A stretch of 64,000 nt of DNA from Pseudomonas aeruginosa PAO1 (GTDB lineage Bacteria > Pseudomonadota > Gammaproteobacteria > Pseudomonadales > Pseudomonadaceae), in assembly GCF_000006765.1 (NCBI RefSeq), contig NC_002516.2; one strand, written 5' to 3'. The notes under the pieces are model-generated. The model was not told the DNA's origin. It saw only the letters and a list, made by a program, of their open reading frames with translations, and did not search any database. Made by a program: the position numbers and the translations under genes. This document shows positions 1 through 64,000 of this stretch, one piece after another (the first letter of the stretch is position 1; each line of letters opens with the position of its first letter).

Positions 1-352
1 CTGGGCGCGCGAGCGAGAAGCGTTCGGCAAACCGATCGGCAAGTTCCAGGTGCTGCGCCATCGTCTCGCGGAAATGGCCACGCAACTGGAGGTTTCCCGG
101 GAGTTCACCTATCGCCAGGCAGCGAAGATGGCCGCCGGCAAGAGCGTGATCAAGGAGATATCGATGGCCAAGAACTTCGCCACCGATGTCGCCGATCGCC
201 TGACCTATGATGCCGTGCAGGTGCTCGGCGGCATGGGCTACATGCGCGAAAGCCTGGTGGAGCGGCTGTATCGCGACAACCGGATTCTCTCCATCGGCGG
301 CGGTTCGCGGGAAATCATGAACGAGATCATCGGCAAGCAGATGGGGTTGTAG
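1..352 (+). CDS. Acyl-CoA dehydrogenase, C-terminal part (5' truncated by window; AtuD-like)
   Basis: Open frame from base 2: WAREREAFGKPIGKFQVLRHRLAEM...QVLGGMGYMRESLVERLYRDNRILSIGGGSREIM, the typical ACAD C-terminus. Confidence 0.9.
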   Translation, partial: WAREREAFGKPIGKFQVLRHRLAEMATQLEVSREFTYRQAAKMAAGKSVIKEISMAKNFATDVADRLTYDAVQVLGGMGYMRESLVERLYRDNRILSIGGGSREIMNEIIGKQMGL

Positions 353-364
353 GGCCGCGTTCTA

Positions 365-904
365 TCAGGTGAAGTCCAGGTCGTAATGCGCCTGGCCACA
401 GTGCAGGCAGTCGAAGCGGTAGATGGCCGGATTGCCGCCGGGCGTATAGGCGTCGACGAGGCGTTGCCAGGTGATAGCCGGCCAGGCGAAATCGGCGAAA
501 CGCTGCGCCAGGCCCTCGGCTCCCAGTTGCCCGATTTCCTCACGCCCCGCGTCGCCGCGAAAGGCGCAGGCATCCTCGCAGCAAACCAGCCAGCGCTCCT
601 GCTGCCAGGAGGTGTAGCCGGGCGTGCGCTCGCAGACTTCGGTGACGATATCCGCGGCGACGCCGGCGTCGAGCAGCGGATAGTCGTCGGAAAAGCTCGC
701 TTCGTAGCGCGCGGCCGCGCTGCCGTCGGCTATGCACCAGGGGCAAAGGCTGCCGGGCGGCAACTCGTGGCGGGAATAGGGCGAACCGGTGTAGACGTAG
801 CCACGAGCCTTGCCACAGCACTGGCAGGTGGTGGCGGAAGCCTCGATGCTGCCGCTGGCGAGCGGTTCGGGATGGTAGCGGAAGTGAGGAAGGGGAGGGT
901 TCAT
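365..904 (-). CDS. CbrC/UPF0167-family cysteine-rich protein
   Basis: FRYHPEP, CQCCG, LCPWCIADG and RTPGYTSWQQERWL motifs; 179 aa. Confidence 0.75.
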   Translation of the reverse strand: MNPPLPHFRYHPEPLASGSIEASATTCQCCGKARGYVYTGSPYSRHELPPGSLCPWCIADGSAAARYEASFSDDYPLLDAGVAADIVTEVCERTPGYTSWQQERWLVCCEDACAFRGDAGREEIGQLGAEGLAQRFADFAWPAITWQRLVDAYTPGGNPAIYRFDCLHCGQAHYDLDFT

Positions 905-977
905 GACGGCCGTGCCCTGGAGACTGGCCGTCGAGTATGACGTGCCGGGCAGCCTAGCGGCTACCCGGCGGGCCTGT

Positions 978-1865
978 TCACTCGCTGGCTTCGCGGGCGC
1001 CCTGGGGGCTCTTCGGGCGCGGCGCGAAGCGCGCTGCCAGGCGCATGCTGGCGGTGACCAGGCGCTGGTAGAGCACTGGTGCCAGGCGCAGCATCACGTC
1101 GATCGCGTGGGCGTCGGTGCCGATCAGGATGCGCCGGCTGTCGCGCTGCACGCCGCGCAGGATGACCTGGGCGGCCTTCTCCGGGGTGGTCCGCAGCAAC
1201 TGGTCGTTGAATTGCTCGCGAGCCTTGTCCGGAGCCTGGCCGGTGACCTTGGCCATGCTCTCGTTCATTCGCGCGGTCTTGGCGATGTTGGTCTTGATCC
1301 CGCCGGGATGCACGCAACTGGCGGAGACGCCGGAGTCCTCCATGTCCAGTTCCTGGCGCAACGACTCGGTGAAGCCGCGCACCGCGTACTTGGTGGCGTT
1401 GTAGGCGCTCATGCCGGGCTGGGCGAACAGCCCGAAGACGCTGGAGACATTGACCACGTGGCCGTTGCCGGAGGCCTTCAGGTGCGGAAGGAACGCCTTG
1501 GTGCCGTTCACCACGCCCCAGAAGTTGATGTTCATGATCCACTCGTATTCCGAGTAGTCGCTGCCTTCCACGGTACCTGCGTGGGCGACGCCCGCGTTGT
1601 TGAAAATCAGGTTCACCCGGCCATGTTCGCTGGCCGCCTTGTCGGCCCAGGCCTGCACCTGCTCGCGGTCGGCCACGTCGACGACCGCGGTGGAGACGCG
1701 TACCCCGCTGCTGGCGAGCAATTGGCGGGTTTCCTCGAGAGCTGCGGCATTGACGTCGGCCAGGGCCAGGTGACAACCCTGCCTGCCCAGCTCCACGGCC
1801 AGGGCGCGACCGATGCCCGAGCCTGCGCCGGTGATGGCGGCGACTTTGTTTTCGAACGACTTCAT
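978..1865 (-). CDS. Short-chain dehydrogenase/reductase
   Basis: Starts MKSFENK; TGAGSGIG, NNAG and YNATK motifs; ATGA overlap with the upstream monooxygenase stop; 295 aa. Confidence 0.9.
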   Translation of the reverse strand: MKSFENKVAAITGAGSGIGRALAVELGRQGCHLALADVNAAALEETRQLLASSGVRVSTAVVDVADREQVQAWADKAASEHGRVNLIFNNAGVAHAGTVEGSDYSEYEWIMNINFWGVVNGTKAFLPHLKASGNGHVVNVSSVFGLFAQPGMSAYNATKYAVRGFTESLRQELDMEDSGVSASCVHPGGIKTNIAKTARMNESMAKVTGQAPDKAREQFNDQLLRTTPEKAAQVILRGVQRDSRRILIGTDAHAIDVMLRLAPVLYQRLVTASMRLAARFAPRPKSPQGAREASE

Positions 1866-3406
1866 GCGGGTACCCCTTCGGCCTGTTGGCGGGCTTCGTT
1901 GCTCAGGGCGGCGAGCGGTGTCGTGGTGAGGTGGTAGGCGGAGGCGTCGAACTGCCGGGTCAGGGCACGGAAGCGCCAGGTGAATCCCGGCCACAGGGTG
2001 CAGTTGCGGCCGCTGACCGGATGCAGGTACCAGCTCTTGCAACCGCCCACGCTCCAGACGCTGCGGTCCAGCTTGCGCTGGAGGTATTCGTTGTAGCGTT
2101 CCTGCACCGGGGCCTTGACCTCGAGACTGAGCAGTTCGCGGCGCTTCATCAGCTTCAGCGCATCGAGGACGTAGGCGATCTGCGACTCGATCATGTAGAC
2201 CATCGAGTTGTGGCCGAGGCCGGTGTTCGGTCCCATCAGGAAGAACAGGTTGGGGAAGCCGGCGGTGGTAGTGCCCTTGTAGGCTTCCGGGCCCTTGCTC
2301 CAGCTGTCCAGCAGGTCGCGGCCGTCGCGACCGAAGACCACTCCGCGGGGGATAGGGTCGTTGGCGGTGAAGCCGGTACCGAAGATGATCGCGTCGACCT
2401 CGCGTTCCCGGCCGTTGCCGTCGACGATTCCATTGGCGGTGACGGCGCGGATGCCTTCGGTGATCACCGTGGAGTTGGCGGCAGCCAGGGCAGGGTAGTA
2501 GTTGTGCGACATGAGGATGCGCTTGCAGCCGATGGTGTAGTCCGGCGTGACCTTGCGGCGCAGTTCCGGATCCTTGATCTGCTTGTGGATGTGGCGGATC
2601 GCCAGGCGCTGCACCAGCTTCATTACCTGCGGGGCGAAGGTGAAGCCCAGCACCCGCCCTTCGAGCAGGCTGTAGAGGCCGCCGCGCCAGAGCTTCTGCA
2701 CCAGCGGGAAGCGCCGGAAGCGCCGGCGCTCGGTTTCGCTGATTGCCCGGTCGGGTTTGGGCAGGATCCATGGCGGAGTGCGCTGGTAGAGATCGAGCGC
2801 GGCCACCAGCGGCTGGATCTCCGGGACGAACTGGATCGCCGAGGCGCCGGTGCCGATCACCGCCACGCGCTTGCCCTTGAGGTCGTAGTCATGGTCCCAC
2901 TGCTGGGAATGGAAGACCTTGCCCTGGAAGTTCTCCAGGCCATCGAGGCGTGGATAGGCCGGGGTGGACAGGCCGCCCATGCCGGAAACCACGGCGTTCG
3001 CGGTGTAATGGTTGCCCTGGGCGTCATGCAGGTGCCAGAGGCTTTGCCGCTCGTCCCAGGCCAGTTTGCCGATCTCGGTGTTCAGCAGGGTCTTTTCCTG
3101 CAAGCGGTATTTTTCCCAGCACTTCTCCAGATAGGCGCGGATTTCCGGCTGGCGGGCGAACATCCGCGTCCACTCCGGGTTCGCTTCGAAGGAGAAGGAA
3201 TAGACGTGGGATTGCACGTCGCAGGCGCAACCAGGGTAGTTGTTGACTCTCCAGGTGCCGCCGACGCCGGCGTCCTTTTCGAAGATCAGGAAGTCGTCCT
3301 CGCCTTCCTGGCGGAGACGGATCGCCATCCCCAGCCCGGAGAAACCGGTGCCGATGATGGCGACCTTGCAGTGCCGGGCGGCGGCAGGGGTGGGTTGGGT
3401 ACTCAT
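1862..3406 (-). CDS. Flavin-containing monooxygenase, type I Baeyer-Villiger fingerprint
   Basis: GTGFSG and GTGASA Rossmann motifs; FQGKVFHSQQWD matches FxGxxxHxxxW(P/D); AGGAG RBS before MSTQPT. Confidence 0.88.
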   Translation of the reverse strand: MSTQPTPAAARHCKVAIIGTGFSGLGMAIRLRQEGEDDFLIFEKDAGVGGTWRVNNYPGCACDVQSHVYSFSFEANPEWTRMFARQPEIRAYLEKCWEKYRLQEKTLLNTEIGKLAWDERQSLWHLHDAQGNHYTANAVVSGMGGLSTPAYPRLDGLENFQGKVFHSQQWDHDYDLKGKRVAVIGTGASAIQFVPEIQPLVAALDLYQRTPPWILPKPDRAISETERRRFRRFPLVQKLWRGGLYSLLEGRVLGFTFAPQVMKLVQRLAIRHIHKQIKDPELRRKVTPDYTIGCKRILMSHNYYPALAAANSTVITEGIRAVTANGIVDGNGREREVDAIIFGTGFTANDPIPRGVVFGRDGRDLLDSWSKGPEAYKGTTTAGFPNLFFLMGPNTGLGHNSMVYMIESQIAYVLDALKLMKRRELLSLEVKAPVQERYNEYLQRKLDRSVWSVGGCKSWYLHPVSGRNCTLWPGFTWRFRALTRQFDASAYHLTTTPLAALSNEARQQAEGVPA

Positions 3407-3437
3407 GGCCAAGCTCCTGTTATGATTGTTTGCTGGC

Positions 3438-3477
3438 GTATACACTCGTCTACCTGCGAATGTAGACATCTGTATAC
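3438..3477. promoter_or_regulatory. Two inverted 16-bp imperfect palindromes, candidate TetR (FabR/DesT-like) operators
   Basis: GTATACACTCGTCTAC (3438-3453) and GTAGACATCTGTATAC (3462-3477) lie between the divergent monooxygenase and TetR genes. Confidence 0.6.
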
Positions 3478-3558
3478 TTCAGGGTCAAGCCAACCTTAGG
3501 TAGGGTCGGCGCGGCGCAACGGCCGAACTTGTGGCGCATGGAAACAACCAGGTGGAAC

Positions 3559-4407
3559 ATGAGCGATATGAACGAAACGAAGGACAGGGTTGCCGACGCT
3601 CCCGGCAAACGCGCCTTGCTGGAGGCGGCCTTGCGCCTGGGCAGCAGCAGCCGCAGCCTGGGGGCCATCGGCTTGCGCGAGCTGGCGCGCGAGGCGGGCC
3701 TGAATCCGAACACCTTCTATCGGCATTTCCGCGATATCGACGATCTTGGCCTGACCATGATCCGCGACATCTCTACCCAGCTGCGCCAGCCGCTGCGCCA
3801 GCTTCGCCGCGAGGCCGCGACTCGTGCGGCGCCCGGCGCCCGAGCGCAGACGACGCCGTTCGGGCTGGACCTGGAAAGGGGGCGGCGGGTCTGCCGGGAG
3901 ACGGTGCGGCTGTTCTTCGACTTCGTGGAGAGCAATCCCGCCGCGTTCATCGTCGGCGTGCGTGAACTGCATGGGGCTTCGCCGGTGCTGCGTGGTGCCC
4001 TGCGTCAGATCATGGATGAGTTCGCCGAGGACATGTCGGAGGACATCATCGAATTCAGGTTGTTGCCGGCGGTGAGCGAGGCGACCATCCGTCGCCTCTC
4101 CAGCCTGATCGGCCGCCAGCTGTTTCAGTTGTCGCTGGACTATATCGGCCAGCCGGAGCGGCGTCGGGAAATCTGCGCCCTGGGTGAGGAACAGATACTG
4201 CTGTTGTTCACCGGCGCCGCGGTCCTGCAGATGATGGGCGTTTCGTTGGACGCCGAGGCGTCAGGCCAGCTTGAGCAGGCTCATGCCGGCCAGCAGCAGC
4301 AACAGGCCGAGCCAGCCGCGCCAGGCCAGGCGCTGGCCGAACAGCGCCCAGCCCATGGCGACGGTGGCGAGGATGCCGAAGCCGCCCCAGATCGCATAGG
4401 CGAGTGA
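3559..4407 (+). CDS. TetR-family regulator (FabR/DesT-like)
   Basis: HTH region [27 protein letters not shown]; the C-terminal 49 codons overlap mdtI on the opposite strand; start could be 3559 or 3568. Confidence 0.85.
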
Positions 4408-4590
4408 CAGCTCGATGTCCTTCACCGCCTGCGCCAGCGCGGTGAAGGCGGCCATCACGCAGAGGATCGAGGCGATCCCGAGGCCGCGCCTGCGGAAACC
4501 GTCGGAGTATTTCAACAGCAGGTTGGCGACGACCTCGAGGGCGATTGCCAGGCCGAGCCAGGCGAAGGGAATCCAGTTCAGGGTCAGCAT
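4261..4590 (-). CDS. mdtI: SMR-family efflux subunit (MdtI-like)
   Basis: 109 aa, four hydrophobic segments, conserved TM1 Glu (LEVVAN), [10 protein letters not shown]; paired with the upstream SMR gene. Confidence 0.8.
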
Positions 4591-4952
4591 GTGACGGCCT
4601 CCCCACGGGACTGCGCCGGCGTGCCGCTGGCGTTGCGGGTGCCGGACTTGATCAGCAGGATGCCGGCGATCATCACGCCGAGGCCGACGGCCTTGTACAG
4701 GCCGATGCTTTCGCCCAGCCAGGCGACGCTGACCGCCGTGATCAGGACGATGCCAATGCCTTCCCAAAGGGCGTAGGCGACTCCGACGGGGACACGCTTG
4801 ACCGCCAGGGCGAGGAAGAAATAGGACAGGCCGATCATCCCGTACATCAGCAGCATGCCTGCGACAGGGGCGTGGGTGGCGGCCAGTTTCATCGAGGTGG
4901 TGCCGATCACTTCGGCGCCGATAGCCAGTAACAGATAGATCCAGGAACGCAT
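4584..4952 (-). CDS. mdtJ: SMR-family efflux subunit (MdtJ-like)
   Basis: [18 protein letters not shown] and [11 protein letters not shown]; longer C-tail typical of MdtJ; 122 aa. Confidence 0.8.
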
Positions 4953-5080
4953 GTTGCCCTCCCATGGGCACCGCGGAATGGAGGCCGCGGCCAAAGATGA
5001 CGAAGAGCGGTGGCGAGGGGCGGGAAAGACCGCGAAGCGCAGGGGCGGTCGCCACCGACAGCAGGTGTCGAGGGAGGGAG

Positions 5081-5167
5081 CTAGAGGTCGCCGGTCCAGT
5101 GACGCTCGTGGGAGACCAGACGGGAAGTGGGGAGAGGTAATGCCTTGGTGTTCAACATAATGAACAT
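5081..5167 (-). CDS. Putative 28-aa leader peptide upstream of mdtJI ([28 protein letters not shown])
   Basis: Minus strand reads CTGAGGTAATATC-ATG...CTC-TAG; GAGG RBS; below the ORF-track size cut-off. Confidence 0.55.
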
Positions 5168-5300
5168 GATATTACCTCAGGGCATCGTAAAAAGCCAATC
5201 GATAGGAATTGACTAATTATTTCCTCCGTAAAATGGCGGATTCAGAAACGGTAGTCGAAACGGAGGCTTTTCCGTGTGCAATATCCTGTTCTTCTCTCGA

Positions 5301-5328
5301 ATAAGAAACGCCAGGCGGGGCCTGGCGT
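5301..5328 (-). terminator. Intrinsic terminator after the metal-binding protein gene
   Basis: ACGCCAGG-CCCCG-CCTGGCGT followed by TTCTTAT on the minus strand. Confidence 0.65.
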
Positions 5329-5360
5329 CGGGGGCGGAGCGGCACTGGCGGAGGCGGGCT

Positions 5361-6197
5361 TCAATCGGCGAAGGCCAGTTTGTCCTTCCAGTATTTCTCC
5401 AGTTTCGCGGTGTCGTGGTCGCTGGGGTGGAAGCCCGGCCGGTAGTAGTCCAGGTAGGGCAGCAGCAGGCGGGTGAAGAAGCCCTTGCGCAGGCCGAACA
5501 GGGTGCCCAGGCCATGCTTCCAGGAGCGCCAGTTGAACAATTGGCCGTCCTTGCGTAGCAGGTCGAGCTGGAACCAGCCGATGACGCCGAAGAACATCAG
5601 GGTGGTCAGCATCATCACCAGAACCCGGGTGAAGTAGCCGCCGTAGACTTTCTGGTACACATCGTAGGCGACGTTCTTGTGTTCGTTCTCCTCGATGGCA
5701 TGCCACATCCACAGCTTGTACATCTTCGGCGACTGCATCTGGATGGTCAGGTCTTCGCGCTTGAGCAGCTGCGCGGCCATGGTCGCGGTGAAATGCTCGA
5801 GGGCGCAGGTGATCGCCAACTGGTGTTTCCTGGTGGTGACCTTGCTGACGTTTTCCAGCAGGACCTTGATCCGCAGTTCGAGGCACTCCAGGTCGACCCC
5901 GTGCTCCTCGGCATATTCGTTGTAGGCGGCATGCTCCTTCGAGTGCATCGCCTCCTGGCCGATGAAGGCACTGACGTCCTTCTTCAGTTGCGGATCCTCC
6001 AGGCGGTCGCGCACCGCGCGTACGCTATCGACGAAGAATTTTTCGCCGTAGGGGAAGAGCGAGGACAGGTTGTTCATGAACTGGGTCATGAAGGGTTGGC
6101 CGTCCCACCAGTACTTCGGGGTTTCGCTGAAGCTGAAATCCATCCGCCGCACGGGGAAATTGGCGCGAACCGGGGAGGCGGTGCCAGTGGCAGTCAT
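5361..6197 (-). CDS. Predicted metal-dependent hydrolase family protein (ferritin-like, ExxH motifs)
   Basis: PVRRMDF, FPYGEKFFVDSVR, GQEAMHSKEH and WHAIEENEHK motifs; AAGGAG RBS before MTATG; 278 aa. Confidence 0.75.
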   Translation of the reverse strand: MTATGTASPVRANFPVRRMDFSFSETPKYWWDGQPFMTQFMNNLSSLFPYGEKFFVDSVRAVRDRLEDPQLKKDVSAFIGQEAMHSKEHAAYNEYAEEHGVDLECLELRIKVLLENVSKVTTRKHQLAITCALEHFTATMAAQLLKREDLTIQMQSPKMYKLWMWHAIEENEHKNVAYDVYQKVYGGYFTRVLVMMLTTLMFFGVIGWFQLDLLRKDGQLFNWRSWKHGLGTLFGLRKGFFTRLLLPYLDYYRPGFHPSDHDTAKLEKYWKDKLAFAD

Positions 6198-6436
6198 GGC
6201 TAACTCCTTTTGTTGTTCTGGGGAGGGGAAACGCACAGGTTTCCTCGGGTTCCCTATGGCGAGTTCGCTATAACACCTCTGAATGTGTCATTAGCTGATG
6301 TAATTATTGCAGGATTGTCCAACAGCGGGAGGTCATTCCTGGCCATTTCGAAGTCATTAATGGCCAGGTCGGCTCGACCAGACGGAAGATGGGGCGCAAG
6401 GAGCGAGCGCGGGGCGCCAGGGCGCCCCCCGGCGTA

Positions 6437-6985
6437 TCAACGCTCGTCGAGAGCGAACGCGGTGAGACTGAAGGTGGAGATGCCGGCGTCCTGCAGGCGA
6501 GTGGAGCCGCCGAGTTCCGGCAGGTCGATGATCGCCGCGGCCTCGAAGACCCTGGCCCCGAGGCGTCGTACCAGGCTCGCGGCCGCCAGCAGGGTCCCGC
6601 CGGTGGCGATGAGGTCGTCGAAGATCAGTACGCTGTCGCCTTCGCAGAGGCTGTCGGCATGTACTTCGAGGAAGGCCTCGCCGTATTCGGTCTGGTAGCC
6701 CTCGGCGAGTACGTCGGCGGGTAGCTTGCCCTGCTTGCGGAACAGGACCAGCGGCTTGTTCAGCGCATAGGCCACCGCCGAGCCGATGAGGAAGCCGCGG
6801 GCATCCATGGCGCCGATGTGGCTGAAATCGGCCTCGATGTAGCGCTGGACGAAGCTGTCCACGGTCATGCGCAGCGCGCGTGGCGACTGGAACAGCGGGG
6901 TGATGTCGCGGAACACCACGCCGGGCTTGGGAAAGTCCGGCACGGCGCGGATCTGCGACTTGAGGGTGAACTCGTCGAAAATCAT
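6437..6985 (-). CDS. apt: Adenine phosphoribosyltransferase
   Basis: [17 protein letters not shown] and [13 protein letters not shown]-binding loop; 182 aa from MIFDEF. Confidence 0.95.
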
Positions 6986-7070
6986 GGAAGATCCTGGGCT
7001 GGGCGTTTTTCGGGGCCCATCATACAACGGGCCCGCGCTGAGGCGGGCCCGTTGGCGGTTCGCAGGCGCT

Positions 7071-7805
7071 TCAGCCTTCCAGCTGGCCGCCGGCGAGGGC
7101 GCACAGCTCGATGGAGTCGAGGATGTGCACTTCCTTGCCTTCCGCGCTGATCAGGCCGTTCTGCTGGAAGCGGGTGAAGACCCGCGACACGGTTTCCACG
7201 GCCAGGCCGAGATAGTTGCCGATCTCGTTGCGCGACATGGCCAGGCGGAACTGCTGGGCGGAGAAGCCACGGGCACGGAAGCGCGCCGACAGGTTGACCA
7301 GGAAGGTGGCGATGCGCTCGTCGGCAGTCTTCTTCGACAGCAGCAGCATCATCTGCTGGTCATCGCGGATTTCCCGGCTCATCAGACGCATCAGTTGACG
7401 GCGCAGCTGCGGCAGCTGCTCGGACAGTTCGTCCAGGCGCTCGAAGGGAATCTCGCAGACCGAGGTGGTTTCCAGGGCCTGGGCGGATACCGGATAGGTC
7501 TCGGTATCCATCCCGGACAGGCCGACCAGCTCGCTGGGCAGGTGGAAGCCGGTGATCTGCTCTTCGCCGGCATCGGTGATGCTGAAGGTTTTCAGGGCGC
7601 CGGAGCGCACGGCAAAGACCGAGCCGAAAGGATCACCCTGGCGGAACAGGAATTCGCCTTTCTTCAGGGGACGACCGCGCTTGACGATCTCGTCCAGCGA
7701 ATCCATGTCTTCCACGGTCAGCGACAGGGGGAGGCACAGCGGGGCCAGACTGCAATCCTTGCAGTGTGCTTGGGGCAGTGCGCGCACCTTGATGGTTTCG
7801 GCCAT
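7071..7805 (-). CDS. anr: Anaerobic regulator ANR (FNR family)
   Basis: N-terminal [10 protein letters not shown], internal [17 protein letters not shown]; 244 aa. Confidence 0.97.
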
Positions 7806-7988
7806 TGAGGGGTCCTTGCTAGGTTAAAGGCACAACAGGAGTAAGGGTAACGCAGCCGCGATGCGGGTGCCAGCCATAGGTCTGGCAACGACCATTTCTG
7901 ACAGGCCGATGGCGTTTCCAATCAGTGACTTGCGTCAAACAACTGCGACTACCTGTCGCACCCTGTCAAGGGGCGACGAAAAGGGGGC

Positions 7989-8015
7989 TCAAGTTCGCGA
8001 CGCGTGGGCCGATCC
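7989..8015 (+). promoter_or_regulatory. Sigma-28 (FliA)-type promoter
   Basis: TCAAG-N14-GCCGATCC upstream of the 8051 ORF. Confidence 0.6.
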
Positions 8016-8050
8016 AATGGAAGAATTCCATTTTTCCCGGAGTGACTGGA

Positions 8051-8518
8051 ATGTTGACCCTCAGTGGCTGGATCACCACCCAGGTGCCGCCCTCATCGCG
8101 CGCCGCCGCGGACGCCAAGGCCGCGCGGACCGGCACCGCCGAGCAGGCGGAAGACCCGGCCGCCGGCACCGACGCCGCCGATCAGCATGTACAGCTTTCC
8201 CAGGCAGGGCGCGAGCTGGCCGCTACCATGGGGGTGCCGGTGGAGGAGGAGGACGAGGATATCCCGCAGGAGTTGCGGCCGATGGTGAAGATGATCCGCG
8301 AGTTGAAGAAGAAGATCGAAGAGAAGCTCAGGGAGCTGCAGGAGGCCATGAGGTCGTCCGATCCGGGGGCGAAGGAGGCTCGCGTGCCTGAGTTGCAGAA
8401 GGAGCTGCAACAACTCAACTCCGCCCTGCAGACGGCGACGGCAGCGATGGCATCGGCCATCAAGGAGATGGGCATCAGCGACCCGGCGCTGATCATGAAG
8501 GTCATGGGCAGCCGGTAG
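8051..8518 (+). CDS. Hypothetical coiled-coil protein, FlxA-like
   Basis: 155 aa from MLTLSG; low-complexity N-terminus, VQLSQAG motif, heptad-rich C-half; start inferred. Confidence 0.65.
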   Translation: MLTLSGWITTQVPPSSRAAADAKAARTGTAEQAEDPAAGTDAADQHVQLSQAGRELAATMGVPVEEEDEDIPQELRPMVKMIRELKKKIEEKLRELQEAMRSSDPGAKEARVPELQKELQQLNSALQTATAAMASAIKEMGISDPALIMKVMGSR

Positions 8519-8566
8519 AAGGGGCGGGGATTCACCGCCCTGTCGTGCGGGCAGGGCGGTGCGCTT

Positions 8567-9949
8567 TCAGATCACCCGGGAGAAGCGCTGCCGGTTGAGG
8601 CTGGGCAGGTAGCGGTCGAACAGCATGCAGATCGAACGCACCAGCAGACGTCCGGAAGACGTGATGTCGATGCCCTTGGCGTCCAGGCGGATCAGGCCGT
8701 CGGCGGCGAAGCGTTCGAGATCGGGCCACAGCTCGGCGAAGTAACTGCGGAAGTCGATGCCGAACTCTGTCTCGATATCCTCGAAGGCCAGTTCGAAGTG
8801 GCAGATCAGTTGCTGGATCACCGCGCGCCGCACCCGGTCGTCGCTGTTGCAGTGCAGGCCGCGACGGATCGCCAACTGGCCGTTGTCGAGGCTGGTCTGG
8901 TAGTCGTTGATGTCGCTGCTGTTCTGGCTGTAGAGGTCGCCGATCTGGCTGATCGCCGAGACCCCGAGACCTACCAGGTCACAGTGCCCGTGCGTGGTGT
9001 AGCCCTGGAAATTGCGTTGCAGGGTGCCGTCTTCCTGGGCGCTGGCCAGCTCGTCGTCGGGTAGGGCGAAGTGATCCATGCCGATATAGCGGTAGCCCGC
9101 CGCGGCGAGTTGCTCGGTGGTGCGCTGGAGCATTTCCAGCTTCTGGCCCGGGCTCGGCAGGTCGTCGGCGTTGATCCGCCGCTGCGGCATGAAACGCTCG
9201 GGCAGGTGGGCGTAGTTGAACACCGAGAGGCGATCCGGCTGTAGCGCGATCACTTCGTCGACCGTGCGGGCGAAGCTGTCCGGCGTCTGTTTCGGCAGTC
9301 CGTAGATCAGGTCGAGGTTGATCGAGCGGTATTGCAGGGTGCGCGCGGCCTCGACGATGGTACGGGTCTCCTCCGGGGTCTGCATGCGGTTGACCGCCTT
9401 CTGCACCTCCATGTCGAAGTCCTGTACGCCGAGGCTGACGCGGTTGAAACCGAGTTCGCGGAGCAGGCCCATGGTCGACCAGTCGGCCTCGCGCGGGTCG
9501 ATCTCGATGCCGTAGTCGCCCGAATCGTCGTCCAGCAGGTTGAGGTGGGTGCGCAATTGCGACATGAGTTCGCGCAACTGGCCGGGACTGAGGAAGGTCG
9601 GGGTTCCGCCACCGAAGTGCAGTTGCTCGACCACCTGCTCGCGGGAGAGGTGGCGGCTGACGATCTCGATCTCGCGGACCAGGCGCGCAAGGTACGGCGC
9701 GCTGCGCCCGCGATCCTTGGTGATCACCTTGTTGCAGGCGCAGTAGTAGCAGATGTTGGCGCAGAACGGGATGTGCACGTAGAGCGACAGGGGGTGTCCG
9801 GCCTTCCGGCTGTCGCGCAGGGCGTGCAACTGGTCGAACGGGCCGATGCCTTCGTGGAACTGCACGGCGGTCGGATAGGAGGTGTAACGCGGGCCGGAAA
9901 GGTCGTAGCGCCGAATCAGGTCAGCGTCCCAGCGAATGGTGTCGAGCAT
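8567..9949 (-). CDS. hemN: Oxygen-independent coproporphyrinogen III oxidase (radical SAM)
   Basis: GPRYTSYPTA, CANICYYCAC (CxxxCxxC) and RNFQGY motifs. Confidence 0.97.
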   Translation of the reverse strand: MLDTIRWDADLIRRYDLSGPRYTSYPTAVQFHEGIGPFDQLHALRDSRKAGHPLSLYVHIPFCANICYYCACNKVITKDRGRSAPYLARLVREIEIVSRHLSREQVVEQLHFGGGTPTFLSPGQLRELMSQLRTHLNLLDDDSGDYGIEIDPREADWSTMGLLRELGFNRVSLGVQDFDMEVQKAVNRMQTPEETRTIVEAARTLQYRSINLDLIYGLPKQTPDSFARTVDEVIALQPDRLSVFNYAHLPERFMPQRRINADDLPSPGQKLEMLQRTTEQLAAAGYRYIGMDHFALPDDELASAQEDGTLQRNFQGYTTHGHCDLVGLGVSAISQIGDLYSQNSSDINDYQTSLDNGQLAIRRGLHCNSDDRVRRAVIQQLICHFELAFEDIETEFGIDFRSYFAELWPDLERFAADGLIRLDAKGIDITSSGRLLVRSICMLFDRYLPSLNRQRFSRVI

Positions 9950-10012
9950 GCCAGAGATCCCCAGTTGGCGAGCTTTAGTCGGGAAGTCTAGGGATTGCGC
10001 CGGGAAGGCCTG

Positions 10013-10026
10013 TTGATTTGTATCAA
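10013..10026. promoter_or_regulatory. ANR box for hemN
   Basis: Perfect TTGAT-TTGT-ATCAA. Confidence 0.9.
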
Positions 10027-10076
10027 GCGGGTGAATGTATACAGGATGTGTCGCCCGATGTTGGGACGGGCGTCCG

Positions 10077-10760
10077 TCAATGCCCCATCAGCCAGGCCTG
10101 GTGCGGTCCTGGGAGGGTCCAGAGGCCGAAGAGGATGACCATCAGGCCGCCCACGATGCGTACGCCGCGACGGCGCAGCAGGGCGGTCACCCGTTCGGCG
10201 GCCATGCCGGTGGCCAGCAGAACCGGCCAGGTGCCGAGGCCGAACGCCAGCATCAGCAGCGCGCTGTCCAGTGCCGATCCCTGGCTGGTGGCCCAGAGCA
10301 GGGTGCTGTAGACCAGCCCGCAGGGCAGCCAGCCCCAGATCGCTCCGAGCAGCAGGGCCCGTGGCAGGCTGGAGACCGGCAGCAGGCGCCGGGCGAAGGG
10401 TTCCAGGTGGCGCCAGAGGCCGCGACCGAGCGCCTCGACGCGGGTCAGGCCGCTCCACCAGCCGGCCAGGTAGAGTCCCATGGCGATCAGCAGCAGCCCG
10501 GCGACCACCCGCAGCGCGCCGGCCAACGGGGTGCGCGCCACCGCCCAGCCGGCCAGGCCGAGCAGCAGGCCGGCGCAGGCGTAGCTGAGGATGCGGCCGA
10601 GGTTGTAGGCCAGCAGCAGGCGCAGACGACGGCCGCGCTGTTCGGCGGGAATGGCCAGGGTCAGGGCGCCCATCAGGCCGCCGCACATGCCCAGGCAGTG
10701 GCCTCCCCCGAGCAGGCCGAGGATCAGCGCGGAAACCAGCAGCGGCGCCAGTTCAGCCAC
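10077..10760 (-). CDS. Cytochrome biogenesis membrane protein (TauE/SafE or DsbD_2-like) of the ccoGHIS cluster
   Basis: GGHCLGMCGG and GWLPCGLVY motifs; multi-TM. Confidence 0.85.
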   Translation of the reverse strand: MAELAPLLVSALILGLLGGGHCLGMCGGLMGALTLAIPAEQRGRRLRLLLAYNLGRILSYACAGLLLGLAGWAVARTPLAGALRVVAGLLLIAMGLYLAGWWSGLTRVEALGRGLWRHLEPFARRLLPVSSLPRALLLGAIWGWLPCGLVYSTLLWATSQGSALDSALLMLAFGLGTWPVLLATGMAAERVTALLRRRGVRIVGGLMVILFGLWTLPGPHQAWLMGH

Positions 10761-10962
10761 GCGGTCGGTCCTCGGGTTTCGACGGCTTCTCCGCTTCGTC
10801 GACGCCGGCCTGGTGCTTCGGGTCTTCGTCGTCGAAGAGAATGCTGTGGGCGGGGCCGTCGAGATCGTCGTACTGGCCGCTGTCCACCGCCCAGAAGAAC
10901 ACGTAGATGGCGATGGCGACGATGACGATCGCGACGGGGATCAGGATGTAGAGCGCGGCCAT
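10753..10962 (-). CDS. ccoS: cbb3 oxidase assembly protein CcoS/FixS
   Basis: MAALYILIP...FFWAVDSGQYDDLDGPAHSILFDDE; GAGG RBS; 69 aa. Confidence 0.9.
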   Translation of the reverse strand: MAALYILIPVAIVIVAIAIYVFFWAVDSGQYDDLDGPAHSILFDDEDPKHQAGVDEAEKPSKPEDRPRG

Positions 10963-13376
10963 ACGGACCTCGGCGAAGGGGTTCGGGTCAGCCGCAGGGC
11001 GTTGACCACCACCAGCAGCGAACTGACCGACATGCCGATCGCCGCCCAGCCCGGGGTGATCCAGCCGAGCGCGGCGAAGGGCAGGACCAGGCCATTGTAC
11101 AGGCTGGCCCAGGCCAGGTTCTCGATGATGATATGGCGGGTGCGGCGCGCCAGCCGGAAAGTCTGCACCAGGCTGTCCAGGCGGTTGGACAGGAGCACCG
11201 CGTCGGCGCTGGTCTTGGCCAGGTCGGTGGCGCTGCCCATGGCGACGCTGATGTCGGCACCGGCGAGCACCGGTACGTCGTTGACTCCGTCGCCGAGCAT
11301 CAGCACCCGGCGGCCCTCGCCGTGCAGGCGTTCGAGCATGGCCAGCTTGTCGTCCGGGGTCAGGCCGCCGCGGGCTTCGTCGATGCCCAGTTCGGCAGCG
11401 ACGCTGGCGACCATCGGCGAGGCGTCGCCGGATAGCAGGAGGGTGCGCCAGCCGCGCGCCTTGCAGGCGGCGAGCAGGGCGGGGGCGTCGCTGCGCAGGC
11501 GGTCGTCGAGACCGAACCAGGCCAGCGGTCCCTGCTCGTCGCCGAGCAGCAGCCACTGTCCGGAGTCGCCGGGCATCGCGGGCGTGGCGCTGCCGCCCAG
11601 GTTGCTGACGAAGGCGGCCTGGCCGATGCGCAGGCGGCGGCCTTCCACCAGGCCTTCGAGGCCCAGTCCCGGATGGCTTGCGACGCTGTCGGCGGCCTCC
11701 GGCGCACGGCCGAAGGCGCGGGCGATGGGGTGTTCGGAACGGTTCTCGAGGGCGGCGGCGAGGGCCAGGCAGCGATCCGCGTCGAGATCGCGCAGGGGTA
11801 GCACCTGCTTGAGCGTCAGGCGGCCTTCGGTGAGGGTGCCGGTCTTGTCGAAGATTACCGTGTCGATGTGGTTCAGCCCTTCCAGCACGTGCCCGCGCGT
11901 GATCAGCAGGCCGAGCTTGTGCAGGCTGCCGGTGGCCGCGGTGAGCGCGGTGGGCGTGGCCAGCGACAGGGCGCAGGGGCAGGTGGCGACCAGCAGCGAC
12001 AGCACCACCCAGAAGGCGCGCTGGTGGTCGACCTGCCACCACAGCGCGCCGACCGCTGCGGCGACCAGCAGGACGATGAGCAGGAACCACTGCGCCACCT
12101 TGTCGGCCAGTTCCGCCAGGCGCGGCTTGTCCGCCTGGGCGCGTTCCAGCAGGCGGACGATGGCCGACAGGCGGCTGTCGTCGCCAAGGGCGCCGACCTC
12201 GACGGTCAGCGGCCCCTCGACGTTCAGGGTACCGCCGGTGACGGTGTCGCCGGCCTGGCGTGGATGGGGCAGGTACTCGCCGGTGAGCAGCGACTCGTCG
12301 ACGCTGGACTGGCCGTCGAGGATCACTCCGTCGGCCGGCAGCACGGCGCCTGGCGGTACCAGCACGCGGTCGCCGACGCGCAGTTCGCTGAGCAGGATGC
12401 GCTCGCCCTGGTTGGCGGCGTCCAGGCGCAGGCAGGACGCCGGCAGCAGGTTGACCAGTTGCGCGGTGGAGGCGGCGGTGCGCTCCCGCGCGCGGCGTTC
12501 GAGGTAGCGGCCGGCGAGGAGGAACAGGGCGAACATGCCGACCGCGTCGAAATACAGCTCGCCCTGGCCGGTGATCGTCGACCAGATGCCGGCGACGTAG
12601 GCGCCGCCGATCGCCAGCGACACCGAGACGTCCATGGTCAGGTGGCGGGTGCGCAGGTCGCGCAGGGCGCCACGGAAGAACTGGCCGCAGCAGTAGAAGA
12701 CGATCGGCGTGGTGAGGATCAGGCTGACCCAGCGCAGGATGCGGTCCATGCCGGCGGAAAGGTCGAGGTTGAATTCCGGCCAGGTCGCCATCACCGCCAT
12801 CATCACCTGGATCCACAGCAGGCCGGCGACACCGAGCTGGCGCAGGGCGCGGCGGTTCTCCATGGCCAGGCGCTCGGTGGCGCGGTCGGGTTGGTAGGGA
12901 TGGCCGGCATAGCCGATCTGGCGCAGTTCGCCAAGCAACTGGCTGAGCGGCAACTGGCTGTCCTGCCAGCGCACGTGCAGGCGATGGTTGGACAGGTTGA
13001 GCCGCGCCTCGGCCACGCCAGGCAACTGGCGCAGGTGCTTCTCGATCAGCCAGCCGCAGGCGGCGCAACTGATGCCTTCGATCATCAGGCTGGTTTCCGC
13101 CAGCTCGCCCTCATGGCGGACGAAGCCGCCCTGTACGTCCGGGCGGTCGTAGAGCTGCAACTCTTCGCTGAGCGCCTTGGGCAAGGCTTCGGGATTGGCG
13201 GCGTTTTCGCTGCGGTGCCGGTAGTAGCTTTCCAGGCCGCCGGCGACGATGGCCTCGGCCACCGCCTGGCAGCCCGGACAGCACATGGCCCGCGTCTCGC
13301 CGAGCACGCGGGCCTCGAAGCGGCTGCCGGCGGGGACCGGCAAGCCGCAGTGGTAGCAGGGCAGGGGGGCGCTCAT
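10941..13376 (-). CDS. ccoI: Heavy-metal (Cu) P1B-type ATPase CcoI/FixI
   Basis: CYHCG and CCPGC N-terminus, CAAC metal-binding domain, CPCALSLATP, DKTGTLT, GDGVND. Confidence 0.95.
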   Translation of the reverse strand: MSAPLPCYHCGLPVPAGSRFEARVLGETRAMCCPGCQAVAEAIVAGGLESYYRHRSENAANPEALPKALSEELQLYDRPDVQGGFVRHEGELAETSLMIEGISCAACGWLIEKHLRQLPGVAEARLNLSNHRLHVRWQDSQLPLSQLLGELRQIGYAGHPYQPDRATERLAMENRRALRQLGVAGLLWIQVMMAVMATWPEFNLDLSAGMDRILRWVSLILTTPIVFYCCGQFFRGALRDLRTRHLTMDVSVSLAIGGAYVAGIWSTITGQGELYFDAVGMFALFLLAGRYLERRARERTAASTAQLVNLLPASCLRLDAANQGERILLSELRVGDRVLVPPGAVLPADGVILDGQSSVDESLLTGEYLPHPRQAGDTVTGGTLNVEGPLTVEVGALGDDSRLSAIVRLLERAQADKPRLAELADKVAQWFLLIVLLVAAAVGALWWQVDHQRAFWVVLSLLVATCPCALSLATPTALTAATGSLHKLGLLITRGHVLEGLNHIDTVIFDKTGTLTEGRLTLKQVLPLRDLDADRCLALAAALENRSEHPIARAFGRAPEAADSVASHPGLGLEGLVEGRRLRIGQAAFVSNLGGSATPAMPGDSGQWLLLGDEQGPLAWFGLDDRLRSDAPALLAACKARGWRTLLLSGDASPMVASVAAELGIDEARGGLTPDDKLAMLERLHGEGRRVLMLGDGVNDVPVLAGADISVAMGSATDLAKTSADAVLLSNRLDSLVQTFRLARRTRHIIIENLAWASLYNGLVLPFAALGWITPGWAAIGMSVSSLLVVVNALRLTRTPSPRSVWPRSTS

Positions 13377-13912
13377 GGGCGCTTCGCTTCTGCTCCCTGG
13401 AGCGGTTCGTCACCCAGCTCCATGACCACGGTCGGCGATACCACCTCTTCCTCGAACAGGCGCCACTGGCCGCTGCCTTCCTGGCCGAGCAGTTCGACGA
13501 AGCGACGGCCCTCGACGGCGTCGGTCAGTTGCCCGACGTAGCGCTCGCGGTCGGAGTTGCTGCGCAGCAGCTCCACGCGGCGGTCCTTCTCCGGCTGGGT
13601 CGGCGAGATCAGGTTGAGGGTGAGCCGATCCGGACGGCTGTTGCCGGTCAGGCGCACTTCGACTTCGCCGGTCAGGTCGTCGACCTTGACCTTGGCGTGC
13701 ACCTGCAGGCGTACGGCCAGGTTCTCGCGTTCCAGGGAGCGGTTGATGCCCTTGCCGGCCTCGTAGTAGTTGTCGGTGACCAGGGTGTCCTGGTTGCGCA
13801 CCGCGATGGTGACCAGGCTCAGCCCGAGCACCACCGAGGTCGCCAGGAGGGCCACGATGAACCAGGCCCAGAAGTGTTTGTACCAGGGTTGAGGGTGGGT
13901 CTCGGACTGCAT
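13373..13912 (-). CDS. ccoH: FixH/CcoH family protein
   Basis: PWYKHFWAWFIV, single TM, DNYYEAGKGIN; position in ccoGHIS. Confidence 0.85.
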   Translation of the reverse strand: MQSETHPQPWYKHFWAWFIVALLATSVVLGLSLVTIAVRNQDTLVTDNYYEAGKGINRSLERENLAVRLQVHAKVKVDDLTGEVEVRLTGNSRPDRLTLNLISPTQPEKDRRVELLRSNSDRERYVGQLTDAVEGRRFVELLGQEGSGQWRLFEEEVVSPTVVMELGDEPLQGAEAKRP

Positions 13913-13923
13913 GCTCAAGTTAC

Positions 13924-15339
13924 TCAACGGGTGCGTGGGCCAATGAAGCGACTCTTCGCTTCTTTATGGATGCTCGGGTCGTCGGCCGACTCGATGGTGA
14001 AGACGATCTCGTTGGTGGTCGAAGGCAGCTTCTCCGGCTCGATGGACAGTTCCATCGGCAGGTTGAGGATGTCGCCCGCCGCCACCTTCAGCTCGCGCCG
14101 GCCTTCCAGGGTCAGGCCTTCGAGGCCCTTGGCGCCGAGGATGTAGGTGTGGTCCTGCTGATCCTTGTTCATGATCTTCAGGCTGTACACGTTCTCGATG
14201 CGGCCGAGTTCGTTCTCGCGGTAGAGCACGCGGTCCTTGCTGACGTCGAAGCCGACCAGCGGGCGCAGGACCACCGCGGTGATCAGGGCGGAGATCATCA
14301 GCACCAGGGCGATGGCGTAGCCGATCAGGCGCGGCCGGGCCAGGTGGGTCTTCTGGCCGTTGAGGTTGTGCTCGGTGGTGTAGCTGATCAGCCCTTTCGG
14401 GTAGTTCATCTTCTCCATGATGCTGTCGCAGGCGTCGATGCACGCCGCGCAGCCGATGCACTCGATCTGCAGGCCGTCGCGGATGTCGATGCCGGTCGGG
14501 CAGACCTGCACGCACATCGTGCAGTCGATGCAGTCGCCCAGGCCCTGGGCCTTGTAGTCGAGGGACTTCTTGCGCGGGCCGCGCTTCTCGCCACGACGCG
14601 GATCGTAGGAGACGATCAGGGTGTCCTTGTCGAACATCACGCTCTGGAAGCGCGCGTAGGGGCACATGTAGATGCACACCTGCTCGCGCAGCCAGCCGGC
14701 GTTGCCGTAGGTGGCCAGGGTGAAGAAGCCGACCCAGAAGTAGGCCCAGCCGTCGGCCTGGCCGGTGAGCAGCTCGGGAATCAGCTCGCGGATCGGCGAG
14801 AAGTAGCCGACGAAGGTCAGGCCGGTGACCAGGCCGATCAGCAGCCACAGGCTGTGCTTGGCGGTCTTGCGCAGCAGCTTGTTGCCGCTCATCGGAGCCT
14901 TGTCCAGCTTGATGCGCTGGTTGCGGTCGCCTTCGGTGACCTTCTCGCACCACATGTAGATCCAGGTCCACACGCTCTGCGGGCAGGTATAGCCACACCA
15001 GACGCGACCGGCGAACACGGTGATGAAGAACAGGCCGAAGGCGCAGACGATCAGCAGCCAGGACAGCAGCATGAAGTCCTGCGGCCAGAAGGTGGCGCCG
15101 AAGATGTAGAACTTGCGCTCGGGTAGGTCCCACCAGACGGCCTGGCGGCCGCTCCAGTTGAGCCAGACGGTACCGAAGTAGAGGAGGAAGAGCGCCGCAC
15201 CGCCCACCATGCGCAGTCGGCGGAAGATACCGGTGAAGGCCCGGGTGTAGATCTTCTCGCGCTTGGCGTAGAGATCGTTGTTATTGGTGTCGCCCTTGGC
15301 AGGCGGGGTGACGTCTTGAACGGGAATCTGTTTGCTCAT
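13924..15339 (-). CDS. ccoG: cbb3 oxidase accessory 4Fe-4S protein CcoG/FixG
   Basis: GRVWCGYTCPQ, CIYMCPY, CIDCTMCVQVCP and CIGCAACIDAC motifs. Confidence 0.95.
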   Translation of the reverse strand: MSKQIPVQDVTPPAKGDTNNNDLYAKREKIYTRAFTGIFRRLRMVGGAALFLLYFGTVWLNWSGRQAVWWDLPERKFYIFGATFWPQDFMLLSWLLIVCAFGLFFITVFAGRVWCGYTCPQSVWTWIYMWCEKVTEGDRNQRIKLDKAPMSGNKLLRKTAKHSLWLLIGLVTGLTFVGYFSPIRELIPELLTGQADGWAYFWVGFFTLATYGNAGWLREQVCIYMCPYARFQSVMFDKDTLIVSYDPRRGEKRGPRKKSLDYKAQGLGDCIDCTMCVQVCPTGIDIRDGLQIECIGCAACIDACDSIMEKMNYPKGLISYTTEHNLNGQKTHLARPRLIGYAIALVLMISALITAVVLRPLVGFDVSKDRVLYRENELGRIENVYSLKIMNKDQQDHTYILGAKGLEGLTLEGRRELKVAAGDILNLPMELSIEPEKLPSTTNEIVFTIESADDPSIHKEAKSRFIGPRTR

Positions 15340-15454
15340 CAGTGCGTACCACGGCAGTGGGGGGCGCCCGGCCGGTACATGCCGACAGGGTCAGAAAATA
15401 GTTGCACGCCTACTGATTATACGCCTGATCTATCAGGCTTTTTGCGGTAACTGT

Positions 15455-15469
15455 GCGACTTTTGGTCGC
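15455..15469. promoter_or_regulatory. RegA/PrrA/RoxR-type box upstream of ccoG
   Basis: GCGAC-TTTTG-GTCGC palindrome. Confidence 0.55.
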
Positions 15470-15499
15470 GTATTGTCCCATTCGCGCTTTTCTTTTGCA

Positions 15500-15533
15500 C
15501 AAAATAAAACGGCGCCGGGGTTGCCGGCGCCGT
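15500..15533 (-). terminator. Intrinsic terminator after ccoP1
   Basis: ACGGCGCCGG-CAACC-CCGGCGCCGT followed by TTTATTTTG on the minus strand. Confidence 0.8.
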
Positions 15534-15556
15534 CTGGGTCGTGGGGGAGGGAGCGC

Positions 15557-16513
15557 TTATTCGGCGCTCTTCTCGCCGTGCGACAGGCTGTATACGTAGG
15601 CGGCCAGCAGGTGCACCTTGTCGTTGCCCAGGTGTTCCTGTTGCGCCGGCATCACACCCTGGCGACCGTAGCGGATGGTCTGCTGCAGTTGCGCGAAGCT
15701 GGAGCCGTAGATGAACGCGCCGGGGTGGGTCAGATCGGGAGCGCCCATCGCCGGGGTGCCCTTGCCTTCCGGACCGTGGCAGGCGACGCAGGTGGTAGCG
15801 AAGACCTGCTTGCCGGCCTCGATGTCTGCCTTGGCGCCTTCCGGCAGCTTACGGCCATCCATCTGGGTGAGGACGAAAGCGGCGACGTTCTTCACGCCTT
15901 CCTCGCCGATCACTTCACCCCAGGCCGGCATGGCGGCGTGGCGGCCAGCCATGATGGTGGTCTTGATGGTTTCCGGCTCGCCGCCCCAGCGCCAGTCGGC
16001 GTCGGTCAGGTTGGGGAAGCCGTAGGCGCCCTTGGCGTCGGAGCCGTGGCAGATCGAGCAGTTGGAGGCGAACAGGCGACCGCCCATTTTCACCGCCTGC
16101 GGATCCTTGGCGACTTCCTCGATGGGCATCGCGGCGAACTTGGCGAAGATCGGGCCGTATTTCTCGTCGGCCTTGGCCATTTCCTTTTCCCACTGGTGGA
16201 CGCCGGTCCAGCCTTTTTCCTTGTCGGCGAATTCGTCGGCGGACTGGTAGCCCGGCATCAGGCCTTTCCAGGTGCCCAGGCCCGGGTACAGGGCCAGGTA
16301 CCCCACGGCGAACACCAGGGTGCCGACGAACAGCATGAACCACCACTTCGGCAGCGGGTTGTCGTACTCCTCGATGCCGTCGTAGGAGTGGCCCACGGTC
16401 TCGTCGGTGGTGCTGCTGCGCTGGCCCTTGCGGGTGGCGAAGATCAGCCAGGTCAGCGCCAGCAGGGTGCCGAGGGTGAGAGCTGTAATGTACAGACTCC
16501 AGAAGGTCGTCAT
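15557..16513 (-). CDS. ccoP1: cbb3 cytochrome c oxidase subunit III, operon 1
   Basis: [18 protein letters not shown]; two CxxCH hemes (CSICH, CVACH). Confidence 0.95.
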
Positions 16514-16608
16514 TCTTTGTTACTCCTAGAAGCTTGCTCGACGTGCTTTTTGGCTTCGGGATCGTCTGCGAAGGGCAGCATCGTCGCTTCGTCGAAGCTC
16601 TTCTTGCG
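16509..16608. repeat. 100-bp identical direct repeat shared with 20041-20140 (ccoQ 3' half / ccoP start)
   Basis: Base-by-base comparison GTCATTCTTTG...TTCTTGCG; repeat period 3532 bp. Confidence 0.85.
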
Positions 16609-16695
16609 CTTGCCGCTGTAGGCCCAGATCACCAGGCCGATGAAGGCGACCATGATCACCACGGTGCCCAGTCCACGCAGAGTCCCGATATCCAT
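16510..16695 (-). CDS. ccoQ1: cbb3 oxidase subunit IV, operon 1
   Basis: 61 aa MDIGTLRG...[13 protein letters not shown]. Confidence 0.9.
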
Positions 16696-16700
16696 CACAC

Positions 16701-17312
16701 TCACCGTTTGCTCTTGATAGAGGTTCCCAGGCCTTGAAGGAACGCCACCAGGGCGTCCATCTCGGTCTTGCCCTTCACGGCTTCACGTGCACCGGCGATG
16801 TCCTCGTCGGTGTAAGGCACGCCCAGCTTGCGCAGGACTTCCATCTTGGTGGCGGTGTCCTTGCCATCAAGCTTGTTCTCTACCAGCCACGGGTAGGCAG
16901 GCATCTTCGACTCGGGCACCACGTTGCGCGGGTTGTACAGGTGCGCGCGGTGCCAGTCGTCGGAGTAACGGCCGCCGACGCGGGCCAGGTCCGGGCCGGT
17001 ACGCTTGGAACCCCACAGGAACGGGTGGTCCCAGACGCTTTCACCGGCGACCGAGTAATGGCCGTAGCGTTCGGTCTCGGCACGGAACGGACGGACCATC
17101 TGCGAGTGGCAGCCGACGCAGCCTTCGCGGATGTAGATGTCGCGACCTTCCAGTTCCAGGGCGGTACGCGGCTTCATGCCTTCGACCGGGGTATTGGTCA
17201 CGTCCTGGAAGAACAGCGGAACGATCTGGGTCAGGCCGCCGATGCTGACGGCGATCACCATGAAGATGGCCAGCAGGCCGACGTTCTTCTCGAGTATTTC
17301 GTGGTTCTTCAT
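16701..17312 (-). CDS. ccoO1: cbb3 oxidase subunit II, operon 1
   Basis: EGCVGCHSQ heme motif and [14 protein letters not shown]. Confidence 0.95.
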
Positions 17313-17326
17313 TTACGTCGGGCTCC

Positions 17327-18754
17327 TCAGGCGATCTGCGCGGCGGCTTCGTATTCGGCCGGCTTGGCAGCACGCACGGTGCGCCAGGTGTTGTAGGCCA
17401 TCAGCAGCATGCCGGTGAGGAAGAAACCACCGCCGATCATGCGCACGATGAAGCCCGGGTGGCTTGCGACCAGTGCTTCAACGAAGGAGTAGGTCAGGGT
17501 GCCGTCCTCGTTGACCGCGCGCCACATCAGGCCCTGGGTGATGCCGTTGACCCACATCGAAGCGATGTACAGCACGGTACCGATGGTGGCCAGCCAGAAG
17601 TGCGCGTTGATCAGACCGATGCTGTGCATCTGCGGACGGCCGAAGACTTTCGGGATCAGGTGGTAGAGCGAGCCGATGGAGATCATCGCCACCCAGCCGA
17701 GGGCGCCGGCGTGCACGTGGCCGATGGTCCAGTCGGTGTAGTGGGAGAGGGCGTTGACGGTCTTGATCGCCATCATCGGGCCTTCGAAGGTGGACATGCC
17801 GTAGAAGGCCAGGGATACCACCAGGAAGCGCAGGATCGGGTCGGTGCGCAGCTTATGCCAGGCGCCGGAGAGGGTCATCATGCCGTTGATCATGCCGCCC
17901 CAGCTCGGTGCCAGGAGGATCAGCGACATCACCATGCCCAGCGACTGCGCCCAGTCCGGCAGCGCGGTGTAGTGCAGGTGGTGCGGGCCGGCCCAGATGT
18001 ACAGGGAGATCAGCGCCCAGAAGTGGACGATGGACAGGCGATAGGAATAGACCGGACGCTCGGCCTGCTTGGGCACGAAGTAGTACATCATGCCGAGGAA
18101 GCCGGTGGTCAGGAAGAAGCCCACGGCGTTGTGCCCGTACCACCACTGGACCATCGCATCGGTGGCGCCGGAGTAGGCGGAGTAGGACTTGAACCAGCTC
18201 ACCGGCAGCGACATGTGGTTGACGATGTGCAGCATCGCCGTCACCAGGATGAAGGCACCGTAGAACCAGTTGCCCACATAGATGTGCTTGACCTTGCGCT
18301 TGACGATGGTGCCGAAGAACACGATCGCGTAGGTGATCCAGACGATCGCCAGGAGGATGGCCAGCGGCCATTCCAGTTCGGCGTATTCCTTGGAGGTGGT
18401 GAAACCCTGCGGCAGGGTCAGCACGGCGCCCACGATCACGGCCTGCCAACCCCAGAAGGTGAAGGCCGCCAGCGTGTCTGAAATCAGTCGGGCTTGCGAG
18501 GTACGTTGCACCACGTAGTACGAGGTGGCGAAGAGGGCGCACCCACCGAAGGCGAAGATCACCGCGTTGGTGTGCAGGGGGCGAAGGCGGCCGAAGCTCG
18601 TCCACGGCAGGTCGAAGTTCAATTCGGGCCATACCAGTTGGGCGGCGATCAGGACACCGAGACCCATTCCAATGACCCCCCAGACCACCGTCATAACGGC
18701 GAACTGGCGGACCACCTTATAGTTATAAGCAGTCTGACTGATTGCTGTGCTCAT
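17327..18754 (-). CDS. ccoN1: cbb3 oxidase catalytic subunit I, operon 1
   Basis: [27 protein letters not shown] and GHVHAGALG; 475 aa from MSTAISQ; no ANR box upstream. Confidence 0.95.
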
Positions 18755-19033
18755 GCTAGGGGTTCCACGGTTAATGGACTTTTTTAGGGACAAAAAATCG
18801 GCGGCAAGTATGGAGAAAGCGGGTGGGCATTGCAACGCGCCAGGCCAGGGGCGACGCCAGTTTGATGCCTGCTTCAGAGCGCTTTCCAAGGCGGCCGTAT
18901 GGCTTTCTGGCGCTATCCGGGCGAGTGGGTTCGGCCGGTGAAGTTAGGTGTCCCGTCGCTCTGCCGGAGAGGGACGAATGCAGAGCAGCTTAGACGCGAT
19001 TGAAAAGGAAGGGTAGGAAAGGCGTCCGCTGGT

Positions 19034-19048
19034 GCGACACTTCGTCGC
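19034..19048. promoter_or_regulatory. RegA/PrrA/RoxR-type box upstream of ccoN1
   Basis: GCGAC-ACTTC-GTCGC, same arms as the ccoG site. Confidence 0.55.
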
Positions 19049-19083
19049 GCCGCCTGGGACTAAGGTCTGAGACCGGGGGAAGG

Positions 19084-19107
19084 ACCCGCGCCCGGGAGGG
19101 CGCGGGT
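19084..19107 (-). terminator. GC-rich hairpin after ccoP2 (weak U tract)
   Basis: ACCCGCGCCC-GGGA-GGGCGCGGGT; followed only by CCTT on the minus strand. Confidence 0.45.
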
Positions 19108-19118
19108 GGGGGGAGGGG

Positions 19119-20045
19119 TCAGTTGCTGCCCTGGTTGTGCGACAGGTTGTAGATGTAGGCGGCCAGGATGTGCACCTTTTCCTTGCCCAGGTAGGGCTCC
19201 TGGGCCGGCATCTGGCCCTGGCGGCCATGGCGGATGGTTTGTTGGAGCTGGGCGTAGCTGGAGCCGTAGATGAACGCGCCGGGGTTGGTCAGGTTCGGCG
19301 CGCCGACCAGGGCGGTACCCTTGCCTTCCGGGCCGTGGCAGGCGACGCAGTTGACCGAGAAGATCTGCTTGCCGGCCTCGACGTCGGCCTTGGTGCCTTC
19401 CGGCAGCTTCAGCCCGGCGAGTTCGGTGCGGACGTAGGCGGCGACGTTCTTCACCCCGTCTTCGCCGAGGATGTCGCCCCAGGCCGCCATGATCGCGTGG
19501 CGACCGCCGAGGATGGTGGTCTCGATGCTCTGCGGGTCACCGCCCCAGCGCCACTCGTTGTCGGCCAGGTTGGGGAAGCCGAGGGCGCCCTTGGCGTCGG
19601 AACCGTGGCAGATCGAGCAGTAGGTGGCGAACATGCGGCTGCCCATCTTCATGGCGTGCTCGTCCTTGGCCACTTCCTCGATGGGCATGGCGGCGTACTT
19701 GGCGAAGATCGGCCCGTACTTCTCCTGGGCGATGTTCATCTCGCGTTCCCACTGCTTGTCCTGGGTCCAGCCGCCCTCGTAGCCCGGCAGCACGCCTTTC
19801 CAGTTACCCAGGCCCGGGTACAGGACCAGGTAGCCGACGGAGAAGACGATGGTGCCGATGTACAGCATGAACCACCACTTCGGCAGCGGGTTGTCGTACT
19901 CCTCGATGCCGTCGTAGGAGTGGCCCATGGTCTTTTCGGTAGTACCCTTGGCCTCGCCCTTGCGGGTGGCGAAGACCAGCCAGAGCAGGGCGATCAAGGT
20001 ACCGACGGTAAGAGCTGTGATGTACAGACTCCAGAAGGTGGTCAT
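19119..20045 (-). CDS. ccoP2: cbb3 oxidase subunit III, operon 2
   Basis: Paralog of ccoP1 with two CxxCH motifs; 308 aa. Confidence 0.95.
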
Positions 20046-20227
20046 TCTTTGTTACTCCTAGAAGCTTGCTCGACGTGCTTTTTGGCTTCGGGATCGTCTG
20101 CGAAGGGCAGCATCGTCGCTTCGTCGAAGCTCTTCTTGCGTTTGCCGCTGTAGGCCCAGATCACCAGACCGATGAAGGCGACCATGATCAGCAGCGTGCC
20201 GAGTCCTCGCAGCGTCCCGATATCCAT
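20042..20227 (-). CDS. ccoQ2: cbb3 oxidase subunit IV, operon 2
   Basis: 61 aa [13 protein letters not shown]...; C-terminus identical to CcoQ1. Confidence 0.9.
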
Positions 20228-20232
20228 TGCCG

Positions 20233-20841
20233 TCACCGTTTGTTCTTGATCGAGGTGCCGAGCACCTGCAGGTAGGCGACCACGGCGTCCATCTCGGTCT
20301 TGCCTTTCAGCGAGTCCTTGGCGCCCTTGATGTCTTCGTCGGTATAGGGCACGCCGAGGGTGCGCATCACTTCGAGCTTCTTCTCGATGTCCTTGCCGTC
20401 GAGCTTGTTCTCCACCAGCCACGGGTAGGCCGGCATCTTCGACTCGGGCACCACGTTGCGCGGGTTGAACAGGTGCGCGCGGTGCCAGTCGTCGGAGTAG
20501 CGGCTACCAACGCGGGCCAGGTCCGGGCCGGTACGCTTGGAACCCCACAGGAAGGGGTGGTCCCAGACGCTCTCGCCGGCCACCGAGTAGTGGCCGTAGC
20601 GTTCGGTTTCGGCGCGGAACGGACGGATCATCTGCGAGTGGCAGCCGACGCAGCCTTCGCGGATATAGATGTCGCGGCCTTCCAGTTGCAGCGCGGTATA
20701 GGGCTTCATGCCTTCGACCGGGGTGTTGGTCACGTCCTGGAAGAACAGCGGCACGATCTGGGTCAGACCGCCGATGCTCACGGCCACGGCCATGCATAGC
20801 GCCAGCAGGCCGACGTTCTTCTCGAGTATTTCGTGTTTCAT
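20233..20841 (-). CDS. ccoO2: cbb3 oxidase subunit II, operon 2
   Basis: MKHEILEKN; EGCVGCHSQ; 202 aa. Confidence 0.95.
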
Positions 20842-20851
20842 GCTCGGCTCC

Positions 20852-22279
<1,428 letters not shown>

Positions 22280-22413
22280 GCTATGGGCTTCCATCCACGG
22301 TTATACGCTATGGCTTTTTCCGGCAGTTGGGATGCCGGGCGTCCCCCCATTGGGGCTGGTCTAATTGGCGTAATTAGCGAGAGGAAGCATGGATAATGGG
22401 GCGTTATGAAATA

Positions 22414-22427
22414 TTGATCGGGATCAA
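22414..22427. promoter_or_regulatory. ANR box for ccoN2O2Q2P2
   Basis: Perfect TTGAT-CGGG-ATCAA. Confidence 0.92.
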
Positions 22428-22466
22428 TTGGCTTCCCGACCCCCACTGCATACGAGGTGTGGCAAG

Positions 22467-23099
22467 TTGTCGCTGAAATGGAACCGCCCGGCCGGCTCGC
22501 TGTCGGCCACCCTGATTCTCGCCCATGGCGCCGGGGCGCCGATGGACAGCCCGTTCATGGAGCGCATCGCCGAACTGCTTGCCGCCCAGGGCATCGCCGT
22601 CGCGCGCTTCGAGTTTCCCTACATGGCCCAGCGCCGCGAGGACGGCCGCAAGCGTCCGCCGAATCCGCAGGCGCAGTTGCTCGACTGCTGGCGGCGAGTC
22701 CATGCGCAGGTCCGCGAGACCCTGGACGGGCCCTTGGCCCTGGGCGGCAAGTCGATGGGCGGGCGCATGGCCAGCCTGCTGGCCGACGAGCTGGGCGCGG
22801 ATGCCCTGGTCTGCCTCGGCTACCCGTTCTACGCCGCCGGCAAGCCGGAGAAGCCGCGGGTCGCGCACCTCGCCGGGCTGCGCACGCCGACCCTGATCGT
22901 CCAGGGCGAGCGCGACGCCCTGGGCAACCGCGAGGCGGTGGCGGGCTATGCGCTGGCGCCGACGATCCGCCTGCACTGGCTGGCCGCGGCGGACCACGAC
23001 CTCAAGCCGCTGAAGGCCTCCGGCCTGACCCACGAGCAGCACCTGGCGGCAACGGCGCGGGAGGTGGCCGGCTTCCTTCGCGGGCTCCAGGGCCATTAA
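22467..23099 (+). CDS. Alpha/beta-fold hydrolase
   Basis: LAHGAGAPMDS, GKSMGG nucleophile elbow, DHDL; TTG start at 22467 chosen for the GAGG RBS (alternative ATG at 22428). Confidence 0.8.
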   Translation: MSLKWNRPAGSLSATLILAHGAGAPMDSPFMERIAELLAAQGIAVARFEFPYMAQRREDGRKRPPNPQAQLLDCWRRVHAQVRETLDGPLALGGKSMGGRMASLLADELGADALVCLGYPFYAAGKPEKPRVAHLAGLRTPTLIVQGERDALGNREAVAGYALAPTIRLHWLAAADHDLKPLKASGLTHEQHLAATAREVAGFLRGLQGH

Positions 23100-23110
23100 C
23101 GGTTCCTTAA
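23095..23110 (+). promoter_or_regulatory. PmrA-type direct repeat upstream of cprA
   Basis: ATTAA-CGGTTC-CTTAA versus the recalled PmrA consensus CTTAA-N6-CTTAA; overlaps the upstream stop codon. Confidence 0.7.
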
Positions 23111-23187
23111 GGCATCCCCTCATAAGCTGCGGCGCAACCACCCTCGCATCGAGGCGTGGGCGACTGACTTCTCTGAGGGGGGAAGAC

Positions 23188-24344
23188 ATGAACATGCATG
23201 CCGACGGTGAGCAGATCACCGCTATCGATACCCGCGAACGCATCCTGCTGACGGGGGCCACCGGCTTTCTCGGCGGTTCGGTCGCCGCCCAGCTGATCGC
23301 CGCCGGGCACGGCGCCAACCTGTCCTTCCTGGTCCGCGCCGAATCCCGCCAGCAGGGGCTCGAACGCCTGCGCGGCAACCTGCTGATGCATGGCGTCGAC
23401 GAAGCCGACTGCCTGGCACTGCGGGCGGAGCAGATCCTCTGCGGCGATTTCCTCGACACCTCCTGGCTGGCCCGCGAGACGCCGCGCCTGATGCAGGTGG
23501 AGCGGGTGATCAATTGCGCCGCCGTGGCGTCGTTCTCGAAGAACCCGACCATCTGGCCGGTCAACGTCGACGGCACTTTCGCCTTCGCCGACGTGCTGAG
23601 CCGTTCGAAGCGACTGAAGCGTTTCCTCCACGTCGGTACCGCGATGTGCTGCGGACCGCAGCGAGAGTCGCCGATCAGCGAGTCCTGGGAATTCCCGGCG
23701 GCGGAGCAGCAACTGGTGGACTACACCGCGTCCAAGGCGGAAATCGAGCGGCGCATGCGCGAGGAACTGCCGGGCCTGCCCCTGGTGGTGGCGCGGCCAT
23801 CCATCGTGGTGGGCCACCGTACCCTTGGCTGCCAGGCCTCCGGCAGCATCTTCTGGTCTTCCGCATGGGCTTCGCCCTGGAAAGCTTCACCTGCGGCCTG
23901 GACGAGCAGATCGACGTGATTCCGGTCGACTACTGCGCCGAGGCGCTGATCGGCCTGGCGCTGAAGCCGTGCCTGGGGCACAGCCTCTATCATATCTCCG
24001 CCGGCCATCGCGCGGCCTGCACCTTCGGCGAGATCGACGAGGCCTTCGCCCGCGCCAACGGGGCGGCGCCGGTAGGCGAGCGCTACCGCAAGGTGGAGGT
24101 GGACGACCTCAAGGAACTGGCGAAGAGCTTCGAGTCGCGCATCGGCCCGGCCAATCCGCGTCTGGTCCTGCGCGCGTTGCGCTTGTACAGCGGCTTTGCC
24201 GACCTCAACTACCTGTTCGACAACAGCCGTCTGCTGGAGGAGGGGATCTCCGCGCCGCCGCGCTTCACCGACTACCTCGACGTCTGCGTGCAGTCGTCAA
24301 GCGCGGTGAGCATCCCGGCGCAGATGCAATGGGACTTCAAGTGA
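23188..24344 (+). pseudogene. cprA: cprA (HlyF-like extended SDR), frameshifted by a 1-bp deletion near 23856
   Basis: TGATGFLG and YTASK in the first frame; the frame breaks at ATC TTC TGG-TC TTC CGC ATG; adding one G gives IFWVFRMGFALESF and joins the second frame to the stop at 24344. Confidence 0.88.
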
Positions 24345-24352
24345 CGGCAGGT

Positions 24353-24372
24353 GCGGGGAGCTTCCTCCCCGC
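24353..24372. terminator. Hairpin between convergent cprA and aer
   Basis: GCGGGGAG-CTTC-CTCCCCGC; no U tract. Confidence 0.4.
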
Positions 24373-24381
24373 GGCCTGATC

Positions 24382-25947
24382 TCAGCGGTTGAAGCGCTCG
24401 ACCAGGGAATACTGGCTCTGCGCGGTGGTGGTCAGTTCCTCGCTCAGTTTCGCCGTGCGCAGCGCCTCGTCGGAGGTCTGCTCGGCCAGGGCGGCGATGG
24501 TGCTGATGTTGCGGTTGATTTCCTCGGCCACCGCGCTCTGTTCCTCCGCGGCGGCGGCGATCTGGGTGGTCATCTCGGTGATGTTGCTGACCGCCTCGCT
24601 GATGCCGACCAGCGCGCTGTCGGCTTCCAGCACCCGCTGGACCCCGGCTTCGGCCTGCTGCAGGCCGCTCTCCATGGTATGTACCGCATCGTTGGCGGTG
24701 TTCTGCAACTTGGCGATCAGATGGTGGATCTGCTCGGTGGAGGCCGCGGTGCGTTGCGCCAGCGAGCGCACTTCGTCGGCCACCACGGCGAAGCCGCGTC
24801 CCTGGTCGCCGGCCCGCGCCGCCTCGATGGCGGCGTTGAGAGCGAGCAGGTTGGTCTGGTCGGCGATGCCCTTGATCACATCGACCACGCCGCCGATCTC
24901 GTTGCTGTCCTGGGCCAGGCGACTCACCGCGGCCCCGGTCTCGCCCACCGACTCCGACAGGCGCTGGATGGCGTTGCGCGTCTCCGCGGCGATGTCGCGG
25001 CCGCGCGAGGTCAGTTCGTTGGCCTTCTGTGTCGCGTCGGCGGTCAACTGGACATTGTTCGCCACTTCCTGGGTGGTGGCGGCCATCTCGTTGACCGCGG
25101 TGGCCACCTGTTCGGTCTCTGCGCGCTGCTGTTCCAGACCGGCGGAGCTGTGGTGGGCCAGGGTGTCGGCCTGGCGCGCCTGTTCGGTGAGGTATTCGGC
25201 GGTGTCCTGCAGGCGCGTCAGGCAGGTCTTCAGGCGCGCGTCCTGGCTGAGGATGGCCATTTCCAGGCGCGCCTGGTCGCCGCGGCTGTCGGTGTACATC
25301 TGCGCGATCAGCGGGTCGGAGGTGGTCTGTTCGGCGAGCCGCATCAGGCGCTTCAGCCCGCGCTTCTGCCAGCGCAGTCCGGCCAGGCCGAGCGGAACGG
25401 CGAGCAGGCCGGCGAGGATGAAGCCCCACCAGGAGTTCAGCCAGATACCGATGAGGAAGCCGATCTGGCTGATCAGGATGAACGGCAGCCAGTCGAGCAG
25501 TACCGGCAGCCAGCGGTCGCGCCGGGGGATCGCCGGCTTGCCGGCGCCGAGGCGACGGTAGAGGGCCTCGGCGCGCTGGATCTGTTCGGCGGTCGGCTTG
25601 ACCCGCACCGACTCGTAGCCGACCACCGCGCCCTGGTCGTAGATCGGCGTGACATAGGCGCTGACCCAGTAGTGGTCGCCGTTCTTGCAGCGGTTCTTGA
25701 CGATCCCCATCCACGGGCGGCCGGCTTTGAGGGTGGTCCACATGTGGGCGAACACCGCCGGCGGGACGTCGGGGTGACGGATCAGGTTGTGCGGCGCGGA
25801 CATCAGCTCCTCGCGACTGAAGCCGCTGATGTCGATGAAGGCTTCGTTGCAGTAGGTGATGATGCCTTTGAGATTGGTGGTGGTGATCAGGCGTTGTTCC
25901 GCCGGATAGACGCGCTCGTGCTGGGTGATGGGCTGATTGTTGCGCAT
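24382..25947 (-). CDS. aer: Aerotaxis receptor Aer (PAS-TM-HAMP-MCP)
   Basis: [38 protein letters not shown] and [17 protein letters not shown]; 521 aa. Confidence 0.95.
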
Positions 25948-25980
25948 GGGCCTTCCAAAACAAGTGAAGCATTTACCTCT

Positions 25981-26007
25981 GCATCGGCGAAAACGCCTTT
26001 CACATGA
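25981..26007 (-). promoter_or_regulatory. Sigma-28-type promoter for aer
   Basis: Minus strand TCATG-N14-GCCGATGC. Confidence 0.5.
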
Positions 26008-26273
26008 GGGATTTGTGAATGCTTTCACGAGGAAAAACAGATAGCTATTGACCCAAAGCATGAGAACCGACTACGTGGTCGGATAGATGGCGGATTCGCT
26101 GATGGAGGTCAATGCGTTACGGTTTCGTGTCGTTCCCGGCGGCGCACATGGATTGGGGGTAGCGCGGGCGGACTGGTGCGAGGCGGCCATCCGCCGGTCC
26201 TGCGGGGTATCGGCGGATGACGCCGGGGCGTCGTTCGCCCTGCGAAGCGCTCGCGGCCCCGGGCGCCGGAATG

Positions 26274-26299
26274 AAAAAGGGGTGGCCGAAGCCACCCCT
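26274..26299 (-). terminator. Intrinsic terminator after acnA
   Basis: AGGGGTGGC-TTCG-GCCACCCCT followed by TTTT on the minus strand. Confidence 0.8.
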
Positions 26300-26319
26300 C
26301 CGCGCGTACCGCCGCTGCC

Positions 26320-29052
<2,733 letters not shown>

Positions 29053-29378
29053 TTCTGATTTCCTCACGGCGGGCCCGGGGGCGGCGGGCCTGGCCTCGTC
29101 CTGACGCCAGGCCCGTCGTCGAGCCGATAGTGCCTGGCTTCGCCCGGGACCCGCGGCGTCCGCGGACGCCAGGGTGCCGTTACCTCGGTAATGCGCGGTG
29201 GCCCGATCCCATCGGTACCGGCCGCTGGCGAGAGTCAGACTTTGGGATAGCGTTGTTCGAAACCTTCAAGCTAGACCGGCTCGAGGGCTCCTGCCATATA
29301 CACTGGACCGACGAACGGTCGCTGCAGTTCCCTTGAGGCATGCCCGGCACTATAGTGCGCGGCCAAGGAGACAACCCC

Positions 29379-30437
29379 ATGAATACCCTGTTGATGCACT
29401 GCCGGCCAGGCTTCGAAGGTGAAGTCTGCGCCGAAATCGCCGAGCATGCAGCCACTCTCGAGATTCCCGGCTACGCCAAGAGCAAGCCGGCCAGCGCCCA
29501 CGTCGAGTTCGTCTGCCAGGACGCCGACGGCGCCGAGCGCCTGATGCGCCGCCTGCGTTTCGCCGACTTGATCTTCCCGCGCCAGTGGGCGCGCGGGCCC
29601 GGCTTCATCGAATTGCCGGAAAGCCAGCGCATCGAGGTACTGCTGGCGGAACTGGCGAGTTATCCGGTTTGCGGCAGCCTCTGGCTGGAGGTGCTGGACA
29701 CCAATGCCGGCAAGGAGGTGTCGACCTTCTGCCGCAAGTTCGAGAAACCGCTGCGCGCGGCGCTGGTGAAGGCCGGGCGGTTGCAGGAGGACCCGGCGCT
29801 GCCGCGCCTGCTGCTGACCTTCCGCTCCGGCCGGGAAGTCTTCGTCGGCCTCGCCGAGCCGCGCAACAGCGCGCTCTGGCCGATGGGCATCCCGCGCCTG
29901 AAGTTTCCCCGCGAGGCGCCGAGCCGTTCGACGCTGAAGCTGGAGGAAGCCTGGCACCAGTTCATCCCGCGCAGCGAATGGGACAAGCGCCTGGCGCCGG
30001 ACATGCTCGCCGTGGACCTCGGTGCGGCGCCGGGCGGCTGGACCTGGCAACTGGTTAACCGGGAGATGCGGGTGACCGCCGTGGACAACGGGCCGATGGC
30101 GGAGAACCTGATGTATTCCGGGCTGGTCGACCACCAGAAGGTCGACGGCTACCAGTACCGCCCGCGCCAGCGGGTCGACTGGATGGTCTGCGACATCGTC
30201 GAGAAGCCGGCACGCACCGGTGCGTTGATCGAGACCTGGATCGGCGAAGGGCTTTGCCGCGAGGCGGTGGTCAACCTCAAGCTGCCGATGAAGCAGCGCT
30301 ACGCCGAGGTGCGCAAGATCCTCCAGCGCCTGCGCGAGAGCTTCGACGCGCGCGGCCTGAAGGTAGCGATCGGCTGCAAGCAGCTGTATCACGACCGCGA
30401 GGAAGTGACCTGCCATCTACGCCGCCTCGAACGCTGA
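29379..30437 (+). CDS. rlmM: 23S rRNA C2498 2'-O-methyltransferase
   Basis: CRPGFEGE, APSRSTLKLEEA, DLGAAPGGWT and CDIVEKP; AAGGAG RBS. Confidence 0.92.
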   Translation: MNTLLMHCRPGFEGEVCAEIAEHAATLEIPGYAKSKPASAHVEFVCQDADGAERLMRRLRFADLIFPRQWARGPGFIELPESQRIEVLLAELASYPVCGSLWLEVLDTNAGKEVSTFCRKFEKPLRAALVKAGRLQEDPALPRLLLTFRSGREVFVGLAEPRNSALWPMGIPRLKFPREAPSRSTLKLEEAWHQFIPRSEWDKRLAPDMLAVDLGAAPGGWTWQLVNREMRVTAVDNGPMAENLMYSGLVDHQKVDGYQYRPRQRVDWMVCDIVEKPARTGALIETWIGEGLCREAVVNLKLPMKQRYAEVRKILQRLRESFDARGLKVAIGCKQLYHDREEVTCHLRRLER

Positions 30438-30521
30438 GGGGCGGCGTCATTCCGGCCGGGGACAGGTGACCGGCCGCGCCGCATGCGCGACAATGCGCGG
30501 ATTCTGTTGCGGAGTTTCCCG

Positions 30522-30761
30522 ATGACCCATTCTGTCGACGCCATTCTCGACGCCACCGGCCTGAACTGTCCCGAGCCGGTGATGATGCTGCACAACAAGG
30601 TCCGCGACCTGGCGCCCGGCGGCCTGCTCAAGGTGATCGCCACCGATCCCTCGACCCGCCGCGACATCCCCAAGTTCTGCGTGTTCCTCGGCCACGAGCT
30701 GGTCGAGCAGCAGGAAGAGGCGGGCACCTATCTCTACTGGATCCGCAAGAAGGCCGACTAG
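30522..30761 (+). CDS. tusA: Sulfurtransferase TusA/SirA
   Basis: [11 protein letters not shown] and [12 protein letters not shown]; 79 aa. Confidence 0.9.
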
Positions 30762-30792
30762 GCCTTCCGCGGACCCCGCCATCCCTCGCGCT

Positions 30793-32103
30793 TCAGCGCA
30801 GCTTCTCCATGAGCTGGTAGTACCACATCCCGGCGGCCAGCATCGGATTGCCGAAGAGGTCGCCCAGCGGCACCCTGAGGTGCTTGCAACGGGCGAAGGT
30901 GTCGAACTGCTCCAGGCTCCCGCTCATCGCCTTGGCCATGATCTCGCCCATGATGTGGCTGGTGGCTACGCCATGCCCCGAGTAGCCCTGGCAGTACCAG
31001 ACGTTGTCGGAGAGCTTGCCGAGCTGGGGGATCCGGTTCATTACGATGCCCATGGCGCAACTCCACTGGAACTCGATCTCCACGCCCTTCAGGCGCGGGA
31101 AGGTGCGCTCGATGCATGGCCGCAGCTCGGCGGTGATGTCCCGCGAGTCGCGGCCCGAGTAGTTGGCGCCGCCACCGAACAGCAGGCGGCCGTCGGCGGT
31201 GGGGCGGTAGTAATCGAGGACGAAGCGGCAATCGTAGACCGCCAGCCCCTGCGGGTTGATCTCCCGTGCCAGCTCGCCCAGCGGCCGGGTGGTAACGATT
31301 CCGCCCATGGCCGGGAAGATCATCCCCTTGAGCTGCCTGCGTTCGAGCTTGTGGTAGACATCGCCGGCAAGCAGGATCTGCTGCGCCTCGATCCTTCCCT
31401 CGCGGGTAATCACCGCCGGCCGCGGGCCGTGGACGATATCCAGCACCTCGGAATGTTCGAAGATCAGCGCGCCGAGGCCGGCCGCCGCCCTGGCCTCGCC
31501 GATGCACAGGTTGAGCGGGTGCAGGTGCATGTTGCGGGTGTTCTTCAGCGCGCCGCAGTACAGCTCGGTCTCCAGGTGGGCCTGGACGCCGGCCTTGTCC
31601 AGCAGGACCACCTGGTCGCCCATGCCGCGGCGCACCGCCTCCTCGTAGGAGGCCTGCAGCTCGCCCATGTGGCTGGCCTTCATCGCCGCGTGCAGGTGGC
31701 CATGGCGAAGGTCGCAGGCGATGCCGTACTTCTCCACCCGCTGGCGGATGATCTCGTGGCCGCGCCAGCGCAGGTGCCAGATGAAGTCCTCGACCTCGGC
31801 GCCCAGCCATTGGCGCATCTGCTTGTGCATCGCCGCGTCGCCGGACAGGCTGCCGGTGACCTGGCCGCCGTTGCGCCCGCTGGCGCCCCAGCCGATGCGA
31901 TGGGTCTCGACCAGGGCTACCTTGTAGCCACGCTCGGCCAGTTCGACCGCCGTGGCGACGCCGGTGAAGCCGCCGCCGATGATGGCGATGTCGACCGTCA
32001 CCGCGCCCAGCAGGGTCGGATAGTCGGTTTCCTCGTTGAGCGTGGCGGCGTAGTAGGACGGCGCGCGTTCCGCGGCCGGACGGGGATGGATTGCTGCGTT
32101 CAT
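30793..32103 (-). CDS. pauB2: Gamma-glutamylpolyamine oxidoreductase (PuuB-like)
   Basis: GGGFTG, GWGASGRNGGQ and QGYSGHGV; directly downstream of the glutamylpolyamine synthetase; 436 aa. Confidence 0.8.
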   Translation of the reverse strand: MNAAIHPRPAAERAPSYYAATLNEETDYPTLLGAVTVDIAIIGGGFTGVATAVELAERGYKVALVETHRIGWGASGRNGGQVTGSLSGDAAMHKQMRQWLGAEVEDFIWHLRWRGHEIIRQRVEKYGIACDLRHGHLHAAMKASHMGELQASYEEAVRRGMGDQVVLLDKAGVQAHLETELYCGALKNTRNMHLHPLNLCIGEARAAAGLGALIFEHSEVLDIVHGPRPAVITREGRIEAQQILLAGDVYHKLERRQLKGMIFPAMGGIVTTRPLGELAREINPQGLAVYDCRFVLDYYRPTADGRLLFGGGANYSGRDSRDITAELRPCIERTFPRLKGVEIEFQWSCAMGIVMNRIPQLGKLSDNVWYCQGYSGHGVATSHIMGEIMAKAMSGSLEQFDTFARCKHLRVPLGDLFGNPMLAAGMWYYQLMEKLR

Positions 32104-32171
32104 CGGGTATTCCTTGTTCCAGTGCGGCGCGTCCTGCCGGCGCGCCGCCGTATGCGGGCGGGTCCGGGATC

Positions 32172-33536
32172 TCAGGCCTGGGTCAGGTACCAGCGCCAGT
32201 CCTGCTCGCCGACCTCGCCCATGAATTGCCGGTATTCCGCGCGCTTCACCGCCAGGTAGACGCCGAGGAACGGCTCGCCGAAGGCTTCCCGCGCCCACTC
32301 GGAGCCTTGCAGGGTATCGAGGGCGGTCAGCCAGTCGGTGGGCAGGCGCTTGCCGGCCTGGGCGTAGCCGTTGCCCTCCACCGGCGCACCCGGATCGATG
32401 CCTTCGCGGATGCCGCGGTGGACCCCGGCGAGGAGCGCCGCGGCGGCCAGGTAGGGGTTGGCGTCGGCGCCGCAGATGCGGTGCTCGATATGCCGACTGG
32501 AGGCCGGGCCGCCCGGCACGCGCAGGCTCACGGTGCGGTTGTCGACGCCCCAGGTCTGCGCCAGCGGCGCGTAGCTGTTGGCCTGGAAGCGCCGGTAGGA
32601 GTTGGCGTTGGGACAGAACAGCAGGAGCGAGTCGAGCAGGCTGGCGAGCATGCCGCCGACCGCCTGGCGCAGCAACGGCGTGCCGGCGGGGTCGTCGCTG
32701 GCGAACAGGTTGTGGCCTTGTTCGTCGGCCAGGCTGACGTGCAGGTGCATGCCAGTGCCGGCCAGGTCGTCGAACGGCTTGGCCATGAAGCAGGCGAGCA
32801 TCCCGTGCTTGTGCGCGATGCCCTTGACCAGGCGCTTGTAGCGGATCGCCTGGTCCATGGCGGCGAGGGCGTCGCCGTGGTCGAGGGTGATTTCCACCTG
32901 GCCCGGGGCATATTCCGAGATCGCCGTGCGTGCCGGCAGGCCCTGCGCCTTGCAGGCGGCATAGAGGTCGGCGAGGAACGGCTCGATCTGCTCCAGTTCG
33001 CGCAGGCCGTAGACCTGGGTCGCCCGTGGGCGGCCGCCATCGGCGTCGCGGGCCGGTTGCGGGCGGCCGTTGGCGTCGCGCTCACGGTCGAGCAGGTAAA
33101 ACTCCAGCTCGGCGGCCATCACCGGGTGATAGCCCTCGCTCTTCAGCGCGTCGATGGTTCGCACCAGGAGGTGCCGCGGATCGGCGACGCTGGCGGGCAG
33201 GCCCTCGCTCGGGTGCATGCTGACCTGCACCGCCGCCGTCGGGATCTGTCGCCAGGGCAGGCGCACCAGGCTGCCGGACAGGGGGTAGGCGCGGCAGTCG
33301 ATGTCGCCGACGTCCCAGACCAGGCCGGAGTCCTCGACGTCCTCGCCGTTCATCGTCAGCCCGAGGATGGTGCTCGGCAGCGGCCGGCCGCTGCGGTAGA
33401 CGGCCAGCAGCTCGTCGCGGTGCAGCAGCTTGCCGCGCGGCACGCCGTTGGCGTCGAGAATGAACAGTTCGAAGAGTTCGATGTCGGGGTTGGCGGCCAG
33501 GAAATCCTGGGCTTCTTGTTCGCAGGCGAAGTTCAT
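32172..33536 (-). CDS. pauA3: Gamma-glutamylpolyamine synthetase (glutamine synthetase-like)
   Basis: DANGVPRGK, AELEFYL, SEYAPGQVEI, GTGMHLHVSL and EHRICGADANPY; 454 aa from MNFACEQ. Confidence 0.85.
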   Translation of the reverse strand: MNFACEQEAQDFLAANPDIELFELFILDANGVPRGKLLHRDELLAVYRSGRPLPSTILGLTMNGEDVEDSGLVWDVGDIDCRAYPLSGSLVRLPWRQIPTAAVQVSMHPSEGLPASVADPRHLLVRTIDALKSEGYHPVMAAELEFYLLDRERDANGRPQPARDADGGRPRATQVYGLRELEQIEPFLADLYAACKAQGLPARTAISEYAPGQVEITLDHGDALAAMDQAIRYKRLVKGIAHKHGMLACFMAKPFDDLAGTGMHLHVSLADEQGHNLFASDDPAGTPLLRQAVGGMLASLLDSLLLFCPNANSYRRFQANSYAPLAQTWGVDNRTVSLRVPGGPASSRHIEHRICGADANPYLAAAALLAGVHRGIREGIDPGAPVEGNGYAQAGKRLPTDWLTALDTLQGSEWAREAFGEPFLGVYLAVKRAEYRQFMGEVGEQDWRWYLTQA

Positions 33537-34003
33537 GGGGCTCTCTTGTCGGTCTTGTCCGGTAGCGTCGCGACGCTCGCAGCGGCGCTCCGGCGACGGC
33601 AGCGTCGCGGAACGGCATGCAAGCGGCAGGCCGGCCCCGCCGTTGCGCGGGGCCGGAGGGATATCAGGCGTGACGAGCGTCCGGCGGACGCGCGTGGCGG
33701 CAATGCCAGAGCGCCCAGAAGGCCAGTTCGAGAGGGAGGGAGAGCGGCTCCAGTTCCAGCCAGCGGCTGTGCTTGCGGGGTAGACGCGCGGGCGTTCCGG
33801 CCGGGTTGGCGGAAGGCTGGTAGGGCAGGGTGCGCGTCGTCGGTAGGTGCATGAAGGAAAACTGGGCCAGGGGTTGGAACAGCCTCGCACAGGCTGACGG
33901 GTGAATTAAATGCGCTTTTTACGACCTTTGCTTGAGCGAAATCGAAACCGAAGGAAAAAGAAGGGCGCCCCCGAATGGGCTGAAGAGACGCCCGGAAAGC
34001 GGC

Positions 34004-35401
34004 TCAACCCTTGTCGGCCTTGCCCGCGGCGGCGGCGAACCTGGCCAGGCGTACGTCGAGATGACGCGGGCGCCGGCCGGCGTCTTCGGCGTGCTCCTTG
34101 CGACGGATCGCGTTGCGCACCATCAGCGAACCGACATAGCGGATCGGCTCCGGCGGGAAGCGGCCGAGCGGCCCCTGGGTCAGCGGCGAACGGGTCCAGG
34201 GATTGTCCAGGCCGAGCGCCAGCGAAGAAAGGATCTGCCCGCCCATGTGGCATGGACCGACGCCGCTGCCGGAGTAGCCGAAGCCGTAGAACACATTGTC
34301 GCGGCCGTCGAGCCGGCCGAAGAACGGCAGGCCGGTCACCGAGCGATCCGACGGACCGTTCCAGCTGGCCTCGATGGCGACCTCGGCGAACTCGGGGAAG
34401 AACTCCCGCAAGCTGCCACGCAGTTGTCCGAGATACGGCGAGGGACGGTCGAACACCGGTAGCATGCGTCCGCCGTAGGCGAAGGTGTTGCCGCCCTTGC
34501 CGAGCATCAGCCGGCCGTCCGGGGTGTTGTGGTAGTAATGCACGAAGATCCGTGAGTCGAGCACGCTGACCCCGCTGGTCAGGCCGATCTCCTGCAACAG
34601 GTCCGGTCGTGGCTCGGTGATGAGCATGTCGCTGGAGACGATCGCCACGCTGCGTTCGAACTGCGGGAAGGCCCTCGCCATCCAGGCGTTCAGCGCCAGC
34701 ACCACGCGGCCGGCGACGACCCGCCCGTGGGGGGTGACCACTTCCGCCGGGCGGCCGTGCTCCAGTCCTCGCATCGGCGTGCCTTCGTACAGGCGTACCC
34801 CCAGTTGCAGGGCGACCCGGCGCAGGCCGCGAACCAGCTTGCCTGGTTGCACCGTCGCGGCAGCCGGCGAGAACCAGCCCTCCAGGTGCCTGCGCGAGCC
34901 GGCCAGGCGCTGCACGTCGGCCAGCGGGCGCTTGGCGAAGGAGTTGATGCCGTGGCGCTCCAGAGCGGCAATCACGCTGTCGGTGCTGCCGACCTGGGCC
35001 GGGTTGGTGGCGGTATAGAGGGTGCCGTCCAGCCGGTAGTCGGCCTCGACGTCGTAGCGCTGGCAGAAGGCGCCGATGGCCCGGATGCTGTCCTCGGAGG
35101 CCTTGACCAGGCGGATCGCCTCGGTTAGTCCGAACAGCCGTTCCAGGGTGAAGAACTTGGCCGACCAGGACAGCGCGCAGCCGCCGTTGCGGCCGCTGGC
35201 GCCGGCGCCGCAGAGATCGGCCTCGACCAGCACCACGTCGAGCCCGGGATCGTGCTCCTTGAGCATGATGGCGGTCCACAGGCCGGTGTAGCCGCCGCCG
35301 ACGATGCACACGTCGGCGCGGGTATCCCCGGCCAGCGGCGGGCAGGGTGCCGCATGTTCGGAGCGTAGGGCCTGGTCCAGCCAGAAGGGTCGGAAGGTCA
35401 T
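34004..35401 (-). CDS. FAD-dependent amine oxidoreductase, resembling the aminophosphonate oxidoreductase clade
   Basis: FWLDQAL, GGGYTG and GASGRNGGCALSWSAKFFTLERLFG; DAO family. Confidence 0.8.
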   Translation of the reverse strand: MTFRPFWLDQALRSEHAAPCPPLAGDTRADVCIVGGGYTGLWTAIMLKEHDPGLDVVLVEADLCGAGASGRNGGCALSWSAKFFTLERLFGLTEAIRLVKASEDSIRAIGAFCQRYDVEADYRLDGTLYTATNPAQVGSTDSVIAALERHGINSFAKRPLADVQRLAGSRRHLEGWFSPAAATVQPGKLVRGLRRVALQLGVRLYEGTPMRGLEHGRPAEVVTPHGRVVAGRVVLALNAWMARAFPQFERSVAIVSSDMLITEPRPDLLQEIGLTSGVSVLDSRIFVHYYHNTPDGRLMLGKGGNTFAYGGRMLPVFDRPSPYLGQLRGSLREFFPEFAEVAIEASWNGPSDRSVTGLPFFGRLDGRDNVFYGFGYSGSGVGPCHMGGQILSSLALGLDNPWTRSPLTQGPLGRFPPEPIRYVGSLMVRNAIRRKEHAEDAGRRPRHLDVRLARFAAAAGKADKG

Positions 35402-35411
35402 GGCTGTGCTC

Positions 35412-35765
35412 TCACTGCGGGCGGGCGGCGACGACGATCATTTCCACCCGCCAACGCGGGTCGATCAACTCGGCCAGGCTACAGGCGCGGGTCGGCGCCC
35501 GGCCTTCGGGAAACCACTGGTCCCAGACCTGGTTGAGACCGGCGTAGTCCTCCCGGTGGGCTAGCAGTATGCGTACCGAGAGCACCTGGCCGCGGTCGCT
35601 GCCGACGCTCTGGAGCAGCCGGTCGATGTTCTCCAGGATCTGGCGGGTCTGGTCCTGGATGTCACCGCTGGGGTCGTCTGCGACCTGGCCGCCGATGTAG
35701 ACCGTGTTGCCGTGCAGGGCCATCTCGGCCCGACGCTTGACGACTTCGAAACGTTCGATATGCAT
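35412..35765 (-). CDS. RidA/YjgF-family protein (YoaB-like)
   Basis: VYIGGQV, NQVWDQWF, PTRAC and WRVEMIVVA. Confidence 0.88.
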   Translation of the reverse strand: MHIERFEVVKRRAEMALHGNTVYIGGQVADDPSGDIQDQTRQILENIDRLLQSVGSDRGQVLSVRILLAHREDYAGLNQVWDQWFPEGRAPTRACSLAELIDPRWRVEMIVVAARPQ

Positions 35766-35820
35766 GAGGGGGTTCCCGGTTCGTGGAGAAGGACGCGGCG
35801 GAGGTTCCCGCCGCGGACGG

Positions 35821-37191
35821 TCAGGAGCGGATGGGACGGAAGTCCGCCAGGCTGGGGATATTCCGCAGGCTTTCCCGTGCGCCGCCGGGCCGGCTGTTCC
35901 AGTGCGGGAGGAGCACCGCGGTGGCGATCAGGGCTGCGATGGTGAAGCCGATGAACACCGTGTAGGTGTCGAAATAGCCGGGCAACAGACCGCCGAGGAT
36001 CGCGCCCACCGAACCGCAGCCATTGACGAAGCCGGAGGCGGTGCCGGCGGCCTCGCTGGTGCCGAAGTCGATGGCGGCGGAGCCGCAGATCATCGAGTCC
36101 GGGCCGTACAGGGTCAGTCCCATCATGAACAGCAGGCCGACCACTATCGGAATGCTGCCGGTGGTCATCGCCGGGACGAACAGCGCCAGGCAGACGGTCA
36201 GCGCCAGCAGGCTGATCACGCAGGCCGGCATGCGCCGTGCGCCGAACAGCTTGTCCGAGGCGAAGCCGATCAGGATCGGGCCGAGCAGGCCGGCTACCTC
36301 GAAGGCGGTGGGAACGATCGCCGCGCCGACCTTGCCGAGCGCCGGCATGCGTTCGTAGACGATCACCGGTCCCCACAGGAGGATCGCGTAGCGCGCCGGC
36401 TTGAGCAGGAAGTAGGCCAGGCCGAGGCAGAGCACCGTGCGGTTGCGCACCACCTTGGCGAGCACCTGCAGGCTGCCGCCGTTGCCGCCGTTGCCGCCTT
36501 CCGGCCTGAAGCCGGCATAGCGCACGGCTTCGCTCGCGGCCTGCGGTTCGACGGGAGGATGGCCGACGTCTTCCGGGCGGTTGCGCTGCAACAACAGGAA
36601 CAGCAGGGCCACGCCGCCGACCACCGCGGCGCTGAAGTAGAACGCCGCGTGCCAGGTACCGAACACGCTGTACGCCCACCAGCCGGCGAACGGCGAGGCG
36701 ACCAGGCCGCCGAAGGCGTAGCAGGTGCTCCACAGGCCGAGCACCCGACCGCGTTCGTGGGTGGCGAAGAAACTGCCGATGTTCTTGCACAGCCCCGACC
36801 AGCCGGTGGACTGCGCCAGTCCCTGGACCACCATGCAAGTGGCGAAGATCGGCAGGGTGGCGAAGGTGCCCATGACCAGCGCGGCCAGTGCGGAGATCAG
36901 CAGGCCGCCGAACACCACGATGCGCGGGCCGAAGCGGTCGGCCAGCACGCCCCAGGTGAACTGGCCGACGGCATAGGCGGCGAGGTAGATGGCGTCGAGA
37001 TCGGCCATCGCCATCTTGTCCAACTGGAAGCCCGGATCTTCGGCGATGCCGAGCTTGGCGACGGAAAAGGCCTTGCGGGTGAAATAGAAGGCGGCGTAGG
37101 CCAGCCAGGTGATCGCGAATATCTGCAGGCGCCAGCGCTGGAAGCTGGACACGGGAGAGGACGGCAGCGCCGTCCCGGGACGTTGATTCAT
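35821..37191 (-). CDS. MFS transporter, organophosphate:Pi antiporter (GlpT/UhpT-like) family
   Basis: YFTRKAFSVAK and ERGRVLGLWSTCYAFGG; 456 aa from MNQRPG; GAGG RBS. Confidence 0.8.
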   Translation of the reverse strand: MNQRPGTALPSSPVSSFQRWRLQIFAITWLAYAAFYFTRKAFSVAKLGIAEDPGFQLDKMAMADLDAIYLAAYAVGQFTWGVLADRFGPRIVVFGGLLISALAALVMGTFATLPIFATCMVVQGLAQSTGWSGLCKNIGSFFATHERGRVLGLWSTCYAFGGLVASPFAGWWAYSVFGTWHAAFYFSAAVVGGVALLFLLLQRNRPEDVGHPPVEPQAASEAVRYAGFRPEGGNGGNGGSLQVLAKVVRNRTVLCLGLAYFLLKPARYAILLWGPVIVYERMPALGKVGAAIVPTAFEVAGLLGPILIGFASDKLFGARRMPACVISLLALTVCLALFVPAMTTGSIPIVVGLLFMMGLTLYGPDSMICGSAAIDFGTSEAAGTASGFVNGCGSVGAILGGLLPGYFDTYTVFIGFTIAALIATAVLLPHWNSRPGGARESLRNIPSLADFRPIRS

Positions 37192-37244
37192 GGTTCTGAC
37201 CTCGATCTTGTTATCGGTGCCGGCAGGTGTGAGGGGAACACGCC

Positions 37245-37257
37245 TTGTTGTTGTTCT
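37245..37257 (-). promoter_or_regulatory. Hfq/Crc CA motif in the MFS leader
   Basis: AGAACAACAACAA on the mRNA strand. Confidence 0.5.
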
Positions 37258-37411
37258 GATGAGCACTTCCGCACCGCCATGTCGCGGTGCCTGGTCAGAG
37301 GGATCTGGAGTCGGCTTCACCTCCTGGGTAAGGGTTGCGGATGCCCAGGCAGGGGCTGGCTGCCGAGGCGCTGGCGCGCTGTGGTGAAGCGATGGAAACA
37401 ATTCCGGATAA

Positions 37412-37430
37412 ATAAATGAAATCGATTTAT
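37412..37430. promoter_or_regulatory. Candidate LysR recognition site
   Basis: ATAAAT-N7-ATTTAT in an AT-rich patch between the divergent MFS and LysR genes. Confidence 0.5.
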
Positions 37431-37568
37431 CAAATTTTAAATATAAGTTTTACTTGTTTGTCCGTAAGCCTGGCGCGGCGTGGGTCGAGGAAGTTGACCG
37501 AACGGTCATCCCCGTGTGCGCCGCCCATGGCGCGGAACCCCTTGTCCTGCCTGGAGTGGTGAAGATCC

Positions 37569-38450
37569 ATGTCGGTATCCCATGCGCAGTTGAAGGCTTT
37601 CCATGCAGTCGCCGTGTACGGCAGCTTCACGCGCGCCGCCGAGCGCCTGTTTCTCACCCAGCCGGCGGTTTCCGACCAGGTGCGCAAGCTGGAGGAGCGT
37701 TACGGCGTGCTGCTGTTCCACCGTAACAAGCGCTCGGTGCGCCTGAGCGAACTGGGCGAGCGCCTGCTCGCGGTGACCCAGCGGCTGTTCGCGATCGAGG
37801 CCGAGGCGGAGGAGCTGTTGTCCGCCTCCAGCGCCCTGCAGACCGGCACCCTGACCCTGGCGGTGGATGCGCCGGTGCATGTATTGCCGCAGATCGCGCG
37901 TTTCTGCGAGCGCTATCCGGGCATCGCGGTGCGGGTGGAGACCGGCAATACCGACGAGTCTCTGCAGCGACTGTTCAGCTACCAGGCCGACCTGGCCCTG
38001 TTGGGCCGGGACGTCAGCGACGAGCGGTTGCTTTCGCTGACCCTGCGCAACGACCCGATCGTCGCTTTCGTTTCGCTCAGCCATCCGTGGGCCGGGCGCG
38101 AGTCGATCCGGCTCGCCGATCTCGACGACATGCCGCTGGTGCTGCGCGAGCAGGGCTCGGTGACCCGCCAGACCCTGGAGGAGGAGATGAGCCGCGCCGG
38201 CCTGCGGATCTGTCCGGCGATCCAGGTCGAGGGCCGCGAGGCCTCGCGCGAGGCGGTGGTGGCGGGGATCGGCGTGGGGGTGGTGTCGGCCGCGGAGTTC
38301 GGCGCCGACACGCGGGTCCATGCGCTACCCATCGTCGATTGCCAGCGACGCCTGACCGAGACCCTGGTGTGCCTGCGCGAACAGCGTTCGCGGCGGATCG
38401 TCGAGACCTTCCTCGACCTGGTCGGCGAGGACCTGCCGGCGCCGAGCTAG
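37569..38450 (+). CDS. LysR-family regulator (phosphonate-catabolism-associated type)
   Basis: QLKAFHAVAVYGSFTRAAERLFLTQPAVSDQVRKLEERYG. Confidence 0.9.
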   Translation: MSVSHAQLKAFHAVAVYGSFTRAAERLFLTQPAVSDQVRKLEERYGVLLFHRNKRSVRLSELGERLLAVTQRLFAIEAEAEELLSASSALQTGTLTLAVDAPVHVLPQIARFCERYPGIAVRVETGNTDESLQRLFSYQADLALLGRDVSDERLLSLTLRNDPIVAFVSLSHPWAGRESIRLADLDDMPLVLREQGSVTRQTLEEEMSRAGLRICPAIQVEGREASREAVVAGIGVGVVSAAEFGADTRVHALPIVDCQRRLTETLVCLREQRSRRIVETFLDLVGEDLPAPS

Positions 38451-38470
38451 GGCGCGGCTTCGCGCAAGCG

Positions 38471-38497
38471 AAAAAAAGCCCGGCGGATGCCGGGCTT
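38471..38497. terminator. Terminator between convergent LysR and the 59-aa gene
   Basis: AAGCCCGGC-GGAT-GCCGGGCTT with an A7 run on the left (U tract for the minus strand). Confidence 0.8.
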
Positions 38498-38518
38498 CGA
38501 AGTCGTGCTGGCGGGCGC

Positions 38519-38698
38519 TCAGGCCTGCTTCTGTTCCTGCTCCAGGGACCTGTCCAGTTCGCGGCAGGCGCGCTGGATCATCACCTCGGTGATCGGGATC
38601 TCCCGGCCCTGGGCGTCGATGATGGCGCCACCGGTGTGCTGCTGCGTATTGAAGGGGATCACGCGGCGCTTGGCGGTATCGGTGTGTTGCGAATTCAT
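38519..38698 (-). CDS. Small hypothetical protein (59 aa)
   Basis: MNSQHTDTAKRRVIPF...GGAIIDAQGREIPITEVMIQRAC; GAGGAG RBS; own terminator. Confidence 0.8.
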   Translation of the reverse strand: MNSQHTDTAKRRVIPFNTQQHTGGAIIDAQGREIPITEVMIQRACRELDRSLEQEQKQA

Positions 38699-38907
38699 TG
38701 CCCGTCTCCTCATCAGGTTTATCGGCAGTCTAGGGAGCGCAGATGAAACCGCCGTGACAAACGGCGGATGTCGTGCCGCTCCAACGCGAAAGCCATGGAC
38801 CATAGCAATCTTGCAGTCGGCGTGCCAGCTTGCCGGCTACCGCTGGGTTTTTCTGGTTATAGTGGTCCGACCGGTGTGGGCGTCCTGGAGTTCGCCCGAG
38901 GATGAGT

Positions 38908-40053
38908 ATGGACATGTTTCGCCTGGGGTTGGTGGTCAATCCCCTGGCCGGGCTGGGTGGCCCGGTCGCCTTGAAGGGTAGCGATGGGGTGGCCGCCGAG
39001 GCCCTGGCCAGAGGCGCCGAACCACGTGCGCTGGAGCGCACCCGGATAGCCGTGGAGTGCCTGTTGCCGCTGGTCGAGAAGATCGAGTTCCTGACCTTTC
39101 CCGGGGCCATGGGTGGTGAGTTGCTCGAGCGCATGGGCTTCCGCCATCGCCTGCTCGGCGAGTGGCAGGGAGCGGTCAGCAGCGCGGCGGATACCCGGTT
39201 GGCGATCGAGCGTTTGCAGGAGGCCGGTGTCGCCCTGATCCTGTTCGCCGGTGGTGATGGCACAGCACGGGATGTTGCCGGGGTGGTGCGCGAGCAACAG
39301 CCGGTGCTCGGCATTCCGGCCGGGGTGAAGATCCACTCCGGGGTCTATGCCATCAGTCCGCGCGCGGCCGGCGAATTGGCCAGGCGCCTGGTCGAGGGCG
39401 GCCTGGTGCGCCTGGCCAGCGGCGAGGTGCGCGACCTCGACGAAGAGGCGCTGCGCGCCGGCCGCGTCGCCGCGCGTTGGTACGGCGAGATGACAGTGCC
39501 GGAGGAGGGCCACTTCATGCAGCACGTGAAGCAGGCAGGGATGGAGTCCGAGGAGCTGGTGCTGGTGGACCTCGCCGACTGGCTGGCGGAAAACTGGGAA
39601 GACGGCGTGCGCTATGTGCTCGGACCGGGCTCGACCTTGCATGGCCTGGCGCGCAACCTCGGCCTGGAAACCACCCTGCTGGGCGTCGACGTGCTGGAGA
39701 ATGGCGCGGTGATTGCCCGCGACGTCGACGAGGCGCGGCTGTTCGAACTGGTGGACGGTCATCCGGCGTACCTGCTGGTCACCGCCATCGGCGGCCAGGG
39801 CCACGTGATCGGTCGCGGCAACCAGCAGATCAGTCCCCGGGTGTTGCGCGCCATCGGCCTGGAGCGCATGCGGGTGGTCGCCACCAAGCGCAAGCTGGGG
39901 ACCCTCGGGGGCCGCCCGTTGCTGGTCGACAGCGGCGACCCGGTGCTGGACGACAGCTTCCCGGACACCATCCGGGTCTGGGCCGGCTACAAGGAAGAAC
40001 TGCTGTATCCGCTGGGATACGCGAAGGACCAGGACGCGCCCGCGGGCGCTTAG
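38908..40053 (+). CDS. ATP-NAD kinase / AcoX-like protein
   Basis: VNPLAG, GGDGT and PVLGIPAGVK; start at 38908 chosen for the GAGG RBS. Confidence 0.8.
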   Translation: MDMFRLGLVVNPLAGLGGPVALKGSDGVAAEALARGAEPRALERTRIAVECLLPLVEKIEFLTFPGAMGGELLERMGFRHRLLGEWQGAVSSAADTRLAIERLQEAGVALILFAGGDGTARDVAGVVREQQPVLGIPAGVKIHSGVYAISPRAAGELARRLVEGGLVRLASGEVRDLDEEALRAGRVAARWYGEMTVPEEGHFMQHVKQAGMESEELVLVDLADWLAENWEDGVRYVLGPGSTLHGLARNLGLETTLLGVDVLENGAVIARDVDEARLFELVDGHPAYLLVTAIGGQGHVIGRGNQQISPRVLRAIGLERMRVVATKRKLGTLGGRPLLVDSGDPVLDDSFPDTIRVWAGYKEELLYPLGYAKDQDAPAGA

Positions 40054-40063
40054 GAGGAAAAGG

Positions 40064-40660
40064 ATGGACAAGGACGTATCCGGCGCGCTGCGCCGCCTGT
40101 TGCTGCTCGCCATGCTCGGACTGCCGCTGGTGGCGGCCGCTGCGGTCGAACCGCAGCGACTGGTGGATGCGGCGCGTGCCCAGGTGGGCGTGACCCTGGG
40201 CTACGACCCGGCCTACCGGCAACTGGACTATCCGGGCGGCGACGTGCCGCTGCAGACCGGGGTCTGCACCGACGTAGTGGTCCGTGCGCTGCGCGGACAG
40301 GGGCTGGATCTACAGAAGGCGGTGCACGAGGACATGCGTCGCCACTTCGCGGCCTACCCGCAGCAATGGGGAATGAAAGGTACCGACCGCAACATCGATC
40401 ACCGCCGCGTACCGAACCTGATGACCTGGTTCAGCCGCCAGGGCCTGGCCCTGGCGCCTAGCCGCGACGCTTCCGCCTACCGGGCCGGAGACATAGTCGC
40501 CTGGCGCCTGGACAACGGCCTGCTGCATATCGGCGTGCTTTCCGATCGCAGGCTGGAGGGCAGGCCGCTGGTGTTGCACAACATCGGTGCCGGCGTGCGG
40601 GAAGAGGACCTGCTGTTCCGCTACCAGGTCATCGGCCACTACCGCTTCCCGCAGGGCTGA
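40064..40660 (+). CDS. Exported DUF1287/YijF-like protein (NlpC/P60-like fold)
   Basis: Signal peptide, YDPAY, GVCTDVVVRA, DHRRVPNL and HIGV. Confidence 0.75.
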   Translation: MDKDVSGALRRLLLLAMLGLPLVAAAAVEPQRLVDAARAQVGVTLGYDPAYRQLDYPGGDVPLQTGVCTDVVVRALRGQGLDLQKAVHEDMRRHFAAYPQQWGMKGTDRNIDHRRVPNLMTWFSRQGLALAPSRDASAYRAGDIVAWRLDNGLLHIGVLSDRRLEGRPLVLHNIGAGVREEDLLFRYQVIGHYRFPQG

Positions 40661-40739
40661 ATGGGCTGGGCAAGCCGTTCCAGCGGCGGATGAGCGCAGC
40701 TCGATTCCTCCGCCGCAGCCGCTGGACGGCGGGCAAGAA

Positions 40740-40762
40740 AAAACCGGCCTGCGGCCGGTTTT
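40740..40762. terminator. Bidirectional terminator
   Basis: AAAACCGGCC-TGC-GGCCGGTTTT. Confidence 0.8.
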
Positions 40763-40777
40763 CCTGTCTGCCCGGGC

Positions 40778-41059
40778 TCAGCGATATTCGCAGAGGTAGG
40801 CGGTGTCCTGGGCGACCTTGAGCTGGAACTTGCTGTTCGCCGGGACGGTGAACTGGCTGCCGCTGGCGTATTCCTGCCACTCGTCGCTGCCCGGCAGCTT
40901 GACCGTCAGCGCGCCGGCGACCACATGCATGATCTCCAGCTGGCTGGTGCCGAACTCGTATTCGCCTGCCGCCATCACGCCGATGGTGGCCGGGCCGGCG
41001 GTCATGTCGAAGGCGATGGATTTGACGGTGCCGTCGAAGTATTCGTTGACCTTGAACAT
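40778..41059 (-). CDS. ppnP: Pyrimidine/purine nucleoside phosphorylase
   Basis: [17 protein letters not shown]...[12 protein letters not shown]...YLCEY; 93 aa. Confidence 0.88.
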
Positions 41060-41153
41060 GGGCTTCTCCTGAAGGGGTGAACAGGCGGGTTTGAAAAGGC
41101 CCGCCAGTATGCCCAAGCCTCGGAAAGGCGTCACTAGGCGGCGCGGGCCTCGT

Positions 41154-41705
41154 TCAATGCTCCACCGGCAATACCAGCGGCAGCAGCCGTGCGGTATTGC
41201 GGGCATCCTCCAGGGCGCGGTGCTGCTGGCCCTGGAAACTCATCCCGGCCAGTTGCAGGGCCGCGTTCAGGCCGACTGGGCGGGGCAACTGGCGGACTTC
41301 GCCGAAGCGTTGCTTGAGATTGACGTGCGGCACTTCGCTGAGCTGGCTGGTCAGCCCGTGCTGGCGCCATTCCTGCTCCAACTGGCGGCGGTCGTAGTCG
41401 CCCCAACTGGCCCAGCCGGCCAGTCGCGGACGATGCTGGGCGAGCCAGCGCTCGAAGGCTTCCCAGACCGTATTGAGATGGGCTGCGCCATCGACGTTGG
41501 CCTGGCTGATATGCGTGAGGTCGCGGCAGAAGTGGGTCAGCAGCGGCCGCCTGACCGGCCGTACGAAACGCTGGAAGTGGTCCAGTTCGCGGGCGTCCGC
41601 GGCGGCGACCAGGGTGGCGCCGATCTCGATGATTTCCATTTCCTCCAGGGGCCAGCCGCCTTCCGCGGTGGTGGCCTCCAGATCGATTACCAGCCAGTGA
41701 GGCAT
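41154..41705 (-). CDS. DEDDh 3'-5' exonuclease (ERI1/KapD-like)
   Basis: VIDLEAT, EIIEIGA, WGDYD and HRALEDA; 183 aa. Confidence 0.85.
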
Positions 41706-41808
41706 CGGAGCTATCCATACCAGGGTCCGCGCTGAGTATGGCGGGGCTTCCGGACCTCGGCAAACCGCTGTGCTAGGCTGCGGGATCGGATTTCGAGGAG
41801 ATGACGGA

Positions 41809-42675
41809 ATGACTGCGGTCGCATTTCTCGGCCTGGGCACGATGGGCTACCCGATGGCCGGGCACCTGCAACGAGAGGGCTACGACGTCTGTGTCTACAA
41901 TCGCTCGTCGGCCAAGGCGCTGCGCTGGGTCGAGGAGTACGCCGGACGGCGCGCCGATACGCCGCGCGAGGCCTGTGCTGGCGCCGAGCTGGTGTTCTGT
42001 TGCGTCGGTAACGACGACGACCTGCGTGCCGTGGCGCTGGGCGAGCAGGGCGCCTTCGCCGGAATGGCGCCGGGCAGCCTGTTCGTCGACCACACCACCG
42101 CTTCGGCGGAAGTCGCCCGCGAGCTGTCGCTGCTGGCTGCCGAGCGTGAGCTGGGCTTTCTCGACGCGCCGGTCTCCGGCGGCCAGGCAGGCGCGGTCAA
42201 CGGCGCCCTGACGGTGATGGTCGGTGGCGAGGAGGCCTTCTATCGACGCGCCGAACCGCTGTTGCGCAGCTATGCGCGGATGGTCCGGCGAATGGGCGAC
42301 GTGGGTAGCGGGCAATTGACCAAGATGGTCAACCAGATCTGCGTCGCGGGGCTGCTCCAGGGCCTGGCCGAGGCGCTGCACTTCGCCCGGTGCGCCGGTC
42401 TCGATGGCGAGGCGGCGATGCAGGTGATCGGCAAGGGCGCGGCCCAGTCCTGGCAACTGGAAAACCGCCACCAGAGCATGCTGGCCGGAGAGTTCGACTT
42501 CGGCTTCGCCGTGGACTGGATGCGCAAGGACCTGTCGATCCTGCTCGCCGAGGCGCGGCGCAACGGCGCGCAGTTGCCGGTCACGGCGCTGGTCGACCAG
42601 TTCTACGCCGAAGTGCAGGCGATGGGCGGCGGTCGTTGGGATACCTCCAGCCTGATCGCCCGGCTGCGTTCGTGA
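41809..42675 (+). CDS. 3-hydroxyisobutyrate dehydrogenase / beta-hydroxyacid dehydrogenase family
   Basis: FLGLGTMG, DAPVSGG and GSGQLTKMVNQ. Confidence 0.9.
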   Translation: MTAVAFLGLGTMGYPMAGHLQREGYDVCVYNRSSAKALRWVEEYAGRRADTPREACAGAELVFCCVGNDDDLRAVALGEQGAFAGMAPGSLFVDHTTASAEVARELSLLAAERELGFLDAPVSGGQAGAVNGALTVMVGGEEAFYRRAEPLLRSYARMVRRMGDVGSGQLTKMVNQICVAGLLQGLAEALHFARCAGLDGEAAMQVIGKGAAQSWQLENRHQSMLAGEFDFGFAVDWMRKDLSILLAEARRNGAQLPVTALVDQFYAEVQAMGGGRWDTSSLIARLRS

Positions 42676-42681
42676 CGCAGC

Positions 42682-43023
42682 TCAGGCGCGGAAGATGAAG
42701 TACACCGCGCCGAGCAGGCACAGGCCGGCCCAGAGGTAGTCCAGTTTCAGCGGCTGCTGCATGAAGTAGACGCTGAACGGGACGAAGATCGCCAAGGTGA
42801 TGACTTCCTGCATGATCTTCAGTTGGCCGACCGAGAGTTCGGTGTAGCCGATGCGGTTGGCCGGTACCTGCAGCAGGTATTCGAACAGCGCGATACCCCA
42901 ACTGATCAGGGCGGCGATGATCCAGGGCTTGCTGTTGAGAGTCTTCAGATGACCATACCAGGCGAAGGTCATGAACAGGTTGGAACAGGCTAGCAACAAG
43001 GCGGTTTGCAGCCAGACGGGCAT
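42682..43023 (-). CDS. Small DMT-family membrane protein (DUF486-like)
   Basis: SNLFMTFAWYGHLK, FEYLLQVPANRIG and QLKIMQEVITL; 113 aa. Confidence 0.8.
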   Translation of the reverse strand: MPVWLQTALLLACSNLFMTFAWYGHLKTLNSKPWIIAALISWGIALFEYLLQVPANRIGYTELSVGQLKIMQEVITLAIFVPFSVYFMQQPLKLDYLWAGLCLLGAVYFIFRA

Positions 43024-43129
43024 GATGGGTGGGCTCCGGGGGATTGGGACGGCGCCGCAGCCTAATTGGCTGCGGCGATAAATCCAAGTGGGCAGGCATC
43101 GACCGGTAGGGGCTGGTGCTCGGAAAAGG

Positions 43130-43894
43130 ATGAAAGGTATGCGGTTGCACAAACGCTCGCTGGTCTGGGGGCTCGCCTTGAGCGGGCTGGCCGTCGTGCT
43201 GGCGGCCGCCTGGTGGGCGAGCCAGGCGTCGCGGGAGCCGGCTCTGTGGAGCGAGCTGCGGGTGCCGCCGGCGTTTGCCATCCCGCGCGATTTCGACCTG
43301 GGCGAACACCGCTTGAGCTGGGGCGGCAAGAGCCTCGCCCTGTCAGTGGCGGGTAGCGCTCGGCCGCCGTTGTGGGAGAGCGAGGGCGGTTTTCTCGGGG
43401 CCGGGCGGGAAAGCGCCGGTCGCCTGCAGTTGCGCTGCCAGGAGCAGAGCCTGGAGAGCTTCGAACTGGTCGGTCGACGCTTGTCCCTGAAGGGGCACCT
43501 GCGCTGCGCCGATGGCCGGCTCAGCGCCTACGAGCTGTCGTTCGAGCCGCGCCAGGGCGGCATGGAGGTGCGCGTCGCGCTGGCGGACAGCGAGCTGAAC
43601 CGGGTCGCCCTGTCCTGGCGGCGTGGAGCGGGGGAGCGCTTGTCCGGTATCGTCGATGACGAGGTGGAAGGTCGCTCCTGGGTCTTGCCGGCCGGGGTCG
43701 CCGGCTACTGGAGTTCCGCTGGCAACGCCTTCCTCGGCCACTCGACGGCGGCGCAATCCCTCGACCTGCGCGAGCCGGGCCGCGTGCAATGGCGGGCAGC
43801 GACGGAGTCGGCCAGGGCCTGGCTGTTCGCTGCCGGCAACCGCGAGCAGTGGCAGCTTCGCAGCGCGCGTCTCGAGGCGGAAACGCGCCGCTGA
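43130..43894 (+). CDS. Hypothetical membrane-anchored protein
   Basis: N-terminal hydrophobic anchor LVWGLALSGLAVVLAAAWW; beta-rich remainder; start 43130 or 43139. Confidence 0.65.
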   Translation: MKGMRLHKRSLVWGLALSGLAVVLAAAWWASQASREPALWSELRVPPAFAIPRDFDLGEHRLSWGGKSLALSVAGSARPPLWESEGGFLGAGRESAGRLQLRCQEQSLESFELVGRRLSLKGHLRCADGRLSAYELSFEPRQGGMEVRVALADSELNRVALSWRRGAGERLSGIVDDEVEGRSWVLPAGVAGYWSSAGNAFLGHSTAAQSLDLREPGRVQWRAATESARAWLFAAGNREQWQLRSARLEAETRR

Positions 43895-43997
43895 TCCGCC
43901 GGGCTTGGCGGCGGCCTGGCCGGTCCGTATTCTTTGCGCCCGTTTCGGACGGCTGTCCTGGCCGCTCCTCTGCCAACTTTCGGGCGAGATCCTTCCC

Positions 43998-44252
43998 ATG
44001 CAATGTAGAGCCGGCTGCGGCGCCTGCTGCATAGCACCGTCGATTTCCTCTCCGCTGCCGGGCATGCCGGCCGGCAAGCCCGCGGGCGTACGCTGCCTGC
44101 ACCTGGACGAAAATCATCTCTGCGGGCTGTTCGGCCGACCGGAGCGACCGGCCGTATGCGGCCAGTTCGGCGCCGATCCGGAAATCTGCGGCGACAGCCG
44201 TGAGCAGGCGCTGGCCCTGATCGCGGAGTGGGAAGTCATCACTGCCGCTTGA
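43998..44252 (+). CDS. YkgJ-family cysteine cluster protein
   Basis: MQCRAGCGACC...C...RPAVC; 84 aa. Confidence 0.85.
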   Translation: MQCRAGCGACCIAPSISSPLPGMPAGKPAGVRCLHLDENHLCGLFGRPERPAVCGQFGADPEICGDSREQALALIAEWEVITAA

Positions 44253-44385
44253 ACGGGTTGGAAGTCTGGCTGTCTCACGCCATACTGCTGCGCATCCTGC
44301 GCCGAAGGCTCAGGATCGCGGCTTGCAGGGCGTCGACCGCCCGGCCGGCGAACCGAAAATAACCATAAAGAGAGGAACAGGAACG

Positions 44386-44994
44386 ATGCGTGGCATTTTG
44401 CGTATGACCGTGCTGGCTGCCGCAGTGTTCGGGGTGGCCGGCAATGCGCTGGCCGAAGACTGGAAGCTGGCCAAGGACGAGGATGGCGTGAAGGTCTACC
44501 TCAGCAGTGTCCAGGGCTCCAAGTACAAGGCTTATCGCGGCGTTACCGACATCAAGGCCGACGTGGCGACCATCGAGGCGCTGCAGGAGGACGTCAAGGG
44601 TTCCTGCAAGTGGATCCATGCCTGCGCCGAGATGAAACTCCTGAAGCAGGAAGGCGCCGACGCCTGGACCTACTCGAAGATCGACATGCCCTGGCCAGTT
44701 ACCGGTCGCGACGTGGTCATCCATGTCACCACCGAGAAGACTGCGGATGGCACCGTGATCCGTCACCTTAAGGCCGATCCGACCTATATCCCCGAGGAAA
44801 AGGGCCAGATCCGCGTGCCCAAGCTGGTCGGCGAGTGGAAGTTGCAGCCGAAGGGGCAGGGCGTGACGGAAGTGACCTACCAGGTGGAAACCGAGCCGGG
44901 TGGCAGCATTCCTTCCTGGTTGGCCAACAGCTTCGTGGTCGACGCGCCGCTGAACACCCTCAAGGGCCTGCGTAGCGCTGCCGAGAAGCGCTGA
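44386..44994 (+). CDS. Exported START-domain lipid-binding protein
   Basis: Signal peptide, WKLAKDEDGVKVY, PWPVTGRD and PGGSIPSWLAN. Confidence 0.85.
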   Translation: MRGILRMTVLAAAVFGVAGNALAEDWKLAKDEDGVKVYLSSVQGSKYKAYRGVTDIKADVATIEALQEDVKGSCKWIHACAEMKLLKQEGADAWTYSKIDMPWPVTGRDVVIHVTTEKTADGTVIRHLKADPTYIPEEKGQIRVPKLVGEWKLQPKGQGVTEVTYQVETEPGGSIPSWLANSFVVDAPLNTLKGLRSAAEKR

Positions 44995-45010
44995 GCGCGC
45001 CTTCCCTGCA

Positions 45011-45038
45011 AAAAGACCGCCTCCGGGGCGGTTTTTTT
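45011..45038 (+). terminator. Terminator after the START-domain gene
   Basis: ACCGCC-TCCGG-GGCGGT followed by T run. Confidence 0.8.
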
Positions 45039-45063
45039 GTGTCCGGCGGAAAGGGGCGGGCAC

Positions 45064-45089
45064 AAAAAAGGCTGCCGAAGCAGCCTTTC
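45064..45089 (-). terminator. Terminator after gltA
   Basis: AAAAGGCTGC-CGAA-GCAGCCTTTT, with an A run on the left. Confidence 0.85.
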
Positions 45090-45108
45090 TCGCCGGACGT
45101 GACGGGTT

Positions 45109-46395
45109 TCAGCCGCGATCCTTGAGGGCGGTGAAGTCGCGCTGGGTGTGGCCGGTATAGAGCTGGCGCGGGCGGCCGATCTTGTAGGGGCCGGAGAGCA
45201 TTTCCTGCCAGTGCGAGATCCAGCCGACGGTACGCGCCAGGGCGAAGATCACGGTGAACATGCTGGTCGGAATGCCGATCGCCTTGAGGATGATCCCCGA
45301 GTAGAAGTCGACGTTCGGGTACAGGTTGCGTTCCACGAAGTAGGGGTCGTGGCGGGCGATTTCTTCTAGCTTCATCGCCAGTTCCAGTTGCGGGTCGTTG
45401 ATGCCCAGCTCCTGGAGGACCTCGTCGCAGGTCTGCTTCATGACCTTGGCGCGCGGGTCGAAGTTCTTGTAGACACGATGGCCGAAGCCCATCAGCTTGA
45501 ACGGATCGTTCTTGTCCTTGGCCTTCTCGACGAACTTGTCGATGTTGGACACGTCGCCGATCTCGTCGAGCATGCGCAGCACCGCTTCGTTCGCGCCGCC
45601 ATGGGCCGGTCCCCACAGGGCGGCGATGCCGGAGGCGATGCAGGCGAACGGATTGGCGCCGGAGGAGCCGGCCAGACGCACCGTGGAGGTGGAGGCGTTC
45701 TGCTCGTGGTCGGCGTGGAGAATGAAGATGCGGTCCATGGCCTTGGCCAGCACGGGGCTGATCGGCTTGGTCTCGCAGGGGGTGTTGAACATCATGTGCA
45801 GGAAGTTTTCCGCGTAGTTCAGGTCGTTACGCGGATACATCATCGGCTCGCCCTTGGAGTACTTGTACACCATGGCGGCGATGGTCGGCATCTTGGCGAT
45901 CAGGCGATGCGCGGAGACTTCGCGATGCTTCGGGTTATTGATGTCCAGGGAGTCGTGGTAGAAGGCCGAGAGGGCGCCGATCACGCCGCACATCACGGCC
46001 ATCGGGTGGGCGTCGCGGCGGAAGCCGTTGAAGAAGGTCTTCAACTGCTCGTGAACCATGGTGTGGTTCTTGATGGTGCCGACGAACTGTTCCTTCTGCG
46101 CGGCGGTGGGCAGCTCGCCGTTCAGCAGCAGGTAGCAGGTTTCCAGGTAGTCGGATTTCTCTGCCAGTTGCTCGATGGGGTAGCCGCGATGGAGGAGGAC
46201 GCCTTTGTCGCCGTCGATATAGGTGATCTTCGACTCGCAGGAGGCGGTCGACATGAAGCCAGGATCGAAGGTGAAGTGGCCCGTGGCGGTGAGGCCCCGT
46301 ACATCCACTACATCGGGACCCATGGTACCGGATAGGACGGGCAGTTCGACGGGGGCTGAGCCCTCGATGATCAACTGCGCTTTTTTGTCAGCCAT
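45109..46395 (-). CDS. gltA: Citrate synthase (type II)
   Basis: [25 protein letters not shown] and PNVDFYSG. Confidence 0.98.
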
Positions 46396-46743
46396 GATGG
46401 CCTCCTATTTATGCTTGAAATCATCAGTACCCCCCACGCAGGGCCCGCACCACTATAGAGGGATAAATTCGAAAGTCAATTTGCGCGAATCCATGCCGTA
46501 GAGCCTTCCGTGGCGGGGTTTTCGCAGAAAAAGGGGGCTATTTACGCCTTTTATAAAAGGCCCGCAATCAACCATTTGGCGATGGGTGTTTTCGTTGTCA
46601 TTAGTAGCCTAACTGTCTATACTCGGCGTCCGACCGCAAGGGGTATTCCTGGCCCGCTTTCATAGACGGTCGCCACTCCCTGGTGATGGGTACCTGACAA
46701 GTGCACTTCCCGACAACTAGCCCTGTTCGTTAGGGCTCTCAGT

Positions 46744-47130
46744 GTGAAAAAAGCCGTGAATAGCAAACGACCTGTAAACCTAGACCTAAGGACCATCAAA
46801 CTCCCTGTCACCGCTTACACGTCCATTCTCCACCGTATCTCTGGCGTCATCCTGTTCCTCGGTATTGCCGTGCTGCTGTTCGCGCTCGACAAGTCGCTGA
46901 GTTCGGAAGAAGGCTTCGAGCAGGTGAAGGCGTGCCTGACCAGTCCCCTGGCCAAGCTGGTGATCTGGGGCCTGCTGTCTGCGCTGCTGTACCACCTGGT
47001 GGCCGGTGTTCGCCACCTGGTCATGGACGCTGGCGTCGGCGAGACGCTGGAAGGCGGTAAGCGTGGCTCCAAAATCGTCATCGCCATCGCGGTGGTGCTG
47101 ATCGTTCTGGCGGGGGTATGGGTATGGTAA
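46744..47130 (+). CDS. sdhC: Succinate dehydrogenase cytochrome b556 subunit
   Basis: RPVNLDL, SILHRISG and HLVAGVRHL; GTG start. Confidence 0.95.
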   Translation: MKKAVNSKRPVNLDLRTIKLPVTAYTSILHRISGVILFLGIAVLLFALDKSLSSEEGFEQVKACLTSPLAKLVIWGLLSALLYHLVAGVRHLVMDAGVGETLEGGKRGSKIVIAIAVVLIVLAGVWVW

Positions 47131-47492
47131 CTAACGTCACAAACTTCTCGCGCTCCGGCCTCTACGACTGGATGGCCCAGCGCGTTTCCGCGGTCGTTCT
47201 CGCGGCTTATGTCATTTTCCTGCTGGGCTACCTCATTGCTCACCCCAACATTTCCTACGCGGACTGGCACGGCCTGTTCTCGCAGGGTTGGATGCGCATC
47301 TTCAGCCTGTTGACCCTGGTTGCCCTGAGCGTCCATGCGTGGGTCGGTATGTGGACCATCTCCACCGACTACCTGACTTCGATGGCTCTCGGCAAGGCGG
47401 CGACAGTCGTGCGTTTCCTCTTCCAGGCGGTTTGCGGCATGGCGATGTTCGCATTCTTCGTCTGGGGTGTGCAGATTCTTTGGGGTATGTGA
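47124..47492 (+). CDS. sdhD: Succinate dehydrogenase membrane anchor
   Basis: GLYDWMAQRVSA and HAWVGMWTISTDY. Confidence 0.95.
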   Translation: MVTNVTNFSRSGLYDWMAQRVSAVVLAAYVIFLLGYLIAHPNISYADWHGLFSQGWMRIFSLLTLVALSVHAWVGMWTISTDYLTSMALGKAATVVRFLFQAVCGMAMFAFFVWGVQILWGM

Positions 47493-47495
47493 TCC

Positions 47496-49268
47496 ATGGC
47501 TAGCATTCGTACACTTTCCTTTGACGCCATCATCGTCGGTGGCGGTGGCGCCGGCATGCGTGCCGCGCTGCAACTGGCCCAGGGCGGCCACAAGACCGCC
47601 GTGGTGACCAAGGTCTTCCCGACCCGTTCCCACACCGTATCCGCACAGGGTGGCATCACCTGCGCGATCGCTTCGGCCGACCCGAACGACGATTGGCGTT
47701 GGCACATGTACGACACCGTCAAGGGTTCCGACTACATCGGTGACCAGGACGCGATCGAATACATGTGTTCCGTCGGTCCCGAGGCCGTGTTCGAGCTCGA
47801 GCACATGGGCCTGCCGTTCTCCCGTACCGAAACCGGCCGCATCTACCAGCGTCCGTTCGGCGGCCAGTCCAAGGACTTCGGCAAGGGTGGCCAGGCCGCC
47901 CGTACCTGCGCCGCCGCCGACCGTACCGGCCACGCGCTGCTGCACACCCTGTACCAGGCCAACCTGAAGAATGGCACCTCGTTCCTCAACGAGTGGTACG
48001 CGGTCGACCTGGTGAAGAACCAGGACGGCGCGGTGGTCGGCATCATCGCCATCTGCATCGAGACCGGCGAGACCGTCTACATCCGTTCCAAGGCCGTGGT
48101 CCTGGCCACTGGTGGTGCCGGCCGTATCTACGCCTCCACCACCAACGCGCTGATCAACACCGGTGACGGCGTGGGCATGGCCCTGCGTGCCGGCGTGCCG
48201 GTGCAGGACATCGAGATGTGGCAGTTCCACCCGACCGGCATCGCCGGCGCCGGTGTACTGGTCACCGAAGGTTGCCGCGGCGAAGGCGGTTACCTGATCA
48301 ACGCCCACGGCGAGCGCTTCATGGAGCGTTATGCGCCGAACGCGAAGGACCTGGCCGGTCGCGACGTGGTCGCCCGTTCCATGGTCAAGGAAGTTCTGGC
48401 CGGCAACGGCGTGGGTCCGAACAAGGACCACGTGCTGCTGAAACTCGACCACCTCGGCGAGGAAGTCCTGCACAGCCGTCTGCCCGGCATCTGCGAGCTG
48501 TCCAAGACCTTCGCCCACGTCGACCCGGTCGTTGCGCCGATCCCGGTGATCCCGACCTGCCACTACATGATGGGCGGCGTTGCCACCAACATCCATGGCC
48601 AGGCCATCACCCAGGACGCCAACGGCAACGACCAGATCGTCGAAGGCCTGTTCGCCGTGGGCGAAGTGGCCTGCGTATCGGTACACGGCGCCAACCGCCT
48701 GGGCGGCAACTCGCTGCTCGACCTGGTGGTATTCGGCCGTGCCGCCGGTCTGCACCTGGAAAAAGCGCTGAAAGAGGGCATCGACGCCCGCGGCGCTTCC
48801 GAGAGCGACCTGGAAGCCTCCTTCAAGCGCCTGAACGGCGTGAACGAGCGCACCAGCGGCGAAGAAGTCGCTCCGCTCAAGCGCGAGCTGCAAAGCTGCA
48901 TGCAGAACTACTTCGGTGTGTTCCGCACCGGCGAGTACATGCAGAAGGGCATCGCCCAGCTGGCCGACCTGCGCGAGCGTATCGCCAACGTCAAGATCAA
49001 CGACAAGAGCCAGGCATTCAACACCGCGCGCATCGAAGCGCTGGAACTGCAAAACCTCCTCGAGGTGGCCGAGGCCACCGCGATCGCGGCCGAGCACCGC
49101 AAGGAGTCCCGTGGCGCCCACGCCCGTGAAGACTTCGAGGAGCGCGACGACGAGAACTGGCTGTGCCACACCCTGTACTTCCCGGGTGAGAAGCGCGTAT
49201 CCAAGCGTTCCGTCAACTTCGCGCCGAAGACCGTTCCGGCATTCGAACCCAAGGTTCGGACTTACTAA
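47496..49268 (+). CDS. sdhA: Succinate dehydrogenase flavoprotein
   Basis: [16 protein letters not shown] (covalent FAD His), QFHPT and [11 protein letters not shown]. Confidence 0.98.
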
Positions 49269-49279
49269 GGGTGCCCGCC

Positions 49280-49987
49280 ATGTTGCAAGTGAGTGTTTAT
49301 CGTTACAACCCCGACAAAGATGCTGCGCCGTACATGCAGGATTTCCAGGTCGACACCAACGGCAAGGACGTGATGGTCCTCGACGTGCTGGCGCTGATCA
49401 AGGAACAGGACGAGGGCTTCTCCTACCGTCGTTCCTGCCGTGAAGGCGTCTGCGGCTCCGATGGCATGAACATCAACGGCAAGAACGGCCTGGCCTGCAT
49501 CACCCCGCTGTCGGCCGCCGGCCTGAAGGGCGGCAAGCTGGTGATCCGTCCGCTGCCGGGCCTGCCGGTCATTCGTGACCTGGTCGTGGACATGAGCATC
49601 TTCTACAAGCAATACGAGAAGGTGAAGCCGTTCCTGCAGAACGATACGCCGGCCCCGGCCATCGAGCGTCTGCAGACCCCGGAAGAGCGCGAGAAGCTGG
49701 ACGGTCTGTACGAGTGCATCCTGTGCGCCTGCTGCTCGACCTCCTGCCCGTCCTTCTGGTGGAACCCCGACAAGTTCCTCGGTCCGGCCGCACTGCTGCA
49801 AGCCTATCGTTTCCTGGCCGACAGCCGTGACACCAAGACCGAAGAGCGCCTGGCTTCGCTGGACGACCCGTTCAGTGTGTTCCGCTGCCGCGGAATCATG
49901 AACTGCGTGAACGTTTGCCCGAAGGGTCTGAACCCGACCAAGGCGATCGGCCACGTGCGTAATATGCTGCTGCAGAGCGGAACCTGA
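49280..49987 (+). CDS. sdhB: Succinate dehydrogenase iron-sulfur subunit
   Basis: SCREGVCGSD, CILCACCSTSCP and CRGIMNCVNVCP. Confidence 0.98.
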   Translation: MLQVSVYRYNPDKDAAPYMQDFQVDTNGKDVMVLDVLALIKEQDEGFSYRRSCREGVCGSDGMNINGKNGLACITPLSAAGLKGGKLVIRPLPGLPVIRDLVVDMSIFYKQYEKVKPFLQNDTPAPAIERLQTPEEREKLDGLYECILCACCSTSCPSFWWNPDKFLGPAALLQAYRFLADSRDTKTEERLASLDDPFSVFRCRGIMNCVNVCPKGLNPTKAIGHVRNMLLQSGT

Positions 49988-50019
49988 TCCTCTCGCAGTT
50001 GTTATATGAGTTGTACCTA

Positions 50020-50243
50020 GCAACACCTGTGGCGCCGGAGTTCTTCCGGCGTCGCAGCAACTAAGCGGGCCAAGCTCACAAAGCCATGGCCCAGATTTGA
50101 AAAATATGACCAGCAGGGGCATCCGGGCTGGTACCCGGACTATCTGCGGGATCTGTAGTGGCCATACCGATGTCGCTGCCTGAGGACTTCGGAGCCTTCA
50201 AGGTTTCGCCAGGTGGTTGTCCCCTTACCGAGGGTGACCTAGC
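50020..50243 (+). ncRNA. Structured sucA 5' leader (candidate sucA-II motif)
   Basis: Hairpins such as TGTGGCGCCGGAG-TTC-TTCCGGCGTCGCA and TCCGGG-CTGGTA-CCCGGA; a Pseudomonas sucA-II motif is recalled for this position; boundaries approximate. Confidence 0.5.
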
Positions 50244-53075
50244 ATGCACGAAAGCGTAATGCAGCGGATGTGGAACAGTGCCCATCTATCCGGTGGTAAC
50301 GCTGCCTACGTCGAAGAGCTCTACGAGCTCTACCTGCACGACCCTAACGCTGTGCCAGAAGAGTGGCGCACGTATTTCCAGAAGCTTCCCGCCGATGGCA
50401 ATCCCGCCCCCGACGTCTCGCACTCCACAGTGCGCGATCATTTCGTCCTGCTGGCCAAGAACCAGCGCCGTGCCCAGCCGGTTTCCGCCGGTAGCGTGAG
50501 CAGCGAGCACGAGAAGAAGCAGGTCGAAGTCCTTCGTCTCATTCACGCTTACCGTCTCCGCGGCCACCAGGCTTCCACCCTCGACCCGCTCGGCCTGTGG
50601 CAGCGTCCCGCGCCTGCCGACCTGTCGATCGACCACTACGGTCTGACGGGTGCCGACCTGGACACCACTTTCCGCACCGGTGAGCTTTACATCGGCAAGG
50701 AAGAGGCGACCCTGCGTGAAATCGTCGACAGCCTGAAGAGCACCTACTGCGGTACCTTCGGCGCCGAGTTCATGCACATCGTCGATTCCGAGCAGCGCAA
50801 GTGGTTCCTCCAGCGTCTGGAAAGCGTGCGTGGTCGTCCCGGCTTCTCCGCCGAGGCGCGTGCGCACCTGCTCGAGCGCCTGACCGCGGCCGAAGGCCTG
50901 GAGAAGTACCTGGGCACCAAGTACCCGGGCACCAAGCGTTTCGGCCTGGAAGGCGGCGAAAGCCTGATCCCGATGGTCGACGAGATCATCCAGCGCTGCG
51001 GTTCCTACGGCGCCAAGGAAATCGTCATCGGCATGGCCCACCGCGGTCGCCTGAACGTCCTGGTCAACACCCTGGGCAAGAACCCGCGCGACCTGTTCGA
51101 CGAGTTCGAAGGCAAGAAGATCGTCGAGCTGGGCTCCGGTGACGTGAAGTACCACCAGGGCTTCTCCTCGAACGTGATGACCAGCGGTGGCGAAGTCCAC
51201 CTGGCGCTGGCGTTCAACCCGTCCCACCTGGAAATCGTTTCCCCGGTGGTCGAGGGTTCCGTTCGTGCTCGCCAGGACCGCCGCAAGGACAGCTCCGGCG
51301 ACAAGGTGGTACCGATTTCCATCCACGGCGATGCCGCCTTCGCGGGGCAGGGCGTGGTCATGGAAACCTTCCAGATGTCGCAGACCCGCGCCTACAAGAC
51401 CGGTGGCACCATCCACCTGGTGATCAACAACCAGGTCGGTTTCACCACCAGCCGCCAGGACGATGCGCGTTCCACCGAGTACGCCACCGACGTGGCGAAG
51501 ATGATTCAGGCGCCGATCTTCCACGTCAACGGCGACGATCCCGAAGCCGTGCTGTTCGTCACCCAACTGGCCGTCGACTACCGCATGCAGTTCAAGCGTG
51601 ACGTGGTCATCGACCTGGTCTGCTACCGTCGCCGCGGCCACAACGAGGCGGACGAGCCGAGCGGCACCCAGCCGCTGATGTACCAGCAGATCGCCAAGCA
51701 GCGTACTACCCGCGAGCTGTACGCCGATGCCCTGGTGAATGCCGGCGTGCTCAGCGCCGAGCAGGTTCAGTCGAAGATCGACGACTACCGCGACGCCCTT
51801 GACAACGGCCTGCACGTGGTGAAGAGCCTGGTCAAGGAACCCAACAAGGAACTGTTCGTCGACTGGCGTCCGTACCTGGGTCATGCCTGGACCGCGCGTC
51901 ACGACACCCGCTTCGACCTGAAGACCCTGCAGGAACTGTCCAGCAAGATGCTGGAAGTGCCGGAAGGCTTCGTGGTTCAGCGCCAGGTTTCGAAGATCTA
52001 CGAAGATCGCCAGAAGATGGCGGCCGGTGGCCTGCCGATCAACTGGGGCTTCGCCGAGACCCTGGCCTACGCGACCCTGCTGTTCGAAGGCCATCCGGTA
52101 CGGATGACCGGCCAGGACGTCGGCCGTGGCACCTTCTCGCACCGTCACGCGGTGCTGCACAACCAGAAGGATGACTCGGTCTACGTACCGCTGGCCAATC
52201 TGTTCGACGGCCAGCCGCGCCTGGATATCTACGATTCCTTCCTTTCGGAAGAGGCCGTGCTGGCGTTCGAATACGGTTTCGCCACCACCACGCCGAACTC
52301 GCTGGTGATCTGGGAAGCCCAGTTCGGCGACTTCGCCAACGGCGCCCAGGTGGTCATCGACCAGTTCATCACCAGTGGCGAAAGCAAATGGGGCCGACTC
52401 TGCGGCCTGACCATGCTGCTGCCGCACGGCTATGAGGGGCAGGGCCCGGAGCACTCCTCCGCGCGCCTGGAGCGCTACCTGCAGCTCTGTGCCGAGCAGA
52501 ACATCCAGGTCTGCGTGCCGACCACCCCGGCTCAGGTCTACCACATGCTCCGCCGTCAGGTGATCCGCCCGCTGCGCAAGCCGCTGGTGGTGATGACGCC
52601 GAAGTCCCTGCTGCGTCACAAGCTCGCCATCTCGACCCTGGAAGATCTGGCCAACGGTTCCTTCCAGACTGTGATCCCGGAAATCGACAGCCTGGATCCG
52701 AAGAAGGTCGACCGCGTCGTGCTGTGCAGCGGCAAGGTGTACTACGACCTGCTGGAGAAGCGTCGCGCGGAAGGCCGCGAAGATACCGCGATCGTCCGTA
52801 TCGAGCAGCTGTATCCGTTCCCGGAAGACGACCTGGCGGAAGTTCTGGCTCCGTACAAGAACCTCAAGCACATCGTCTGGTGCCAGGAAGAGCCGATGAA
52901 CCAGGGCGCCTGGTTCTGCAGCCAGCATCACATGCGTCGTGTCATCGCCGCGCACAAGAAGGGCCTCAATCTCGAGTACGCCGGCCGCGAAGGCTCCGCT
53001 GCTCCGGCTTGCGGCTACGCCTCGATGCACGCCGAGCAGCAGGAAAAACTGCTGCAAGACGCCTTTACTGTTTAA
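50244..53075 (+). CDS. sucA: 2-oxoglutarate dehydrogenase E1
   Basis: KRFGLEG, GMAHRGRLN, HGDAAFAGQG, RRGHNE and WEAQFGDFANGAQ. Confidence 0.98.
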   Translation: MHESVMQRMWNSAHLSGGNAAYVEELYELYLHDPNAVPEEWRTYFQKLPADGNPAPDVSHSTVRDHFVLLAKNQRRAQPVSAGSVSSEHEKKQVEVLRLIHAYRLRGHQASTLDPLGLWQRPAPADLSIDHYGLTGADLDTTFRTGELYIGKEEATLREIVDSLKSTYCGTFGAEFMHIVDSEQRKWFLQRLESVRGRPGFSAEARAHLLERLTAAEGLEKYLGTKYPGTKRFGLEGGESLIPMVDEIIQRCGSYGAKEIVIGMAHRGRLNVLVNTLGKNPRDLFDEFEGKKIVELGSGDVKYHQGFSSNVMTSGGEVHLALAFNPSHLEIVSPVVEGSVRARQDRRKDSSGDKVVPISIHGDAAFAGQGVVMETFQMSQTRAYKTGGTIHLVINNQVGFTTSRQDDARSTEYATDVAKMIQAPIFHVNGDDPEAVLFVTQLAVDYRMQFKRDVVIDLVCYRRRGHNEADEPSGTQPLMYQQIAKQRTTRELYADALVNAGVLSAEQVQSKIDDYRDALDNGLHVVKSLVKEPNKELFVDWRPYLGHAWTARHDTRFDLKTLQELSSKMLEVPEGFVVQRQVSKIYEDRQKMAAGGLPINWGFAETLAYATLLFEGHPVRMTGQDVGRGTFSHRHAVLHNQKDDSVYVPLANLFDGQPRLDIYDSFLSEEAVLAFEYGFATTTPNSLVIWEAQFGDFANGAQVVIDQFITSGESKWGRLCGLTMLLPHGYEGQGPEHSSARLERYLQLCAEQNIQVCVPTTPAQVYHMLRRQVIRPLRKPLVVMTPKSLLRHKLAISTLEDLANGSFQTVIPEIDSLDPKKVDRVVLCSGKVYYDLLEKRRAEGREDTAIVRIEQLYPFPEDDLAEVLAPYKNLKHIVWCQEEPMNQGAWFCSQHHMRRVIAAHKKGLNLEYAGREGSAAPACGYASMHAEQQEKLLQDAFTV

Positions 53076-53117
53076 CGCCTACGCGCTGAAGAAACCGAAT
53101 TTAAGGAAACGCACACA

Positions 53118-54347
53118 ATGGCTATCGAAATCAAAGCCCCAACCTTCCCGGAATCGGTCGCCGACGGCACCGTCGCCACCTGGCACAAGAAGCCGGGCGA
53201 AGCAGTCAAGCGCGACGAACTGATCGTCGACATCGAGACCGACAAGGTGGTCATCGAGGTTCTCGCCGAGGCTGACGGCGTGCTGGCCGAGATCATCAAG
53301 AACGAAGGCGACACCGTTCTGAGCAACGAGCTGCTCGGCAAGCTGAACGAAGGCGGCGCCGCCGCTCCGGCCGCTCCGGCTGCCGCTGCGCCCGCCGCCG
53401 CTCCGGCTGCACAGGCCGCCGCTCCGGCCGCCGCTGGCGGCGACGACGCCATCCTGTCCCCGGCCGCGCGCAAGCTGGCCGAGGAGGCCGGCATCGATCC
53501 GAACAGCATCGCCGGCACCGGCAAGGGCGGTCGCGTGACCAAGGAAGACGTGGTCGCTGCGGTCGAAGCGAAGAAGAACGCCCCGGCCGCCCCGGCCAAG
53601 CCTGCCGCCCCGGCTGCCGAGGCGCCGATCTTCGCCGCCGGCGACCGTGTCGAGAAGCGCGTGCCGATGACCCGCCTGCGGGCCAAGGTCGCCGAGCGCC
53701 TGGTCGAGGCGCAGTCCGCCATGGCCATGCTGACCACCTTCAACGAGGTCAACATGAAGCCGATCATGGACCTGCGTTCGAAGTACAAGGACCTGTTCGA
53801 GAAGAAGCACAACGGCGTGCGCCTGGGCTTCATGTCCTTCTTCGTCAAGGCCGCCACCGAGGCGCTGAAGCGCTTCCCGGGGGTCAACGCTTCCATCGAC
53901 GGCAACGACATCGTCTACCACGGCTACCAGGACATCGGCGTTGCCGTTTCCAGCGACCGCGGCCTGGTGGTTCCGGTACTGCGTAACGCCGAGTTCATGA
54001 GCCTGGCCGAGATCGAGGGCGGCATCGCCAACTTCGGCAAGAAGGCGAAGGAAGGCAAGCTGACCATCGAAGACATGACCGGCGGCACCTTCACCATCTC
54101 CAACGGTGGCGTGTTCGGTTCCCTGCTGTCGACCCCGATCGTCAACCCGCCGCAGACCGCCATCCTCGGCATGCACAAGATCCAGGAGCGCCCGATGGCC
54201 GTGAACGGCCAGGTGGTGATCCTGCCGATGATGTATCTGGCGCTGTCCTACGACCACCGTCTGATCGACGGCAAGGAAGCGGTGAGCTTCCTGGTGGCGA
54301 TCAAGGACCTGCTGGAAGATCCGGCTCGCCTGCTGCTGGACGTCTGA
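53118..54347 (+). CDS. sucB: Dihydrolipoamide succinyltransferase E2
   Basis: Lipoyl ETDKV, Ala/Pro linker, DHRLIDG. Confidence 0.98.
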
Positions 54348-54412
54348 TTTAGCGTTTCTCTTCACGGCGGCCCCCTCGTGGGGCCGTCCGGTTTCACCCG
54401 AATAAGGATTGA

Positions 54413-55852
<1,440 letters not shown>

Positions 55853-55959
55853 GTGATCCGACGCCCCGGTTCACGCCAGGGGCGTCACAGCGACGCGGGA
55901 CGCGTCGTCCGTCAGGCCAGGACAGGTTCCTGGCCTTGTCGGGTCCGGGTTCTGTAGAA

Positions 55960-56180
55960 TCCACGGTTTGCCGCCTGCGTCGGGATGCCGCAGGCGGCAG
56001 ACTTTCAGAAGAACCACGGCGGGTGAGCGCCGGCGACCGTTGCGAGGTGGCCGCGGGCGTATGCCGCCGGACTGTTTTTTCGCGAGCCGGGTGGTTCGCG
56101 AAACGACGGTCACAGGTGGTGGGGCGCCACGAGCGCTCCGCCGAAATGCGCAATACCTAGACGAATAACGGTAGACAAGC
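55960..56180 (+). ncRNA. Structured sucC 5' leader (candidate sucC motif)
   Basis: Strong hairpin TGCCGCCTGCG-N9-CGCAGGCGGCA plus further stems before the sucC start; a Pseudomonas sucC motif is recalled; boundaries approximate. Confidence 0.45.
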
Positions 56181-58234
<2,054 letters not shown>

Positions 58235-58261
58235 TTTCCCGGGTTTTCTGAGTTCCAGGAC

Positions 58262-58291
58262 GAAGGCCACCGCCTCACAGCGGTGGCCTTC
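58262..58291 (+). terminator. Hairpin after sucD
   Basis: GAAGGCCACCGC-CTCACA-GCGGTGGCCTTC, 12-bp stem with a weak U tail. Confidence 0.6.
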
Positions 58292-58544
58292 GTCGTTCTA
58301 TCGCATCCGTCAAACGAATGTTGCCGCGATGCGCTATCATTGCCAACGGTTCGTGTCCGACAAAATCCCGGGCGCGCCACGCATCATCCCGCAGGCCAGT
58401 GCGCCTGCAGCTATAACGCCACATGGCCCTCAAAAGGGGTCGGGCGGCTTGACCGGTCCTCCTCATCCGGAAGGACGTTGTTTCCTAACACCCCCAAAGG
58501 GAAACCCCGAACAACCGAGACTTCTGCCAGTGGTACATCCTCCT

Positions 58545-59858
58545 ATGACTCATTTGAAAGGGTTCGACCTGCTCGCCCTTGGCTTCATGACGTTCGCGCT
58601 TTTTCTCGGCGCGGGTAACATCATCTTTCCTCCCAGTGCCGGCATGGCGGCGGGCGAACACGTATGGAGCGCGGCTTTCGGCTTCCTCCTTACCGGTGTC
58701 GGCCTGCCGTTGCTGACGGTGGTCGCCCTGGCCCGGGTCGGAGGCGGTATTGGCCGCCTGACCCAGCCGATCGGGCGGCGCGCGGGAGTGGCGTTCGCCA
58801 TCGCCGTCTATCTTGCCATCGGCCCGCTGTTCGCCACCCCGCGTACAGCCGTGGTGTCCTTCGAGATGGGCGTCGCGCCCTTCACCGGGGACGGCGGCGT
58901 GCCGTTGCTCATCTATACCGTCGCTTACTTCTCCGTGGTTCTGTTCCTGGTGCTGAACCCGGGTCGCCTTGTCGACCGGGTCGGAAAGGTCATCACGCCG
59001 GTGCTGCTGTCGGCCCTGCTGGTCCTTGGCGGCGCGGCGATCTTCGCGCCGGCGGGAGAGATCGGCAGCAGTTCCGGCGAGTACCAGAGCGCGCCCCTGG
59101 TGCAGGGCTTCCTGCAGGGCTACCTGACCATGGATACCCTCGGTGCGCTGGTCTTCGGTATCGTCATCGCCACCGCCATTCGCGACCGCGGCATCAGCGA
59201 CAGCCGGCTGGTCACGCGCTATTCCATGATCGCCGGGGTCATCGCCGCCACCGGCCTGTCCCTGGTCTACCTGGCGCTGTTCTATCTTGGCGCCACCAGC
59301 CAGGGCATCGCCGGCGACGCCCAGAATGGCGTACAGATCCTCACCGCCTATGTGCAGCAGACCTTTGGCGTTTCCGGCAGCCTGTTGCTGGCGGTGGTCA
59401 TCACCCTGGCCTGCCTGACCACGGCGGTAGGGCTGATCACGGCGTGCGGCGAGTTCTTCAGCGACCTGCTGCCGGTTTCGTACAAGACGGTGGTGATCGT
59501 GTTCTCGCTGTTCAGCCTGCTGGTCGCCAACCAGGGACTGACCCAGTTGATCAGCCTTTCGGTACCGGTTCTGGTGGGACTCTATCCGCTCGCCATCGTG
59601 CTGATCGCCCTGAGCCTGTTCGACCGGCTCTGGGTGTCGGCCCCGCGGGTGTTCGTGCCGGTGATGATCGTCGCGCTGCTCTTCGGCATCGTCGACGGGC
59701 TGGGGGCGGCCAAGCTGAACGGGTGGGTGCCGGACGTCTTCGCCAAGCTTCCGCTCGCCGATCAGAGCCTTGGCTGGCTGCTGCCGGTATCCATTGCGCT
59801 GGTCCTGGCAGTCGTTTGCGATCGGCTGCTGGGCAAGCCGCGCGAAGCGGTCGCCTGA
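58545..59858 (+). CDS. braB: Branched-chain amino acid:Na+ symporter (BrnQ family)
   Basis: FALFLGAGNIIFPP, IGPLFATPRTA and GYLTMDTLG; 437 aa. Confidence 0.88.
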   Translation: MTHLKGFDLLALGFMTFALFLGAGNIIFPPSAGMAAGEHVWSAAFGFLLTGVGLPLLTVVALARVGGGIGRLTQPIGRRAGVAFAIAVYLAIGPLFATPRTAVVSFEMGVAPFTGDGGVPLLIYTVAYFSVVLFLVLNPGRLVDRVGKVITPVLLSALLVLGGAAIFAPAGEIGSSSGEYQSAPLVQGFLQGYLTMDTLGALVFGIVIATAIRDRGISDSRLVTRYSMIAGVIAATGLSLVYLALFYLGATSQGIAGDAQNGVQILTAYVQQTFGVSGSLLLAVVITLACLTTAVGLITACGEFFSDLLPVSYKTVVIVFSLFSLLVANQGLTQLISLSVPVLVGLYPLAIVLIALSLFDRLWVSAPRVFVPVMIVALLFGIVDGLGAAKLNGWVPDVFAKLPLADQSLGWLLPVSIALVLAVVCDRLLGKPREAVA

Positions 59859-59878
59859 GACGTCAGGCGAACCCCAGG

Positions 59879-59904
59879 AAGGCCGCCTCCGGGCGGCCTT
59901 TTTC
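59879..59904 (+). terminator. Terminator after braB
   Basis: AAGGCCGCC-TCCG-GGCGGCCTT followed by TTT. Confidence 0.8.
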
Positions 59905-60003
59905 ATGAGCCGACGAAAGTCGTGTCCTGGCCGCGGCGAGCGGCGTCCCAACGGCGCGAAACAACGGCGGGGCGATTCCCGGCCGGCTCAAGAGGGAGTT
60001 TTC

Positions 60004-60768
60004 ATGACCGCCGAACTCGGCATTTTCAACGGGCACCTGCTGCAACACCTGCTGGCGGCGCTCTGGTTCCTGTTCTGCTGGGTGGGCTACACCCGCTACG
60101 CCACCTGGAAGGGTCGCGACACCGCCTGCCTGGCCAGCGTCCTGCACCTCTACCGGGAGGACTGGATGCGCCGGTTGCTGCTGCGCGACAACCGTATCGC
60201 CGACGCCAGCGTGATCGGTAACCTGGAGCGTAACGCGTCGTTCTTCGCCTCCAGCACGCTGATCATCCTCGCCGGCATCCTCACCCTGCTGGGCTCCACC
60301 GATCGCGCCGTCTCGGTACTGGCCGACCTGCCGTTCGTGGAGGAGGCCAGCCGGGGACTGTCGGAACTGAAGCTGCTGTGCCTGGCAGTGGTCTTCGTCT
60401 ATGCCTTCTTCACCTTCAGCTGGTGCATGCGCCAATACAACTTCGCGGCGATCCTGGTCGGCTCGGCACCGATGATCGGCGAGCGCAACGTCGGCGAGCT
60501 GGAGCGCAAATCCTTTGCCGAGCGTGCCGCCCGGGTCATCTCGCTGGCGGCCAACCAGTTCAACTTCGGCTTGCGCTCGTACTATTTCGGCCTGGCCATG
60601 CTCGCCTGGTTCATCAATTCCTGGTTCTTCATGCTGGTGACGGCCGGCGTGGTGCTGGTCCTGTATCGCCGCGAATTCCATTCGGACGTGCTGGAGGTGA
60701 TGGTCTACACCGAGACCGCAATCGCCGAAAGCCCGCGGGAAGGCGAGGGCGAGGTGCCCAGGGGCTGA
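60004..60768 (+). CDS. DUF599-family inner membrane protein
   Basis: R..WM, NLERNASFFASST and FNFGLRSYYF; multi-TM; 254 aa. Confidence 0.75.
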   Translation: MTAELGIFNGHLLQHLLAALWFLFCWVGYTRYATWKGRDTACLASVLHLYREDWMRRLLLRDNRIADASVIGNLERNASFFASSTLIILAGILTLLGSTDRAVSVLADLPFVEEASRGLSELKLLCLAVVFVYAFFTFSWCMRQYNFAAILVGSAPMIGERNVGELERKSFAERAARVISLAANQFNFGLRSYYFGLAMLAWFINSWFFMLVTAGVVLVLYRREFHSDVLEVMVYTETAIAESPREGEGEVPRG

Positions 60769-60780
60769 ATCCCGGGCATG

Positions 60781-60806
60781 AAAAAGCCCGCTTGCGCGGG
60801 CTCTTT
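60781..60806. terminator. Bidirectional terminator
   Basis: AAAAAGCCCGC-TTGC-GCGGGCTCTTT. Confidence 0.75.
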
Positions 60807-60826
60807 CAGGGTACGTCAACGAGAAC

Positions 60827-61063
60827 TTATTGCTGGTTCTGTTGCGGTTGCTCCGGAGTCGGTGCCGGAGTCTGCGGGGTTGCCGGAGTGTCGCTCGACG
60901 GCGCCGGGGCGCTGGGCTCGGCAGGGGGAGTAGCCGGAGCGCTCGGCTGGGTCTCGGTAGCCGGAGCTGCCGGGGCCGCTGCCTTGTCTTCCTCTTTCTT
61001 GTCGCAAGCGGCCAGGCCAAGGCTGGCAGCGAGCAGCAGGGCAAGAGTTACGGTCTTTTTCAT
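60827..61063 (-). CDS. Small Pro/Ala-rich lipoprotein
   Basis: Lipobox LAAC at residue 20; mature part low complexity; GGAGG RBS. Confidence 0.88.
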   Translation of the reverse strand: MKKTVTLALLLAASLGLAACDKKEEDKAAAPAAPATETQPSAPATPPAEPSAPAPSSDTPATPQTPAPTPEQPQQNQQ

Positions 61064-61101
61064 CGTTTAGCCTCCATGTGCGGCTTTCCTCGTTGTAGCC
61101 C

Positions 61102-61130
61102 TTTGAACATTTGCGCTGGCGTGAAGTTCC
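61102..61130 (-). promoter_or_regulatory. AlgU (sigma-E)-type promoter for the lipoprotein
   Basis: Minus strand GGAACTT-N17-TCAAA. Confidence 0.75.
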
Positions 61131-61235
61131 ACACACTTCGACTATTTCGATCGTTATGTCCAAAACCCCGGCTGCCGGGGCTTTGGCGGCAGGGTATGAT
61201 TCGCCCTCCAGAAAACTCCCAGCAAGGTCGCCGTC

Positions 61236-61709
61236 ATGTCGGAAAATCCTCTCCTCGAGCGCGCCCGGCGCTTTCTCTCGGCCTTGCGTCATTGCCAGGT
61301 GCTGGGGTTGACGGTCGAGGCCGCCGACGAAAAAGGACTGACCCTGCGCCTGCCCTACAGCCAGGCGATCATCGGCAACCCGGAAAGCGGGGTCGTCCAC
61401 GGCGGCGCGATCACCACCCTGATGGACACCACCTGTGGTATTTCCACGGTCTGCGTGCTGCCGGACTTCGAGATCTGCCCGACGCTCGACCTGCGCATCG
61501 ACTACATGCATCCCGCCGAACCGCACAAGGATGTCTATGGCTTCGCCGAGTGCTACCGGGTCACGCCGAACGTGATCTTCACCCGCGGCTTCGCCTACCA
61601 GGACGATCCGGGCCAGCCCATCGCCCATGTCGTCGGCGCTTTCATGCGCATGGGCGGTTCGGCCCGCGCCGGGGCGGCCAGGCCGGCCGCGCAGGGAGGT
61701 GCGGCATGA
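61236..61709 (+). CDS. PaaI-family thioesterase
   Basis: GNPESGVVHGGAITTLMD and TLDLRIDYM hotdog motifs. Confidence 0.88.
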   Translation: MSENPLLERARRFLSALRHCQVLGLTVEAADEKGLTLRLPYSQAIIGNPESGVVHGGAITTLMDTTCGISTVCVLPDFEICPTLDLRIDYMHPAEPHKDVYGFAECYRVTPNVIFTRGFAYQDDPGQPIAHVVGAFMRMGGSARAGAARPAAQGGAA

Positions 61710-62152
61710 GCCCGACCAGCCTCGAGCAACTGGTCCGCGACGCGCGTCGGAACAACGACTACAGCCCGCTGGTGGAGCTGATCCCGTACGCCAAGCTGCT
61801 CGGCATCGAATGCCTGCGCCTGGGCGACGACATGGTCTTCCGCCTGCCGGCGAACAAGGACAACATCGGCAACCCGACCCTGCCGGCCATCCATGGCGGC
61901 GTGATCGCCGGCTTCATGGAGCATGCGGCGATGTTGCACCTGCTGACCTTCATGAGCATTCCGCACCTGCCGAAGATCATCGATTTCTCCATCGACTACC
62001 TGCGTGCCGGGCACTTCCGCGATACCTACGCGCAATGCCAGGTCTGGCGCCAGGGGCGACGGGTGGCGAACGTCGCGATCAACGCCTGGCAGACCACCCA
62101 GGGCGAGCCCATCGCCACTGCGCGGGCGCATTTCAAGGTGGACGAGCCGTGA
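61706..62152 (+). CDS. PaaI-family thioesterase
   Basis: GNPTLPAIHGG and DFSIDYLRAG; ATGA overlap; GGAGG RBS. Confidence 0.88.
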   Translation: MSPTSLEQLVRDARRNNDYSPLVELIPYAKLLGIECLRLGDDMVFRLPANKDNIGNPTLPAIHGGVIAGFMEHAAMLHLLTFMSIPHLPKIIDFSIDYLRAGHFRDTYAQCQVWRQGRRVANVAINAWQTTQGEPIATARAHFKVDEP

Positions 62153-62188
62153 GCCGTACGCTGCGGAAAGTGGGCTGAGGATATCGCG

Positions 62189-63418
62189 ATGGATGCCTTG
62201 CTGATTCTGGGCGGCCTGCTGCTGATGGTCGCCGGCTATATCTGGGTCATCGTCCTGGCCTTCGGTACCGGTCTGCTGTGGGGTTACGGCAGCCTTTTCC
62301 CGCCGGTGGCGCTGGCCTATATCGGCGTGCACTGGCGTACGGCGCGCAAGGGCGTCGGGCTGGCCGCGCTGGGTTGCATCCCGCTGGTGGTCGGCCTGGC
62401 GCTGCTGGCCAGTCACGACGCTGCGCGACTGGAGGCGATCCTCAGCCTGCGCTGGCTGAAGCCGGAGGCCAGGCCGCCGGCGGAACTGGCCATCGCGCTC
62501 AGCGGGGAGTTCAACGGCAAGCCTTTCGCGCCGCAGAGCGGCGAGTTGATCGGCGGCGTGCTGAGCCTGCGCCAGGGGCACGATTTCTACGCCCAGCGCG
62601 AGCTGCAGATCCGCCTTCCGGCACAGCCGCTCGGGGCGCTGCGCCTGGACGTGCTGCCCGAGGACGGCGGCGCGTTGCCAGAAGTCGAGCTGAGCTGGCT
62701 GCAACCGGATCAGGACCTGCCCGAGGCGCGTCGTCTCCTGCGTGGCTATACCTTGCACCTGGACCTGCGGCCCAAGGCGCCGAACCGCCTGGAGGGCGAG
62801 TTCCACCTGAGCCTGCCGAGCGACTACCGGACCACCCTCAGCGGCCACGTCGAGCTGTATACCGACCGGCTGCGCTATCGGCACGGCAAGGTCGACCTGG
62901 GCTACGACTCCGACGATACCCTGGCCCTGGTCTTGCGCGACTATCTGCAGCGACGTTTCGCCAGCCGCGACGTCAGCCTCGTGCGGGCGCCGTCCTGGCG
63001 CGCGGCCAGCCATGCGCGGCCGCTGCGTATCGAGGCCCTGGTGGCCGGCCAGGCTCAGGTGCTGGAGCTGACGCTGGAGAAGAACGCCCGGCGGGAGTGG
63101 ACGGTGCGCGGCGACGCGTTCCCCGCCTTGCCGGCGGAGCCTGCGACCGTGGCCGCGGCGGCGCCGCCCGAGCCGCAGGCGCTGCCGGCGCCGGGCAACG
63201 CCACCCTCGACCTGGAGCTGGTCCAAGTCGAACCGCAGCGCTACAGCCAGCGCCTGGTCAAGGCCACTACGGTACGCGGGCGTATCGCCGAGGGCCGTTT
63301 CACCGGCCTCGACAGCGAGGGGCGCCTGGTGATCCGCCGGGAAATGCCCGGTGCGGGGGAGGCGAGCTACCTGTTGCGCCCGGCGGAGATCGCCCGTCTC
63401 GAACTGCTCGAACGCTAG
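62189..63418 (+). CDS. Hypothetical protein with N-terminal membrane segments
   Basis: About three hydrophobic segments in the first 75 aa, then a long soluble region; GAGGA RBS. Confidence 0.7.
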   Translation: MDALLILGGLLLMVAGYIWVIVLAFGTGLLWGYGSLFPPVALAYIGVHWRTARKGVGLAALGCIPLVVGLALLASHDAARLEAILSLRWLKPEARPPAELAIALSGEFNGKPFAPQSGELIGGVLSLRQGHDFYAQRELQIRLPAQPLGALRLDVLPEDGGALPEVELSWLQPDQDLPEARRLLRGYTLHLDLRPKAPNRLEGEFHLSLPSDYRTTLSGHVELYTDRLRYRHGKVDLGYDSDDTLALVLRDYLQRRFASRDVSLVRAPSWRAASHARPLRIEALVAGQAQVLELTLEKNARREWTVRGDAFPALPAEPATVAAAAPPEPQALPAPGNATLDLELVQVEPQRYSQRLVKATTVRGRIAEGRFTGLDSEGRLVIRREMPGAGEASYLLRPAEIARLELLER

Positions 63419-63455
63419 TCGTCGCACGATGGTGCGCGGTTTTTTCGCATAAGCG

Positions 63456-63481
63456 CTTGAAAAGCCGGAAGAAGGCCCCAC
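63456..63481 (+). promoter_or_regulatory. Sigma-32 (RpoH) promoter for htpG
   Basis: CTTGAAA-N13-CCCCAC. Confidence 0.85.
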
Positions 63482-63535
63482 CTAGGGGACATCCGCCGTG
63501 GTACGCGGCTTATGTCATTGATGGAGCTTGGAGCG

Positions 63536-64000
63536 ATGAGCGTGGAAACCCAAAAAGAGACACTGGGCTTTCAGACTGAAGTGAAGCAACTGCTTCACCT
63601 GATGATTCATTCTCTCTATTCGAACAAGGAAATCTTCCTCCGCGAACTGATTTCCAACGCCTCGGACGCCGCCGACAAGCTGCGTTTCGAAGCCCTGGCC
63701 AATCCCGAGCTGCTCGAGGGCGGCGCCGAGCTGAAGATCCGCGTCAGCTTCGACAAGGAAGCCAACACCGTCACCCTGGAAGACAACGGCATCGGCATGA
63801 GCCGCGAGGATGTGGTGACTCACCTGGGCACCATCGCCAAGTCCGGGACCGCCGACTTCCTGAAGAACTTGTCTGGCGACCAGAAGAAGGATTCGCACCT
63901 GATCGGCCAGTTCGGCGTCGGTTTCTACAGCGCCTTCATCGTCGCCGACAAGGTCGATGTCTACTCCCGTCGCGCCGGCCAGCCGGCCAGCGAAGGCGTG
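63536..64000 (+). CDS. htpG: Chaperone HtpG (Hsp90), 5' part
   Basis: [51 protein letters not shown] and [12 protein letters not shown]; runs off the window. Confidence 0.97.

Follow-up and report, generated by a model that had tools for sequence, protein, structure and literature searches.

A short reading frame upstream of the exporter genes mdtJI (PA1541-40) of Pseudomonas aeruginosa PAO1 is probably the Pseudomonas orthologue of mdtU, a translated upstream ORF (uORF) of 25 codons that would act in cis to control mdtJI by the steps set out in the Discussion. It is located on the minus strand at positions 5158–5081 of the 64,000-nt stretch of PAO1 DNA analysed here (the window; PAO1 coordinates are obtained with an offset of 1,674,000, which was constant when checked on PA1541 and PA1542). 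As a tentative possibility we propose further that mdtU is nearly leaderless and sits at the 5′ end of the transcript with its start inside an operator of the repressor PauR. A single module of 230 nt would then receive two polyamine inputs, release of PauR and a nascent-peptide pause which unmasks the mdtJ Shine–Dalgarno (SD) sequence. The substrate exported by MdtJI is spermidine; in P. aeruginosa, stress tolerance and susceptibility to antibiotics are influenced by polyamine balance.

Results

Position and start codon of the leader ORF

A sequence-only reading of the window had described an unannotated leader peptide of 28 aa, running on the minus strand from an ATG at 5167–5165 to a TAG at 5083–5081. 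These coordinates were borne out, and the gap between the uORF and mdtJ is exactly the 128 nt given there (5080–4953; mdtJ ATG at 4952). The frame was also said to use codons rare in this genome, and in the 34 long high-GC3 ORFs of the window TTA, ACT and ATT do occur only 0.13, 2.1 and 2.3 times per 1000, respectively. It is indeed unannotated: both the 28-aa peptide and the 25-aa form described below are absent from a collection of ~15 billion predicted proteins, in which E. coli MdtU (YdgV) is present.

The proposed start fared less well. A GAGG sequence is found at 5178–5175 on the minus strand, followed by seven bases and then ATG 5167, but the roles of ribosome binding site and start codon assigned to these letters are not upheld by comparison, since neither element is conserved in other Pseudomonas species. 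The position of the ATG (5167–5165), 2 nt after a −10-like box, is occupied elsewhere by ATG, GTG, TTG, CTG, GCG, CCG or TCG. That of the GAGG, which falls between the conserved −35 and −10 boxes, reads GAGC, CAGC, ACGG and others. The pair was therefore rejected as a conserved start and ribosome binding site. In P. aeruginosa itself it would be a good conventional start if transcription begins further upstream. The conserved start is the second ATG (5158–5156), from which the peptide has 25 aa instead of 28 aa, and this ORF of 25 codons plus TAG (5158–5081) is found at 65/65 Pseudomonas loci. No purine-rich SD sequence precedes the conserved ATG in any species compared. The stop codon (5083–5081) is TAG in all 42 distinct Pseudomonas sequences, in 15/15 enterobacterial loci and in E. 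coli; TAG is a minority stop in the window, where it ends 5 of the 34 long ORFs.

The reading frame is under selection for its peptide

The comparison included loci with an mdtJ orthologue from a scan of one genome per species (64 Pseudomonas, one Entomomonas and 15 enterobacterial loci). Loss of the frame in related species would have spoken against the uORF; it is open at the same place in 65/65 Pseudomonas mdtJ loci. The Pseudomonas peptides follow the pattern MLN..(variable)..SRL[VA]SRE[RN]HWTG[DG]L-TAG, and the end ...RE[RN]HWTG[DG]L-TAG is common to all 65. Conservation is concentrated in the C-terminal 15 codons (5128–5084), which include the Trp codon at 5098–5096. When these codons were compared pairwise among the 42 distinct Pseudomonas sequences, synonymous differences outnumbered non-synonymous ones in the uORF frame (3286 versus 1999), whereas the other two frames gave 195:4903 and 560:4591. 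Variable positions within this segment fall 13 times on the third, eight times on the first and seven times on the second codon position. The in-frame excess of synonymous changes points to selection on the peptide and not on the DNA or RNA alone. Judged by this substitution pattern, the uORF is a gene rather than a chance ORF.

Relationship to MdtU of the Enterobacterales

The suggestion that the leader resembles mdtU stands: position, size, the C-terminal motif E-x-H-W-x-x-x-L-stop, the TAG codon and the pairing between post-stop sequences and the mdtJ SD all match enterobacterial MdtU. Alignment of the Pseudomonas leaders with MdtU, which had been named as a check, confirmed a C-terminal motif common to both groups. 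A profile built from 11 enterobacterial MdtU peptides only was also run on the window, whose six frames contain 1,471 segments from stop to stop, and returned the uORF as its top match (E 0.052, 9.9 bits; next best 1.1), with an alignment reaching the last residue of both the uORF peptide and MdtU. From sequence alone this similarity to E. coli MdtU is short and modestly significant; together with position, size and stop codon it becomes convincing. We thus regard the Pseudomonas uORF as an MdtU orthologue because of its conservation at the same place, the in-frame synonymous pattern and its rank in the profile search.

The enterobacterial peptides end in ...SSEH[YH]WC[GS][AE]L-TAG, and the motif shared by the uORFs can be written E-x-[HY]-W-x-x-x-L-stop. 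Within it the Trp at −5 from the C-terminus is invariant across Pseudomonas, Entomomonas and Enterobacterales, and the Glu at −8 is kept in at least 90% of this family. E. coli MdtU (YdgV, b4777) has the sequence MDNLFRTLFSTFTHLRTSSTILLVGEQHWRNAL, 33 aa encoded by 34 codons, with a TAG stop 106 nt before mdtJ. Neither E. coli MdtU nor the P. aeruginosa peptide has a match among NCBIfam models.

Two lineages of Entomomonas, which also belongs to the Pseudomonadaceae, encode the uORF peptides MFFYEISFAFSLFSMKYHWTGDI and MSIQKNSFISTSCFLISLEYCWRGGR. These end with I or R before a TGA or TAA stop while keeping Trp(−5), so the mechanism appears to be independent of release factor RF1 and of a terminal Leu. 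TAG as a universal, RF1-specific feature of the family was accordingly discarded as a candidate. The Entomomonas loci (L085, L087 and L088) come from low-GC relatives and offer natural variants that are useful for judging which features matter.

Translation of the mdtU uORF, the requirement of its start codon for induction by spermidine and Rho-dependent termination within the leader have been established in E. coli (Adams et al. 2021, eLife, PMC7815308). The same authors traced MdtU in 17 genera, all of them Enterobacterales, by looking for a short ORF (20–40 aa) on the mdtJ strand that lies less than 300 nt upstream of mdtJ. The Pseudomonas uORF, with 25 aa (28 from the first ATG) and a stop 128 nt before mdtJ, falls within these limits. 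The leader had been thought not to be described in this species, and our literature search found no report of MdtU in Pseudomonas nor of a leader peptide for PA1541.

The two leaders are alike in several respects. Both contain a short uORF on the mdtJ strand (25 aa in Pseudomonas, 33 aa in E. coli) which stops 128 or 106 nt before mdtJ, respectively; the E. coli peptide ends in EQHWRNAL-TAG, matching the conserved C-terminal motif of the Pseudomonas peptides. Each leader also has, at the stop or behind it, a pyrimidine tract that pairs with the SD of mdtJ, and the mdtJI genes that follow are orthologous. They differ in that the N-terminal halves are unrelated, and in that the E. coli uORF begins 70 nt after the transcription start site (TSS) whereas in Pseudomonas the end of the conserved, putative promoter is 10 nt from the AUG and a PauR-type palindrome extends over the start codon. 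Finally, function has been proven in E. coli while the Pseudomonas uORF is known from its sequence.

A post-stop tract pairs with the mdtJ Shine–Dalgarno sequence

Only 2 nt after the uORF stop lies the sequence CCCUCCC (5078–5072, minus strand), an anti-SD that is the exact complement of the mdtJ SD GGGAGGG (4963–4957). The latter is near-invariant in Pseudomonas and is located 4 nt before the mdtJ ATG. The 7-bp helix CCCUCCC:GGGAGGG is present in the MFE fold as well as in the centroid fold, where it closes off the spacer. MAFFT left the mini-constructs ungapped, whereas the register of the helix shifts by 0–6 nt between clades, and the pairing was therefore evaluated by a register-free helix search together with cross-clade duplex energies. 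In 81/81 loci this search recovered an uninterrupted helix of 6–12 bp, one arm of which begins 0–6 nt behind the uORF stop while the other, the SD, lies 3–8 nt ahead of the mdtJ ATG; for 52 of these 81 leaders, no other stretch pairs better with the SD than the post-stop tract. The letters of the helix differ by clade while pairing is kept: CCCUCCC with GGGAGGG in Pseudomonas, AUCUCUCAU with AUGAGAGAU in Proteus, UUCUCCUG with CAGGAGAA in Xenorhabdus, UCUCCCUGA with UCAGGGAGA in Serratia, CUUUCUUCUGC with GCAGGAGAAGG in E. coli and CUUUUUCC with GGAGAAAG in Entomomonas moraniae. Since pyrimidines dominate every anti-SD tract, the matrix of cross-clade duplex energies is only partly diagonal. 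In one Entomomonas locus the helix behind the stop is weak.

Over its full length, the leader does not fold more stably than shuffled sequence (z −0.17). Outside the pairing tracts the spacer is not conserved, and its length ranges from 59 to 285 nt across the loci. The upper extreme is found in Pseudomonas sp. 30_B, where an insertion of ~130 nt extends the spacer to 285 nt versus about 150 and the SD is weakened to GGAGGG.

In P. aeruginosa the spacer (5080–4953, minus strand) is rich in C and poor in G (57 C, 33 G), which makes it a candidate Rho loading region. Its C/G ratio of 1.73 falls in the top 1.9% of 128-nt windows on the same strand, and windows of 78 nt between 5163 and 4956 give ratios of 1.5–2.7. 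No intrinsic terminator was found in the spacer. The composition of the leader thus fits that of a Rho loading site. An Rfam scan of positions 4200–6300 at E values up to 10 gave matches far below the gathering scores and none in the leader, which argues against a guanidine or other riboswitch there.

A conserved, putative promoter immediately upstream of the uORF

Two boxes with the character of a sigma-70-type promoter precede the uORF on the minus strand. The −35-like box TTGGCT (5198–5193) is replaced by TTGACT, TTGCCA or TTGCCT elsewhere and keeps its position in 65 Pseudomonas loci. The −10-like box TAATAT (5174–5169) reads TAATTT, TAACAT or CACAAT elsewhere and conforms to nAnnnT in all Pseudomonas species. 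The two are 17–18 nt apart in the 65 Pseudomonas loci, all of which keep a fixed distance of 10 nt from the end of the −10-like box to the conserved ATG; the Entomomonas uORFs too are preceded by a −10-like box (TATAAT or TAAAAG), with 9 nt between its end and the ATG. A scan with the sigma-70 consensus flagged no promoter and the boxes are weak by this measure (8/12 matches), so that it is their conserved position alone which identifies the putative promoter.

Conservation stops ~70 nt upstream of the uORF and the flanking genes differ between species. In PAO1 a terminator-like hairpin (5329–5307, minus strand), made up of a 10-bp stem and then a T-run, lies behind the upstream gene PA1542, and an mdtU-mdtJI transcript would therefore need a promoter of its own at about 5300–5160. 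Taken together, the differing flanks and the hairpin suggest that the module carries its own promoter. From the spacing of the boxes, transcription is predicted to begin ~3–5 nt before the AUG, resulting in a nearly leaderless uORF; with 3–5 nt ahead of the AUG this would not be a classical leaderless mRNA. No TSS entry for PA1541 or the corresponding PA14 tags appears in the supplementary data of Gill 2018, of Wurtzel 2012 or of the phiKZ dRNA-seq paper.

An AT-rich block directly ahead of the −35-like box, TTAATTAGT...CTATCG (5219–5200, minus strand), is conserved in P. aeruginosa and in loci of the P. putida group, whereas the nitroreducens and resinovorans groups lack it. This block may serve as an UP element or be bound by a second regulator.

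The start codon lies within a probable PauR operator

An 18-nt palindrome, TGTTCA-TTATGT-TGAACA (5166–5149), covers the uORF start codon and is unchanged in nearly all of the 65 Pseudomonas loci. It is the sole match to TGTTCA-N6-TGAACA in the 64-kb window, where 0.07 would be expected. PauR, a polyamine-responsive repressor of the XRE-cupin type, represses PA1541-40, as seen from derepression in a pauR mutant by RNA-seq and RT-qPCR (Trouillon et al. 2021). Polyamine control of these genes is thus already known at the level of transcription, a point that the sequence-only reading had missed. The fifth-listed PauR peak from DAP-seq in the same study spans PAO1 1678921–1679403 with its summit at 1679170, and such sites were mostly found in core promoters (Trouillon et al. 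2021). Converted to the window, the summit falls on position 5170, i.e. at the start of the uORF. Boxes of the TGAACA and TGACCA types occur in the puuA-puuD region of E. coli, and the half-site TGAACA of the palindrome resembles these boxes; this, along with the published peak and derepression at PA1541-40, likens the locus to those controlled by the XRE-cupin polyamine repressors PauR and PuuR. Considering the near-invariance of the palindrome, its uniqueness in the window, the DAP-seq summit and the puuA-puuD boxes, we infer that it is probably the PauR operator. An operator at this place would explain why codons 1–3 (MLN) are invariant.

Genes around the leader

The mdtJ gene (PA1541; 4952–4584, minus strand) encodes a subunit of an SMR spermidine/multidrug exporter, 122 aa long and 52% identical to E. 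coli MdtJ. Its best NCBIfam family is MdtJ, with 116.8 bits, which is below the cutoff of 122. The start of mdtI (PA1540; 4590–4261, minus strand) overlaps the mdtJ stop; the product is 63% identical to E. coli MdtI and exceeds the cutoff of the NCBIfam MdtI equivalog (169 bits versus 103). Upstream, PA1542 (6236–5361, minus strand) is a predicted metal-dependent hydrolase (Pfam PF10118, E 4e-95) whose longest ORF begins 39 nt upstream of the start annotated in PAO1.

Discussion

We have combined the present data with published findings in a model for the regulation of mdtJI. In a first step, a sigma-70-type promoter would fire ~3–5 nt before the uORF AUG. With the palindrome as PauR operator this would happen only once polyamines release PauR, whose binding and repression are published. 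The uORF, the coding nature of which is apparent from its substitution pattern, would then be translated without an SD sequence. In the default state CCCUCCC is expected to pair with the mdtJ SD GGGAGGG, as conservation and the clade-specific sequences of the helix suggest, leaving mdtJ untranslated; by analogy with E. coli and from the base composition, Rho would terminate transcription on the untranslated C-rich leader. At high concentrations of polyamine, the presumed ligand, the nascent C-terminus E-x-H-W-x-x-x-L may slow termination or release at the stop codon. When a ribosome holds the last sense codon in its P site and the stop in its A site, ~9–10 nt beyond the stop lie in the mRNA channel, according to toeprint geometry. 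A lingering ribosome would consequently shield ~9–10 nt past the stop, that is the whole P. aeruginosa anti-SD, such that the SD becomes accessible, translation of mdtJ sets in and Rho is kept out. Rapid termination would instead let the helix re-form; mdtJ would stay silent and Rho could act on the naked C-rich RNA.

Three other explanations have to be weighed against this model. Conservation of the leader might reflect DNA and RNA elements only (promoter, PauR operator and anti-SD), the open frame being incidental. The first three codons do sit within the palindrome and the region following the stop would be an RNA element, but we give this next to no credence in view of the 3286:1999 ratio in frame versus 195:4903 and 560:4591 out of frame and of a frame that stays open in 65/65 loci. 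Moreover, the C-terminal motif is common to Enterobacterales and Entomomonas even though the nucleotide sequences are unrelated. A functional peptide could in turn be a small protein acting in trans, for instance as an accessory or regulator of the MdtJI pump. This reading draws on the detection of E. coli MdtU/YdgV as a protein (Weaver 2019, cited in Adams 2021) and on the hydrophobic middle (LFLSAIL) of the enterobacterial versions. We regard it as very improbable, since the Pseudomonas peptide is polar and lacks a membrane segment, conservation between orders is limited to the C-terminal residues and their exact spacing from the stop, and the stop is tightly linked to the anti-SD.

More serious, if still unlikely in our estimation, is the idea that the conserved uORF is translated without sensing anything: each terminating ribosome would open the helix, coupling would be constitutive and the polyamine response would come from PauR alone. 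Both the repression by PauR and its binding at the mdtJI promoter are published, and the anti-SD sits where any terminating ribosome would cover it. Constitutive coupling, however, needs no specific peptide, yet the last ~15 residues are under selection at the amino-acid level, and different orders share Trp(−5) and Glu(−8). In E. coli, furthermore, the uORF is required specifically for induction by spermidine. For these reasons we favour the model in which the nascent MdtU peptide takes part in the polyamine response.

SpeFL and TnaC are arrest peptides that sense a metabolite, halt the ribosome on or beside their stop codon and keep Rho from acting. Like them, MdtU is encoded by a short leader ORF ahead of a gene for polyamines or amino acids; the C-terminal part of the nascent chain is conserved and includes a key aromatic residue, its distance to the stop is fixed, and the spacer that follows is C-rich and untranslated. 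The same analogy was drawn for MdtU by Adams et al. 2021 (PMC7815308). It does not extend to sequence similarity, of which there is none, and the clearest conserved RNA feature of the Pseudomonas leader is the masking of the SD and not a mapped rut site. The leader also resembles the translation attenuation of ermC, cat and cmlA, in which a sequestered SD is freed by a stalled leader ribosome: there too, a ribosome that pauses on the leader ORF can reach the 5′ arm of an anti-SD:SD helix. Those systems differ in responding to an antibiotic inducer and in stalling the ribosome at an internal sense codon, whereas the mdtU anti-SD follows directly on the stop codon and its helix encloses a spacer of 59–285 nt.

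The uORF adds a missing small gene to Pseudomonas annotations and extends the range of the MdtU family from the Enterobacterales to the Pseudomonadaceae. For PA1541-40, control by PauR was all that was known before. What is new is the putative promoter and operator over the start codon in Pseudomonas and a rule for the anti-SD that holds family-wide. A near-leaderless start within a repressor operator, as predicted here, would be an unusual arrangement. The analysis also singles out a constrained core, consisting of Trp(−5), Glu(−8), the position of the stop and the anti-SD immediately after it, that lends itself to specific mutational tests. The mechanism of E. coli MdtU was listed as undetermined in a 2025 review. 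If the two-input module is true, the anti-SD fixed 0–6 nt after the stop, along with Trp(−5), would give a first concrete mechanism for the whole MdtU family.

Two further observations concern regulators. An ORF of the TetR family (3529–4407, plus strand) converges on mdtI and overlaps its last 147 nt on the opposite strand. Its product has a Pfam TetR_N domain at residues 30–73 and resembles FabR in NCBIfam at a score below the cutoff. It adjoins mdtJI only in P. aeruginosa and P. paraeruginosa. A member of the same family, AcrR, binds the mdtUJI promoter in E. coli according to the literature. In the E. coli mdtU promoter (at about 1071–1080 of the E. coli locus, L002), the sequence GTGTTCAAC directly follows the published TSS, 278 nt before the mdtJ ATG. 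GTGTTCAAC holds the same TGTTCA/TGAACA half-site as the Pseudomonas palindrome, and this may be a hint of an input by PuuR in E. coli.

Follow-up and report, generated by a model that had tools for sequence, protein, structure and literature searches.

The four protein-coding genes that head Table 1 are probably orthologous, in P. aeruginosa, to the AepR(P)-AepP-PbfB module, with a function predicted for this species. Judged on similarity and gene order, the locus is not new in kind and has a counterpart in P. putida that has been the subject of earlier work. For four core genes that had stayed uncharacterised in an important opportunistic pathogen, a specific and literature-backed role would be available, namely the use of the natural phosphonate 2-aminoethylphosphonate (2AEP) and N-methyl-AEP as nutrient sources independently of the phosphate supply. 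The DNA analysed was a stretch of 64,000 nucleotides from the strain PAO1, called here the window, and the genes are presumably PA1570 to PA1567, as indicated by their order beside pauA3 (PA1566). Literature searches for PA1567 to PA1570 returned nothing relevant and no experiment on the P. aeruginosa genes. An earlier sequence-only reading, which knew of no such demonstration in P. aeruginosa, was correct to this extent, but the same module has been studied in P. putida.

Open reading frames agree with the bounds of the three-gene operon divergent from a LysR gene that had been proposed, and none of the four genes is missing. Gaps of 55 nt (MFS/Rid) and 10 nt (Rid/oxidase) separate the three co-directional genes, and the ATG that yields the 456-residue transporter is the start used in public gene calls. 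A sigma-70 consensus scan of positions 30600..38600 found no promoter, and inspection by eye showed no conserved GG-N10-GC element in the aepP leader or in the conserved block that follows the palindrome. The core of the sequence-only reading, that is, aminophosphonate import and oxidation with a phosphonate-type LysR and hand-off to a phosphonatase encoded elsewhere, was supported by HMM scores above cut-off and by synteny with phnW and phnX. This reading was to be abandoned if the HMM scores fell below their cut-offs, and it passed the test because TIGR03329 and TIGR03339 both score above them. Neither phnW nor phnX lies in the window, as had been claimed, since a tblastn search with P. taetrolens PhnW and PhnX gave no match at E<=1e-10.

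Table 1. Positions in the window of the genes, regulatory candidates and neighbouring genes of the aminophosphonate locus.
Feature	Position	Strand	Remarks
FAD-dependent aminophosphonate oxidoreductase, PbfB-type	34004..35401	-	465 aa; TIGR03329, PF01266
Rid-family protein, Rid2-like	35412..35765	-	117 aa; PF01042
MFS transporter, organophosphate:Pi antiporter type, AepP orthologue	35821..37191	-	456 aa
LysR-type regulator, AepR(P) orthologue	37569..38450	+	293 aa; TIGR03339; divergent from the other three
Candidate AepR(P) operator, palindrome AAATCGATTT	37419..37428	.	perfect, 10 bp, in a conserved AT-rich block
Structured 5' leader of aepP	37195..37299	-	P1, P2 and P3 helices
A-rich AAnAAnAA motif (CA-type, Hfq/Crc-like) in the leader	37245..37255	-	AACAACAACAA
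Weak terminator-like hairpin	33960..33972	-	about 30 nt past the oxidase stop; 5-bp stem and T-run; consensus match only
PauA3-type glutamine-synthetase-like gene	32172..33536	-	neighbour; NF045547 228 bits, below cut-off
PauB2-type FAD oxidoreductase	30793..32103	-	neighbour; oxidase paralogue, 30% identical
GG-N10-GC element	33619..33632		sigma-54-like; in the 467-bp gap between oxidase and pauA3

The oxidase matched TIGR03329 (putative aminophosphonate oxidoreductase) with 831.8 bits over profile positions 1-460 of 460, above the curated cut-off of 632.8 bits, in agreement with the family proposed for it, and PF01266 with 205 bits. It is 80% identical to its orthologues from P. taetrolens and P. 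putida. In P. taetrolens the gene (oxidase P0085) lies in a cluster with the order phnX-phnW, two LysR genes and MFS-oxidase, in which PhnW and PhnX were confirmed by HMM. The PbfB clade was taken to comprise enzymes listed under this name from phnWX or phnWYA clusters, and a P. taetrolens enzyme of a phnWX cluster is listed as PbfB (WP_048379425) in Table S1 of Zangelmi et al. 2023; P0085 is presumably this protein, although four accessions seen for P0085 do not include it. The median inter-group p-distance is 0.81, and on this distance an enzyme that is 80% identical to a PbfB-cluster enzyme cannot belong to PbfC. By sequence, the oxidase is therefore a member of the PbfB clade and not PbfC-like, the label that had been suggested. 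Some sources give oxidase homologues the name gamma-glutamylputrescine oxidoreductase. Extracts of cells expressing the V. vulnificus PbfB oxidised N-methyl-AEP (Zangelmi et al. 2023); this one Vibrio enzyme, assayed in crude extracts, is the sole source of data on PbfB activity, and it did not use plain AEP.

The regulator scored 400 bits with TIGR03339 (AEP-catabolism-associated LysR), whose curated cut-off is 341.1 bits, and the earlier assignment to this 2-aminoethylphosphonate-associated type was thus upheld. Its identity is 82% with the LysR encoded divergently from aepP in P. putida and only 41% with a phnWX-linked LysR paralogue, and on these values it is taken as the orthologue of P. 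putida AepR(P). Of 81 loci with this LysR, 80 have the palindrome AAATCGATTT no more than 400 bp from the start of the LysR gene, in every gene order, and a second copy is located ahead of phnW in L008, L010 and L011 and ahead of a Rid-oxidase pair in L085. These positions make it a candidate AepR(P) operator.

The best-scoring models for the transporter were organophosphate:Pi antiporters, each below its curated cut-off (TIGR00881, 211 bits versus 407.75; GlpT, 152 versus 632.55; UhpT, 98.5 versus 497), and the PgtP equivalog model was also far below cut-off, so that the protein is a member of none of these families. Its best solved relative is GlpT (PDB 1PW4, E 1e-32). Arginines aligned to R45 and R269, the phosphate-binding arginines of GlpT, are kept, and in the alignment with 1PW4 the protein has Q where GlpT has K80 and Y where it has H165. 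The protein is 72% identical over 446 residues to a P. putida MFS whose gene has the same LysR and oxidase genes on either side. Similarity and synteny to this P. putida MFS, the matching gene order of BIRD-1 and the retained arginines identify it by sequence as the AepP orthologue.

In P. putida BIRD-1 the gene order is PPUBIRD1_3130 (AepR(P)), 3129 (AepP) and 3128 (FAD oxidoreductase). AepP (PPUBIRD1_3129) was shown by mutants to be a 2AEP permease (PMC8316502), and aepP mutants did not grow on 2AEP as nitrogen or carbon source (PMC8316502, PMC9311074). Import of an N-substituted or variant aminoalkylphosphonate had been proposed in the sequence-only reading; aminophosphonate import was retained, but the module is not restricted to such variants because the P. 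putida AepP orthologue imports plain 2AEP. In the proteomic data of the same work (PMC8316502/PMC9311074, Supplementary Dataset 1), the 3128 oxidoreductase rose from about 24-26 to 31.2-31.5 log2 LFQ with 2AEP as nitrogen source, an induction of about 60-100-fold on which the paper makes no remark, and AepP rose from 25.6 to 28.9 log2 LFQ.

The distribution of the module was determined in 80 Pseudomonas species loci carrying an orthologous oxidase. The MFS gene was found in 70 of these loci and the LysR gene in 75, and phnW and/or phnX were present at 10 kb or less from the oxidase in 66 of 80 species. A GlpT-like transporter next to an amine oxidase, which had been regarded as unusual, is therefore GlpT-like indeed but corresponds to the usual Pseudomonas arrangement. 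P. aeruginosa keeps the module apart from phnW and phnX and beside pauA3-pauB2, which adjoin the module in one of the 80 species loci. Three loci (L045, L064 and L078) carry the orthologous oxidase without any of the usual module neighbours; at L045, the one of these three that was inspected, its neighbours are genes for a PotF-like binding protein and for a class-III aminotransferase.

These data bear on the possibility that the transporter and the oxidase handle phosphate esters such as phosphoethanolamine instead of C-P compounds, which we consider extremely unlikely. Phosphate esters are what the transporter family mainly carries, and the specificity of AepP beyond 2AEP was not found in the literature searched. 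Nevertheless, the module shows consistent linkage to phnW and phnX, two genes particular to the C-P pathway, the growth and proteome data from P. putida concern 2AEP, and it was N-methyl-AEP that extracts containing the V. vulnificus PbfB oxidised.

The pauA3-type and pauB2-type genes, co-directional with the operon and located beyond a 467-bp gap, had been overlooked in the sequence-only reading. A gamma-glutamylpolyamine role is assigned to pauA3 and pauB2, in line with the gene names in PMC7214821. With these neighbours downstream on the same strand, the operon could be read as part of polyamine or general amine catabolism, in which the oxidase would act on non-phosphorylated amines and the phosphonate labels would be carried over from annotation. 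The 30% identity between the oxidase and PauB2, the gamma-glutamylputrescine oxidoreductase name sometimes given to homologues and the isolated oxidases of L045, L064 and L078, with the neighbours noted at L045, are in line with this explanation. However, adjacency to pauA3-pauB2 is found in 1/80 species loci against 66/80 for phnW and/or phnX, and the two units are divided by the gap, a terminator-like hairpin and a separate sigma-54-like element. Expression of PA1566 (pauA3) was 42-fold down in ntrB/ntrC mutants (PMC7214821), a strong NtrBC dependence, whereas the PA14 homologues of aepP have been reported as not NtrBC-responsive. Thus pauA3-pauB2 appear to form a separate NtrBC-dependent unit, and the pauA3-type gene is probably transcribed apart from the module. 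A transporter of the organophosphate:Pi antiporter type with phosphate-binding arginines also argues against the polyamine explanation. The polyamine explanation was largely rejected on the rare pau linkage, the frequent phnW/phnX linkage and the response of the P. putida orthologues to 2AEP, and it is regarded as very unlikely.

The small protein between the transporter and the oxidase had been called RidA. It belongs to the Rid family (PF01042, 81.5 bits; cut-off 27.3) but is Rid2-like; with the model for RidA proper, TIGR00004, it scored 51.9 bits, below the cut-off of 106.25. Residues 2-115 are identical to PDB 3K12 (uncharacterised protein A6V7T0), and the nearest characterised solved relatives are the Rid2 proteins PSPTO_0102 (E 8e-28) and PA5083 (E 6e-19). 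R93 is invariant in 18 orthologues, and its partner in the alignment with PSPTO_0102 is the sole arginine of that segment; it is equivalent to RidA Arg105, as in the imine-hydrolysing RidA and Rid1-3 proteins. The clade-invariant residues R12, R65, W105, R106 and C95 differ from PSPTO_0102 in the alignment. Known Rid substrates are 2-imino acids, the carboxylate of which is bound by the conserved arginine, and a phosphonate aldimine or N-methyl iminium would be a new type of Rid substrate. Rid2 proteins hydrolyse in vitro imines released by FAD amine or amino-acid oxidoreductases (PMC5619798, PMC4433059), and PSPTO_0102 and PA5083 act on imines from FAD enzymes such as DauA (Hodge-Hanson and Downs 2017). 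Searches for Rid in phosphonate papers returned nothing relevant, and a Rid-family gene embedded in an aminophosphonate module seems undescribed in the phosphonate literature searched.

Rid orthologues (65-79% identical) are located directly upstream of the oxidase in 15/80 species, in at least four gene orders that include Rid-oxidase-phnW-MFS-phnX. In L015, L019, L047 and L060 the Rid and oxidase genes form a LysR-linked unit of two, with neither a transporter gene nor phnW close by. In Collimonas a Rid gene comes after that of a TIGR03329 oxidase (801 bits), and a PhnD-type binding protein is encoded in the vicinity. The flanks examined in the other 65 species have no Rid gene, so this gene is dispensable. 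The phnW gene of L087 (499 bits) belongs to a PhnU2-type ABC-transporter operon and has a 63%-identical Rid gene immediately behind it; the 12.9-kb stretch examined there contains no oxidase gene, and for this reason the oxidase product may not be the only or true substrate of the Rid protein. The locus could accordingly be an aminophosphonate module in which the Rid2-like protein does not serve the oxidase, but pre-empts damage by a PhnW enamine/imine or a phosphonoacetaldehyde adduct, or is non-catalytic. L087 favours this alternative, as do the 65 species with an oxidase and no Rid gene in the flanks and the classical protection that RidA-family proteins give against enamines from PLP enzymes. 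We judge it unlikely, because the Rid gene is directly upstream of the oxidase in 15/15 Rid-bearing Pseudomonas loci whatever the order of the other genes, the four two-gene units among them, and because the oxidase-Rid pair is kept in Collimonas.

The transcript upstream of aepP is predicted to fold into a conserved leader, in which P1, formed by UCUGACC and GGUCAGA, overlaps the Shine-Dalgarno GAGG, P2 is a variable hairpin, and P3 pairs GUGCU with GGCAC and encloses the A-rich motif. The leader window has an MFE of -38.6 kcal/mol (z -2.5), and 91.2% of the cells are paired, against 30-42% when the partners are slid. P2 was assessed by folding each distinct segment on its own and counting pairs on the named columns; compensatory changes were observed in 4/6 pairs, a result matched by 0/500 shuffles. 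RNAalifold on the MAFFT alignment recovered P1 and P3 and not P2, and when applied to the P2 sub-alignment by itself it returned no structure, the hairpins being out of register. An Rfam scan of positions 33400..38600 at E<=1 yielded only two chance matches, both in the oxidase gene, so the leader corresponds to no known RNA family.

The CA motif that had been noticed in the leader is present. The string AACAACAACAA lies 54-64 nt upstream of the aepP ATG, and the A-rich run is conserved at the same position across Pseudomonas leaders; AANAANAA occurs 13 times in the 64-kb window versus 3.9 expected. The predicted fold brings the motif close to the Shine-Dalgarno, although in the linear sequence it does not cover the start codon. 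Every aepP-first locus checked has the structured leader with the A-rich motif; the motif string was found exactly once per locus in 63/63 public loci scored and is absent from Rid-first or other loci. A conserved folded aepP leader seems undescribed in the phosphonate-catabolism literature searched and, if regulatory, it would help to account for the several layers of control, by carbon, nitrogen and substrate, that have been reported for P. putida aepP.

A working scheme can be proposed from these data. The LysR protein would bind the AAATCGATTT palindrome and, in response to 2AEP or one of its breakdown products, switch on the divergent operon. AepP would import 2AEP and its close analogues, with phosphate probably leaving the cell in return. 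Plain 2AEP would be channelled to PhnW and PhnX, encoded outside the window. PbfB would oxidise N-methyl-2AEP, and possibly other analogues unusable by PhnW, to an imine or iminium, the hydrolysis of which to phosphonoacetaldehyde would be accelerated by the Rid2-like protein; PhnX would then cleave phosphonoacetaldehyde to acetaldehyde and phosphate. The hand-off to PhnWX proposed earlier is thus kept as regards a phosphonatase encoded elsewhere, but the oxidase product would go to PhnX, bypassing PhnW. The folded leader, with its Hfq/Crc-type motif and a helix that pairs the ribosome-binding region, probably adds translational (catabolite) control. A more tentative proposal, to which we give somewhat less than even chances, is that the Rid2-like protein represents a phosphonate-cluster Rid clade with phosphonoacetaldehyde imine or iminium as substrate and, separately, that the aepP leader is an uncatalogued cis-regulatory RNA coupling Hfq/Crc binding or another signal to occlusion of the ribosome-binding site. 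If the proposal for Rid holds, no other Rid enzyme would have been known to use a non-carboxylate imine before it, 2AEP catabolism would gain a new accessory enzyme that recurs across loci, and the known chemistry of the family would be widened.

Among known systems, the locus most resembles AepR(P)-AepP of P. putida BIRD-1 (Murphy et al. 2021, 2022), with a divergent TIGR03339-type LysR, a GlpT-like MFS as first gene and then the FAD oxidoreductase. The P. putida proteins are 82% (LysR), 72% (MFS) and 80% (oxidase) identical and encoded in the same order, and the operator-like palindrome and the leader are common to both; the P. aeruginosa module differs in the Rid gene between MFS and oxidase, a longer spacer between LysR and operator, and pauA3-pauB2 downstream. 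With the PbfB enzymes of Zangelmi et al. 2023 the oxidase shares the full-length TIGR03329 match and the identity to the P. taetrolens phnWX-cluster oxidase, whereas its gene is apart from phnW/phnX and has a Rid gene as partner. Among solved structures, GlpT (1PW4) is the best relative of the MFS and has the aligned arginines R45/R269 in common with it, but the MFS is far below the GlpT, UhpT and PgtP cut-offs and has Q/Y at the K80/H165 positions. The Rid2 proteins PSPTO_0102 and PA5083 are the closest characterised relatives of the Rid2-like protein, which keeps the catalytic arginine and is encoded beside an FAD amine oxidoreductase, and from which they differ in that its predicted substrate is a phosphonate aldimine or iminium instead of a 2-imino acid and that it has invariant residues of its own.

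The ORF check returned the four genes of the module at exactly the positions proposed in the sequence-only reading, and the intergenic gaps of 55 and 10 nt are compatible with the proposed three-gene operon. In the public gene calls the module is surrounded by aconitase, rlmM, tusA, a PauB-type gene, a PauA-type gene, a NAD-kinase-like gene and citrate synthase. Because PA1566 has been named pauA3 (PMC7214821), gene order indicates that the module probably corresponds to PA1567-PA1570. Over 10,000 blocks of the assembly collection contain the oxidase sequence, and sources label it as a P. aeruginosa protein.

Features of the module and the adjoining region in P. aeruginosa PAO1
Feature	Position	Strand	Basis or remark
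AACAAGAA motif	33513..33520	-	just within first pauA3 codons
GG-N10-GC element	33619..33632	-	sigma-54-like
FAD oxidase	34004..35401	-	ORF check
Rid-family gene	35412..35765	-	ORF check
MFS transporter	35821..37191	-	ORF check; same start codon in public gene calls
9-bp tandem duplication in MFS gene	about 36475..36498	-	central loop
Structured 5' leader of aepP	37195..37299	-	folding and conservation
LysR regulator	37569..38450	+	ORF check; divergent from other three

The family resemblances proposed for the regulator and the oxidase were borne out by HMM searches, in which the LysR protein scored 400 bits in TIGR03339 (curated cut-off 341.1) and the oxidase 831.8 bits in TIGR03329 (curated cut-off 632.8). 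The transporter had been described as having GlpT/UhpT-type motifs; organophosphate:Pi antiporter models do score best, but below every curated cut-off. GlpT is its best solved relative, and the two arginines aligned to GlpT R45 and R269 are kept. In this strain the tandem duplication in the central loop gives GGNGGNGG and a protein of 456 aa; other P. aeruginosa assemblies carry GGNGG at this place and encode 453 aa.

The FAD enzymes of 2-aminoethylphosphonate (2AEP) clusters have been divided into three groups, PbfB, PbfC and PbfD, which convert N-methyl-AEP into phosphonoacetaldehyde, and the PbfB list takes in Pseudomonas enzymes from phnWX clusters (Zangelmi et al.). The P. taetrolens orthologue, 80% identical to the window oxidase, lies in a phnWX cluster of the PbfB kind (phnX-phnW, LysR, LysR, then MFS-oxidase), which places the window oxidase in the PbfB type and not with PbfC as previously suggested. 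One ORF of 585 aa (P0002) combines a PF01042 with a PF01266 domain and is 100% identical to the P. aeruginosa proteins. It occurs on short contigs only (up to 3.9 kb) and probably arose from a frameshift or an assembly error over the 10-nt Rid-oxidase gap, not as a natural fusion.

The small protein had been called RidA; the Pfam profile confirms it as a PF01042 (Rid family) member, but it does not pass the RidA-proper model. Its residues 2-115 are identical to the uncharacterised structure 3K12. Among characterised proteins it is closest to PSPTO_0102 and PA5083, both of them Rid2 proteins that hydrolyse in vitro imines released by FAD-dependent oxidoreductases (PMC5619798). The equivalent of the catalytic arginine, R93, is invariant across 18 orthologues, as are R12, R65, C95, W105 and R106, the last five being positions at which PSPTO_0102 differs in the alignment. 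Rid genes are known in general to cluster with those of FAD amine oxidases (PMC4433059), and no mention of Rid was found in the accessible phosphonate literature. The orthologues, 65-79% identical, lie directly upstream of the oxidase in all 15 Rid-bearing species loci, which display at least four gene orders: LysR, MFS-Rid-oxidase; LysR, Rid-oxidase-phnW-MFS-phnX; LysR, Rid-oxidase alone; and that of P. guineae. In another genus, Collimonas, a TIGR03329 oxidase is followed by a Rid gene near a PhnD-type binding protein. The most likely role of the Rid protein is to speed hydrolysis of the imine produced by the oxidase, which, if true, would give the family a type of substrate it has not had before. 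It may also, or instead, act on something other than the oxidase product, as suggested by the unclassified genome GCA_964633095.1 (L087:4293-5851), where the gene right after phnW in a GntR-linked PhnU2-type ABC operon is a 63%-identical Rid gene and no oxidase was found in the 12.9 kb examined.

With each species represented by a single genome, the scan yielded 80 Pseudomonas loci, the flanks of which were compared by tblastn synteny. phnW and/or phnX were located within 10 kb of the oxidase in 66 of the 80 loci, and the examined flanks contained the LysR regulator in 75, the MFS transporter in 70 and the Rid gene in 15. Three further loci, P. putida among them, carry the module without a phn gene in the examined flanks. 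No PhnW or PhnX homologue was detected by tblastn anywhere in the 64-kb window, as the sequence-only reading had stated, and from the synteny counts this stand-alone siting in P. aeruginosa is a lineage-specific arrangement. In three species (L045, L064 and L078) an 81%-identical oxidase is devoid of any usual module neighbour; at L045:7218-9773 it adjoins a PotF-like binding protein and a class-III aminotransferase.

The pauA3-pauB2 pair adjoins the oxidase in only one of the 80 loci (P. paraeruginosa). It looks like a separate unit because of the 467-bp gap after the oxidase, a weak terminator-like hairpin following the oxidase stop, the GG-N10-GC element some 85 nt ahead of the pauA3 start and a contrasting NtrBC dependence: PA1566 was 42-fold down in ntrB/ntrC mutants (PMC7214821), which the element fits, whereas the aepP homologue is reported not to be NtrBC-responsive.

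Of 81 loci, 80 carry a perfect palindrome, AAATCGATTT, in the interval separating LysR from the operon; this palindrome is the obvious candidate for the LysR operator. In some gene orders second copies stand ahead of internal phnW or Rid promoters: they precede phnW-MFS-phnX in L008 (near 11556), L010 (near 11575) and L011 (near 7049), and Rid-oxidase in L085 (near 9526), which suggests two operators for one LysR regulator at these loci.

The CA motif previously noticed ahead of aepP is real, rare in the window and conserved in position, and is situated within a conserved folded leader. P1 is formed by UCUGACC and GGUCAGA and shares the final two G of the Shine-Dalgarno sequence; P2 is a hairpin of widely variable sequence among lineages, always paired (50 of 50 distinct versions fold); and in P3, GUGCU pairs with GGCAC, enclosing the A-rich stretch. 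Pairing was found in 91.2% of cells of a 20-species alignment versus 30-42% with slid partners, and compensatory changes affect four of the six P2 pairs, a level that 500 shuffles never attained; P1 and P3, being nearly invariant, add no covariation. Each of the 63 public loci scored, all with aepP as the first gene after LysR, has a single copy of the full motif string, which is absent from Rid-first and other loci; a few aepP-first loci (e.g. L026, L035, L076) have the core string only, leaving the strict pattern unmatched. The leader matched no Rfam family. Our best guess is that it serves as a platform placing an Hfq/Crc site beside the ribosome-binding site.

The aminophosphonate-module reading is supported overall, with corrections that include the PbfB and Rid assignments; we infer the function of every part of the P. 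aeruginosa module from orthology and context. P. putida BIRD-1 requires the GlpT-like permease AepP (PPUBIRD1_3129), whose gene adjoins the LysR gene AepR(P), to grow when 2AEP is the source of nitrogen or of carbon (PMC8316502, PMC9311074), and that work also states that homologues of aepP and phnWX are present in P. aeruginosa PA14. In the BIRD-1 proteome table, 3128 is a FAD-dependent oxidoreductase and 3130 a LysR regulator; with 2AEP as nitrogen source PPUBIRD1_3128, adjoining aepP, is among the strongly induced proteins, rising from about 24-26 to 31.2-31.5 log2 LFQ, and for AepP the increase is from 25.6 to 28.9 (PMC8316502, Supplementary Dataset 1). Nowhere does the main text of that paper use the word "oxidoreductase" (PMC8316502). 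The Rid-bearing variant and the leader RNA appear to be undescribed so far, and the system represents, in P. aeruginosa, a kind that is already characterised, sharing with a P. putida locus the gene order LysR, MFS, oxidase, at identities of 82%, 72% and 80%, respectively.

Follow-up and report, generated by a model that had tools for sequence, protein, structure and literature searches.

The small RNA RyhB of Escherichia coli is Fur-repressed and Hfq-dependent; at targets such as sodB it blocks the start of translation and triggers decay of the mRNA, and the target is therefore on when iron is sufficient. In Pseudomonas aeruginosa, both iron homeostasis and virulence require PrrF, whose set of direct targets is still being worked out. 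The tandem arrangement of the prrF genes, which allows a read-through RNA (PrrH), is usually described as specific to this species. PrrF1 and PrrF2 repress sodB, katA, brnD (PA4880) and sdhC, and it is the same sRNA, through the same conserved core, that would act on the locus described here. This locus, PA1571, lies in a 64-kb stretch of PAO1 DNA that was analysed as a whole (hereafter the window). Its ribosome-binding site is complementary to the PrrF core, and we put at roughly three in four the probability that PA1571 mRNA is a direct, conserved target of PrrF1 and PrrF2 (and of the read-through PrrH), repressed via blocked translation and mRNA decay. The small-protein gene itself is real and conserved. 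The regulatory circuit is well known, and what is new to the PrrF regulon is PA1571.

PA1571 and its complementarity to PrrF

The arrangement of the locus, together with other features of the window that are discussed below, is given in Table 1.

Table 1. Features of the PA1571 locus and other elements of the window. Positions are those of the window; signed distances are relative to the start codon of the gene concerned.
Feature	Position	Strand	Remarks
471-aa ORF	starts at 15339	-	FixG/CcoG-like 4Fe-4S protein (Pfam Fer4_18, FixG_C)
Second-best predicted PrrF site (GCCGUGGUACGCACUGAUGAGC)	~15335-15360	-	spans start codon of the 471-aa ORF (from -17 across the start codon)
LysR-type regulator gene	37569-38450	+	convergent, downstream of PA1571
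Intrinsic terminator	38475-38498	-	20 nt past PA1571 stop; shared back-to-back with the convergent LysR gene
PA1571 CDS	38519-38698	-	59 aa plus stop; ATG 38698-38696; conserved small protein
PrrF-core complement, 13 nt exact (CCUGAUGAGGAGA)	38705-38717	-	-19 to -7 of the PA1571 mRNA
Shine-Dalgarno (SD) GAGGAG	38706-38711	-	-13 to -8, wholly inside the predicted duplex
AUG within the PrrF site (CCUG-AUG-AGGAGA)	38711-38713	-
Pairing extension GAUAAA	38718-38723	-	4 of 6 further pairs; duplex reaches -25
-10-like hexamer TAGACT	38727-38732	-	preceded by C (CTAGACT); most Pseudomonas-type orthologues conserve it as cCTAGACTgc
Pho-box-like direct repeat TGTCAC-GGCGG-TTTCAT	38743-38759	-	10 nt upstream of the -10 hexamer
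Terminator-like hairpin (rejected)	38749-38767	-
NAD-kinase-like gene	38902-40053	+	divergent, upstream of PA1571
sdhC codons 3-8 (AAAGCCGUGAAUAGCA)	~46750-46765	+	predicted PrrF pairing, +6 to +21
Rfam sucA-II cis-regulatory RNA motif	50027-50240	+	171 bits; upstream of 2-oxoglutarate dehydrogenase genes
Rfam sucC cis-regulatory RNA motif	56109-56179	+	75 bits; upstream of succinyl-CoA synthetase genes

The NCBIfam equivalog model NF045613 ('PA1571 family protein'), with a cut-off of 35 bits, recognises PA1571 at 78.1 bits (E = 3.9e-22), and the family numbers 599 representatives at 50% identity. Across 39 diverse family sequences 11 columns are invariant, and the invariant or near-invariant core reads GGAIIDAQGREIPITExMIQRAC. 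A preliminary description of this DNA had noted a single Cys, no evident iron motif and a short transcript with its own terminator, and all three observations stand. The Cys is C45, which is kept in at least 90% of homologues; a Pfam search with PA1571 found no domain and a search of the PDB for its fold found no match (best E 1.8); and the terminator would delimit a monocistronic RNA of ~250 nt. The AlphaFold2 model (mean pLDDT 75) consists of a disordered N-terminus, a β-hairpin at residues 25-35 and a C-terminal helix at residues 38-58. The family profile also matches four large NACHT/ankyrin/TPR proteins (P0117, P0139, P0227 and P0241), 7-16 times each. These extra matches concern residues 19-43 of PA1571 and fall in the 31-residue repeats of Pfam DUF7104, and thus the β-hairpin core of PA1571 resembles a DUF7104 repeat. 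PA1571 itself falls short of the Pfam DUF7104 model.

The PrrF seed given in the preliminary description proved to be correct, agreeing with the Rfam RF00444 consensus, with at least 92 Pseudomonas prrF loci and with published PAO1 primers. The consensus is GAUUAUCUCCUCAUCAGGCUAAUCACGG; it is mostly unpaired, containing a 3-bp hairpin only, and lies between stem-loop 2 and the terminator. PrrF loci were sought by scanning one genome per species for TCTCCTCATCAGGNNNATC, which returned at least 120 loci. Among those listed, 92, all from the Pseudomonas family, share the 19-mer TCTCCTCATCAGGCTAATC without change and were identified by Rfam as PrrF (RF00444, 92-160 bits); each of them has a Fur-box-like AT-rich promoter before it and ACGG...GACCCGGC...GCCGGGTCTTTTTTT after it. 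The matches listed from this one-genome-per-species scan include no occurrence of the 19-mer outside Pseudomonas-family genomes. P. aeruginosa is itself absent among the matches listed, and PAO1 PrrF was checked via the published primers (PMC2851614): PrrF.RACE2 (AAAACCGTGATTAGCCTGATGAGGAG) yields CTCCTCATCAGGCTAATCACGGTTTT for P. aeruginosa itself, covering 12 of the 13 paired bases with the 13th taken from the family consensus, and the PAO1 PrrF terminator is GACCCGGCACTTTGCCGGG. Tandem prrF pairs with seeds 223 nt apart were also observed in Pseudomonas sp. 21 (L064, 3236-3609, minus strand) and in an uncultured Pseudomonas MAG (L003, 5624-5997, plus strand), and the terminator of these genes matches the PAO1 primer sequence.

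In the mRNA sense (minus strand) the PA1571 leader reads ...CCCTAGACTGCCGATAAACCTGATGAGGAGACGGGCAATG (or ...GCCGAUAAACCUGAUGAGGAGACGGGCAAUG, with the ATG at 38698-38696). The invariant PrrF core UCUCCUCAUCAGG can pair with this leader over 13 contiguous nucleotides, all of them Watson-Crick pairs, and the duplex covers the whole of the SD, both as originally claimed. The longer match of 17 pairs in 19 that had been claimed alongside holds in P. aeruginosa (two mismatches across 38705-38723), whilst the four additional pairs are not conserved. The SD itself supplies six of the 13 paired bases, and these would be conserved in any case. On both strands of the window this is the sole complement of at least 11 nt to the 32-nt PrrF core, the next best being a 10-mer. 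An exact or one-mismatch 13-mer is expected 0.11 times per window and a 19-mer with up to three mismatches 0.00 times (0 in 100 dinucleotide-preserving shuffles).

The predicted strength of pairing was scored at the 195 ORF start regions of the window as the sum of the hybridisation energy and the opening energy of both partners, windowed, with the PrrF of Pseudomonas sp. 21 as a stand-in for that of PAO1. PA1571 ranked first of the 195 (mean -3.0, sd 3.3 kcal/mol), reaching -17.1 kcal/mol with its short 5′ UTR (-25 to -7) and -15.3 kcal/mol in a -60 to +60 context (-19 to -7). The site had been said to be stronger than those at sdhC, gltA and acnA, and the scores bear this out: sdhC reached -14.0 kcal/mol, gltA -3.9 kcal/mol (from -44), and no acnA-sized ORF start was among the 12 best of the 195. 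Plain RNAduplex energies without accessibility separated the top region (-30.5) little from the next (-28), and the full-length sRNA gave hybrids of unrealistic length; such energies discriminate poorly and therefore the score that includes opening energies was used instead. The second-best region was the start of the 471-aa ORF (-15.1 kcal/mol), which, going by PAO1 gene order, we take to be PA1551. If so, its mRNA is iron-induced (+7.3 in WT-comp) in the RNA-seq data of PMC10597452. In PrrF, the segment that pairs with sdhC is the 3′ portion of the core (GCUAAUCACGGUUU), and this agrees with the PrrF-sdhC complementarity reported from CopraRNA (bioRxiv 10.1101/477984).

Response of PA1571 to iron and prrF

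Expression data were taken from Hoang et al. 2023 (PMC10597452, Data Set S1), where PAO1 was grown in M9 medium at two iron levels, 50 nM and 100 µM FeCl3. The RNA-seq fold-change columns are headed 'Low Fe/High Fe', and their signs were read as high over low iron from the values of bfrB (+28), katA (+5.9), femI (-115) and fepC (-15). Read in this way, PA1571 mRNA rises with iron by +4.89 in WT/vector (FDR 1.8e-7), by +2.13 in ΔprrF/vector (6e-8) and by +5.97 in ΔprrF/WT-comp (1.8e-13), the last being ΔprrF with the prrF locus on a plasmid. The response in ΔprrF resembles that of katA, a validated direct PrrF target (+5.93 in WT/vector, +2.18 in ΔprrF/vector); bfrB, which is PrrF-independent, gave +28 and +43 in the same two strains. 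From the ΔprrF and complement figures, the prrF locus accounts for about half of the fivefold iron induction. A PrrF-independent twofold iron effect remains in ΔprrF, and since the deletion removes only about half of the response, another iron-responsive input exists. Part of the PrrF effect on PA1571 could also be indirect.

PA1571 was quantified in the PAO1 proteomics of the same study, and therefore the protein is made. Moreover, its level in the 'short-comp' strain, in which prrF2 is rearranged and there is less PrrF2, was raised 2.18-fold (adjusted p = 7e-9). One of the two proposals put forward from the sequence, that of an unrecognised iron-regulated small protein under PrrF, is thus supported by the conserved complementarity, by prrF-dependent iron induction and by proteomic detection. 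In the literature searched, PA1571 and PrrF are not named together, and PA1571 is not listed in the Hfq CLIP supplements.

The sequence of events we favour is as follows. When iron is scarce, Fur would release prrF, and the single-stranded PrrF core would pair, assisted by Hfq, with positions -19 to -7 of the very short PA1571 leader. The resulting duplex over the SD would keep the 30S subunit off, and the untranslated PA1571 mRNA would be degraded. When iron is plentiful, PrrF would be gone and PA1571 would be made. Here we infer direct pairing, dependence on Hfq, a translational block as the primary event and the order of the steps. PA1571 is without an evident iron-binding motif, so the usual iron-sparing rationale for such repression is not evident.

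Promoter and leader of PA1571 in related bacteria

The -10-like hexamer would place the transcription start of PA1571 near 38720, which would make the 5′ UTR ~22 nt long, nearly all of it PrrF site. In one P. aeruginosa metagenome contig (L122) the inferred -10 reads TAGAAT in place of TAGACT, nearer to consensus. All five P. aeruginosa contigs have the same PrrF site. Further upstream, two TGTCAY-like half-sites 11 bp apart replace the -35 element. The pattern TGTCAY-N5-NWTCAY precedes almost all family members; in 37 of 66 loci (L122-L199), those of Alcanivorax included (TGTCATAAAACGATCAC), it is placed at -59 to -65 relative to the ATG, and it occurs nowhere else in 516 kb. The PA1571 box resembles E. 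coli PhoB ChIP-seq sites in PMC10294691, for example those of phoA (TGTCATAAAGTTGTCACG) and phoB (TTTCATAAATCTGTCATA). Judged by this likeness, the repeat is probably a PhoB-type activator site, and it suggests that the PA1571 family may be induced by phosphate starvation. PA1571 is not listed in the supplements of PMC7082139. Two other readings of the region were rejected. The terminator-like hairpin is not conserved as a hairpin, being the P. aeruginosa form of the TGTCAC...TTCATC promoter element. Reading TGTCAC-N5-TTTCAT as a sigma-54 promoter fails because such promoters have near-invariant GG and GC dinucleotides, which are replaced in every orthologue of PA1571.

The candidate Pho box and the PrrF site together hint at a link between phosphate and iron signalling. 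In its fullest form, PA1571 would be a node between the two, with a PhoB-type promoter conserved from Alcanivorax to Pseudomonas, an unusually strong PrrF site gained in the PrrF-bearing lineage and an mRNA of dual function, both target and decoy. We regard this as doubtful. If true, the PA1571 protein would be made only when iron is sufficient, and a sudden rise of the transcript under phosphate limitation could titrate away PrrF, weakening the iron-sparing response.

The other proposal made from the sequence was that the mRNA acts as a PrrF sponge. The short PA1571 transcript would then mainly titrate PrrF, relieving the repression of sodB, katA, sdh and others: once the promoter fires, perhaps through PhoB when phosphate is low, PrrF would be absorbed by the long, perfect match to its seed. 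In its favour, the pairing with the PrrF seed is of unusual length and exactness and involves the core that also serves the other targets, the monocistronic transcript is short and ends in a strong terminator, and the conserved promoter element would allow separate regulation. Furthermore, an sRNA and its target are normally co-degraded, and any abundant strong target titrates to some degree. However, the ORF is strongly constrained as a protein, as the 11 invariant columns and the 599 representatives attest, and the protein is detected. Selection on the ORF as a protein means that the transcript is not merely a decoy RNA. Moreover, beyond the lineage that carries PrrF, homologues have retained both protein and promoter box and lack the site. 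We consider titration unlikely to be the main role of the transcript.

A metagenome scan with the PA1571 family alignment recovered 80 loci, with 52 distinct Pseudomonas-type leaders. The full 13-mer is present in 15 of the 52 and a run of at least 10 nt in 27, whilst the run is 7 nt or less in 18, among them that of Aquipseudomonas alcaligenes, where the upstream part of the motif is lost. None of 15 homologues of Alcanivorax, Alloalcanivorax or Agitococcus type has a run of 7 nt or more. On these leaders, the putative PrrF site is common, yet not universal, in Pseudomonadaceae. No PA1571 homologue names from the fluorescens, putida or syringae lineages are among the matches listed, and the gene is apparently missing there.

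The core that recurs in diverged Pseudomonas-lineage orthologues is CUGAUGAGGAGA(C). The proteins behind the conserved leaders are 47-65% identical to PA1571, and the sequence between promoter and motif is freely divergent. With the leaders aligned on the SD, the fraction matching PrrF in the columns C, C, U, G, A, U, G and A is 0.40, 0.70, 0.54, 0.86, 0.86, 0.62, 0.72 and 0.98, respectively, followed by 1.0 in each column of GGAG (present in 50 of 50 Pseudomonas-type leaders) and 0.88 for the following A. The six columns upstream of the 13-mer match PrrF at 0.10-0.48, which is the background frequency, and the extension to 17 of 19 is therefore a peculiarity of P. aeruginosa.

Several leaders retain complementarity in altered form. 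In L139 (CCUGAUG-ua-GAGGAGAU), L159 (GCCUGAUGAG-aaa-GGAGAC) and L136 (AGCC-GAUGAGGAGA) both complementary blocks are kept around an insertion or bulge, the block in L159 being shifted from the SD and still retained, and a marine Pseudomonas group (CCGAUGAGGAGAC) keeps the complementarity with changes. The AUG within the site is in frame in P. aeruginosa (MRRRA-MNSQ...) and in most orthologues, and some database entries of 83-94 aa begin further upstream than the PA1571 ATG. As an alternative start this AUG was rejected: it is 16 nt from the ATG in L132 and 14 nt in L141, out of frame in both, so the frame is not conserved. The longer ORFs are probably annotation artefacts.

Could the match be a coincidence? 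The motif might be kept as an SD with an enhancer, or for some other factor, and the effect of ΔprrF be indirect. GGAG is invariant as an SD, and the PrrF seed contains an anti-SD, so a partial match to strong SDs is to be expected; the motif is absent from some orthologues, and the residual twofold iron effect in ΔprrF shows that there are other inputs. Nevertheless, conservation reaches 6-7 nt upstream of the SD, with flanking columns at 0.3-0.6, and the insertion variants retain both complementary blocks. The 312 kb of family loci contain the 13-mer 18 times, in every case 5-7 nt ahead of the ATG, and neither those loci nor the window have it in any other place. Moreover, the response of the ΔprrF and complemented strains mirrors that of the direct target katA. 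Such a coincidence is improbable in our view.

Least of all do we expect the leader to be conserved for a structure in cis, in which UGAUGAGG would pair with CCAUCAUCG (the conserved A-I-I-D codons, ~+85) and hide the SD: the minimum-free-energy fold of the full mRNA does pair both segments (unpaired probability of the SD region 0.06-0.2) and 84% of alignment cells can pair, but no such helix is predicted by RNAalifold, the proportion of cells in which the pairs form (83.9%) is no better than that in column shuffles (82.8%) or after sliding by +3 columns (79.4%) and covariation is not in excess, the cis duplex is weak, at -4 to -13 kcal/mol where that with PrrF reaches -20 to -25, with an energy unrelated to the motif (~-4 in L149, L151 and L161, which have the full motif; -8.7 in L128, which has none), and both the upstream CC and the ΔprrF phenotype would be left unexplained. 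With support from neither RNAalifold nor the pair counts, anti-SD pairing with the AIID codons was rejected as the main explanation.

PA1571 beside known sRNA targets

As a direct target, PA1571 would rank among the best-matched and most conserved of those of PrrF. Its apparent absence from the fluorescens, putida and syringae lineages would make it drop out of comparative target predictions, and it has likely been overlooked because of its very small size, its lack of a name and its apparent absence from the species on which such predictions usually draw. Regulation by PrrF would give this uncharacterised small-protein family its first regulatory context, as a protein that is produced if iron suffices and that phosphate starvation may induce. 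The ~22-nt leader, nearly all of it pairing site, would also lend itself to a compact reporter of PrrF activity.

The locus has features in common with mRNA-derived or 5′-UTR sponges, such as the Salmonella 5′-UTR RNA that sponges MicF (to which PMC10214189 refers), in that the RNA has extended complementarity to an sRNA seed. A difference is that the PA1571 transcript encodes a conserved, expressed protein. Repression of PA1571 by PrrF would share the logic of RyhB, although PrrF and RyhB are not sequence homologues, and RyhB targets are mostly iron proteins whereas nothing marks PA1571 as one. A further likeness is with the PrrF regulon itself. The brnD pairing is reported to overlap the SD and start region (PMC13104616), and so does the predicted pairing at PA1571; as with katA, the mRNA is iron-induced and less so in ΔprrF. 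PA1571 differs from known PrrF targets in being 59 aa long and without a recognisable iron, heme or Fe-S motif. As with those targets, its complementarity is conserved in other pseudomonads, and the pairing is longer and more exact than that of sdhC in the same window.
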